Assembly: GCF_041956535.1 (NCBI RefSeq)
Contig: NW_027192193.1
Location: 983,192-1,047,191, forward strand
Length of the DNA stretch: 64,000 nt
Direction: 5' to 3'
Source: Calcarisporiella thermophila CBS 279.70
Lineage: Eukaryota; Fungi; Calcarisporiellomycota
This document shows positions 1-64,000 of the stretch, piece by piece. How positions within the stretch are numbered: the first letter of the stretch is position 1; every line of letters begins with the position of its first letter. The position numbers were made by a program, and so were the translations under genes. Under the pieces are notes generated by a model. The model saw nothing but the letters and a program-made list of their open reading frames with translations, made no database searches and was not told the DNA's origin.

Positions 1-2482
1 TCACTCGTGTGCTCAGAGCCAATAGCATTTCGCTACCCTCACGCTTCATTTCCTTACACGAGCTCAGCAGATTCTTTGCTACGGTCCGCACACGATCTAC
101 TGTGAACTCGGTGAAGAATAATACATCGAGTAGCCAAGTACAAAGGTCGGCGAAGCGCTCGCGCTCTGCCCAACCACTTATGCAGAATAACTCTGATAGC
201 CACGAGCATGCAAAAGTGTCATTGCCGAAGCCAGTGGCGGCCTCGTACGATGCAAGAGCATTGGAAAGCCGAGTGGTAACGTCCTTATAGTCAATGCGTT
301 GCCAGCCATTCTCACCTTCTTCGTTAGGAACTCGGAGATTGGATTGGAAAATTAGCTCTTGGAACAATACCAAATAAGGACGCAACTCTTCTGATAGATC
401 TTCAGCGGGAAGACAGATTTTTAGACTCACAAACGTAGAATCTGCCTCAACTATTTGCACAAATTCAAACGGTCTCGCACTACGCTTTTCGTTTTCGAAG
501 CAAGCAGGAACTTTGTTGATGGTCATCTGTGCAGGTAGCCTTGGAACACTGACCAGTTCCGGAATTTTAGGCATAGCTTGCAACACGTCTGAGGGCACGT
601 TGATCTCGTTTGCTTTCACAGCTCGCTTGACCTCTTCTTTAAGCTTCTTCAGCCCGTCCACCCCGAGTTTTTCCACGCGCGCCTGCTGCTCACTATGATT
701 ACGCATTTCAAGCTCCTTTCCCAATTGAGCGTCGGGTAACATGCAAACTTCAACCATTGGAGCATCGATCAACCATTTTTTGGCTAATTCAATCCAAAAG
801 ACGTCAGGTCTGGAAGCCAGGTCATCCAAGATATTAAAAATATTAGCCCTCGTGCCAATCGTGAAGTCCCCTTCTCCATTTTTACATTTGGAATGAGGAG
901 AGAAACTGTTAATGAGCACATCCGGGATAAGGTAGGCAGCTATTACATCGTGAGGATCATCCTCAAGTGCTTCACGAATTTTAGTACGATGTCGCGCAAC
1001 AATAGAAGGCATGATGCCCGGCTTTGGGAAACCAGTATTGATAAGCTGATGTAGAATCGATAGGACCTCACTATGGAAAAAACCGGGCTTAAATGGATCT
1101 ATTTCCTTCTCCATTTCAGTTTCCTCTTCTTCATGGTCGTCATCATCATCGTCATCATCCTCATCGTCGGCGTCATCATCTTCTTCGTCATCATCTTCCT
1201 CATCGCTTTGATCATCTTCATTCTCAGCTTCCTTGGTCTCCCCATCTACCCTCTTATCTCCCTCTCTCTCTAACTTTTGCACTGGAACCCCGCTAAAAAT
1301 TAGGAACATAAGGGTATGCACGTATCCTTTAATTTCAAAGTCGATATGGTTGCTTAGAGGATTGCGACGCTCAACGAATCTCTGAGCAAAAGGAGAAGCT
1401 GAAGTTTCATGCAAATAACGGAAAAGCACATCAAGTGCAACGATTGTATATAAATCCTGAAAGTCTGGACCACGCCATCCATACCCAATCGATCCAAACT
1501 CCTCATCAGAAGACGGAAAGCGTACAACATCACAGTGCACTAAGCCTTTCTTATCCGCACTGATTCGCGTGTCATCGATTACTCGTGGGACGCGAGGAAT
1601 AGTTGCTTTATCCAGCAAATTTGGTTCTGCGGCAAGTCTTCCGCAAATACTTTCAGCATCTAGATTGTCTCCCGCAATGATTATTGTAATGGCATCAACA
1701 TGGTAGAAATCAGAGTGATAAGCTTTGATGCGTTCGTTAGTTAGCCTTGCGATATCGGGAGTAAGACCTCCACATTCGTATGAGTATGTAGTTTTATTTT
1801 GAAACAAGTGTCTGCGTAAGGCATGGTCTAACTATTAAAATGACATACAAATTGAGTATACGCAATTCTTTGAATATGACAAGGCCATCCTTCTCTTACC
1901 AAATCAGCTTCAGATTTCTCCCTGGAAAACATTTCTGAGAATACAACCCCCTGCTCTTTGGCTTCACCGTCGACATGGTAAACTTCTGTGATGAACTGTT
2001 CGTCACGCAGTGTAGGATGTAAAATATGATCAAGGAATACTGGGAGAACTTCCCGTAAACCCTGCTGTCCCGCAGTACATATGGTATAGCCTGTGTGATC
2101 TTCTGTTGTATACGCATTTGTGCCAGAAGAGAGGGAGCGATTTGCAAGACAATCGAGATGCCCGCGATGCGGATAAGACCTTGATCCACAGAAAATCACT
2201 AAAATGTATTAAAACAAATCGTTAAAACATATAACTGTACGAGCATTATTAATATAATATAAATTGAGATGGATTAGTACAGTGTTCAAGTGTGTGTGGA
2301 AGCCCCTTATTATCCTCAGCAAGTGTCGGAACAACTATCGTTGCAGTACATAACGGCCCAGGTACATGAGTGAACACTACACGTAGCCCCGATGAACGAC
2401 TACGATACACACGCACTGGAGCGTTGCGTGTCGGAAGAGCAAACTCGAGCTGACTTTCGAGATAAAATTCTGATGCTAACAT
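1..2482 (-). CDS. M16 (insulinase-family) zinc metallopeptidase, 3' end outside window
   Basis: Inverted zinc motif GLPHTLEH|LIFCGS, then NAYT..DHT and GVVFSEM; two short introns, then a long open exon running off position 1 that includes an acidic insertion (~1100-1260). Confidence 0.88.
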
Positions 2483-2989
2483 ACTGAAGATGATCTAACA
2501 GACATCTGGAATCCTTAACTCTATCCTATTGATTAAGACCACGTAAATAGTAGTCACGTCCTTAAAATGGATCGAATATTGGGTGTTTCACCCAAATTGC
2601 AAGTGAATGTATTCGACCTTCGATTAAGTAATGAATGCTGTTTCGGTAGTATTGGCAAAAGATATACAGTGGCTGCTCTTCGATACAAAAGCACTCTTTC
2701 GTCAAAGATCTCAGGATATCTAGAAAGACTGTGTTAAATTTAGACACCTGAGAAATTTGCATGTAAGGGGATAATCCAAATACAAAAAAGATCATATCCA
2801 TGGCACCACTATAATATATTGTGTCAGGAAATATAAATAACCAAAATCAATCTAGGGATTACAAATAAATGGTGTGGTATCCCAACACACGATGGAAATT
2901 TATAATGATAACAACCTAGTGAAAAAGTTTGAAAGTTCATATCAAATATTACAAGGGTCTAATCATGTCTAAAAAATACATATATAAGG

Positions 2990-3985
2990 TTATGTGCTTA
3001 TCTGAATAGTGCGGCTGAAAGAGTTGCTCTTCACAAGTCGCGCTCTGTCAACGCGGATCGCCTGAACCTCATCTAGGGCAGCATTATGGTTTCCATGAAA
3101 AAGTATAAACTGCACAAAGATGGTGAAATCAAAAAGTAATGTCCCAAAACTGCCAAGAAGCCAAGGCATATTAATAAGAAGATAGCGCGACTCTAATGAA
3201 TGTAATAGTATCGACTAAAGAAGATGAAATCAAAAGACACTTAGCACTATTTATATATGAAGGTACAGAAATAAATTACCAGAATATACGATGTGTTGCC
3301 AAGAACTGCAAAAAAGAAAAGAAAAGGGGAGAGTCCTTCGCATGACTTTTGCCGAAAATTCTTGATTATTTGTGGCATTCGCGAGCATAAATAGAAGAGG
3401 CATGAACTCCATCCCACGATTCGGGGAACCCATTTTAGATAATTATCCGCTAAAGTTTTCCCAACGCTGCTCGCATCCCAAAATGAGTATACGCCAACTA
3501 AACTAATTACCATCATCACGGTCATAACTACAACAAGAATATCGAAAGGACTAAATAACCGTCTGCTTTCCCCATTATCAAGCAGTGGAGTAGCCTCTTC
3601 AATTTGTTCCAGTCGCTTGGCTCGGTAATAATATACTTGGCTAATTATGCATACATCAGCGCACACATAATACACTCCTAACAAAAACTTTAGAAGCACT
3701 ACCATTAGAAAACAATTATATATGTCAGCAAAGATATCCAACCTGTGTGAAAAGAAGATCTTCCATAATAACGCCCATGAGATTCATACTATCGCCTAAC
3801 AACCACACCAATAGGAATCCAAGCGAAAGACCTTCGCCACTTTTGCGTCGGTAATTTTCAATCAACTGAGGGGTGTACACCAATATCCAGCATGCTATTG
3901 ACATACTGCCCGCGAAGGCCGACCAATTGATTGAAGACTTCCCGGCAATCGCTGACCAATTGTCATTTTGAAATAAACTTGTCAT
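2990..3985 (-). CDS. PQ-loop vacuolar cationic amino-acid transporter (Ypq/PQLC2-like)
   Basis: Two PQ-loop repeats (WILVYTPQLIENYRRKSGEGLS; SRMPQIIKNFRQKSCEGLS), acidic dileucine EEATPLL, last exon PWLLGSFGTLLFDF. Confidence 0.9.
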
Positions 3986-4681
3986 TAAGAATTGTAATAA
4001 AAAACTGTTAACGGGGTAATCATGAATCGTTTTGGATTTATGCCTGCCTCTGAGCATGTGACCGCTAAAGTCACGTTGGGCAGTAATTAAGATTACCTGA
4101 TAAACAATAATCGTTCTGTTGCTTTAGCATTGGGTGTCAACCTACAGAATAGATAATGATATATTCCCGATAATCTACTGTGCACATCTATCAAGGGACT
4201 TATCGTGATACCTCCACCCTCTATGCCAGTTGTTATCACATCAGCACTATCTTAATCTCTTCGCTTCCCCAATATCAAAAGTATTTATTGAATTAAGAAA
4301 AGTGTGCTATAAAATCCGTAATAATCAATAGGTTCAGGGCAATCGAGTTTTTAATGGCACGAGAGATCTTTGGGGATTCGAGGCTCGTTCTTTATTACAA
4401 TTGCATTGATCGAGTTTATAACCTCATATCTAGAACTAGATCACGACAGAAAAATAATTATTTGGATATATTTCTATACCAATAATTTAATAACATATAA
4501 ACAAAGAACGTAGAAATATTATTTATCTTTATCGATGAGATTAGAAATAAAGGCGATAGGAATCTCTAGTCGAGATTTATTGATTAATTAACTCCAATGT
4601 ACGTTTCTAAGCCACATCCGAAAGATTTGTTTAAGTAGAATATTGTCACAAGTCTAATACGAAGCAATATAGCGAAGAATA

Positions 4682-5820
4682 ATGAACAGGTCCGCCTGGT
4701 TTCTACGTGCGGTGGGCACGAAGTTTTCCCCAAGGTAATAATCATAATCTACATAGATTCGATGGCGTACCACAGTTTTATCGTCAACTAACCAACTAAA
4801 CAATCTATTTGTGGAATGAATTTGGTTGATAGTGCTTTATCCTATAAACGCCCTTTCTCTTCTACTCCTTCTTATTCTACGCAGTCTTCTGCAAATCCCG
4901 AAGAAATAGCAAAATTTTCAGCAATGTCAGCAGCATGGTGGGATCCACATGGCGCATTTTCTCTTCTACATCTAATGAATCCCGAGCGTATTCGCTATAT
5001 ACGTAATCAAGTATTACGCGATGTTCCTGAGCGTATCCCACGTGAACCCCCATTCGAAGGCCTGCGTGTTCTTGATATCGGCTGTGGTGGAGGATTGCTA
5101 TCTGAGGTGTGTGAACTTTTCCTAGCGTGATTCTTCATCTCTCTCACTTCTTTGTGCATAGTCACTTGCCCGCTTGGGGGCTCAGGTAGTTGGTGCAGAT
5201 GCCTCCAAAGAAAATATAGAGATGGCAAAACTACACTATCGAACGGATCCTGGGTTGTCTTCTGGTCCTGGGTCAATAGAGTATCGACACACCACTGCAG
5301 GTAATCACAATTTTCATATATTTGAAAGTATTATTAATTAGACAACCGTTTGCATGCAGAATCATTACTAGAAGAGGGTGAGCGGTTTGATTTCGTGTGT
5401 GCTATGGAAGTGATTGAACATGTGGATTATCCTGCCGAGTTTTTAGAGACATGTGCAGGGCTTGTCAAAGTAATTCTCTGTTTTATATTTCACTCTATTC
5501 TTAAATTAAGTGACTTTTTTTGAATGTAGCCGAAGGGCCACCTCATTCTCTCCACTATGTCTCGTACTCCATTCGCCTGGTTAACTACTATTTTCATGGC
5601 AGAGCGAATACTCGGTCTTGTACCCAGTGGAACTCATGACTACAATAAATATATCCGACCAGAGGAGCTAGTGGAGGCTGTCAAGGCCCTGCCAGGCTGG
5701 ATTTTACGAGATGTGCGCGGGATTGGCTTTGATCCGATTCAAAGACGGTGGTTTAGCTCTGCAACCTTTCCTCCTGCAGGACTGGCTAATTACTTCTTGA
5801 CCGCTCAAAAATTTGATTAA
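4682..5820 (+). CDS. COQ3: Ubiquinone biosynthesis O-methyltransferase Coq3
   Basis: EIAKF..WWDPHG..LHLMNP, VLDIGCGGGLLSE, MEVIEHV, GTHDYNKYIRP; N-terminal mitochondrial-like leader; spliced. Confidence 0.93.
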
Positions 5821-6808
5821 ATATAAGATGCTATTGTATGAAAATAAATCTCCTATTATGTATTCCAGAGGTTGAGGTTTTGTACATATCACTTTATTTT
5901 CTCCTATTGGTGATCAGCACTCGCATTTGAAACTCCAGCCCCAAGTTTCCGCATCGCTAGTGGTATTTAATGTGCGGAAAAAGGGTTTTAGCAGGTCAAC
6001 ATGGCAAATATTACCGGAGAGCCTGTGACATAAACGGAGATATATTTAGATACGACTTCTTAATTTGAAGGTTAGGAAGTCGGCACATCTAAGCGACATC
6101 ATCTCGGAGTACGTCTACTCGATTCATTGGAGCAGTTGGCAGATTATCTTGATTAAAATCATACAATTCCTTGTGAGCCCGCTAAGAGAAAAGAATAAAG
6201 AGCCGCACGAAATAGGAGGGATTCAATTGGTAGGCATCTTGGATCACTTGTGACTGCACTTGTGTCCTCAAGGCATGCACCCCCTTTTTCCGCTTGTAGT
6301 ACTCCTTCCCACAAGCTCTTTATTTTCGCCTTTCCTTGTGAGGTGAAGTGAAAATTTTTTGTATCGGACTGCCAAATGCATCGTCCTGACATCAGGACAC
6401 TTACAGCTAAGGTTCGCTCAATACTCGATTTCTTTTTTTCTATTTACCTGAAATCCATCTTACAAGTCGCTTATAAATTTGAGCCCTTAGGTTCACGGCT
6501 GATAGTGGGATTGCAAATTATTCATCAAGATTAGTTGAAAAGATATCGATTTTTGATTTCGGACCCTTAGTTATAAGTGTCTTCAATATCACCCTAGTTT
6601 GTGTCACTTTCTACCATAAGGCGAAATAATTGGTGTAGACTGCAAACACTTCTTTACTTTTTTCCCGAATTCGGAGCCCAAAATCGCACCAAATCAATCC
6701 TTAAACTTCTGGGATATAAAATAGTTACCACAGGTTTCCCGGCACGGTTCTTTCTCCTTTTGTTTACTATTTTATTTCTTTTTCTTTTGTTTATTTTCAT
6801 TCTAAAGC

Positions 6809-8499
6809 ATGGCCGACGAAAAACATTATGAGCCATCTACGCTGGAACTCGGGAACTCAAAAGCGGATGTCGTGAGTGTTGACGACGCTCGTAAACCTGG
6901 ACCGATCCCAGGCGCAGCCTGGATGATTATTATTACCGAGTTCTGTGAAAGGTTCGCTTACTACGGAGCTTCGACTCTCTTCCAGCATTACATGATAGGA
7001 GAACTCAAAATTGACCAAGGCACCTCCACTGCTATCAATCGTGGATTCATTTTCCTTGCCTACATCACGACCATTTTCGGAGCAGTTGTCGCTGACAGGT
7101 AATTAGAATGCTTCATCAGACTAGTACCGCTGGATTAATAAAGTGGTCCCTCTGTAGCTATCTCGGTAAATTCCGTACCATCCTCATCTTTTCGATTTGG
7201 TATCTCTTCGGCATGGTTTTCCTTACAACTTCGAGCATTCCTACCGTTGACCCTGGGTATCACTTCCCGGGTTTCCTCGTCGCACTTTATGTCTTCATAG
7301 CCTTTGGCACGGGTGGTATCAAATCAAATGTCTCTTCCTTTGCTGCTGAGCAGGTGCCTACTGAGGATGTCGTTGTTCCTGAGAAGAATATCATCTATGA
7401 CCACTCGCTAACCGTGGAGCGCATTTTCCGTTATTTTTATTGGGCTATTAACTTGGGTTCTGCAATTGCACAACTGATGTGTCCCACCCTTGCCAACACC
7501 AAAGGATTTGAGTATGCATTCATGGTGCCTACATGCATTTTTGCAATAGGCATCACCGTCTTTGTTATTGGCCGCTCCCGATACATCACACCATCGAGCA
7601 CTGGTGATCAACGAAATGGAATGGTGACTAAATTGTCCGTACTGGGCAAGTTTGCCGGATGCGTTAGCTATGCCTTAACTCATCGTAAACCAGAACATGA
7701 GCATTGGTTGGATGGGGCCAAATCGGAAAAGGAAGGTTCGCTGCCATGGGATAATAAATTCGTTGACGATGTACGACGCACGTTGAATGCGTGCAAAGTT
7801 TTCACCTTCTACCCCATTTACTGGGCTCTTTACAACAACATGTACGACAATTTTATTAGCGTGGGTTTACGCATGCAGCGTCCCTCATGGCTTGGCCCTG
7901 AACAGCTCCACGTCATCAACAGGTAGGGACATTGAGATGCCATTCTCTTTAACTAGGAATTGTAACTAATAGTTTGCATTTATAGTCTCACCCTTGTTGT
8001 CGCCATTCCTATATTTGACATGTTTATTTTCCCGATGCTTCGTCGCTGTGGATTCAAACTCGGCCCTATCACACGTATCACCATCGGATTTACCATTACT
8101 GCTATTTGCTTTGTATATGTGACTGTGCTCCAGTCTTTCGTCTACAAATCCGCCCCCTACTTCGATTTCTCGATGTCCAATTTGCCCAAGGAAGCTGTTA
8201 ACGATATCTCCGTCTTCTGGCAGATTCCTAGCTACCTCCTCATTGCTATTTCCGAAATTTTTGCCTCTATCACTGGCCTGGAGTATGCATTCCGCGCCGC
8301 TGCACCTGAACTGAAGTCAGTCGTGACGGCACTCTTCCTTTGCACAAACGCTTTTGGAAGCTTGCTTGGCATGATCATTGCGGTCTGGAGCAAGGACCCC
8401 AATTTTGTTATTGTATATGGCGCGGAGACTGCAGTGATTGGTGTTTTCACAATTGTATTTTGGTTCTTATTCCGGAGATATAACAGCGATGTGGAATAA
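6809..8499 (+). CDS. PTR2: POT/PTR family peptide transporter
   Basis: EFCERFAYYG, GTGGIKSNV, FYWAINLGS, SEIFASITGLEYAF; two introns. Confidence 0.93.
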
Positions 8500-8940
8500 T
8501 TCAATGTGTATTATGATGGGATTTTATTTGTGAACTTGTAATATAAGTACGGAATGGTGATCAGGGTTTTTGTATTTTCTTTTTCTTGTGCTCCTTTAAC
8601 GAGCCTTTTTTTAAAACCAGACTGTTCTCTATATTATCACCCTTTTTTTTACTGTAATTATACCCCTCCTCCCTTACTTTTTTTTTGAGAGTTAAATGAA
8701 ATAAAAGTACAATATCATGGACCTCTTATATGGTTAAAGGAATAATGAAATTCATTTAATTTGACTCATTTTTGACCTGGAACTCGAGCTAAATTGCTGA
8801 TTATGTCTCCGATCACTAAAGATCGCTCGTGCCACGGAATATATTTGAAATGTACCGCGAAAAAAATCTTCGTACAAGTCTATTTTCGCAACTTCTAGTA
8901 GAGAAATAGAGCATTTCCGAAGAACAAAAGAACTACAGAG

Positions 8941-9883
8941 ATGGGTTTTCGCCAATGTTGCCAATGTATAAGTAGAATCTATCTCGGCCTTACCAATGCC
9001 TTTTTTTTGCTCGCTGGTATTGGTGTGTTGGTGTTGGGGATTCTCGCCCATATGAATAAGCTCCAAGGTAATTTTAACAGAAATATGCCTCGACCTAACT
9101 TGATAGCTAGAGCTTACTGAAAAATGCTTTTAACTTGCAGTCTCTGATGTGGTGCCTCATGAACTGATGATTGCGATGATAGTGCTCGGGGCATTTATTT
9201 CTTTAACGGTAATTTTCATTAAATATCAATTATAAATATCCCTACTCCATTCTATTTCTCCCATCTTCTTTATGCTAGGCTCTCTTTGGCGTTTTGAGCG
9301 CATTGAGAAAGCGGCGATTATGGGTGCAAATTTACGCGGTTTTCATTGTCTTTATTCTCCTATTCCAAATTGTTATCGCCTGGTTATGGCAGAGAGAATT
9401 AAACTTTGTGGAGAATAACACGTCAAATTTATGGTCGGCGTTAACAGAGGAGCAACGTGTACTCTTCCAACAGACGGTAAACTAAGATTTTCAAGTATTA
9501 TTTAGAACGGATTTGTGACATGATGGCTCTCTTTTGGGGAACCATAGTTTAACTGCTGCGGTTTTGAAAATCCTCTTGATCGAGCCGCAAACACCCCCGA
9601 GACATGTATCCCACATCCCAGCCAACTTGTTGCCATAGGATGCCAACAGGCAGTCACCAACACGATTAAAAAAGAAATAACTACTGTATACATTTTATTA
9701 TTCGTGATTTTGGCGGTGGAAGTGATCGGGCTTGTAAACGCGTGCGTCTTACTCTACTCGCGTCAAAATATAAAGGTAATCATGGGAGAGGATAAGGAAG
9801 ACGAGTTTGAACGGGCAACACGGAGAAAGCAAGCACATGTAAGATTGGACGATAATGACCCGATTAGCTTGGAGAGGATATAA
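8941..9883 (+). CDS. Tetraspanin
   Basis: Spliced model MGFRQCCQCISRIYLGLTNAFFLLAG..., four hydrophobic helices, extracellular loop FNCCGF...TC...GC. Confidence 0.8.
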
Positions 9884-10382
9884 TAGATGCGATTAAATAA
9901 CCTGTGTTTTTCTTACTGTTGTAAAATGTGATATTTTATATTTTTCTCATTTCTATTTTTAATTGTTTAGAGCTTGCATTTTAGTTAATGTGATTCTTTA
10001 ATAACACAATGTGTTCACTCAGTATTTTGCGTAGTTAAATCCAATATTTTCATTCACTTGGCACTTAATGGAGGTATATGGGGCCAACTCTAGGATAGGC
10101 ATCACTGAAAAACTTCATGAAAACACAGCTCGTGTTTGAGATTGATAGGAAATATTGCTTTCAAATTTCAAAGTGGTTAGCCCATAGATTATAGCAAGCC
10201 AGTGTTCTCACTAGGTGTGAGAGTTAGAAATGTATTGAATAACTTTTTAAGAAAAAATTGTGTACTCATTCTGTTCGTGCTTTGGAACTTAAAAATGAAC
10301 AAGTCGGATTTATTTCGCGGAGGAAAAAAAAACTGAAACAAAAATGAAAAATTATCGCTTTACACATATACTCTAAATACCC

Positions 10383-11459
10383 TTATTCCGTTTGCGGCCC
10401 ATAGCCTCGGATGCCCTCGGCAAATCCCCATTCTGTTTCAACGGAGTATGGCTCTGTAATCTCAACACCTTCAGCAGTTATTTTTGCACGTTGGAACTAA
10501 GAGTAAAGGTTGAGTAATTTCAGAGTTAGAAAATAGGCAGTGTAATATAAAAAAGCAGTATATGTACCTTGTTCATCGATCGTGCGTCACGATAATACAG
10601 CACGCGCATACAGTCATCAATAATTTTGATGGCCTCTTCCTCAGTAAGAGTATCCTCTCGACCCTCCACTGCCTTGCGCAAAATAGGCTGTGCCAGATAA
10701 CTTCCATAGCCGGTAGCAACTGTCGAAGCTTGGTATGTAGTGCCAAGGAGATCAACAAAACCAAGGAATCTGGATAAGGGAAAGGAATTAAAATTAGCTG
10801 ATTAGTAAAAAAAGATCTCTTGCAAATCTATATATTAGTATTGTACTTTTCTCCTTTGTGAACTCCTCCCACGACAAATGAATTCCAAAGAGGATTGAAC
10901 TGTGAACGTCTGTTGTACATGACTCGGAATAAATATTCATAGATGTGAGGTGCAGCAAGCACATGGCCATCGTTAGTCTCATATTCCTCAATCCTTGAAT
11001 AGAAATAAAGTTAAGTAATGGGAAAAGAGAATAAGTATATCTATACTTACATGAGCTGATCCATCAGATGTTTCACGTATTGATAATCTGAAATATCACC
11101 CGCAGCCCCCAAGACGGTGTATTCACCAACTGGATAAAGACGCTCCACATCCCGAAAACGGGCCAAAGAACCATAGGAGGCTGAAATAGAAATTTGTGTA
11201 TAAGAAAAAATAACTTATGAATATGCCACGTTATTCTGCTAACATACCGAGACAATCTGCCGCCATCATTATCCCATCCTTGTATTTGATCCCGAGGACT
11301 GATGTTCCCGTGACGATCGGCTGTCTAAATTTGATAAAAAGTATTAGAGATCCATTAGATTCAAAATATTAGAAGAATTGAAAACTACTGGGTCCGAGTT
11401 GTTGCGTTAGAATACACAGGCGCTGTATCAAAAGGGTTGGCGATATTGATATGTTCCAT
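10383..11459 (-). CDS. PRE4: 20S proteasome beta-7 subunit
   Basis: RTQ|QPIVTGTSVLGIKYKDGIMMAAD, C-terminus WGFAEGIRGYG; multi-exon. Confidence 0.92.
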
Positions 11460-11580
11460 GATGTGTGTTAAATGTTCTCTCAGGAAAGGAGAATTGAGCG
11501 AGTTAATCGTGCAAATAAAAATGTGAATACGAGTCGAACGCGTAATCAGTTCGAGTCGTCACTCGTGCCATAAGCCACGA

Positions 11581-11589
11581 ATTGCCACG
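11581..11589 (-). promoter_or_regulatory. PACE (Rpn4 site)-like element upstream of PRE4
   Basis: CGTGGCAAT on the minus strand resembles GGTGGCAAA, ~125 bp upstream of a proteasome gene. Confidence 0.35.
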
Positions 11590-11651
11590 GGCAATGAAAA
11601 GAGGAAATTGTTTACAAGCTTTAGGTATTAAGATCCAAAGTTAATATCACG

Positions 11652-12781
11652 ATGGTAAGTAACGGTTTCGATCATAGCTTGGAGTTGTTTTTTTTATATT
11701 CGAATCATAATTCAATGATCGAATTTAACCTGTTTAATGTTATGATTTTAACTTTAGGCGCGCAATCAAGAGAAAGCCCAGTGAGTTCTCTTTCAAGAGA
11801 TCTGCACAATGTAAACTGTAATGTTGATCTATTTTTTTTTTTCATTTATTAATAGATCTATGCTCTACCGTTTCCGTGAGGCCCAAGCTGCGGAACTTGG
11901 CTTCAAAAAGCGCCCAGACAAGAGGCCCACAAATACCCTTTCCATCAGCTCACTTACAGAGGCAGAAATGTGGCGGCATGATACCATCCGGGAAATTTCA
12001 CGAAAAGTGTCAAGAATTCAAGACAGTAAGATGCAAATTATCCCAATATACATAAGGAGAGGGGCAGAAGATAAACAGGCTTTTTTTTTTTTTAGTTGGA
12101 CTCCCTGAATATCAAATCCGCGATCTTAACGACGAGATAAACAAATTGATGCGAGAAAAATATCGATGGGAAATGCGGATAAAGGATTTGGGAGGACCAG
12201 ATTACAGGGTACGAATATACACTTTGATTTAAGCAGTTGAATAGTGTTTAATAGGCCCTATATTAGAGAGTTGGTCCTCGAATGCTTGATCACGAAGGCA
12301 AGGAGGTTCCTGGAATCCGAGGTTATCGTTATTTTGGACGCGCAAGGGATTTACCGGGGGTTCGTGAACTATTCGAACAGCATGCGCCTGAGGAAGAGGG
12401 CAAGGACCGTTCGGAAATGTATAAAAATATAGATGCAGACTATTATGGGTACCGAGACGAAGAGGATGGAATGGTGCTAGAATACGAAAAGGAGCAGGAG
12501 GCGAGAGGTAAATGAATGACAGAAATATTTAATTTTTGAGAACATTTACTGATGGTTTGATTCCAGCTTTCGCGCGCGCACTTGGTCAAATTCAAAACCA
12601 AACTCAAACTTCCGAGTCCCAAAAGCTTGACCACAAGGGCTCTAAACAACTTAATTACATGGAAGAGACTGAGTTTATTGCGCATGTTCCAGTGCCAACA
12701 CAAAAGGAGGTGGAAGAGTTTTTGGTACGGCGGCGACAACAAATGCTTTTGGATCGATATGTTGTAGAGGAAGCTAAATAG
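11652..12781 (+). CDS. ISY1: Pre-mRNA splicing factor Isy1
   Basis: M|ARNQEKAQ|[43 protein letters not shown]; first coding exon is the ATG alone. Confidence 0.93.
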
Positions 12782-12936
12782 TTCTCTTGTATTATATTTT
12801 TTTTCTTTTTTATTTGAGATTAGCTTTTTTTTTTATAATTCTTTGGCCATGTGTTTTACTCTAAATAATAAAGTATTTGCCTTGTTTATTTCAAATTGAT
12901 TTATTTTCGAACACCTTCACATCAAATGCTGTAACG

Positions 12937-14981
12937 TTAAAATACCCCTCGTATATCTCCTTTACGCTCTCGAATCTGCGCATCACTAACAAAGTAGAAT
13001 GGCACAAAGCCTACCACACCATTCTCCCAACATACACTCAGTAAACAGCCTCTTGCAAATTGCTTGGCAAAAGTTATGTAATAGGGTTTCGGCTCAGGCA
13101 CAACAATATCTTTGTCGGGGCTGGTAGAGATAGAAGTCGACGCGGTGGTCTGGGGGGCGGAGGATTGCGGGGATGGTTGCTCTGTGGGGAGCCATGTAGG
13201 GCCACGGATAAAGCCAACATGCAGGGCGAAATTAGCATCATCGGTGAGTGCGCTTGCTGGACGAAGCATAAAAACAGCGATAAGCTCAGATTGCTCGAAG
13301 GAAATAGCAAGTCGCTCTCCGGTGGGATCCAGCGCAATCTGATGAATAGATCCGCCCACTCTGCAAATAAAAAGGAAAAATTCAGTTTATATATGTTGGC
13401 TAAGAGGAAGGGCTATCTAGATCTATGATGGCTGAAATTTACTTGACTGATTTTCCAGTCGTCATGGAAGCATCGCATTCGGCAACAGATATAGGGGAGA
13501 ATTCCTTATATTCGAGCAGTTGTGATTTGAGAAAATGAAGAATATACACTTTGTCACCCCCATCAAGAGAATAGAGTAGATTGGATCCGTCGGGTGTCCA
13601 GCAAACAGTCTAGTATAGGTAATACGTAATAGGTAATAAATGTCAACCAAAATTCGAAATGAAATCTTAAGCGGATAGGATAGGCGTACCTTAACATGTG
13701 ATGGAAGCTTTCGTTTCACCTTTTTCATAGTCCAAGATTGTGTCTCAAATACACATAATGCATTATCACTGGTGGCAGCACACAAAAATTCTCCACTCGG
13801 ACTCCATTTAACATTTAATACTTCGCCGTGTAATCTAGGAAGCTCTACCACTCTTTCTACAACCACATCCCACACTGCCACCTTTCCGCCAGCAGCACCT
13901 GCTGCCAGCAGCTGTCCATCTGGATGCCATGATAAACTTGTATAGTTTTCAACTCCTTCACATCGTAAAAAGTTTAGCCATGCTGCTAGCACAGTGCCAT
14001 CAGCTCCATCCTCCAATGGTGGCCGCTCCTGAATAGAGATACGCCACAGGCAAATTCCCGCCTGAGAAGAGGCTGCAAGTATTGTACCAGAGAGCGGCTT
14101 CCATTCGAGGGCAGTAATTTCTTTCATGAAAGGTTTATGAACAAGCGCTTGCGGGATGTATGTTTCGCGTGAGAAGTCATAGAGGTAAATAATATCAGAG
14201 CGGTGAGCAATTGCAAAAAGATGTCGGTAAGGATGCCATGCCAGAGCTCTTGAAGGGAACTGTTGATAATTGGAGTGTAAGCGTTCGATAATACTGCTAT
14301 CTGACGATTTCTAAGGAATAGGGGATAAGTGAAAATTAAAAGTTGTAAAAGCTTCTTGTTATGAGGGTAAACTGGGATGCTTACTCTGCCAAAGACCCTT
14401 AATCTTAAAGGTTGTGTAATGTCATTCCAAAGAAAATTTGCAGCATCTAACAAATTTACTATCTGTCTAAATGGGAGAAAAAATAAATGGATGATTAGGA
14501 TAGCAATCTATTTTCAATCGAACTTACTCTTTCTTCCTACATTTCAATTGTAATAAGAAAAGGATTGTCACTAATGTGCATCAGTACGCAAATTATTTAA
14601 TCAGGACAACTCACCAAAAATTGACTTTCTTCTCAATTTCATCAATCCATTGTCGCATCGGATCTCCGCTTTCTGAGTTTCCACCCTTCAGTCCCAGAGG
14701 GTAGAAGGGTTTACCACTTTTGTGACTTTTGGCAGCGCTAGGAGTTGGGATCGGGATATTACGATACAGGGTGCCCTCTGCTCGGATATAACGCAAGAGA
14801 TTCGGATCGTTTGCTCTGCTAAGTGTGATGAGCTCAGAGTTCACCTCTGCTAAGGTGACTTCAAGCGGATTGGGTACTCGTATCCCATCAACTATATCAA
14901 GGTAGCAGGGAAAGTAAATGAGCTATTATAAGTGAGCAAATTAATCCAATATCTTATTAACTCACCCCTAAGTTTAGCCAT
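12937..14981 (-). CDS. AAAS: ALADIN (AAAS)-like WD40 nucleoporin
   Basis: N-terminal VTLAEVNSELIT, WD repeats, C-terminal GGSIHQIALDPTGERLA...GFIRG...FARGCLLSVCWENG..FVPFYF resembling ALADIN. Confidence 0.8.
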
Positions 14982-15210
14982 GAAATAATGTTCACGAAGA
15001 ATGTATGTTACGCGACAAGATTAATAGCTAACTTGAAATTCGAAAGCAAACAAATTTGTGACGCGTTTTTATTTAGCAGTGTTTAAATCAAGTAAAGAGT
15101 TTACGAAGAGTTTAAAAAGGAAAACTTAAACTTTTATTCAAAAAATAGTGTATGAGGGAATAAAATGCCAAAGGAGCATGAAATCTGAAAAAAAAAAATA
15201 TATTCCATAC

Positions 15211-17379
15211 TCAGAATTCCCTACATTAGAAATAGACGTAGGTTAATGATATAATATTTATGTGATTCGTGGAGTAAAGAGAAACTCACCATGCATTCGT
15301 CATATATTTCTGCACCGCCAAAAGTGCCTGATATCTTACTTCCGGATCTTCGTGGGTCATCAGCTCCATTATCCGTTGCTTTGCTCCAATTTCTTGAATG
15401 AATCTATATAGTATGACAATTAAATTATCCGAGTTCGCCTTCGCTCTAACAACTTTACTCACTTTTTCCCAGCATGGTGATGTTTAATATATTGCCCGAT
15501 ATCGTGGGCCGCTACAGCCAACACAGTTGTATCCGAAGAGGTTGATAATAGTCGTGCTAATATTTTTAGTAGCTCGTGATCATTTTCGTTAAGCCGAGGA
15601 GCATTCTGCTTCCAGAATTGCTCGGACTGGTGGGGGGGCGACCACTCCAACCTCCTGGAACGGATTTCAGTTGCATATTCTTCGAAAGTTCTATATGAAA
15701 GGCCAAAATTTAGTGAGCTGAAAAGAGGAATTCCAAGAATATATATTTACGATAAGCTTTGGAAATTCTCTTGTAAAATTGACTGGAGTACTTCGATATC
15801 TTCCATTATTTCTTGATCGCTCCATTTACGTCCGGCGAGGTTTTCACAGAATGGCAGCATTTTAGCAACCAGCATTGCTGGAAGATTTTGCTCGGGCGCT
15901 TTTTCAACTAAGTTCTTTAATTAACAATTTTGGATTAGATTATGCGTATGTTGTTAAATAAGAAGGATGTCAAAAATACCCTAAATGTCGCTACAATAAC
16001 TCGGATAACCTTTTCTTTAATTGCTGACTTAGCAATATCAATCAGTGTAGGGATAATACCGTACTGCCTATTTATTTTTTAATATGAATTCTTGTTTTAA
16101 GTGCTGGAGGCATTTTACCACATACTTGTTAAGAAGGGCTGCATATTCATCTTCAAAGCTTAAGAGCCACAAGCAGAAAATGGTCTGGTAATTCATCTGT
16201 GGAGATGGGCTGCGCTGGAATATATTGACAAGCCTAAAAATTTGTATAAAGAAAATTAATTTTATATGTGATTAATAATAACCATAAAATAGCATATTAC
16301 GAATCCATTCCACGGGGTGTTTCCCAAAATAATTTGCGATATTCACGCGACCTCAACAGCGATTCAAGGACCTGCACAGCTAGGTCGTAGACGTTTGGAT
16401 TACTGTTTTGAAGTTGAGTTACTATCCATTGGAAGAACTCGGTAAAATTGACAGAAGGAGGATTTGGCGCAGAGCTAATTGAAGATAAAACGGTAAGACT
16501 AACCTATGTATCTTTCAGGAATACTGATGGTCACTCACCAGATAAGAATTGTCAAAATCTTGCTTGCCTTCAATGGCACAAAATCGTTGTCCATTTTGAT
16601 ACACCTTTGAATAGAAATATTTAGCTTAATGAGTAAAACGAAAAATTTTGCAACTCACCTCAAAAAAGGCGCAAAAGGAAGCTCAGGATTCTCAGCTGAG
16701 AGCTTGTGGAAATGAGCAGTACGCTCATTGTGATCTGTGAGAAATTAAATCAAATAATTAAAAAAGGAACAAACAAATTGAAAATATTACGATATTTAAT
16801 ACCTGTGAGCATGTCATCCACCAGCACCAAAATGTATTGAACAGTCTCCACGCGAACGAGTTTTTGCAATAAATTAATATAGAGTTTAGCATATTGGTCG
16901 CCATCCTTTTTGTTGGATTAAATAATATTAATTGCTATATTTATGAGGCGCCTAAATTATATTTTTCATACCTTGTCCATAACTCTTTTAATCTCTTCAG
17001 GAGATTTTTTGTCGACACGTTTGATTAGCTGGAGTTCTTCTTGAGTGATGAGAGTCGCACGTTGATATCCCTATTAAATTCATTACAGGTCAATGACGCG
17101 TCCATTTCACAATCAGTTCACAATGAATTCTAAAAAGAATAAACACAGCCAGACTATTATAGAAGTGTAATCTCACTCATAGTGGCGGTGGAAACATTTA
17201 AAAAGTAAGGCAAAGTTTATTTCTTTTACCTCCCAAGGGATTGGCCGAGAGCGCATTTGAGTAGTGTAATCTTCAATATATCCATTAGCTACTAACGCAA
17301 GGGGAACATCGGGTACATTTGAATCATCATGTTGCTGCTGTGAACTGCTGTGTTGATATTGCCCTAGTGATGTAGCCAT
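15211..17379 (-). CDS. VMA13: V-ATPase V1 subunit H
   Basis: RSRPIPWE|GYQRA, KEKVIRV, LEWSPPHQSEQFWKQNA, AVAAHDIGQY, VRYQALLAVQKYM; many short introns. Confidence 0.94.
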
Positions 17380-17575
17380 AATGATACCAGGAGTTTTCTG
17401 TAATTAAATCTTATGAACAAAGGAGAGTTGAGCGGGGGTTAGACTTCGAGAATTTGTGACGGCTATTGTGACTAATCTCATACGTTAGAAAACATGGCCG
17501 AGACCTACTACTCATCTCTTGAAAATCTTTATTTTAATACGATAGTTTCGACATTTGTAATCATTTGTTGATAAT

Positions 17576-18093
17576 ATGTCGTACTGTAGAAAGGAAGAAG
17601 ACGGCAAGGATATCCTCATTTTTCTGGAAAAAGAGGATGCAAGCGAGAAAGTGATTACAGACGCAGTTGGAGAGCAACAGCCAATCGCTCAGGAGAGTGG
17701 TGAATCTGCAATTGGGTAAAGACTCCTCTCTTGTTCGCTTGCTTTTTCCATTCTTTTTGTTTCCTTAAATTAATAATCATAAAATTTTTCTAATTTTCCA
17801 GCCCGGATGGCGAGATTAACTGGGATTGTCCTTGTCTAGGTGGCATGGCCAATGGGCCGTGTGGAGAGAAATTTAAAGCAGCATTCTCTTGCTTTGTATA
17901 CTCTACTGCGGAACCAAAAGGTATTGATTGTGTAGACAACTTCCGGGCCATGCAAGACTGTTTCCGCGAATATCCAGAGGTATACGCTGATGAAATAGCA
18001 GACGATGAAGCTGAAGACGCAACGCCTGGAGAGGAATTAGTGGAGAAAAAAGTAGAAGAGACAGCCAAAGAGGAGCTTGAAACTAAGGCATAG
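17576..18093 (+). CDS. MIA40: Mitochondrial IMS import receptor Mia40/CHCHD4 (short soluble type)
   Basis: [31 protein letters not shown]...[13 protein letters not shown] (CPC plus twin CX9C); one intron. Confidence 0.93.
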
Positions 18094-18616
18094 AAACTAG
18101 AATATTATATGTGCTAATATCCCCCTTCAACTATTAACCTGTTCGAAGCTCTTTCTTATTTTGTCGTTTGAAAACTTAGTTTCTCTATTTTATTACGAAT
18201 GATTATGCTAAAAAGGGATAAAATGTACATTTTTTTTGTTTTCTTTTGAAACAAGGAGGAGGATTTGTTAAATAAAGGATCTCTGTTTTATAGTTTAATT
18301 AGCTGTTAATATTCAAACCGTTATTACAAAACGTGTGATGCATTAAGATAGGTATCTGTGTCCTAGTTTGTATCTACTAATATGTATAAACTATATGGGA
18401 GCTTACCGCCATATTATCATTATATTACAATTATTCTCAGAAAAGGAGAACATGAAATCACAATATGCCATAAGAATAAAAGTAGGGGTCTTCAAGCTTG
18501 TGAATGTCGGATTAGGAGATGAAGGATGTAAAGAGAAATAAAATCACTGACAAGGTAAAAACACGTCTAATGTATCAATAGTAGTCACAAAGCAAAGTTC
18601 AGACTGGTATTTTAAA

Positions 18617-19536
18617 TTAGCTCTTAAGAGCTTGTAAACGTGCTTGCATTTCATCTAACTCCAACTCATCTTCTTCCACAGGTAGCTCGGGAATCTCTAG
18701 AGGAGCACCAACTTGTCCTGCTTCCCCGAGTAAACCTAAATAAAACGAAATGAAAAAAAAAAAGAATCAGATAAATATCAAGGGGGATAACTCGAGTAAA
18801 GAACATACCGTCAGTAACTTCGAAAAGAATCTTGCTCACTTCTTCTTCAGCCTCTTCCTCCACTTCTTCATCATCTAATGATTCAAGTGTATCTTGTATC
18901 ATTTCCTCCATTATCCCTGCCTATCGAGAAAATGGATAAGTCATTCATATAGTGTGAGGTCAAAAATTAACCCAAATATACTTTGGTCATTTCCATCGAC
19001 ATATCCTGCATTGCTTTTGATATTTGTGGCAACTTAACGAGTTCGTTTACTAGATGCATGACTTCCGTGCTTTTACTAAGTGTGCCGGAAACTTTAACTA
19101 GAGCTACAGAAAAGTGATATAGAGTTGTTAGCCTACTGTATCAAAAACTTTATATAATAGGCTCATCTATGACAGCTTACCCATTTGATGCTGTAGTTGC
19201 ATTAGAATGGAATTCAATTGCGCCTTACTTGTATAAAGACGATCTTTTTGCTTACGCGTTCTTATGATCTCCTTGGCAAGCATACGGCACGATCGAACAT
19301 CGTTTTTTTTCGCAAGTGTTTTTAAAGTTTGTCGTACCTTTACTTCCTCACGCTCAATGTTCTGGAGCTGGCGGTTTAGGTGACGCTCTTCAGTACGGAT
19401 CTGTTGTCTCCATTTGCGAACCTAAAATACAGATATGCCACAGTATAAATAAAAGAGGAAACAATATAAGAATCTTAAATATAGCCACCATCTCTTCTGG
19501 TTTTGGCTTCGAGAACCAGCGCTGTACCGTATCCAT
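18617..19536 (-). CDS. VPS24: ESCRT-III subunit Vps24/CHMP3
   Basis: KPKPEEM|VRKWRQQIR, SKAQLNSILMQL, EEEAEEEVSKILFEVTDG, C-terminal MQARLQALKS. Confidence 0.9.
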
Positions 19537-19870
19537 TTGATTATATTTTGTTATAAAGATGAGATGTAAAAAATTTGGCCAAGAATAGAACAGGGCCTGA
19601 GATTCATACTATGGCTGCGCCTCTTGATAGATTTTCATTTTCTGAATATCCTTCAGCAACTCTAAAGAAACTAGTATTGTCTATAACTAAAAGGTATAAT
19701 GCAAGAGCTAAGAAATGGTAAAACTAATCTATTATTGTTTGTTTATCATCTTCGCATCTCCTCGTATTCTAATCGAAAAAATTTTATTTGAATTACTTTA
19801 GACTAATGATGCTAAAACTCCACACAAAAATGTTACTTCCTTCAGCAATCGCGACCTAATAAGTCCAGGA

Positions 19871-22800
19871 ATGGCTGCAGCACTCGAGAGCATCGCTACT
19901 CTTAACGACGATGACTATTATTCAACTACTTCAGACGAATTTGATACAGTTTCGTTAAATAATAACAAGAAAATCGACTGTTCCTCCACTACGCGATGCG
20001 ATCCCACTAAAGATTCGATCTCAACGTGTACACAGAAAAACTCTTCTTTGCTAACCCAACCAATATCTTCAGAAAAACGTGTAACGCGTAGCTCTGCCAG
20101 GGTGGCCACACCTAACTCCAAAAATACCTCGAATTTCCTTACCCAAATACCATCTTTCGAGTCTTCGAAGAGAACCAGCCAGGGAAAAACAATTGCTAGC
20201 GAGAGTGATTCAGACGATACTGATTTTGAATTCGATAATAATCCACTCAGCCAACCAACAAGACCACGAAAACATATCAAAACGAGCATTAGTTCATCGC
20301 AATCAAAGAGAAGTAAAGGTATTGGAAGCGGAAAAGGTGGTTCCAATGGTATCAATTCGAGTTTATCACGCCGACAATCTGGTCAAAAGGGCAACAATAT
20401 TAGTATCAAAAAAAGTGCGAGCACTACCGCAGGAGCTTCGCTAACAGCAAGAAGTTGGAAATTTCCTTCACTACGTGAAGGTAAAGAGAAGGTTAATACC
20501 GATAGTATTTCCGCAGACAAAAGTGAAGCTATCGATCTAATGCAGCAGAAACTTGTATCGTGGGCAGAACGAAAAGCTTACTTGGATAATCGGTTATGGG
20601 TAGACAAGTATCAGCCCCAAAATAGCGTAACATATCTACTTTAGTCTAATATTCGTTTTACTGATAAATAATCTCCATTCCATTGCAGTCAGATTTAGCT
20701 GTGCATAAGCGAAAAGTCGCCGAAGTTCGAGATTGGCTCAATCATACATTGAATGCAAAAGGCAGTGAGGTATATAGTTACCACTTCTTAATCGGAATAT
20801 GGTCTAATTTTTTCGTCTCTATTTTTTTTATAAAAAAATTAATAATTCTACGTTCAATTCCAGCAAGCAGGTCGGGTGCTGGTACTTACTGGACCTGCTG
20901 GCTGTGGTAAAACAGCAGTAATTAAGACGCTTGCCATCGAGCTGAATATTACGATTATCGAATGGGTCAACCCTATTAATGAAAATGTAATAGGTATGAA
21001 ACTTGTAGACAGTGAAAGCTCATCGGATGAATCGGAGGGTACGTTTCTCTATTTCCAATGAAAGTGTTATTCGCTAATAGCTGCGATATTTTAGGATATG
21101 TGCCGGTTCTTCAACGTTTTCGTGAATTCCTCTCTCGCGCTGAAAAATACCCTTCTCTAGCGTTCACAACAGCTGCAGCTTCTTCATCTCTTACCTCTAC
21201 ACCTCAACCCATATTACCCTCGCCTATCTCTTCTTCTTCGCCTGCTAATCAGAAACTTCTTCTTCTTGAGGACCTCCCGAATCTCTCAAACCCACGCATT
21301 AGGGCGGAATTTCATTATCTCTTAAGGAGATTTTCCCACAATGGGAGAAGTAAGTATCCGTTGGTAATCATTGTCAGTGAATCTACGATGGGAGGAGACA
21401 CAAGTGGCAGCGATAAGCAAAGAGAAAGAATACGGGATAAATGGACTAGTGTTAGGGGAATAATTCCACCGGAAGTGATAGCTAATGGAACGTTTTATCA
21501 TCAAATTAAGTATGGATTTTGGCTTATTATTGGAAATTGAATTGAATGAACAGTAGCTAAAATTAACATTTTATTTAACAGCTTCAATCCTATTGCGCCC
21601 ACGTTTATCCTCAAAGTTCTGAAAGCAATAGCAAGGGCTGAACAATCCCAATCTGACTCAGCTCATCTTAATTCTATCGTGCAGATTAGTAACGGTGATT
21701 TGCGCTCCGCTATTCATGCATTGCAGTTTCACGGCGTAATGCCTATAGTAGACTCACCTCCCTCTCTGCCTCTAAGTTCAAAAGGGAAAACAAAATCTAA
21801 AGCAAAGAAAATAGATATGACCGACTTCGACATTCCTAATATTGAGGGAATAGGAATTTGTGGAAGAGAGCAGAACTTAGATTTATTTCATGCCATCGGA
21901 AAAGTATTATATGGGAAGCGAATATCTGACTTAACGAGAGAAAATAATGAAGAGGGTGAAAATTGGTCGCAGAATTCTGTCAATTCAATTGAGAAGCAAC
22001 AACATCCTAAAAACCTTTGCGAGTTTGATCGAAGTTCTCTCAAAACCAATCCAGAATCACTACTTGACCAGCTTCCTGTTGAACACTCACTGTTTCGTCT
22101 CTTTCTTCACCGTAACTATCCTGCATTTCGAACCGATGTCGAGGAGTGTGCTGCTGCTATCGAATGGTTAAGCCTTGGAGACTGGATGGTAGGCAAGGCC
22201 AGAATAGAAAATACTGGAGTGATGGATTATTATGCTTCGGCACTTGCAGCAAGAGGACTGATGTTTTCACGCGTAAACCCGGTACCAACTCCCCCAAGAA
22301 CAATGTTTGGACCTACAGACTACTTCTCAGTAAGTCGGAATACTTCGAGACTTGCTCCTTTGTACCGTGAGATTATCCACATGATTGAAAGTGGTATAAG
22401 TATTGAAACCACGGGAAAATTGCGCAATGGTAGAGAAAATCTAAGTAACGCTAATGGGTGGAGTGATCAAGCTCTTAAGTGTGAAATTATCCCGACAATT
22501 GCCAACATGGCAAAATCAAGTAGAGAAATTCGAGAAAACCTCCAGCAAGGTGCGTATTTTCATTATAGAATGATTAACTGACCAAATAACCATTATATAT
22601 CTACATAATAGAGCAACTTCGTTTTCTCCAGGAAATCTCTCATTACACACTGGATCTCGAGTATCCTTGGGGCAGATCATTAAGCCGAAGGCAGTATCAA
22701 GCAGTAGGCTTCGAAGAAGCAATTGAAGATGCAGAAGCTGCTAACGAAGCTCAACAAATGCATCCTGTAACCAAATCTGCAAGTACATTTGCTGGTGAAT

Positions 22801-22949
22801 GTATTGAGGATGGCACCAAGCTGCTTTTACCAGAAGAAGCTATTGAAGCTGTGGAAGACAGAGTCTCAACAACACCTCCTCCTCTTGTAACAGTGGAAGT
22901 AAAAGAGAACCCTTACTTATTGGAAGATGATATTGAGGAATTTGATTGA
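19871..22949 (+). CDS. RAD17: Checkpoint clamp loader Rad17/Rad24
   Basis: LWVDKYQP, LAVHKRKV, Walker A GPAGCGKT, LLLEDLPN, GDLRSAI, LFHAIGKVLYGKR, acidic tail EDDIEEFD. Confidence 0.93.
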
Positions 22950-23172
22950 AGGATGTTGTTTCTGTATTTTACCCACCTCTCTCCTCATCCTTGTTCAGCT
23001 CACCTTTTGATTCATCTGATAGTTTTCTCAAAATATTTGTACATAAGACTTGTAATATAATCCAATTAAAATAATTAATAATTTATTCCATTCCCTTCCG
23101 ATTTGCGTCGTGAAAAATTTGGTGCATGTCACTTAAGCGAGTTGCTTAATGTCCTTATCAATAGCAGCTCGC

Positions 23173-24224
23173 TCAAACACCAAATCCAATCCTTCCTCTA
23201 GACTTGTTCCTTACGCCTTCAACAAATTGCTTCTCCAGCTCATGGTTTACCCGTTTTGCATAATTACTGTCAATTGCAGTTTTTGCTGCCCCGTTCTCTT
23301 TCTTCACTACCCCTCTATCGTCTTGGTTGGATTGACTATTGGTAGATTTTTTGGCCCCAAGAAGCCGAAGAAATTTATCCTTTTTCGCTTGATCTCCATC
23401 GAAAGAAGCAGCTGCCCAGTTATTCCAGCTACCTGTTGCCATCGGTGCAGCCTTCATAAAATGATAAAAGTTAATATAAGCAAACTTGGTATAAAAATTA
23501 GAATTCTGCCATTACTTTATCTTTCTCATCATCTCTTTCCAATTTCCTCATTGATAGCTCTTTATTTCCGCTACTTTCTTCTGTAACTTTACTTTCGTCA
23601 GTGCGCTCTAACTTCGTTTTCTTCTCTTTCTTTTTTCTTTTAAGCTTAGCCTGCTTCTTTTCATCACCTAGAATAAGGAATCATAAGCAATAAATGTGAG
23701 CCGGTGCTGCTAGATAGATACATGCCTTCGCATTCTTTTTCGTCATCGACTGAGTCCACGCTACTTCTTTTCTTTTTTTTCTCATCTCCCTTCTTTTCCT
23801 TTTTCACCTTTTCCTTCTTTGCTTTCTTCGAAATCTTCTTACCCTCCTCACCCTCCTTACCCTCCCTACCCTCCTTACCCTCCTTATCCTTCTTATCCTT
23901 TTTGCTCTTCTTTACCTCCTGTTCCTCTGCATCCTTCTTTCCCTTATCTTCCTCTTTCATTTGCTCCCCAGTCTCTTTTTCCTTCTTCTTTTTCTTCTTC
24001 GAAGTTACATCAGGCTCCTCTTCACTCCGTTTCCGCTTCGAGCTAGTCGGTAAATCATTATTGTTTTCTCTCTCTAACTTGGTCACCTTATTATCAGCCG
24101 AGCTTGCATTTTGATCTGCAGATTCCTCCATTTTAACCTTCTTCTTACTCTTTTTCTCAAACTTCATTACCTCCAATTCACCGTCCACCTTTGAATCTTT
24201 CTTTTCCTTCATTTGCCTCCCCAT
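23173..24224 (-). CDS. Lys/Glu-rich nucleolar-type protein with C-terminal SMAP domain
   Basis: KKE-rich body; WAAASFDGDQAKKDKFLRLLGAKK...ELEKQF...GIGF. Confidence 0.75.
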
Positions 24225-24414
24225 TATTATATTTTGAATAAAGAGAGAAACAACAAAACACGAGAATTAAAAAACCAACAGTCACACTTTTGTTCAAGAA
24301 TCCCCGAGCGATTGTTCCTCTCTTGCTCTCAGATATTCAATTCGCTTCTTTTTTAACTCTTTATATTTTTACATTTTCTTCCTTCATTTAAGATTGATTT
24401 TTTTTTTTCTAACT

Positions 24415-25349
24415 ATGGCCTCTTTTATAAGAGCTTTTATGGACTGGCTCCGCAGTCTTTTTTTTAAAGTAAGTTTATAATTACATTAACAAATTACTCA
24501 GTAAATGATATAAAATGATTTATTCTAATAATTTTAAATATTAAATTGATTTTATTGTTGAAATCTTTGTATTATATGTAGAGCGAGATGGAGTTAACTT
24601 TAGTAGGACTGCAAAATAGTGGCAAGACGACACTTGTGAACGTGTTGGCCGTAAGTTACTTTACCTATATTTTATTTTCTTCAGCTTTATATCATTTTAT
24701 GGAGTTCCCTTTTGATCCCTTACAATTCACCGATAACTTTTATCCTTTATTTTTATATGCTTTATTTACTCTGTATTATGTGTTTTACAGACAGGTCAAT
24801 TTAGTGAGGATATGATCCCGACCGTAGGATTCAATATGCGAAAAATTACAAAGGGAAATGTGACCATGAAATTATGGGATATTGGTGGACAGCCACGATT
24901 TAGGAGCATGTGGGAGCGATATTGCCGAGGTGTTAATGCTATAGTGTAGGTTAAATTGCCATTTTAACATTTATTAAAACGTTGATTTGTTTTAAAAAAA
25001 AAATATAGATTTGTAGTAGATGCGGCAGACCATGATAAACTTGACGCAGCACGAACTGAACTTAAAAGCCTACTTGAGAAGCCACTAGTAGCAAATATCC
25101 CAGTACTGGTACTTGGAAACAAGAATGATCTTCCAGGGGCTCTTGGTGTCAATGAGCTCATTAACGCCCTGTAAGTACTCAACACCCAAATTTAACTTTA
25201 TTGAAATCTTGGCTTAACTTTTTATCAATAGGAATCTAAAGTCAATAGCCAACCGCGAGGTGTCTTGCTACTCTATCTCAGCGAAAAACAATGTAAACCT
25301 GGATGTGACTCTACAATGGCTGATAAAGAAGGGAAAAGGCGCCAAGTAG
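24415..25349 (+). CDS. ARL8: Arf-like GTPase Arl8
   Basis: [61 protein letters not shown]. Confidence 0.94.
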
Positions 25350-25724
25350 AGTAATGAACGGTATTTTTTTCCTCCAATGCCCTGGTTTTTCGTGTATACA
25401 CTTTTTTCTATTTTTTTTTTCCCTATCTAATTTGTGTACGTTATAATAGTCGAAGCGTCTTGTTTTTACTCCAAATATTTGCTTTTTTTTTCTTTTATAC
25501 AATCTTGTTTTTGATATTTTTTTGCGAATATATTCGCGTCCTATCTTTAGGTGTCGTTTTACCCTACCATATTTTGTGTTTGTTCGAAGCTTCTCATTCT
25601 GATCTTTAGTTTCTATTTTCAATATTATTGCGGCTCTCTGAATCTATTTCTATAAATGTTTTTGCTTATTGTTTCGCTTCCCCAATCGAAGAGATATTAA
25701 CATCATTCTTGACATGATATCATA

Positions 25725-28700
25725 TCAATTCCCTACAACAAAATTCAGTACATTCCACCCCTCAGACCTGAAAGGTGCAACACGCACTGCTCGTGTAGCA
25801 TACCCTATTGCCCGCGCCCTCTCATTTTCCCTTATTGAAACGAGAGCCAAGTTCTGATAAGTTCTTGCTCTGGTTTCAATATTGACTTCTTTATGCGACA
25901 GACTTATCAGATCGATCGCAGTTTCTGCAATAGATCTCGTTAAAGTTGGCGATTGGCTATGCGATAAAAGGTGTTGCGCCAGGAGTGACCATATCTCAGG
26001 ATTCGCGGGTCTTTGCTTGAGAAGCTTAAGAAGGATAAGGGTCGCACCTTCGATCGACCCCTAGAAAAATTTAAAAGTGTAAACTAAAAGATATCCGGGA
26101 ATAGAAAGAATAAAAAATCCCACCTGAAGCTCATAATAACGTAACAAAAGCAAGCTCATATGTTTCTGATGCTTTTGATCATTTAGCGTTTCAGGAGGGA
26201 GATTAAGAAGTTCTCGTAGCGCAGCAGTTGCCAACTCCATATCTCCTTGGCTGAGTCCCATCGCGCAGAGACAAAAAATGGCAGGCAGATGAGCTGGATA
26301 TTGTGAAATGCTAGAGGAATAGAGATAAAATCTTTCAGTATTCTAATTTAATTCATCTACTCTCCATATAAAATCCTACCAATTAAAGAGCTCCTCTTTG
26401 GCCCGTTCTCGAGCCTCTTCCCCCCCGATTGACCAGAGTGTCTGTGCTAATAATACAGCTACATCCTTCCGGACTTCTGCAATACCTTCTCCGCCCATAC
26501 CTTCCTCTGGGTCCGTCGCAGCGAGAGCCGCCTCAAACATCTCCAAGCTCTGCTCTAATTGATTCCCAAAATAATATGCAATCCCTGCGCCTAAAAATGC
26601 ATACACCCGCTGTGCATCCATCGGCTCTATAGCGATATTCTGCAACGAGCTGGCGTAAGCTTCTATTGACCAAGCAATTTCGTTTTCGCCTCCAACTGCG
26701 CAAAGTGCTCGGCCCAAATTTGTACGAGCCAGAGCAAGCTGACGTTGGGCAACTGCGTTGGTTTGTATTTCAGGTGTAGACTCGAGAACGCGCACACATT
26801 CAGCAAACGCCTGCGATGCACGCGCATGTTCACCAATATGTTCTAGTACGACTCCAAGAAGATTCCATGCACATGGATCATTTGGACGCTGTTCAATATA
26901 TTTTTGAAGTGCGAAGGCAGGAGAAGCGAGCGCACCTCTTGCATCCAGACCCATCCCCTTGATAAATTTACGGTAGGTTGTACGAGCAAAACCATAATTT
27001 GCCTCAATTAAAGCTCCTGAACTCATTTCAAATGCCTGCTCGAAATAATTGTATGCCTCTGCCATATCGCTCAAATCCGCAACAAAAGCCCGCCCAACCC
27101 ATGCATGCACACAATCAGGATCTAACGAAAGTGCAACTTGGAATGCCCTGTTAGCAAGTTCTAACTCGGAGGCGAGAAGATAGAGGAGTCCTAGATTACA
27201 CCACGGAGCTGGATCCTAATCAACATTCACGTATATTAATGCGAACGAATAAATTGAAAAAAGGAATCAGCGTACCCTAGAGTTATACTCTATTACTTTG
27301 ATAAAAGCATGCTGTGCAATCTTTGGATTATGCGCCAAGGATATCACCCCGAGTATGTTCCAGCTTTCAGGGGATGTCGGATTCAACTGCAAAGATATGC
27401 TCACATATCTCATTGCTGAGATCAGAAGACTTGATGCTTCGATGTGATAATATACACGGTGCTCATAGAGATAATAGTACACCGTGGCTAGATCGCAGAA
27501 AGAGGAGGAAAGGGTGGTCTCGGAAATAAAAACAGCTATAGCGCATTCATACGCAATGCAACCAATAGCCAATACTTTTTCTAGTAGCTCAGTTTCCGTT
27601 AACGTTCCCACAGCAAAGTTATTTAAAATACTATCTATAGTCTTTTGCCCATCACTCTTCAGGAACTCCTCTAGATCATTCTTGGGTCGGTGGCTCTGCA
27701 CCAATTCCAAAATGTCCACCAGAATCTCCATATTGCAAAGCTTCATATAGGTTGGTACCAAACGAAACGTCACACATATATCACCAACAATTTTCCACAA
27801 ACAATTTAAATCTGGATTCAGCCGCAGAGCTTTCACAGCTGTCTTCATGGCATTGGAAAGTTCCCTCGCGGTCCACCCATAGCATCCCATTTGAAAATGC
27901 AATTTCGCACTAGCTATATAACTATCAGCAAGGCCCTTTAGAGCCAAGGCCTCCACATCAAAGGCACTCGGCTTGTTCTGACTTAGCTCAGATGCCTTAT
28001 CTAGTGCGAGTTTGTAATAGTGAATTGCCTCCTTAAATGCGCCAAGTTTGTATTTGATATATCCGATTTGACAGTGAGCAATAGTTGAATCTGGACTAAG
28101 TTGAATAGCCCTCGAATATGCTTTAAAAGCTGCTGTATATCGTCCTTCATGGAGATAAGATTCACCCAGCCCTTCCCAGCATTGGACATCCTTATTTTCG
28201 GTACGCAGGGATGTCTGAAGGGCAACGATTGCATCGGGGAAATTTTCATTGATCTATTTGTAAGTAATGTAGAAAATATTAGAATATATTTATAGTCAGC
28301 ATTACAACTGCTTCACCATTTCAATAAAACCAAGGCGCTTCCATGCCCATGCTGCCCTTGCATTTGTGCTCGTCACGCTCCTTAAGACTGCCTCTGCCAT
28401 TGCATGTTTGTCATCTTCCAAATAATATCCGCAGAGCCACTGTGCAGCTTCCGACTCTGTTGGGTCCAGGGATATCGACTTCTCATAACATTTAATGGCT
28501 CGCGCACGATCGGAGTCCACGAGGCGATAGAAATGACCAAGTTGAGTGAATGCAGATGCAAAGAAAGGATCAAGTTTAACAGTCTGCATCAAGTGATTAT
28601 AAGAATAGCTTCTATCTGTGCGGTAGGTATCTATATCACAAAGATAAAATATAATGAATATTGAACTAGAATAGCTCCAGAAAAAAAAATTCATCACCAT

Positions 28701-30888
28701 CCATCCACCAATACACCATTCCCAATCGGTAATGATATAATGCATTAGAAGAGTCGAGTTCAATTGCCTGAGTGATTTTTTCAGTAGCTCGTTTGTACTC
28801 ATGCTGACGGCCATAAACCCAGCCAAGTTCTGCAAAGGCCTCATGATTTTTTGGCTCGTATTTAATAATCTTCTCGAAAACTTGGGCCGCCTCATCAAAA
28901 CTATGCCGCTCGGAAAGAATTATACCCACCCCCTAATTTTGTAAATGTTAATACTTTCATTAAGAAAAATGAAGTATGGCAATATAATGAAAAGTATTAC
29001 CAAAAGAGCCCGACAATTGTCTGGATCCTTTGCTAATATTTGCTTATATAGCCTAAAGGATGTCTCCTGGTATTTGTCACTCATTCTCAAATAGCAATTA
29101 GCAATACACACCTCCATCGATAGCATTAATCTTAACAATTTATAAATTAGTGAACAATATGCTTTTGCCATGAAAAAAATATTTTATACTTGTCTAGCAA
29201 TCTTCCATATTCTTTCATGTTCTCAGTAACCAGCTCTTTTCCACGAGTTGCATATTCCAAACTAGTTTCGAAATCTTTTGAATCGTGATAAAGCCAGCTA
29301 AGAGTAAGATATCCATAGAGGCTATCCGGCGCTTTATCAAATCCTTCCTATCAATCGCATACAATAAGTTAACCAAAATAAGTAACAGTAATGCAATTGT
29401 AAATAGGCTTGAAAACTACTGTATATAAATCCAAAACCTCGTCCAGTGCCCCTCCCTCAATAAATTTTCTGTAACCTTTATGGATTTTGGAAAGACCTCG
29501 ATCTGGATACTTGGAGCTTAATTTACTCAGTAAATCTTTGTCATATTGATCTAAGTAAACCAGCAAAAGACTTCATAAGTAAATCAATTAGAAAGCATAG
29601 GATATCATATCTTGAATACCAGGCGTTTGTGCATTAGTATTTTCAATTAATAGCTCATATGCAACTGGTACATCCATGTCCTGCTCAACAAGACTCCGTG
29701 CAAGAGAGAATATTTTTTCTAACAGCTTCAAGGAAAGTTAAAAATACAGGTAAGGTAAAATATAAAAGAGTGATAAATTGAAATTAAATGCTCAACTTAC
29801 TGTTGTTTTATCATTAATGGTTTTAATCTTAATTTGCAAAAATTCAAGGTATTTGGCTTCTAAAGATGCAACATCAATAGTGCCCATACTCTTGCCGTAT
29901 TCTATTAGTTTTTGATATCCTTCGTCAAGCTATATTGATCAACACAAGGGGATAATATGAAATGATTTGAATTATTCGAATAGGGATGAAAAAATACCTT
30001 AGATTGCCCATAAACTTCACTTGTGACCTGCTTTGTTAATATGTTAAAACTTGGAGCACCAATCCTTCCTTTCCGTGCTGATATTTCGCGTTTAATCGTT
30101 TCTGTATCATAAGATTCTTGCAGAGATACTATCTCTCTCCACAGATCAACAGGAAGAGGCCATCCTTCTACACCCTCCTTAATGATATGCCCGAATTCGC
30201 CTTCAGGTAGGTATCGTTCCAAATGTTGGATGACCTATTTGGACCACTTATTAACAACTCGAAAATCATCAGATAATTGAACATATAATGGTTACAATTC
30301 TGGTGTCGCCCCACTTTCGCTGAACATCAAGAATTTTGTTTAACGAGTCAAGAATTTTCTTTCCATCATTACTTTGTTTTTAAAATGGGTAAGTATAATA
30401 TAAAAATTTCGATTTGCTAAAAACATAAAACTAACCTTTCAATATAAAATCTTTTAATTAATGCCTCATGGGTGTCAACAAATTCTTTCCAACGTTCTCG
30501 TTTCTCATAGAAACTGGCTAAGCCCTAAGCATAAGAACCAACATTAATAGCATAAGATAATTGTGCGACTAATATTTCGATATACCTGCCAAGCTAATAT
30601 TTGAGTTGGATTGATATCGATCGCACGTTTATAAGATGCTTCACTTTCTTCAGGCTTATTTAAATTGAGATAAGCAACTCCCAAGAAAACGCGACTTAAA
30701 GGTTAACACATGCAAATTCCATTAAGATACACCCGAGAAAGGTTAATGATTATTAAATATAGTATTTACGCATTATAATTATCGGGCTCCCAGTTGAGAA
30801 CTCGCTGGCAGCATCGCACCGCATTCTCAAAATCCTTTGCTGCAATAGCTTCACGGGCAAGCTTCAAATCTTTCTTAATGTTAGACAT
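25725..30888 (-). CDS. SKI3: Superkiller complex TPR protein Ski3
   Basis: MSNIKKDLKLAREAI...VLNWEPDNYNA, LAWQ|GL, many TPRs, DRARAIKCYEKS, AQHAFIK; >1300 codons, multi-exon. Confidence 0.88.
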
Positions 30889-31587
30889 AAGTACAAAATG
30901 ATTAGAAGAGGCACATTAGAATAGTCTGTTACGGCTAGTGATCACCCAAATTCCTTACATATTCTCGAATTGATTTTTTACGGATTTCGTTTCAATTGTG
31001 GCTTGGAACCCCTCAATGATAACTTTAAAAGGAGCTTATAATATTCAATAGAGATACCATGTAAAAAAAATCCAATTTCGATAGTCTAGGGATTGGCGGA
31101 GAAATACAGTATGTAATTATTCTACAAGGATTAAACATTTTACTGACATTCTTTAAATATTGGTTAAATATGCCATACACATTATAAGCAATTTATTTTA
31201 TCTTCAAGATGCCATTCTCTTATTTGGATTGAATCACATAAAAGTGACTTTATCATTAAACCATAAGGTCTCATTTTCCGCTACTTGATGAAGCCCAAAA
31301 TTAAGGGAGGGCCTTCGGAAGATCTCGACATATCATACAAGCGTTTTTGTAACCACCTGGATACGTATGCAATGACCCATCGTCAATTTTTCGTAGTGAC
31401 AGCACTTTAATACATTAATTTTTTAGGTTATCCGAGCTACTCCGAAGTGAAATTTTCTCCTATTTTTACCGATAATAACATATATGAAATATATAAAAGT
31501 TTGTAAGGATAACTAACATACGAGTCCAACAGGTAAAATCTAGTTTGAAACGTTTGGCCTTTAATAATCCCCACTCCTACATTAACA

Positions 31588-32520
31588 ATGTCTGTACAAA
31601 AGGACACTAAGTCATTTGCTGTCGACTTTTTGATGGGAGGTATCTCTGCCGCTGTCTCCAAGACCGCCGCTGCCCCTATTGAGCGAGTAAAATTATTAAT
31701 CCAAAATCAGGATGAAATGATTAAGCAAGGTCGTCTCTCGGCCCCTTACAAAAGTATTGGTGAATGCTTTTCTCGTACGATCAAGGAGGAGGGTGTCTAT
31801 TCATTATGGCGAAGCAACCTTGTAAACGTTATTCGTTACTTTCCTACACAAGCCTTCAATCTTGCATTCAAGGATCACTTCAAGAGCATGCTTGGATACA
31901 ATAAGGACAAGGATGGTTACTGGAAATGGTTTGCCGGTAACTTGGCCTCTGGTGGTGCGGCCGGTGCTGTCTCCCTCGCCTTCGTCTATTCTCTCGATTA
32001 CGCCCGCACCCGCCTGGCTAATGACACCAAGTCTGCTAAACGTGGTGGTAAGCGCCAGTTCAATAGCATCATTGATGTTTATCGCAAAACTCTAAAATCC
32101 GATGGTATCACCGGTCTCTATCGTGGATTTAATCTCTCTTGTGTTGGCAGCATCGTGTACCGTGGTTTATACTTCGGTTTGTACGACTCGCTGAAGCCCG
32201 TCATTCTTGTCGGTTCTCTCCAGGACAACTTCCTTGCCTCTTTCCTCCTCGGCTGGGGTGTTACTAATATTGGGGGATTAGCAGCTTACCCAATTGATAC
32301 AGTCCGTCGGCGTATGATGATGACCTCTGGTGAGGCTGTAAAATACAAATCATCAATTCAGGCCTTCCATCAAATTATTACCAAGGAGGGAACCAAGTCA
32401 CTTTTCAAGGGTGCTGGCGCCAATTTACTTCGTGCTGTTGCTGGTGCTGGTGTACTTGCTGGTTACGATCAATTACAACTGCTCTTTTTTGGGAAGAAGT
32501 ATTCTGGAGGTTCAGGTTAA
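31588..32520 (+). CDS. AAC: Mitochondrial ADP/ATP carrier (intronless)
   Basis: [27 protein letters not shown] signature; single 310-aa ORF. Confidence 0.96.
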
Positions 32521-33417
32521 GATATAACGATTTGGCTGGTGGTAACAGTTTGACGAATTTGACTGTTAGAAGTTTGGATTCTTATGGAGTTCAGAAAGGA
32601 GATATTGTTAATAAACGTAAAGTGCCTCCTAAAAGTCTCATTCATAGGGCTCCAAGTGCTGAAAAAATATAAATAAAAAATAAACTGCATCCCGCAATAG
32701 TAACATAAATTGATAATTACTACTAGGTGCCTAAAGATATGATAATAATTAGAATTGCTCAATTTTAAGCTTATTAAGGTATAACACCGCTTGCTCTATT
32801 CCAATATATTGATTTCAATAACCCTTTTTACAAATTCTTCTAATAGGAATTGAAAAAGTAGATATAGGCAAATGCCTGGACCTATAAAAAAATAACACCT
32901 AACTAAACGCAAGAATGAGCAAGAATATTACCAAAATGAGACAGCGAGTCGGCTAGTTGAGGAGCATAAACGTAATGTATACCCATAATTAAGCTGAGTA
33001 ATAGTTATAAGAGCTATGCTGTCCCAAAGGGCCTTCAACTTTGACCTTTTGAATTCATGGATTCTGCACAGTTTATATGCTCTTTATTTCTTATCAAGCG
33101 GCAATAAATCATCTCTCTAGTGATCCCCACCGTCTTATATACTTTCAGACCATATAAATACTTTCCGTCATATAAAAATCAGATCAACTGTCCAATGGTC
33201 CGTGGAGAAGGAGCTGAGCGGAAAATAGACCTTTTTCATATGAGCGTAATATCAATTCTCTGATCCGCATCCTCCAAATTTACATCACTTCAGCCTTGGC
33301 TCCATACACAAGGATGCAATTTATCCGGAAATTCCGGGGATTTCTTTCCGCTAGACTTGATTAATAAAATTTATATAAGAGGTAATATTCATTATTCGAG
33401 TATTAGAATAGAGTAGA

Positions 33418-35078
33418 ATGCAAACCGTTAAAATTTTTTTTAGACAAATACACGCATTCCGCAATTTCAGCTTTCGGAACAACCCATTTCCAAGGAATAA
33501 GAGGAATCTTTTTCTTGCCACACCAGCCGTACTTATTACACCCTTTTCCATGTCAGAAAACGAGAATACAGGCGAAATAAGGAACAAAGCTCACCATGCA
33601 AAAGGCGGATTCGAGAATCCTTGGCCGTCTTTCCAAAAGATTTCACCTATTGAATTTTTAAAAGGATTCCGTGAATTTAACTTAACACGTAATTTACCAG
33701 CTGCTGAGGATAAGGTGAAGATAGTGGACATAAACCATGAACTACTGAATAAACCCACACCGGGTAAAGTGCAGGCAACTTGGCTTGGACAGTAAGTTTA
33801 ATCCTATACTATAAATTTATTGAACTCAATTAACCCACTTTAATAATCCCTTAGTGCTTGTTTTCTTGTCCAAATTGATGGTGTTAATATTTTGTATGAC
33901 CCTGTGTTCTCGGACAGGTACCAATTTAAATCATTTTCTCTTCTTTTCTCGCCTTCTTTTTTTTTAGCATGACTTAATGGAGTGCTTTTGTTCCTAATTT
34001 TTCTGCTAGATGTTCACCCTCACAACATATTGGTCCGAAACGATATACACCTCCTCCTTGCAAACTTTCCGAATTACCACCTATAGATTTGGTTATAATT
34101 TCTCATAACCAGTAAATGTGTATTGCAACCCTTCGCCTCTCCTAATGCTCACCTCTTTTTGGATATTATTAGTTACGATCACCTGGATGTTTCTACCATT
34201 GAAGAGCTTGGTAATAGACCACGCTATTTTGTTCCGCTTGGCAATAAACGGTGGTTTGAGAGCATGCACATAAATAATGTGGAAGAGCTCGACTGGTGGG
34301 AAGAACGTAAGGTTCAGTTGGACTACAATCGTCAGATCGTTGTAACCTGTACTCCATGTCAACATTTTACAGGTATTTAATATTTAATATTAAATGCAAT
34401 ACCATATCACCTCGCATTTACCTTTTATTCTTTCTGAAGGTCGCGGAATTTTCGACCGCAATAAAACTTTATGGGCCTCTTGGTGTGTGTATTCACCCAA
34501 GACCAGCGGGAAAATATACTTTGCTGGGTAAGCGTACTCCTCGGTGCATCAGCTCCCTCTTATCCTCTAATACGTTTGTATAAAAGTGATACAGGTTATC
34601 GTAGCGTTCCTCGAGGATACGACGAAGAAAAGATTGATGAATTGCCTCATTGTCCAGTATTCAAAGGTACTTTACAATGTTCGTCTTATATTTCTTTAAA
34701 TCCCGATTGATAATATGCACATGCAGAAATTGGGAGCAAAAAAGGACCATTTGACCTTGCCATGATTCCCATAGGCGCTTATAATCCTCGACACCTTCTC
34801 TCACCTGTACACTGCTCTCCGGAAGATTCCGTACTCCTCCATGAGGATATTAAAAGTAAAAGAAGTCTTGCAATGCACTGGGGAACGGTAATTTATTTTT
34901 TAGTTAAAATACAAATACAATTGCTAATATCATTATTTAGTGGCTGCTTGGCGGAGAATCAGCTACTGAACCTCCAGTGCGTCTTCGACTTGCACTTGAG
35001 AAACGAGGCCACTCTCTCAATGAATTTTCGACTTGTAATCTTGGAGAAACGGTCGCAGTAGATATCGGGTCAGATTAA
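33418..35078 (+). CDS. NAPE-specific phospholipase D (metallo-beta-lactamase fold, Fmp30-like)
   Basis: FENPWPS, ATWLG, DPVFSDR, ISHNH|[31 protein letters not shown]. Confidence 0.9.
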
Positions 35079-35860
35079 TAAACATATTGCCGAAATTCAT
35101 TTTGGCACACTAGGCTGTATCTTAATTCTTTAGGATAGATGTATTTTTTTTTTAATCCGCTATTTAATAATGCGAAGTCTGTCAATTTAGAGCTAATATA
35201 AAGTTCTCTGCAATTATGCCAATCAATAATTTGGCTAGAATTTCTAGGATGTCCCCGGCTATGTGGCTCCACAGCACTAGCATAGCCTCATTTAATTTTA
35301 GTAATAGTGTCACGATAAGCTATCTGGCTTAATAAAAATTTACAAATATTCTGAAAGGACAAAGAGAATGGGAGGGCGCTACTGCATAGCGCAATATAAG
35401 TGGAGCGGCAATTCTACTTTTGTGGAGCATTCGGCACTTGCCTTGCGACGACGGTAACCCCTTGAGCTCTCGACTAAAAAATTCGAGTTGCCCCATAATA
35501 TCCACATATTAAGTCTAGCAAATGGCTAAGCCCTTTCCGAAGGATTTTATCGCGAAATTACCCCTTATTTCTTTCGCCTTCCTCGCCACAGTTAATTCCT
35601 ATTAACTCTGAATGATTGTATTCAAAGTAATCGCAATCTAACAAATTTGGAATGCGAACAAAAACCAACGCGTAGCAAATTCATAGAGAAGGTTATTGTA
35701 AAAATCTTCTTCTTACTTTCATTGTATCTGATTTATGAATCTTTACCGTCTTCTACCTTCAGTGCATTAACATCACAACTAAAGATTGAGACGGGGAGCT
35801 CTGTCCATGGCAAGATAATCCATATACCTCATAGAAAAAAATTTTTTTTCGTATCTTAGC

Positions 35861-37922
35861 ATGAATTCTCCAACAAATTCTACTGAATATCCCGCACCAG
35901 AGTTGCAAGAATCAGGCGAGGAGCTTGACTCTAGCCTTGCCTTGCTTATTCTCATCGGGCTACTATTTCTCGTGATGCTTGTAAGCTTCTTCTTACAGAA
36001 AAAACGCATTCAGACGATTCACGAGAGCATGGTTGCAATTTTTGCCGGTAGAGTATTTCCATTATTGCGAATAAAAATGCTGTCATTAAACAAGAGTTTC
36101 TTAATGTTAATTAGGAATTATTGTTGGGTTTGTGATTAATGTGGCTCCTGGCACGGTTATTCAAAATATGGTTACTTTCAAGGGCAGTTTTTTCTTCAAT
36201 ATGTTGTTGCCACCTATTATTCTTAGCTCTGGATACGATTTAAACATGGTAATTTGCACACTCATCTCTTTTGCTTGCCAAACGTTTTCATGCTAAAACC
36301 ATTCTGAATATATAAGAAACCGTTTTCACGAAATTTTGGCACTATACTCATTTTTGCCTTTGTTGGAACGTTTATCTCTTCCTTGTGTACTGGGTATGGA
36401 TTCAATGCACTGCTGAAGCGTTGCAAAGTTACTGAGGCTATGTTTGTATTTTTTTTACTTCCAAGTTCACTTGTTTATCTAGTGGGTCTCACTGGTTTAG
36501 AATCGGTTAATCCGTCCTTTTTGGATGCTCTTATTTTTGGCTCAATCATCTCTGCCACTGACCCCGTAGCGATACTTGCGATTTTCCAGCAGTTGAAGGT
36601 GGATCCTAATCTCTACTCGATCATTCTCGGAGAAAGCATGCTTAATGACGCTGTCGCTATTGTGCTCTCGAATTCGCTTGCGGATTTCCGCGGCCACGAG
36701 TTGACTATGTCCTTTGTACTAATGGGCCTAGGGTCATTTTTTGCTAATTTCTTGGCGTCTTGCGGAATCGGGATTGCATTCGGACTTTCGACAGCTGTTT
36801 TTTTGAAATATAATCCCGAGCTGAATAGCTTTACCACCCTGGAAAGTTGTATCGTGATGCTTATGGCCTATGCATCCTATTTGTTTTCGATGGCGTGCAA
36901 TATGAGCGGTAACATGCATTATTCTATACTTTTCGCTGTGATCATTTTCATAACATATGTTTTATGCACTCGAAGGTATTGTTTCACTCCTGTTTTGCTC
37001 GATCACTCTAAAGCGCTACGCCTACAACAACCTCTCTTATCGTAGTCAGCAAACTACCAAATCTACATTTAGAATTCTGGCCCAGTTGGCAGAAAATTTC
37101 ATCTTTCTCTATTTGGGAATTACATTGCTAACGATGCCCAACCTCCGCTTCGCTCCGCTGTACCTCATTTTCACTTTTGTAAGCAATCTCTATCCCGACT
37201 TTTACTTAACCGGTATTCAAATGGAGATTCTTTTTCACTATTAGATTTTCGTGTGCATTTCACGTCTGGTTGCAGTTTTTCCACTTGCCAAGCTCATCAA
37301 TCTCTGCACTCGTCTTATAAAAGGGACTGAGGCCCTCCCATTCACTCACCAGGCTATGCTCAGCTGGGCGGGTCTCCGAGGAGCTGTTGCCTTCGCTTTA
37401 GTGGCCGATATTCAGGGAGAACAGGCTCCAGAGATAAAATCCACTATTTTAATGGTAGCAATTCTCACTACCCTTATTTTCGGAAGTACCACTCCGAGAA
37501 TGCTAAAAGCATTGGGAATTCGAACGGGTATACGCGCGGGATACGAAAAGAATGGAGAGGGCGAGGAATTTACTAGGCACCATATGGGAAATCATTATAA
37601 TCCAGTACAGGAAGAGTCTCCCAGGGGCTCGGTTGTGGATGACCACAGAGTGGAGATGGGCCCTGGGAGGGAATCCGAGGAAATGAGCGACAGCGATGAT
37701 GATGAACAGGGGGCCGGAACTGGTTGGCGGTGGTTCCAGAAATTGGATAACAATTATATAAAGCCGCTCTTTATCCGAGATCATCACCTCCAACGGCTTG
37801 AGCAACCGAAAGAGAATAATATAGAACTGGGGGACGATATAACAAGTGAGACACAGAGCGGAGATACAATCCATAGCAGAGGAAACGATGGTACGAGGAA
37901 AGGAGAGGAGCATGGCCGTTAG
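35861..37922 (+). CDS. NHX1: Endosomal Na+(K+)/H+ exchanger Nhx1
   Basis: FFNMLLPPII, ISATDPVAILAIF, GESMLNDAVAIV, WAGLRGAVAFAL. Confidence 0.92.
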
Positions 37923-38376
37923 CCTCATCTATCAAAGTGATTCTATTTGGAATTTTTTATTTGTAAGTTATTTCCGGCATTTTACCTCCGTAAACTTTTA
38001 ACAGATTTCCTTGTACTTAGATGAAATTATATACAGATCACAATATCAGAAAAACTTTATTTCCTATTTATACGATATATGCTTTTGAATAGATGATGCC
38101 CCAGGGATGAGGGATATTTTATTGTAAAAACCCGATTATTAGAGCTTCAAGGGAGCGTGTGGATATGAGCTGGCCAAACCAGCTATTGAATGAGACGTTT
38201 ATCCCTGCACATTTGCATTTACAGTTCTGGTTATACTGAGGCTTGAAATCGTGAATGTTAAGTTGAAATAGTGCAAGAGATTCTTCTCTGTGTATATCAG
38301 TTAAAATGTCTCGGTTCAATGTAGAGGTTTCTTATCATTTTGTAAATAATCGAGATATTGCCTATTCAGTGCATGT

Positions 38377-41300
38377 TTATTTGTACTGATCTTCGACCAT
38401 CTCTTGAATTATCCTCCTGACTCCCTCCGGGGACTCAAGAGGTTTACTAAACGCAGAAATGTCATACTCCCGCTGGATGATATCATAGAAAGAATAGTAC
38501 GTCTCTAGCACTTTAGTCTACATAAAATTACAGGTAAGTATGGGCTGGTTGAGTACATAAAAATGGCGTTTGGAAAACTTTGTTTAAATAGGAGATATAC
38601 CTCGATGGGCTTCAATAAGATCGACTCTGTCCTACGATCGTTGATATATTCGGAAAGTTTCGAGATTGCAGAACGAAGGCGCGATTGCAAGACTTCGTGG
38701 AATGCATCCGAGATTTCGACAATATGCTCTGTAGAAATAGAATGTTGTATTAATGGATTGAAGAGGGGGGCTCCACAATAACAATAAACCTGCCTTTTTG
38801 GGCAAAATTCTGCGATTTTAAAGAAAGTTGCTCGTCTGATGCCGTATTCTTTCTTAGCTGAAACGCCGAGACTTTCAACAAGAAAGGCGTCAGTGGTTCT
38901 ATTACCGCCTTTGTTGTCTGGAAAATAAAGTTCTCGCACACTCGCTTTAGCTCTTTGTCAACTTCTCTCTTTGAATCAAGCTCCATCTCTACAACGCGCG
39001 GCATGCCACGTTGCGCAAGACCGAAAAGCAAGTTGGGCTTGAAGAGGGAAAGGCGGTTTTGAAGAATGGCATTTACAATATCTAATGCCCAAATTAACTT
39101 GTTCAGTGTGAAATTGCGTGTATCGGAAAAGCCGTTGTCTACATACCATTAATTTGAGAAAAATCCAAAGACTTTTCTTGGTGTACAAAATTTACATCGA
39201 ACGGAGCGATTTGTTCTTTAAGGATAAGAAGATGTTTGATCAAAAAAAGTTGGCCATCTAGTTTGCCCTGGGGGATTAAAAAAAATCAATATGCTTGCTA
39301 CGTAAGTAAAGTAAATGTAAAATCTTACCTGTTTATTCGTAATATGTTCAGCGGCAGTTGTGATGGATTGTTTACACAATGCAATGACTTCCTGAGCAAT
39401 ATCTTCAAACACTGATGTCTATTATAGATTCATACATGAGTAGTGCAATGTAGATAGCAAAAGATCCTCACATACCTTAACACATCTATATAGTTTTGAA
39501 AGTAGCCACAGCGTTCGTTGTAGCGGTGGATACCATCCTGCGTAAATCTCAGATGCATCCAATAGGCTCGCTGAGGATGACTGCCCAGAGGAGGCAGGGG
39601 ATATTATCCGAACTGGCTCTTGGATTGAGTTATCACCATCTTCTTCAACAGAAATGGTAGCGGGCCCCTCGGGTGGAGGAGAGGTGGCACCCAAAGGAGA
39701 TTGCATACGGGGAGCATCGTGGAATGAAAATGATCCCAAGTCTCGACGACGACCTATGAGAAAAAAGAAATGAGAGTTCAGCGCCCAACTAATTCTGGAT
39801 CGTGAAAAATATTGTTCTAACTTCTTAGTTTTTCCGGGTAATTCAAATCCTCTGGTTTTGGAATAAAATTTTGGATTTCATTGCGAATATATGTTTGAGC
39901 TCGAAACACGAGACGGTGCTGTGCATCTTGCAAAATCCCTTGGGTCAAAAAGCTGAATGAAGGACCTTCTTCGGGTACTACAAAGAAGAAATATTTTGTC
40001 AGCTAAAATCATCATGCTATGACTAGAAACCACGGATACCTTGATCTTCGCTATTTTCCCGGGTATATGATTGCATGATAGTACATAGCTCCGAAAGAAC
40101 ATCTATTCTTGTCTCGTGGATTATAAGTGGCCGGAGTTTATCGTTCAAATGCCCCAGCAATTCACCCAGATAACCGCTTAAGAGTAGAGGGAGAACAAAC
40201 ATAAGATAAATGAATACAATGATGTCAGGGGTATTAAAAATTTAGACTTACTAAAGCTGCTCCTCTCCCTCTTCAAAAAACTGATAGAAAAGGGCATACT
40301 CATTCGAACACAAATTCATCATGTAGGCACAACCATTCCGAGCGAAGGTCAGTAAATCTTTGTCTGTGGCTTGTAGCTCTTGGATTTTTGCCACTGTGAC
40401 ACCTGTTAGGACCTGATGACGAGCAGAAAAATAGCTAGCATAACAATCTTTTGCGATCGCGTAATATTCTCGGTAATTAGGACACCGGCTCTCGATCTCG
40501 TGCACAAGTTCGCGTAGTTTTGGAGCAGAAGCGCGAAATTTCACGTAAAAGAGAGCAGTTTGAACCGAAGGTTTCAAGGGTTCCTAGGGAGGCAAAAAGA
40601 ATTAATAATGTAAATGGCATGCATAAGCGCTAAATAGATACCTTCGGATTCATTTTTTTGCTAATCTCCGTCGCGAGAGCTTTTATAGAATTAATAAAAT
40701 ACATTCTAATTAATGACATCCCTCGGGTCATACACTGACGAAAACGCATCAGGTAAAGTTCAGCATCTCGATATTTAAGCTAGAGAGATAAACAAATAAT
40801 TGAGTTGACCAAAACTAAGCAAGCCAATCTCCGTGAACCAAGAACATACGTTGGACTGAACATATTCGATACACTCATCCAATCGTTTCAAAAAGGGTAT
40901 AAAGTTCTCGTTTAGACAAATATCTTCTCCTGGAGAATTCAACAGCTTCGTAATCGGTTCTAATTCATTGAAGTAGGCAAGTTTCTCGCCGACAGATTTA
41001 GCGATTATAGCAAGATGTTCCTGTTTGTAATATGGTTATTGGGTATTTCAGTGAATCTAAGATGGGAGAAGTTCGCACCTGTTCGTTAAGCAAGACTTCA
41101 CATGCCTCTTGCAGAGCACTGGTTCTTCCTTGCACAAACTCGAAGTTCTCTTTCAATTGATCAAGTAGCTGAACTGTGTTGTTGATAAGCTCCAGAAACT
41201 CAGAGCAAGCATCACGATATAGCGAGACCACAGACAAATAATTTCTATTATAATAGTGTTTAAGTGAATATTGTTTAGATTCCTTGCTTCAAGCAGTACC

Positions 41301-41807
41301 ATTCTCAAAAATTCACTCACCGATATATATCCTCTTGCTTTGTCTCCATTTCACTCTCCATCTTGGAAAACCAATCGAAGAATTGGCGCGTTGTTTGTAT
41401 CGAATCTTCGATGCCAAGAGTCGCTGCTGTCTCACTTGCTGATGCTTGCGCAGCAGCGGTTGATTCAGCAAGCAAATTGGTAGCTGATCGTGTTCGAGGT
41501 AAAGGGGATGAGAGGTGTCGTCCAGATGCAAGGTGAACTCGACCGACTGCGGGTTGTGGGGATTGTGACGAACGTGGCATAGGCGATGAACGTGGTGATA
41601 TGTGCTTATCATCAAGGAACTGGTGATACCTTAAGTTACCATTTTCGTGTGCTGGTAACGAATGATTCTACATACCTTCTCTGGAAGAGGGAGCTCGGCA
41701 CATGCATCTTGTAGCTCTAATACACTTCGCCGCTGAATCTCTGTCAACTGAGTTTTCGACTCCCATTCCTCCAGGGTTAGCGGCGTAAACATACGAGGTT
41801 GTGCCAT
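38377..41807 (-). CDS. COG3: Conserved oligomeric Golgi complex subunit 3 (Sec34)
   Basis: [68 protein letters not shown]. Confidence 0.92.
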
Positions 41808-41996
41808 GGGAATGTAGGTGGATTCATCGATGGAATTTTCTCTGTGCAGCGAGCTGGTTACTCCAGTGTCGCGTTGCAAAATTTGCTGCGCCACTTTAGC
41901 AATTTTCTTTTTCTTCGGGAGGAGAATTTTTTTCGCGAGAGGGAACAAGTTTCTTCGAGACTGAGAGAACATCTCGGAGAACATTTTGCCAACAAG

Positions 41997-43095
41997 ATGA
42001 TGCTATATAGGATTGTCGTTCTCGGCGATGGTGGTGTCGGGAAAGTAAGTACCTCAACTAGCTTCTACCCTATTTCATCTTAAATATGCTGCATCCCTAC
42101 TGATATTTTCCACTCTCGCCGACTCTAACAATTCCGGGGGAGAGTGGAGAGTTGACTATTATACCATACAGATTACTAACTTCTCAAAATAATGACTAAT
42201 GAATCGTTTTCTCCTATACTTTTTTCCTTATTAGACTGCTCTGACAATTCAGGTTCGGCTCTCTACCTATTCTATTTTTATCATAGATATTACGAATGGA
42301 GTTTTGAGAATTTTTTTCTTATCGTTATAACTAACTCTCTTTTTGCATATTACATATTTTTCCCATCCGTAGTTGTGTTTAAATCACTTTGTTGGTAAGT
42401 CTGATGTTTTCATTTATTTAACAGACTCAATTTTCTTATGTGTTATTTTTTATCCATCCGTCTTTATTTCCGCTTCTTTATCTAGAGGTATGTCCATCGA
42501 TATATTTATCCCCTTACTCAAAAGCTTAAAGGCTGCTTTTCTCATAGACGTATGATCCTACCATCGAAGACTCATATAGGAAGCAAGTTGTCATTGACAA
42601 CCAACCATGCATTCTTGAAGTGCTTGACACTGCTGGCCAAGGTATTCTCAAAATTTTGCCCAGTCTAACCATAACCAACTAATATTATCTGCCGAATCTT
42701 TTAAAGAGGAATATACTGCGCTTAGAGATCAATGGATTCGAGATGGGGAGGGTTTTCTCATTGTTTATTCCATTGCCGCGAGATCCACATTCGAACGGGT
42801 AGAGCGTTTTCGTGATCAAATCTTTCGCGTTAAGGATGTCGATAGTGTACCGCTCATCCTTGTTGGGAATAAATGTGATAAAGTCACTGAGCGGGAAGTG
42901 TCACGAGAAGAAGGATATCAGATGGCGCGCCGACTTGGATGCGAATTTATTGAAACATCTGCGAAAACTTGCGTTAACGTGGAGCGTTCATTCTATTCGG
43001 TGGTTCGCTTGATACGTGCTACACGCGAGGGCTCTACAGTTCAACAACCATCCGCAACCAAAGATAAAAAGAAAAAGAAGTGTGTGGTCATGTAA
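41997..43095 (+). CDS. ras2: Ras GTPase (fungal Ras2/RasB type)
   Basis: [16 protein letters not shown]|TALTIQ|LCLNHFVE|[13 protein letters not shown]...[22 protein letters not shown], polybasic tail and CAAX CVVM. Confidence 0.94.
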
Positions 43096-44202
43096 AACTC
43101 ACCTATAATTGTTGGAAAAAGTTTATTTTTCTCTTGTTTTTTTCCCCTGCCCCTCCTATTTTTTTTCAGCCACCCTCTTATTCCTTTTTATCTTCTTCGG
43201 AAGGAGAGTGAGACGGCGAAGCAAAAGGATGATAACATAGATGTTTGATAACATAGATATCATAATATTTATTTTGTTAGCCAAACTTTTTTTTAACTAT
43301 TTACCATCTTTTCTACTCTGTTATTAGTCTACATATAACTTTTCAGATGTTCTGTACTCTCTACTGTCATTTGATTGCTTTCTTTTTTATAACGTGTTTC
43401 CTTACTCATCCTTATTAATTGTTGTTATTCGCCTCTGCTTTTAGCACACTTTTCCGTCTCCTCTACTTCTTTTTTCCTTTTTTTTTTCTGTGCCTTTGTG
43501 TCATACCACCAATACTAACCCGACCCGCCTTAATAATATTTGTTTTTTTTTTCGAAAACTGGTGATGCGGTTGTAGGCGCAAGTGATATACACAATGCGT
43601 TCACATGATTCTAAATAATAACTCTAAAGGTGCATTGATGAGATTTGTGGGACCGTTGATGCCAGAAGCTCGGCTGCAGAGCTCGAAACCTTTTATGAAT
43701 CGGGGATCTTCATCTTACTTCGATTAAAGACGTATGCAATCTTTTCTTAGTTCGGGCGCTAGATAACGAGATTTAGGAAATTTGGATGGCACAGCCCGCC
43801 CGAATTATCAGAGAAACTGGCGCGCTATGATCCACTTTGATTTTAACTTTCGTAAAAACTTCGGGAATTTTAGCTACTTTCATCTTGAATTCGAATAAGA
43901 TCAATGGGAACACATATAATGAAGCTTGTGGTGACAACATATAGAGACGCATCCGGAATAACCTAGAAGATTTCGAAGTAGGCCGATAATCTTGTCCAGA
44001 TCTTAGTTCCGCCAAGGAGCTTCACTTTGAATATTCCTATTGGCACTATCCGGATATTCGTTTGCATTATTAGGATCATGTAAAAAATGTGTTGTTTTCA
44101 ATATCGTTATTCAAAATAAACGTAAAACGTATTGTCGAGGAAAAAAAAATACACAAAACTCTCAAGTTAACAAAGGTACCATATAAGAATAAAATATCAT
44201 CA

Positions 44203-45929
44203 TCATGTTCTTGACCATGATCTAGTGATCTCTTCCAGAGTCTTATTCTTGGTCTCCGGGACAATTCGATAGATTGCCCACGTTGAAATTGCCAACACGG
44301 CGGCAAACAACATGAATACGCCGCCTCCCAACCAAGTTTTCAGCATAAGGAACAAGTAGGTGACTGTGAAATTTGCTGACCAGTTTACTACCAAGCCCAG
44401 AGAAGAGGCCGCAGCGGCAGCCCGAGTTTCTACAATCTCAGAGGCAAGTAAGAAAGGAATCGGCCCAAGTCCCACTGCAAAAGTGGCCACAAAAGCCACG
44501 CTGGAAACGGCCGAGAGAAATCCGAAGTGATATGACATCGAAAATGAAAGAAGCAAAGATGCAATCATCATAGTACTACTTGATAGAAGAAGGAGTGTTC
44601 GGCGACCAGCTCTGTCCATCAGGTAGGCCGAGACTACTGTCATCGCTGTATTTACAATACTGATAAAGACGGTGATGAGATCAGAAGAGGTTGGCATAAC
44701 CTCAGATAGAATTGGTGTTGAATAAAAGATAACCTAAACCAACACCATTAGAGGAACGCAGGAAAGTCAATTCAATTGAAGTAACAATGATCAAGTCTAC
44801 AAGAAAGATACCCCGTTGATGCCTGAGAACTGTTGAGTTAAGTGAACCAGCAGAATTATCATTAATGGACGCCGATACTCGATGGTGAAGAGCTGGAAAG
44901 GGGTGATGTGCTTTACAGCAGGGATAGCAGGAATGGCATGCTCTGGAGGATTCTCCTCAGGCGCCTCATCCCTCTGCTCAGCAGATGAAATAAGCCCCTG
45001 TGTGTCCTCCGCCTTAACTTTAAGCCAACTTGATAGTTCGTCCTCGACATTAAGATGGCCCCGGAGTTTCTGAAGAGATCTTTTTGCCTCACTATATCCA
45101 CCCGGACGCGTTGCAAGATAACGAGGTGATTCCACACACATAGGTAATAAAGCGAGTTGAACAATGGAGATAGCTGCGCCGATCTAATGAGTATTCAAGA
45201 AATCCATACAAGAATCGATTAGAATCACTTTCAAAGCAAGGGGAGACCTCTCCACTCTAACTATAGAGATACCAGAAGAATAACGCGCCACAAGGAAAAT
45301 GTTGAAAACCACATTCCCAACAATTGGGATGCAAGGATACCTGTAACAATTCCTAATTGGTTGATCACACCAAAAATTCCGCGCAAACTAACTGGTGCAA
45401 TTTCAACCAGGTATATTGGAACAACCACAATTGCCACTCCGCATCCTACACCTGTAAGGAATCTGCCAACCATCATCCAACTCGGTGTTGTTGCAAATCC
45501 CATAACTAGTGACCCAATTGTGTAGGCTGCATTATTCAGAATAAGCGTCCAGCGACGTCCATATCGGTTCGCCAGAGAGGAAGCCGTCAAGGAGCCCACG
45601 AGGCCACCCAGAGTCAAAAGGGCAACAAGGAATGACCAAGTAGATTCGGACTTGGAAAATTGGGAAAATAAAGGAATCAGCATGTGCTTCAAAATGAATA
45701 CGCTTATGCTCACCATTTGTAGGCATGGAGGCAAATAGGAGTCGTCGCCAAAAGGGTAGTTTGATAAAAAGCCCTCAGAAGCATCGTTAGCAATGGTGTC
45801 TTTAGATTTGCAAGATGCAATCACATCCTTAGGAATGTTAAGCACCCCAGTATGATAACCAAATTGAAATGAGGCTAGTGCAACAATCGCTGCCACGAAG
45901 AGTCCATAAGGATTCAAGTCATTATGCAT
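44203..45929 (-). CDS. MFS sugar porter (GLUT/YBR241C-like)
   Basis: FQFGYHTGVLN, RYGRR, YLVEIAP..RG, VESPRYL, QQFSGIN, GLGPIPF, VPETKNK. Confidence 0.92.
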
Positions 45930-46420
45930 TTTGCTCAAAGATCTAAAGTATTCGAATCCCAAAGAACCAAGGTCTATCGGTATTCTAATAGAAAAAAGAA
46001 AAATTCGGTTTACCAGGGGATTTTCTGCAATTGTAGATAGGAAATTGCAATCAGATTTGCTATCAAATTATCTTGTCAAATATCTTTTTTACTCTGCTCC
46101 TCACGTTACCCATTATAAACTAGGCTCATCTATTTGGAAAAGTCGCGTACAACACAGGGTCTCCAGTCTAATTAACCGTTGATTTCTCTATCAGAAATTA
46201 AAAACTCAGTGAAGTGGGTGATTCGTAGATCCTTTAATGATCCATAGTGTCCGAAAATGAAATATTAAAAATCAGCCAGTGCATGTTTTATATTAAGAGA
46301 TAATATGAAAAATGAAAATTAAATATAATGTCAGTCGTGAATATCGAATATATATTCAATGCATAACGAAACGTTCGGGAGCTGGATGGCTAAACCATTT
46401 AGCCAATGCGAACTCAACAG

Positions 46421-47140
46421 CTAAAATAATTCGTTAATATGTACCTGGTTCCGTCCAAGACTTTTAGCAGCATAGAGTGCTTTGTCCGCCATTTTCAGTA
46501 GGACTTCAGGGTTTAGTTCGAGCATGTTTAACTCGCTAATACCAATTGAAACGGAAAGTGGGAAACTGTTTATCTTAAGCGATCGAACTTCCGCAAGAAG
46601 CCGATATGCTATTGCCGCCGCTTGGCGTGCCGTTGTATCCGGGGCAATGACTACAAATTCATCACCACCAAGGCGAGCTACCACAAATTCAAGACAGAGC
46701 GTAGTCCGCAAACATCTAGCCACGGCTTTCAATGCGCTATCACCGCAGCCATGTCCGTAAACGTCATTGATGAATTTCAAGTGATCAATGTCAATAAAAA
46801 GTAGGGTCAAAGGAGAGTTGACATGGTAAGATTTCAGAGTTTCCATGTACAGTCTTTTATCAAAATAGCGACGATTGGGCAAGCCGGTCAAAGAATCTGT
46901 GTAGCAAAGAAAAAGCAAATCATGCTCACGACGTACATAATGATACCCCAACAAGATGAGAATGGATAAAGTAGAGAGAAAAGTGTAGAGGTATGTCTGA
47001 TACTCAATTGACAGCTCATAGTGAATGGAAGATCCGGTATAGTCAGGATAGCAACGCAGCGCGAGTAAACCTACCGCAGCAAGGAGTGCAAGCAGAAGGG
47101 CACCAAAGTATGTCATGAACTGAGGTCGATGGCCACTCAT
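46421..47140 (-). CDS. Membrane-anchored diguanylate cyclase (2 TM + GGDEF domain), bacterial type, intronless
   Basis: TDSLTGLPNRR, FIDIDHLKFINDVYGHGCGD, ARLGGDEF, SVSIG, ADKALYAAKSLGRN; two N-terminal hydrophobic helices. Confidence 0.95.
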   Translation of the reverse strand: MSGHRPQFMTYFGALLLALLAAVGLLALRCYPDYTGSSIHYELSIEYQTYLYTFLSTLSILILLGYHYVRREHDLLFLCYTDSLTGLPNRRYFDKRLYMETLKSYHVNSPLTLLFIDIDHLKFINDVYGHGCGDSALKAVARCLRTTLCLEFVVARLGGDEFVVIAPDTTARQAAAIAYRLLAEVRSLKINSFPLSVSIGISELNMLELNPEVLLKMADKALYAAKSLGRNQVHINELF

Positions 47141-47276
47141 TTCGGTCCCATGTATTATTATAGAATTTTCATTTTAAATTAAGCAATAATTATCGGTAGA
47201 AACTTAAGATGGAGAAACATCCAAGATTCTAATTACCTTACCCCAAATGCGAAAAATATAGCCGAGTCTTAAAATG

Positions 47277-47284
47277 CAGTCACA
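47277..47284 (-). promoter_or_regulatory. HomolD-like box (CAGTCACA / TGTGACTG) upstream of the GGDEF gene
   Basis: Same 8-mer in the same orientation upstream of three other minus-strand genes (24279, 58729, 62582). Confidence 0.5.
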
Positions 47285-49088
47285 ACATCGTCAAACGCCC
47301 CTTTTACCCCGGCAACTCTCAGCAACTCTCTATTAAAAAGTGCGAGAAAGTAATTGTAAAAAAACTGCAGAGTCCACTCTATTTAAAATTATATGCATGC
47401 TATGTTAATGTTTATTAACAAAGCCAGTGCGCTGAGTTGAAATTATTAAAGTGTATAGCTGGATTTAACTATTCTTTAAACATTATCTTCAATTTTTTCA
47501 ATTCTTTATTTCTCTTTTTTTATTCAATACCTCCCATTCTAATTTGACTTACCGTATAAAAAGAGCTTTCTCTTTACCATCATTATAAATAATGGATCCC
47601 AACATTAAATTACTTCCTAACAAGATCTGCGCCAGTATTGTCCGGCTGAGATAAAGATGAGACCTCGCGACAGGTCGTTGCCACTCTGAACAGCAAAATA
47701 CACTATATTATTTATTATTCTACTTTATCACAAGTAGTCTAATACTTTAGTTAACAATCACCAATTTCCTTTCTTAAAGCAAGATTGACATTGAATTGGT
47801 TGAGGGATTGAGTTATCTGCTGCTTTCAATCTGCATACTTTGGTAATTTAATTTTTGAACATGTTGCTATGTTTAATTTTTCCATATCAAGAAAGCATCC
47901 AAGCAACAAATAAATTAAGCTCCGCTTTGACCATTTTACGTATCAAATCTAAGAATACACAGGGATAATTGAATAATCTTTCCGTGCAACGCTATAGCAT
48001 AAAATATACTTCTTTATTTCAATAATCAACCCAATCCAAGGGAATAGTGACCACTCTACGCATCATTGTAGTAAATCTGCAATAGTTTTAGATTCTTCGG
48101 ATCCTGCAGTGTATCTGCGAGCATACATACAATAACGTTTATGTGACTAAGATGTATTGGTCGGCAGAAGACTGCAATCTCGAAAATATCTCTCAATTAT
48201 AATAATTGTGTGAAGGCCAGCGCTGCAAAAGAGACTAGGAGGTTGGCACTTTTGCAAATAGGCGAAGTACATCCAGATTAGCTCCAATAAATTTTCTAGC
48301 TGAAAAGGTTGTATCTCATTCGTTACTAACTTAGTATAGCATATTACTAGTTATTGATGCTAGAAAATAACTCTGGCATTGACTTGTGTTGATAATATTG
48401 GGTTGAGTCGAATTGATACAGGAGAGCTCTAGTGCCTGTATCAAGGAAATACTTTCGGTAAAAATGAAGACGATATCACAGTGAGCAATAGTATTCGTAG
48501 AGATATTAATCCTTTCCATGACTGTGATAACTTATAACTTCATCCGTTAATTGATAGATCTGAGGAATGCAAGGTAAAAGTGCAAAATTTCATGGTATAT
48601 TAGAAAGAGTAAAAGTCTGAACTAACTATCCAATTTTTTTGGGATGGAAAGTGCGAATCTCTCTTTAAATCCAAATACTCTCGAACATTTCATGAGCATA
48701 TTAGCAATAGTTGCAACGGTCGTAGTATGAATGATGCCGAGAGGTTCTAGAGTGTCATTTGCTTAATTAACCAAAGATTAATTTACGCATTGAATGAGTT
48801 ATAGTGCACAATTCAAAGAACGGAATTTCCCACAAACCTCATTAGCATTCGATAGTATGGGAGTCAACGGTCTCCAGGGCATATCCCTTTCATGGCAATT
48901 TCCAAAGTGAACGAAAACATTCATCTTCGGCCGAGATTACTAACGGAGTTAAATAATATTAATGACTTAGAAATATCCCCCGAAGCCAACTTTCCTTTTT
49001 GAAATATTACGCCCTAGTTCATATTCTGATATATTGAGCATATAATGAGCACAGAGTAATTCCTTTTTGATACTAAAGCCATACCAAT

Positions 49089-50646
49089 ATGGCAGATAAG
49101 AAAATCAGCACTCATATTTTTATTTTTGTCAATCCCAAGTCCGGGTCACAAAAGGGGAAGGAATTAACCAATCTTGACAATGAATTTCCACTTCCTAATC
49201 GTCCGGAAATTAGTGTCCATGTGTGCAATGTCCTCGACGAAGAAGACAAGAATCGTGGATTAGCGCAATTGAAACAATTACATGATGAGGGCTGGGGTCA
49301 AAATAGGAGTCTCCAGGCGTGGTCTGCAGGGGGAGATGGGACTGTCATGGCGATAGTGCATGATTGTTTAACCAGGGGAATAGATTTAAACCGAATAACA
49401 TTTTCTTGTAAGGTGTACTCTTATCTTTAAGGGCGAGAGAAGTTATTTTATTTATTTCTTTTTGATTATTCAGGCATTCCTCTGGGAACCGGTAATGATT
49501 TTGCTCAAGGTAAACCATACGGCACATATTTAATTTTTGCGATTGACACTAACAGTTCTTTATCACCCTGAACTATTATACTGATAGTGATGGTAAGTGC
49601 ACAAATAGCTGCGATGATATGGCCATTTATCTCCTCAACTGTGGGGCTGATAATGCGCTGCGCTTTCAATAGGGATGGGGCAAAACGATGCATGGTAGAA
49701 TTGTGGGTCGGAACCTCAAAAAGTTACGCGAAATTGTAGAGAAACGAGTGGATGGAGAGGCGGCGCATCTTGATATATGGGAGATGGAAATGAGAACCTA
49801 TGACACTGGATTTGTACGCAAGTCGGGAAAGTCATATCGGGATGACCGCCAGGAGACGCTCACTCGAAAATTCAGCAACTATATATCAATCGGCGTGCAG
49901 GGATATGTTGGCTCTGAATTTGAGAAAAATCGCTCGAGTAAACGTGCCCTCAATGGATGCGTATACTTCTTCGAATCGATCAAATGGATTTTTTTCCGGC
50001 GGTTTCCAAACCTTGCTCCTCTAATGTATTATTTTGAGCAAAAAGAAAAACCCGTCCTTTATTGCTGCCGGGATGATGGGGAAGAGATTCCTGAGAAGTT
50101 CAACGATGTACCGCGTCTTATTAACAACCCAATCGAACTCGTCATCCAGAATATTCCCCATATATGGTGAAAATTCAACCAATGGCTCTATTTACGGCGG
50201 TTTTACTAACTATTCCATTTCACAGGGGGCGGGAAATTGCACTCTGGGATGAAGCAGTTAAGGGGGAAGAATGCGTGCAAAATCGATCGGGTGCATGTGA
50301 CCCAAGCAAATGGACTAAGCAACTTGCAAACGATGGGCTAATCGAAGTGTTTCTAATCCGTAGCGTAGGCTCCTATTTGAAGAAGCTTTTTGGCGAGCGC
50401 CAACATCTTTCGCGCATCGGTCAGTTTGATGAGCTGACGATCCAGTTCCGCAAACCAGAGGAAACCTTGGCAGGCGGAAACAAACATAAGATAGATCAGC
50501 TCTGTATAATGGTGGATGGGGAATTTTATACAGTTCAGCATCCTAAGAGCCTGAGTATAAAGCGTTTGACGCAAATTCTCTTACTCGGGTCAAGCCCTAA
50601 GAGGTCTCGGCTAGTACGGGATGAGAAAGTCACGAAGGGGAGCTGA
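49089..50646 (+). CDS. ATP-dependent diacylglycerol kinase (catalytic + accessory domains, no C1)
   Basis: FVNPKSG, AGGDGTV, IPLGTGNDF, GWG, LDIW, FSNYISIG, DGLIEV, VDGE. Confidence 0.88.
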
Positions 50647-51286
50647 TTTGCTGTTTACTTGTTAGTTGATTTATTGCTCTTTACTCTCTATTTATTCTCC
50701 CTTTTTTTTGCTCTACTTTCGCTGAATAGCATGACATTCGAGGTATATTTTTATATTGTCCAGAAATTTAATGACCTTCCATTCCAAGCAATATGAAACA
50801 GGCCACAAAGCGAGTTGCTGCACAGGTTTTCTGTTGTTTTTTTGGAAATCACTATTAAACTTTCGCAACGGAAAACAAACAGAAAAGCAATAGCGCAAAT
50901 AAACAAATTCCCTTTTCCTCCCTATCATCTCCAGCCCTCCCCTCCTTTCCCCCAGGGATCGAATCGTAGCTGTGTCTGCTTACAGGATTGACCGTTTCCT
51001 GTTCTTTTTTTGTTCTGCCTTTACCCTTTACTCATCATCAGTTGGATGCCCTTTCATTTCTATACTTACAATCGTTTAACCCAAGGAGCTCTTGCTTTCA
51101 TGGTTTAGCCCCAATTTCGTTACCTTCAACTTCCACTCTCTTTCAAAAGCACCCTATTCTTCTATCCTTCTTTTATTTTTTCTCCCTCTATTTCACTCAT
51201 TCATTTGACCCCATTTCTAGTAGCAAAGAATATTATCGTGTATTATACGAAGTAAATATCCAGCCATAGTTTTTTTTACGTATATC

Positions 51287-54200
51287 ATGCTGCAGACAGA
51301 GCATCTTTCATCATCTGTTCGGATACGGGAAGACAATTCTTCAGTTTATTCATGTTCTCTACAGCGAACTTTCACAGAAACCAAGGATGAAGAGTGGGAG
51401 AATATTTCTACAATGCTGAAAAGTTGGAATACGAATACTGAACCTTCACATAATCTCAGCACAGCATCTAGCATGGACCCTCCCACATCGACATATATAC
51501 CCGAACGCACAAAAGAAAAACCGATAGCAGCTTCATACCCACTATCTCAACCTCAAATACCGTCTGAACCCGTCTCACAATCTAACGCTACCAACCTTTC
51601 TTATTCCTCTGAAATGAAAACGAATCAAGCTCCCAAAATACTCGAGAAAAAACGGTTTGTACCAAACCGTGGTCAACAGGCAGAACCGAAGCCTCGTGAG
51701 AGTGTTTCGCGCGTCTCTTTAGCTAGATCGTTTATGTCACGGCTCTTTTCACGAGATAATGACACTCGACCACACACACCAACACAAGCCCCCAAACCCA
51801 CAGTGCACACGGTGACTACGTGCTCCAATGCCGGGAGGGAGTCCTCGTCAACTTTAGCAAATGCCGAGGACGATTCAGCCGATGACAACAGCACAATAAA
51901 AGGGCAAGAGATTGCACAACAACCTTCACCACCCTCTCAGCCATCCTTAATTAACGAACCATCAGAATCGGTTGCGACTCCACCCATGCTTCAAGAGCCG
52001 TTGTTATCTGAAGAAAATGCGGCCCTTGACTCTGATATGAATCATGAAGCACCACAGGTGCCAGAAATGGCGCTCCCTTCGCGAACCGAACTTTGTGCCG
52101 CAAATGTGACCATTCAAGTTAGTGATGCTGACAATAGCGTGCTGGTACATGAAGACAATGAAGGTGTTCAACCTCAGCAAGAGATAAATGCACGTGTTGT
52201 AGAGCACACCATCTCTCCTACTGCCACTTCTTTCTCAGAGCAAACACGGAGTTCCTACACTACTTCATCCCCGCCCTCCCCCTTATCACCTAGAATACCT
52301 CAAATGTCGCAAATTCCAGATAATAATACCAAAATCCATTGTATGATGAATACAAATAGCTCAGAGCTGGGGAGAATCCCTAGGGGTAAAATTCAACGAT
52401 GGGCAGACTTTCTCCACTAAAAAAATAGTAATCCCCTATTTATTCTTAATAGGCACTACCCATTTACTCGCTTCTAATAATCGCATACCGGGGAAACAAC
52501 TTAGTCCTGTCTTCTCGGCTCTCTTTGAAACTCTGATGGTCCTGGATCTATCTTTCAATCAGATTTTTATATTGCCAAAGGAGGTTGGGCTTCTCATAAA
52601 CCTCAAAGAACTATATCTTCAAGGCAACATGCTGCACGATTTGCCCGACACCTTAGCGAAATGTCTTGAGCTCGAAGTGCTCGACTTGCAGGGAAATATA
52701 TTCGAGGAACTTCGTAAGCTCCATATATGGCCAGGATTTTGATTGAATAATGATTGTAACAATTCATTTTTTCTTGTTTAATCCAGCTGCGAGCACCCAA
52801 AAGCTAATTCAGCTGCGACACCTTGACATTCGCAACAATCGAATACGGCATATTCCACCATTTCTCTGTTGCCTCTCAGGCACGCTCACCAGCTTCTTGT
52901 ACGAGGGCAATCCACTAGAGTCCTGGTATCACGAACTCGCATCGCCACCCCCTATTACCGCAAGCTCAAATACAAACATCTCCCAGGAGGATAATGCTAG
53001 AACCAAATCGCTGCGAAAGTTAAACTCTGCCCCCTCGCTCTGGCGACGACAAAGCCAGGCATCAAACATGAGTATGAAAGATGATTACGAGAACAATCAA
53101 CGCACCTCAATGCCAGTGATTGGTTTTACTGAGGCTCAGGTCACGGTTCCAGACCAACCCAGTTTAGATTCCTCACGAGCGTCTATGTGGTCCACTTACC
53201 CCAGACGGCTTCACAGCCCACCGCCAAAGGCCTATCGTAACTCAATGTACAGCAATGCTGATGATCAGTCTGTCTATAACCTTCAGGATCGTCGCAGTTC
53301 GCGAGTCACTCTAGATCAGGGAAGCCACCTGCAACGGGACAAGGTTAGATCCCCTTCTCCGGTAGTATCCCTTCTTAAAGGCGTAAAAGACGCCATGAAT
53401 TTACGCAGATCTAGCGTCATCTCGACCTCCTCAGTGCAACCGCTTGGTTCTCCCGAGTTATCTCCTCCCCATATGATTTCTCCCGAGCAGATAGACCACC
53501 GAGGATCTCCATCACGCCCTACCTCCTTCTTTTCCAAGAGCAATTTCCGACTAAGCCTGATATCGTCCGTTAGCCAACCGACGGCAGATATGGGACGTTA
53601 TGTTCCGGAGCATCCCCAACGAGCTAGTGCCGGTGGGAGACTCATGCGGAAATCGTCGCGGGTAGAGCGTGCGCTCGATGTACCTCCACCCAATTTCGGG
53701 CAAACAATGCGCGACTCAGGCTTTGCACGAAGTTGGAGTGTCGCGGGGGATACCTCACTAGAGCCATTAGAGGATGAAAAGGTTTTGCTGGATGCGAACA
53801 ATCTGGATGCCGTCATCGACGAAAGGAAGGATTGGTTGACGCCATCTCTGGCCATGGATTCTCTCCAGACGCATCGCCAGGTTCGCGCGATGGACTCAAA
53901 TCCAGAGAGTAGGTGCACTTCTGCCTTAACCATTCGCACGACAGCATCTTTGGAATGCGAAGACCCAGCCAATTTGATGTCTCTTCCTTCATCACGGTCA
54001 AGCTCATTATCCTCATCGCCTTCACATTCTACTTTGAACACGCCTACTCGAGGCTTTGATCACAAAATGTCGCCAACCAATTTGCCTCCTGACGCACACC
54101 CTGGGGATAGTGCTCTGAGTCGGCTCCTTGGTGGACTTCGAGATCTCTACGACTTAGACTCAGAGACGAGTGAGTATGAGCAGGTGATGGCGTGGCGGAG

Positions 54201-55425
54201 GGTCTACAATACAGCAGAGAGCGAACGTAGGCTTATCTATGGAAACGAGGCGGGAGAGCGGGGTGAAAATATCGAGCCCTTGCGAACACCCACTCCAAAA
54301 CATGTGCGTCGGCGCCGTTTTATTCTCCGCGAAATACTTACCACGGAAAGATCGTATGTGCAGGGATTGCAAGAGTTTATGGACATCTACGTGGAGCCTA
54401 GTGCTCAGGTGCTCTCGCCGCAGGAGAGAAAACAAGTGTTTTCCAATTTCGAGAGTATCCTCGCTTTTCACCGAGACCATTTCTTACCGGCTCTGGAGGA
54501 GGAGGTGTCGCGACTAACCAATGACAAGGAGGTGAACGATATGGACGACGGCATACAAGATGATCCAGTAAGAGTTGGAGGCGTGTTTGTAAAGCTGGCC
54601 GATTTTCTACGCATGTATAGTTTCTACATTAATAACTGTGATTCCGCATTGGGGATGCTGGAGGGATGGCGCCGGAGTCGAAAGCCGGTGAAGCAGCTGA
54701 TGGAGGCCGCAAGAACCCATTCCCGACACGCGCAGATCAATTTTCAAGGCTATTTGCTATTGCCGGTTCAGCGGATTCCGCGCTATCGCCTCCTTCTGAA
54801 AGATCTTTTACGCAACACGTACGAAAGCCACGGCGATTACGCAGATCTGCGTCGCGCCTCAGAGGCCATGGAGGCACGCGCCGAAGAGGTCAATGCTCGT
54901 AAGCGTGAGCACGAAAACCATGAGCGAATTGTTCAAATTCAGGCGATGCTGCGCTCTCGATCTCGTACGGTGCTTGTACAGCATGACCGCCGCCTGATAC
55001 GAGAGGGTTTCCTGCGGATTTCACACGTCGCGAGACGGGTTCCCTACACCGAGTCGCCCATCGCCGGGGCGCAGCGGCTCAGTGTTACTTATGTCAGGCG
55101 AGAATTTTACTTTTTCCTGTTCAACGACATCTTTGTGTGGTGTAAGGCGAGCAGTGGACACTACCAACTGTTGCGACAACGATCCGCCGGGGGTGCAAAC
55201 GCGTCCATCCTTCCTCTAGTGCCGACGCTCGCGCAAGGTCAAATGCAATTGCAGATGACGTTGAAACTGGACTCGCGACTCGAACCCGCCTCCGTTGTAC
55301 AAGTATTCGAGGAGAAAATGCTTCGCGTGGTCGACTCTACCGGAATCTACTATCTGGCCTCCGTCCTCTCGAATGGGGACGCTGACCTCGATATCTGGGC
55401 AAAAGCTATCAATACCCGATGGTGA
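51287..55425 (+). CDS. LRR + DH/PH Rho guanine nucleotide exchange factor
   Basis: Ser/Pro-rich N-terminus; LRRs (LDLSFNQI..LP, LYLQGN.L..LP, LDIRNNRI); DH motifs EILTTERSYV, LLPVQRIPRYRLLL; PH motif FFLFND. Confidence 0.85.
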
Positions 55426-55826
55426 TTCATTGTATCAGACACATTTTTACACCCCCATTTTCAACGCAATAATATCATGCTTTTTTTTTTTTTTACGTCG
55501 CTATCCATTTTTATTCCTCGTTTCAGCCTTATTTCTATTCTATTAATCCATCGCTGCAATTTCTTGTTATTATTGTTTTGATTGTTTTGCTAGTTCATTC
55601 CCCATTTTTTATCCTCCACTCCAATATATTTGTGCTTCTCTCTAACGTATATACATAAATGCGTGCGTGTTTGTGTGCACTTTCCAAGGGGAAAATGAGA
55701 GGAACTCTATTTCTCCAATGTCGAATAAAGTTTTAAGCTCCCACTTGAGTGACTGCGAATTGGACAACAATAATTCAACAGAAAAACAATTAGTGTGAAA
55801 GCATATTTGCTGACACAATTCTCGCC

Positions 55827-57275
55827 ATGCTGACACGGTCGTTCGCCTCCATCCGTTCTCTACCTATCGGCCGGTATACCAGCTTGTCAAAGCGCTTAAA
55901 ATTACTTGGTCCCACCCGCTTCTCGTCATCGTCCTCCGTTTCCACACCCCTTCCCCAAGCCCCCCTCACCAATGCAAAACCGAAGCCCGCCACAAGCGCA
56001 GGCGACTTGGCCAATCGCGACCACCGTGCCATTGCAAAAGCTCAGCAGCTCTTCATGATTCATCCCAGTAGTCCTGGCTCTGTCTTTATGCTGCCACATG
56101 GGACACGCATAGTCCAACGGCTACAAGACTTTATACGGGGAGAGTACCATCGATTTGGGTACGAAGAGGTGATGACTCCGCTCATATACAAGAAGGATTT
56201 GTGGGAGACATCAGGACACTGGCAGAATTACAAAGAGAACATGTTTCTTGTCCATGGTGGCGATGGCCATGAGAATGACCTTGACAAGGATGGATTCGGG
56301 CTGAAGCCGATGAACTGTCCCGGCCATTGTCTCATTTTTGATAATGTGCCACGGTCTTACCGCGATTTGCCTCTGAGGTATGCTGATTTTAGTCCACTGC
56401 ATCGCAACGAGGCAACCGGGGCCCTTACCGGGCTAACGCGTGTGCGCCGCTTCCATCAAGACGATGCCCATATTTTCTGTACCGAATCACAAATTCAGCA
56501 AGAAGTTCGCGACTGTCTTACCCTGATCGACCGTATCTATTCCATATTCCGGTTCCCGCGCTACGAACTCACCCTGTCCACCCGGCCCGACGCTTATATG
56601 GGTGAGCTACGTGAATGGGACCATGCAGAGGCTGCCCTGCGCTCTGCCCTTGACTCCACCGGCAAGCCCTGGTCAATCAAGGAAGGAGACGGGGCCTTTT
56701 ATGGGCCCAAGATTGATGTGATGGTGGGCGATGCTCTAGGGCGGACTCACCAGACTGCCACCGTGCAGCTAGACTTCCAACTTCCAGCCCGATTTGGGCT
56801 CCGCTACCAGGATGAGCAGGACAAGCTTCGCACACCCATCATTATCCACCGTGCGGTGCTGGGCTCAGTGGAGCGTATGCTCGCCATCCTCATCGAGCAC
56901 ACCGAAGGAAAATGGCCATTTTGGCTAAGTCCGCGCCAAGCGGTCGTGATACCCGTCGGCCCCTCCTTTGAGGAATACGCACGCAAGGTTGCCAAGGCCC
57001 TCTCGCTCGGCCAGCGATCGCTCGACTTTAGGCCTGAAGAGGCGAATACGAGTCAACGCTACTACGTGAATGTCGATGCCTCGGCTCGACACAGTCTTGG
57101 GAAGATGATCCGCGAGGCACAGCTGCTGCGCTACAACTTTATTATGGTAGTCGGGCAAAAAGAGCAGGAGGCGGGGTTGGTAAATCTGCGCACGCGGGAC
57201 GGCAAGCAGCTAGGGACCAAGTCTTTGGAAGAAATCCTGGACGTTTGGGCTCAACTTGAATCCAACTACGAATGA
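55827..57275 (+). CDS. MST1: Mitochondrial threonyl-tRNA synthetase (intronless, no N-terminal editing domain)
   Basis: Presequence; DHR, LWETSGHW, KPMNCPGHC, RVRRFHQDDAH, GAFYGPKID, IHRAVLGS, anticodon-binding domain. Confidence 0.93.
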   Translation: MLTRSFASIRSLPIGRYTSLSKRLKLLGPTRFSSSSSVSTPLPQAPLTNAKPKPATSAGDLANRDHRAIAKAQQLFMIHPSSPGSVFMLPHGTRIVQRLQDFIRGEYHRFGYEEVMTPLIYKKDLWETSGHWQNYKENMFLVHGGDGHENDLDKDGFGLKPMNCPGHCLIFDNVPRSYRDLPLRYADFSPLHRNEATGALTGLTRVRRFHQDDAHIFCTESQIQQEVRDCLTLIDRIYSIFRFPRYELTLSTRPDAYMGELREWDHAEAALRSALDSTGKPWSIKEGDGAFYGPKIDVMVGDALGRTHQTATVQLDFQLPARFGLRYQDEQDKLRTPIIIHRAVLGSVERMLAILIEHTEGKWPFWLSPRQAVVIPVGPSFEEYARKVAKALSLGQRSLDFRPEEANTSQRYYVNVDASARHSLGKMIREAQLLRYNFIMVVGQKEQEAGLVNLRTRDGKQLGTKSLEEILDVWAQLESNYE

Positions 57276-57719
57276 ACGGAGGCTTCGGTTCACGAACTTT
57301 GTGTATTGGAGGTGCAGGAGGAACTCCAAGAGACTTTGAAAGGAACTTGATGCTATACTATTCTTGTTATTTTCCTTCTACTATAGACGCTGTTTTTTTT
57401 TTCTCTAATTCTAATAGAATTATCATGTATAATGTGTTTTTATGAGCAAGAGGTGTAAATAAAGGGCAAGCTAAACTATTCACATTCAGTAAAGAGATAC
57501 AAATGAAACTAGGAGAGATATTGACAGTGATAGGCCGAGACCAAGTCTAGCAGCCTTCTTTGAGCCTCCTTCGCTCAACAGCCAGGGCCTAAGTAGAAAT
57601 CAAAAGTCTATTTTGTGAAAATACAAACCATCCTGTTCGAGATGGCACGAGTGGGAATCAATGACACTGGTCGAAAAAATATTTCGGTAATAGATGGAAA
57701 AATGAGTTATATCAAGACT

Positions 57720-58623
57720 CTAAATCATTCCTCTCCAAATTCTTGAGAGCAAGCTTAACTCCTCGTCCTTGACCTCCTTGACAATGACCGGGTGGCGTTG
57801 CGGAATCTTCCTGGTCTGCTCCTCGACCTCCCACTGGCTTGCGGCAATTGGGAGGCTAGACTGTCCCGCCGAGGTCTCCTCAGTCTCCTCTACCGTGCCA
57901 TCCGCGTATCGTACTCTGCGGCTTGTGCGCGTGACACCATTCTCTGTGGTGGAAACGATGACTTCCTCACGGCCATCCGGGTGTCGGACGCATCGGTGGG
58001 ACGAGGCCCTGTAAGACGTCTTTAGAATAGAAGGTGAATAGGGCTACTTGGATTCTTCAAGAGTTCTGATAGTACTGGGCTAAATTTACCTCTCCAGGTG
58101 CATTCCAACCGTTACTGTTTAATTTCTCTTCATTCCCCGGATTCTGGTAAAAAGGAGATTCTCGCTTCAAAAAGATATCCACAAATGATTCAGGATCCCT
58201 CGCAGCCTTTATAGCCTCCAGTTTTTCATGATCTGCCTCCGGGCCCCAGGGCGCATTCCATCCGAACAATATATCAAACCCGGAAAGAGGAGTGGGACGA
58301 CGGAGGCGGCGAGCGATGCGTTCCAAAAACCTGCCTTTTTCGCTTTCATCATCTCTTGATGTGATTCTCAAACTGGGCGGAGGGTAATAGAGCCGATTAT
58401 AATCGCTGTCGCTATACCACAGATCTGGGCGGAATATAGGGAGAAATGCTCCCATGAACATAGTGTTTAGCATGGAACCAAAGGCTGCCCGTGCGCGTTC
58501 GAATTCACGCTCCAGTTCCCTCTCGAATTCACGCTCGGTCTCTGCGAAAAAGGAGCCGAAATCGCGACGCTCGGGCATTTCAAAGAAGTCATCTTCTCTC
58601 CTTGTTTCGTCTGAGCGGTCCAT
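57720..58623 (-). CDS. Hypothetical protein (two exons) with C-terminal beta-hairpin-like repeats
   Basis: ORF from 58623, GT donor ~58089, AAG acceptor ~58020, continuing TSYRASSHRCVRHPDGREEVIVSTTENGVTRTSRRVRYADGTVEE...RGMI*; TATA-like TTTTATAAAA at 58701-58710. Confidence 0.7.
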
Positions 58624-58780
58624 TTTCGTAATGGTGGATCACGGCTAAGGATGTTTGGGAAGTTTGAATGGATTTAGTTTCAAAAATCTTCGAGTTTCGA
58701 TTTTATAAAAGGGAGCGCTTGGCAGGAGCAGTCACAATGGTTCATTAAAATAAAAGTATTGTACATGATTTTATTGCGTT

Positions 58781-61700
58781 TTACCGTCGCCAGTATTGCG
58801 ACCACTTGTGAATAGTTTCCATGACTTGTGGGAAGAGGGCAGAAACACTGTCGTTAATCAGATTCTGGAAGTCCTTAATGGCTTCATCTTCAGACAGATC
58901 TAGACGGAACTTTTCTTGTACCTTTTCCAGCAAGGCATTAGTGAGAGTTAGCCCGATGCAGAACTAAGTGAGAAGCACTGAAATAAAGGCAAATTGTACC
59001 TTGAGGACAGCTTTATCTGGCTCTATTTTGATGTCGGGGATGTTGGCGTCGACCATGAGTGCAAACAAATTGAGGATAAGGTTAGCACTCTTTCGCAAAG
59101 TTGTCAGTGTGGTGTAGCAGTAGGACTTGAAGCGCTGGTAATGTGGCGAATTGGCGCCACCCATCGCTTCGACCATTTCCTTGCACAATTTCATCGGCGG
59201 AGGGAACGGTTTAGGATCACGCCCAAGAATGAACCCAAAATCAACGTGGAAGAGTCGTCCTTAGATATCAATCACCATATATGAATGGAATGCATTAGAA
59301 AAGAAAAGTCCAAAGGCTCTTTACCGTCGGGTGTGAGCAATAGGTTATCTAAATGCCGATCGCCAACGCCTAATAGATAGGTGATCACACAGTATCCAGC
59401 TAAGAAAAAAAAAAATTATGCAGTTATAGAAGATTAACTTCAATAAATAAGGGGGGAGAGAAAACAAAAAAAAAACAAACCGCAGCTCTTAACGTAGGTG
59501 TCCATCACCTGTGGATCAACGCCGTAAGTCCCTACCGAGCTTTCTTCAGGGTTATGCTTGCGCAAATACATTAGAATGCTACCGTTGTTCTCTGCAAGCA
59601 CCGTCGCAAGAGGGGTTGAAGGGATATACTGTAGAAGACCGTGGTCAGAGCCCGTCGCCAGCACCTTATAGGGAGTTAATTTAAGGTCGAGGTTTTCCTT
59701 GCGCAGTAGCTTATCCATTAGCATGATAATTTGTATTACAAGCTGATCTTGGCGCAAATCATCCCCTGTTTTGAACATCACCTAAAGTTCATGAATGCGT
59801 TAAAACAACATCGACCTACTGGGGAACCTTTTCAGCTACTAACCGGGTATTCCGACCCATCTACGCAGTTAAACGTAAGGCGCAGAGGCAATAAACTGCT
59901 CTTGAAAATGGATGATTTTTCTATAAAAGGATGAAGGCAGGATTAGCCCAATACGTGCTCAAGTGAACGGAAAAAGAAAGTAGTACTAACCGGCATTGAT
60001 CCCATGGACCATCACTCTAGCATCAAGTGGAAGTGGCAGAGGATTAAAGTTAGCGAGACCATTTTTTGGATCAGAAATGAATTCTCTGAGATATTCAATC
60101 TGCTCGGAGCAATGAATGTATTGACGTTAGGCATTCTCTATATGAAATGAAACACGATTTGTAGTTGCCTTTTTTGGTCGAGTGTCTTTGAGGGACCGCA
60201 GCTCTTTGGAAAGTTGAGTCAAAGTAGCGACAAGCTCTCCTTGTCGCCGAAGGATTTCGCGCCGAGAGAACCCCTTTGAAACCTAATAATAAAGTAGGAA
60301 TCAGTCAGAGAGGGAGAGAGAGGAAAGGATAAAATCCAGATACTACAATACTTACTTCTGCCATTGAGGTCATATATTGATACGCTATTTTTGCATAAGT
60401 TTTGCCCACAATTTTATCCTCGCATTCCACCATTAAATACCTTGAGTAGATTAGAAAAAACGTGGATTAGATTATCTGGAAAGTGAAAAATAAATGAGCG
60501 AGGACTACCAGTGAAAATAGTTCCCAAGAATTGGGTTTTTGACCGAGCGCTCTATCAAAAATTCCGCCAAGGACGAGCTGGCGGATCGCTCGTTAATGTG
60601 TTCAAACCGAAGTGCTTGCACGAGTTGCAATAAATACAATTGCAAATCCTGAAGGAAATAAAGATGATTAAGGTCGCCAAATTCACCCAGCGTATTTGGT
60701 GAACCTACATCGTCATCAGCTTTGCGAAGCTTGTTGACTGCGTACTCACGAACGGCGCGATTCTCAAAATCACGCCCAAGGAGTTCAAGCGCATCGTCAA
60801 TGTCAATTTCCATCCAGGTTTGGAGAAGATCAACCGCCTGCTTGACCTCAGTAGCATCAGTCCATACAACGCATTTCAGGAACTTTGTTAAGGCCTAGCG
60901 AAGGAATTATGTCGATTTGGTGAAAATTTCTCTTAAAGGCGGGCCATTTGCAACCGATTACCTTTTTGTCGCGCGATAAGTAGTATCTGAATTTCCATAT
61001 CATGTCCTTTTCTTCGGTGGTCAGAGTTTGCGTAGGGGAATATCTGAGAATTTTCTAGAGTTGAAAATAAAACCAATGAATGAATATCGAAAACTCAAGG
61101 GAGAATTGAGCATTACTCACATTGAGTTCATCGCGGATCTTCACATTCGGCTTCAAATCTCTATCAAGAGGGCCGGTTCTATGACTTCGGACTAGACGAC
61201 GATGCTTGGCTTCTATTGGGTTATCGCGGAGCATTTCAGGGTCATTTATATTGATGAGTCTCCGCGAACCACTCACAGACGCCGTAGGCAATGGTTGCGT
61301 AAGCGGTTGTGTGAGAGGGATGGATGGTAAAGTTATAGGTGCATACTCCTAATTAATTGGGATTTTAAGTAGACCGTTATCACTACCGTCGAGTTGGAGC
61401 TTATAAAACATGCTTACCTGTTCACTGTATACCAGGGGAAAGTCGAATTTAGGTAGATCGATATAAAGCGAGAGCTTTTTTGATTTTGATGACTCGCGCT
61501 AAATTGAGGATACCTCATGGATATTCTATTTCCAGTGCGATAAAAACGACACAACCATACCTTGTGAATCTTCTCAATCTGCCGAAATACTAAATTGTCC
61601 AGCCACTCTACCCTTCGCATATCCCCCTTCTCGTGCTTCTTCATGAGCTATTCACGGATATTAGCTACATAGAAATGATAGCAATATAATGGAGGAATAC

Positions 61701-62498
61701 CTTTTCAAGTCTATCCATTTCGTCACCATTGTCAATTTTACTAGGTGTAGTTGTCAAGATACTACCATCTGCCTCTCTCTCTGGCCAAATGTGTAGCTTA
61801 TGCTTCCCACGACGCAACGTACTTTAATGCACAAAAATAAAGTAAAACTTCAGTGGGACATGAGGTAGGCATCAGAGTAGATGCTCACTTGTTTTTTCCG
61901 AAAAGCTTGAAGGTTGATCCTCCCACGGGCACTGGTGTTCGAGGTCCATAAATATCCCAAACTGTGATTGCGAGCTGTGCACTCGCTGGCAGATCGCGAT
62001 ACTTGATTGGAAGGGTTATCCACTCATTCCATCTTTACATGATACGATTAGAAGATGAAGAATAAGAAGGGGAAAAAAGCTAGCCAGAAAAGTCGACTTA
62101 CATCCAGTGATTTTTGAAACTCTTGTATGAAGTTCGTTCCGCTACTGTAAGAGGTTTATTGTCGCCATAGAGCTGGACCGTGACATAGAGATCGGAATAG
62201 TTACTAAAAAATTATGGAAATTCTAGCCGAGATGTTCACACCCAGTAACTAGCAATCTATGTATTTAAACCTCTGCTGCAGCCCAGTAAATTTCAGTTCG
62301 GGGTTGTCTAGCAGGACAGATAGCGGTTTCTTTTCGCGCACGCCTTCAAGCGAGGAACTGGATATCAAAATCAGAGGACATCCCCCTCAAAAAGCAAGAA
62401 TTTGCCATCGACACTTACATTCGAAGACTTACAAAAAGATCGAGATCTTTCGTCATACAATAGGAGAAGTCTTTGAATTGAGCATCCCCGTAATCCAT
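58781..62498 (-). CDS. VPS34: Class III PI 3-kinase Vps34
   Basis: C2 ([15 protein letters not shown]), helical (DDALELLG), kinase [41 protein letters not shown]. Confidence 0.96.
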
Positions 62499-62769
62499 CT
62501 TGCTAAATGCCACTTCAATCCACGTCAATGCTGAGTTTGCCGCCTTCACGCTTAATATTCGTGACTTGATGTCAGCTTTGACAGTCACAAGGGGGCACTA
62601 GGCGGGAATTGTAGGCCAGATTAGATTTTTGAGGATGATGTTTCGTAGATTCGATAGAATCGATAGCTAGATTTCAGCCTAGTTCTCATAGAGAATTTGG
62701 ATTGCACCCTCGATCTAATCCTTTATCATACTCACGCCAAGAGTTGCTGCTGTTGGAGCGCGCGTGTAT

Positions 62770-63348
62770 TGAATGATGTTTCAGGTTAGGCTTTAAGCTA
62801 CTAATCCTAATCCAGCGATTGAATGTTGAGGGCGAAGGGGTCCTCGAAAGTGGAGAGAAACATATTTAATATACTCTCGGATGAATAAGGGGAAACGAGC
62901 CGGATTACCGCCGCTGACACTTATCGCTCGCTCTTGCACAAGCGCAAACCACAAGAGAGTGGTCGTGAGAAAAGCTAGGTTACCAGTGGCCCCGCGCCTC
63001 CGGTAGGCGATTTGTGTCGATTTGTGAGGAAAGGCCGTCTTGTATGGTTGCAGCCCGCCATTGGTGCGAATATGGAAATTCAGCCTCGGCTGCCCAGAGC
63101 AAGCCGTCAATACGCAGTGCACGGCCGAGACAGCTGCAGCGGCAAGGGGAGCCCCTCGAACACCCTTTGTTTTCAGCACTAGCAGGACGGAGGCAAGCTT
63201 GAGGGTCTCGCGCCAGACCAGCCTTGGCTACATGGGCTGATGCGGACGGGGACGCTAGCTTTTTGTTTAGGGTTCTCAGATCTTGCTCCAACCAATGGGG
63301 GGCGGGCTGAGCAGTCTTCCGATAATTCGGACTGTCAACTGTCTTTTT
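62770..63348 (+). ncRNA. Candidate structured non-coding RNA (identity unknown)
   Basis: GC-rich non-coding island with many hairpins and long-range helices; G-U pairs favour the + strand; ends in hairpin plus T5. Confidence 0.45.
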
Positions 63349-63639
63349 GGGAAACATATTTAATAATCCTTAAGTGAAATGAAACAGTGCTGCGACTTTG
63401 TTGGTTACAGAAGAGCACCCCTTTCCTGCTTTCTTGGCTGACTTCAGAGCGGGCAATATATACTTGCCACGAAGCGTGTCGGCTTTCTCTTAAGAATTCC
63501 CTTCGCCCTTGCCATTTGTTTTGTTCATTCAAGCATCTCCCGCCTTTTTGCATTCTTCCTGCTCCTCCCTGTTTACCCCTTGTCACTTTCCCTCTAGCTT
63601 CCCCCTCGCACTCTATCCCGCCCCGCCCCCCCCCCCTCC

Positions 63640-63693
63640 CCCATCTCGCCCAACCCATCTCGCCCAACCCATCTCGCCCAACCCATCTCGCCC
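63640..63693 (+). repeat. 14-bp tandem repeat (CCCATCTCGCCCAA) x ~3.9 immediately before the noxR ATG
   Basis: Three exact copies and one 12-bp partial copy, preceded by a C-rich tract. Confidence 0.9.
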
Positions 63694-63699
63694 GTTTAA

Positions 63700-64000
63700 A
63701 TGTCGCTCAAGGTAAGTCCAGTAACAATGGACATTGTCGCTCGGACCTATGTGCTTATCAACCTATGCTGCCTTTAATATAGTACGAGATAGAAACATGG
63801 CACGAAGCTGTGGTGGCCTTTGAGAACAAAGACTATGAAAAGTCGATCGAGATATTTAGTGTAAGGACGGATAGATATCCTATTGTTTGCAACCTTCTCT
63901 CAATCCCAGCCCTTCCTCTAGAGTATTGCAGGCCATAGCAAGATATTTTTCAACATAGGATTGATTCTCTCCAACATGAACCAACTGGAGGAAGCGGTAA
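63700..64000 (+). CDS. noxR: NADPH oxidase regulator NoxR (p67phox homolog), 5' part
   Basis: MSLK|YEIETWHEAVVAFENKDYEKSIEIFS|SIAGHSKIFFNIG matches the fungal NoxR N-terminal TPR. Confidence 0.88.

Follow-up and report, generated by a model that had tools for sequence, protein, structure and literature searches.

A bacterial-type GGDEF diguanylate cyclase is very probably encoded in the chromosome of the heat-loving soil fungus Calcarisporiella thermophila CBS 279.70. The window (the whole stretch of DNA analysed, 64,000 nucleotides) contains a single intronless gene for such an enzyme among host genes. As a transferred gene that was kept by selection it is well supported by its sequence; as a signalling system it is a candidate only. 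On balance, and by a narrow preference, we read it as a domesticated, feedback-free cyclase of myxobacterial type with a promoter box taken over from a transposon end and a c-di-GMP signal acting through new receptors or export, which would be the second independent entry of such an enzyme into eukaryotes and the first into fungi.

Protein architecture, catalytic site and feedback site

The gene and the parts of its product are as follows.

46421-47140, minus strand: diguanylate cyclase gene with two transmembrane helices and a GGDEF domain (2TM-GGDEF), intronless, 239 aa (ORF, Pfam, NCBIfam, AlphaFold)
47057-47119, minus strand: membrane helix 1, residues about 8-28 (hydropathy, AlphaFold, family HMM)
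46934-46993, minus strand: membrane helix 2, residues about 50-69 (hydropathy, AlphaFold; one helix on to residue 80)
46445-46903, minus strand: GGDEF domain, residues 80-232 (Pfam, alignment to kin)
46655-46669, minus strand: A-site GGDEF, residues 158-162 (motif, alignment)
46685-46696, minus strand: lost primary I-site, CLEF, residues 149-152 (RxxD/E in the family: 96/96 bacterial kin have R at the first position and D or E at the last)
46823-46825, minus strand: H106 in place of the secondary I-site arginine (R in 96/96 bacterial kin)

The open reading frame begins with ATG and runs through 239 unbroken codons without intron, stop or frameshift, and a profile search found the gene in single copy in the 28.16-Mb, 116-contig assembly. 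Residues 80-232 matched the Pfam GGDEF domain (PF00990) with an E value of 6.4e-41 and 140 bits against a curated cut-off of 23.8; the NCBIfam model TIGR00254 was also matched, and no named equivalog cut-off was reached. The motifs TDSLTGLPNRR, FIDID, INDVYGHGCGD, RLGGDEF and ADKALYAAK..GRN are all present. In the AlphaFold monomer model (pLDDT 94.4), helices at residues 7-33 and 36-80 precede the GGDEF fold, the second of them unbroken and leading straight into the domain. Their Kyte-Doolittle (KD) hydropathies are 2.29 and 1.49, with family medians of 1.86 and 1.69. Foldseek matched the model to WspR, DgcR, PleD and other known structures (for WspR, E 2e-16 and TM by target up to 0.93). The intact frame, the two transmembrane helices and the GGDEF motifs listed in the initial annotation are therefore borne out by the ORF, Pfam and AlphaFold. 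Its description of the protein as a sensor cyclase is not supported, since the I-site is lost, Pfam detected the GGDEF domain alone, with no ligand-binding or receiver domain, and the helices are joined by a loop of 21 residues, near the family median of 22.

By domain score, fold and A-site, the protein is a member of the GGDEF diguanylate cyclases, with catalysis predicted. The catalytic-domain residues D117, D119, K122, N125, D126, H130, D134, R156, K226 and R230 are kept, the A-site RxGG(D/E)EF is complete, and the metal (D117, D119, D160/E161) and substrate (K122, N125, D134) residues are present. When a column of the GGDEF domain was counted as conserved if 90% or more of 96 bacterial kin agreed in it, 39 of 44 such columns were found unchanged, among them those of all metal, substrate and A-site residues. 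In contrast, neutral drift of a bacterial gene simulated to a GC3 of 0.50 preserved 28% of these columns on average and at most 64%, introduced 9.7 stops and left an open frame in 0 of 2000 cases, under the assumption of a high-GC donor, which divergence in an unsampled low-GC intermediate would not fit. These results support the view that the catalytic site stayed under selection after transfer and, as far as constraint is concerned, sustain the earlier description of the gene as still functional. We consider it likely from the sequence that the protein is catalytically active.

The five changed columns are R103K, L177I, R106H, R149C and D152F. Three of these five changes fall on the four I-site positions (p 0.003, post hoc): C149, F152 and H106 are replacements, and R180 alone is kept. 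H106 occupies the column of the arginine in the SLREQ motif of WspR, which we take to be R198. None of the 96 bacterial kin has lost two I-site residues. With both the RxxD motif five residues before GGDEF and the secondary arginine gone, the protein falls outside the I-site-regulated (RxxD) class. As the catalytic residues are kept and the I-site is replaced, catalysis appears to be constrained and feedback not. Loss of the I-site arginine in Myxococcus xanthus DmxB raises c-di-GMP about 4-fold (PMC4877007). For the fungal protein, the I-site loss is equally compatible with relaxed constraint and with selection for higher output.

Two small features adjoin the start codon. A 4-codon upstream ORF (47137-47151, minus strand) ends in a TGA that overlaps the GGDEF start (ATGA overlap); it could dampen translation or be a chance occurrence. 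The GGGA about 9 nt 5' of the ATG is a possible Shine-Dalgarno relic.

Bacterial relatives and donor

Among the matches listed from searches of 5.8 billion clusters and 1.84 billion representatives, no protein exceeded about 49% identity to the GGDEF protein, and none of the listed matches carried a eukaryotic label. The lists comprise the best matches, so that unrelated GGDEF proteins may yet occur in other fungi. The best full-length relatives, at 40-47% identity with the membrane part included, form an uncharacterised bacterial 2TM-GGDEF family. A family HMM from which the fungal query was left out gave the N-terminal 79 residues 44.9 bits, while the best of 1000 shuffles reached 10.0. As this region is family-specific, the whole gene, anchor included, derives from the bacterial family. 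In maximum-likelihood trees, the fungal protein was sister to six bacterial proteins (98/97 in a careful run, 97 in another), with an odd composition and a branch of 1.44 compared to about 0.5-1.0 for the tips of the sister clade. This nesting supports horizontal transfer from bacteria into the C. thermophila lineage, so that homologue search and phylogeny both agree with the horizontal origin first proposed.

The fungal protein resembles members of the family (P0411, P0141, P0162, P0412, P0006 and P0470) in architecture, loop length and membrane-region sequence. However, the bacterial members have an I-site in 96/96 cases, are GC-rich, are preceded by Shine-Dalgarno-like leaders and have longer N- and C-terminal tails. 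About 100 members of the family were seen, nearly all metagenomic, with no sensor domain and an invariant I-site, and the family appears to be undescribed so far. In the closest bacterial clade, the GGDEF gene adjoins an ABC-F gene, a PGPGW gene, DUF4398-OmpA and a MutS-like gene.

Five of the six sister proteins were located on GC-rich bacterial contigs with common neighbours. A shared neighbour gene occurs in Myxococcota clusters, the query's top feature match in the Atlas is mostly Myxococcota, and one family member bears the NCBI name Myxococcota bacterium. The donor was probably a soil myxobacterial (Myxococcota) lineage, judging from these pointers. A phylum-wide isolate search, in a genome set that looks non-myxobacterial, returned no family member, and the donor is therefore not nameable from isolates. 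A GTDB scan with the single GGDEF protein gave generic GGDEFs among the matches listed, and a metagenome scan with the N-terminal half gave no relative. Likewise, viral contigs contained only generic GGDEF matches (30-41% identity), with no hint of a viral carrier. No orthologue was found in other fungi or metagenomes, in searches that included no close sequenced kin of the lineage.

Chromosomal setting and the upstream transposon remnant

The gene is flanked by the following features.

44203-45929, minus strand: sugar porter gene, host, with introns, downstream neighbour (Pfam; GT..AG introns)
47257-47646, plus strand: decayed left end of a host Tc1/mariner element (terminal inverted repeat [TIR], leader, ~15 transposase codons), facing away from the GGDEF gene
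47277-47284, plus strand: CAGTCACA, HomolD-like box within the remnant of the TIR, 137 nt upstream of the start codon of the GGDEF gene (motif; candidate core promoter)
49089-50646, plus strand: DAG kinase gene, host, with introns, divergent neighbour (Pfam; GT..AG introns)

The sugar porter ATG at 45929 (minus strand) lies 491 nt beyond the GGDEF stop, and the DAG kinase gene starts at 49089 (plus strand), 1.95 kb upstream of the GGDEF gene. Both neighbours were searched exon by exon, and Pfam matches together with visible GT..AG introns agree with the initial annotation of an intronless gene between two intron-containing ones. Its statement that bacterial genes and operon context are absent also stands, as a search of the flanks recovered no convincing remnant of the genes that neighbour the bacterial kin; what must be added is the host Tc1/mariner remnant directly upstream. 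The remainder of the gene-free gap (47650-49088) is unique, AT-rich, without a match elsewhere in the genome and without a long frame. A 17-nt AT-rich inverted repeat flanking the ORF (46309 and 47159) was treated as chance, and a scan for sigma-70 promoters and terminators gave chance-level results only.

The host identity of the region is reflected in a threonyl-tRNA synthetase (ThrRS) gene 9 kb away, whose best matches (63-67%) are from Mucorales and which in a tree is sister to Endogonales, Mucorales and Umbelopsis, the position reported for C. thermophila (PMC10079182). Synteny with Umbelopsis around this gene is not conserved, and thus no empty site is demonstrable. The RhoGEF and mitochondrial-type ThrRS genes (51287-57272) have GC3 values of 0.54 and 0.61, above the rest of the window.

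Contamination was found to be about 20 times commoner than transfer in early-diverging fungal proteomes (PMC11291939), and the CBS 279.70 assembly was built from short reads (454, SOAPdenovo; PMC11393059). A fragment of a contaminating or endohyphal bacterium might have been joined into the contig, and the lack of introns would fit such an origin. However, the assembly would then have to contain two wrong junctions less than 1.3 kb apart, in unique sequence free of Ns on a fungal contig of 1.38 Mb, and the window as a whole contains no Ns. Host-specific DNA, in the form of the Tc1 remnant, begins about 115 nt from the GGDEF start codon (the other flank has no repeat), and the flanks hold no bacterial neighbour remnants. 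The GC3 of the gene is 0.418, within the host range (0.34-0.61) and below that of the bacterial kin (0.66-0.81); a GC-independent codon test did not separate host and bacterial genes, so this agreement is a GC-level effect only. The FYMINK/GARP ratio of the protein is 1.13 compared to at most 0.53 in the 96 kin, among which a member without an I-site was never seen. Searches of the 28.16-Mb assembly recovered no other GGDEF gene and no EAL, HD-GYP-type, PilZ, MshEN or true DnaA gene; a DnaA match on contig 22 proved to be partial (Bac_DnaA/ATPase_2) and to lie in a P-loop ATPase gene of eukaryotic appearance. Given the lack of other bacterial c-di-GMP and DnaA genes, the host-level GC3, the N-free sequence and the adjacent host transposon end, a chimera is highly improbable, and we are correspondingly confident, from sequence evidence, in a true chromosomal transfer.

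A DNA search of the flanks matched 47266-47646, at 70% identity, with the left terminus of a Tc1/mariner element from contig 6; this element has TA-flanked TIRs and HTH_Tnp_Tc3_2/DDE_3 pieces and belongs to a family with 57 matches genome-wide. No right end or second TIR was found nearby or beyond the GGDEF gene. As the gene lies outside the left TIR and no second TIR follows it, we rejected the idea that it was cargo of a Pack-type transposon. The contig 6 element itself (153832-155482) has TA-flanked terminal repeats of about 140 nt, which hold the HomolD-like box, and a broken transposase, and it is inserted within a reverse-transcriptase-bearing retroelement.

HomolD is a core promoter element of fission yeast (PMC10253590). 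The box CAGTCACA occurs 6 times in the window against 1.2 expected and 1064 times genome-wide against 431 for a reversed control, and three other minus-strand ATG frames have it in the same orientation 55-106 nt upstream. This suggests that the element is also used in C. thermophila, a Mucoromycota fungus. Since the box lies inside the TIR and intact TIR copies also contain it, it arrived with the transposon and was not built for the GGDEF gene. The chance that an 8-mer survives at 70% identity is about 0.06, and the box is possibly a borrowed core promoter of the GGDEF gene. Further boxes in the window lie at 6249, 8118, 24279, 58729 and 62582.

Possible functions and comparison with known systems

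Exon-by-exon profile searches, in which positive controls were recovered, returned no match to EAL, HD-GYP-type (HD_5), PilZ or MshEN in the genome, although searches of this kind may overlook receptors and phosphodiesterases that are non-canonical or split by introns; STING searches recovered no positive control. Of the partners for which the initial annotation had proposed a search, EAL, HD-GYP and PilZ proteins were not found, and the finding amounts to a single gene in a single species rather than a complete signalling system.

As the best overall explanation, although one that we hold tentatively, we propose an old, selected transfer that yielded a membrane-anchored, feedback-free c-di-GMP synthase with a bulk or released product. 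An ancestor of C. thermophila would long ago have taken one gene from a soil bacterium of the 2TM-GGDEF clade, and this gene would have become part of the chromosome and remained under selection for catalysis. The helical hairpin would anchor the protein in the plasma membrane or the endoplasmic reticulum, its GGDEF domain facing the cytosol, and helix 2 with its extension would pair two copies, joining 2 GTP into c-di-GMP. Without a feedback site and an EAL or HD-GYP enzyme, synthesis would be constitutive, its output set mainly by transcription, possibly driven from the HomolD-like box of the Tc1 remnant. The c-di-GMP would be a bulk product that leaves the cell, much as the Dictyostelium signal is secreted, and serves as a cue for bacteria, grazers or the fungus's own hyphae. 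Indeed, unbraked and slowly turned-over synthesis fits a released bulk product better than a fast intracellular switch. We favour this reading over an internal messenger, a silent or fading gene, another product or a chimera, but no c-di-GMP exporter is known, which counts against it. The released use, proposed by analogy, is a shade more doubtful than the explanation as a whole.

An internal second messenger, acting on a non-canonical receptor (e.g., in cAMP/PKA signalling, sporulation or wall synthesis) and turned over by general phosphodiesterases, would draw on the same intact, selected A-site and a catalytic domain predicted to be cytosolic, and Dictyostelium uses its transferred DgcA in development (PMC5055082, PMC5804921). 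However, the genome yielded no canonical receptor or degrading enzyme, the protein has no input domain and has lost feedback, and restriction to a single species would be unusual for a core developmental signal. We regard this role as unlikely. Slightly less likely still is a real transfer that was once useful and is now silent, barely expressed or catalytically weak, its open frame heading to decay. The long branch (1.44 versus about 0.5-1.0 for the sister tips), changes at the conserved juxtamembrane sites (G69V, D73H, R103K), the upstream ORF overlapping the start and the lack of detected partners are consistent with decay, while 239 codons free of stops and frameshifts, the retention of every catalytic residue, two helices that are still hydrophobic and a fold confidence of 94 argue against it.

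Hybrid (Hypr) GGDEFs that make cGAMP have serine at the position of the guanine-selecting aspartate. We take D134 to be that aspartate in the fungal protein, which accordingly lacks the Hypr signature, and with N125, K122 and both metal aspartates likewise canonical, a different product (linear pppGpG, cGAMP) or a role as a mere GTP binder or sink is improbable despite the divergent sequence, lost I-site and new cellular setting.

The favoured feedback-free synthase shares with WspR, PleD and GcbC the GGDEF fold, A-site, metal and substrate residues and a helix leading into the DxLT motif. Unlike these proteins, it is encoded in a fungal chromosome, has no input domain and has the arginine and aspartate of the I-site as well as the secondary arginine replaced. 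Dictyostelium DgcA is not known to be membrane-anchored. Like the fungal gene, it is a GGDEF cyclase that a eukaryote took over from bacteria (PMC5804921), and c-di-GMP is a secreted signal in Dictyostelium (PMC5055082). However, DgcA has proven activity and is conserved throughout the dictyostelids, while the fungal gene, a candidate enzyme, was found in one species. From the nesting of the fungal gene in the bacterial 2TM clade, in trees built without DgcA, we infer an independent transfer. The fungal gene resembles other transfers from bacteria to early-diverging fungi (PMC11291939) in being one short bacterial gene, free of introns, on a fungal contig. In the accessible text of that survey of 44 such fungi, GGDEF proteins or diguanylate cyclases are not mentioned and Calcarisporiella is not named.

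GGDEF cyclases and one eukaryotic transfer, Dictyostelium dgcA, are already established, and a 2016 paper described Dictyostelium as the sole eukaryote in which c-di-GMP had been identified (PMC4877007). No report of a fungal GGDEF protein or of fungal c-di-GMP was found in the literature searched, which is thin on subscription journals; this matches the earlier remark that no characterised fungal system is known. If active, the enzyme would be the first diguanylate cyclase reported in a fungus among the literature searched. Generally c-di-GMP is regarded as a messenger of bacteria; an active copy would add a second eukaryotic kingdom, and a culturable fungus with such an enzyme would be a simple system in which to look for eukaryotic receptors or exporters of c-di-GMP. 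The clear-cut loss of a feedback site that is kept in all 96 bacterial kin shows how a signalling enzyme cut from its network is rewired. A cyclase that is small, comes from a thermophile and has no feedback could also be of use for c-di-GMP production.
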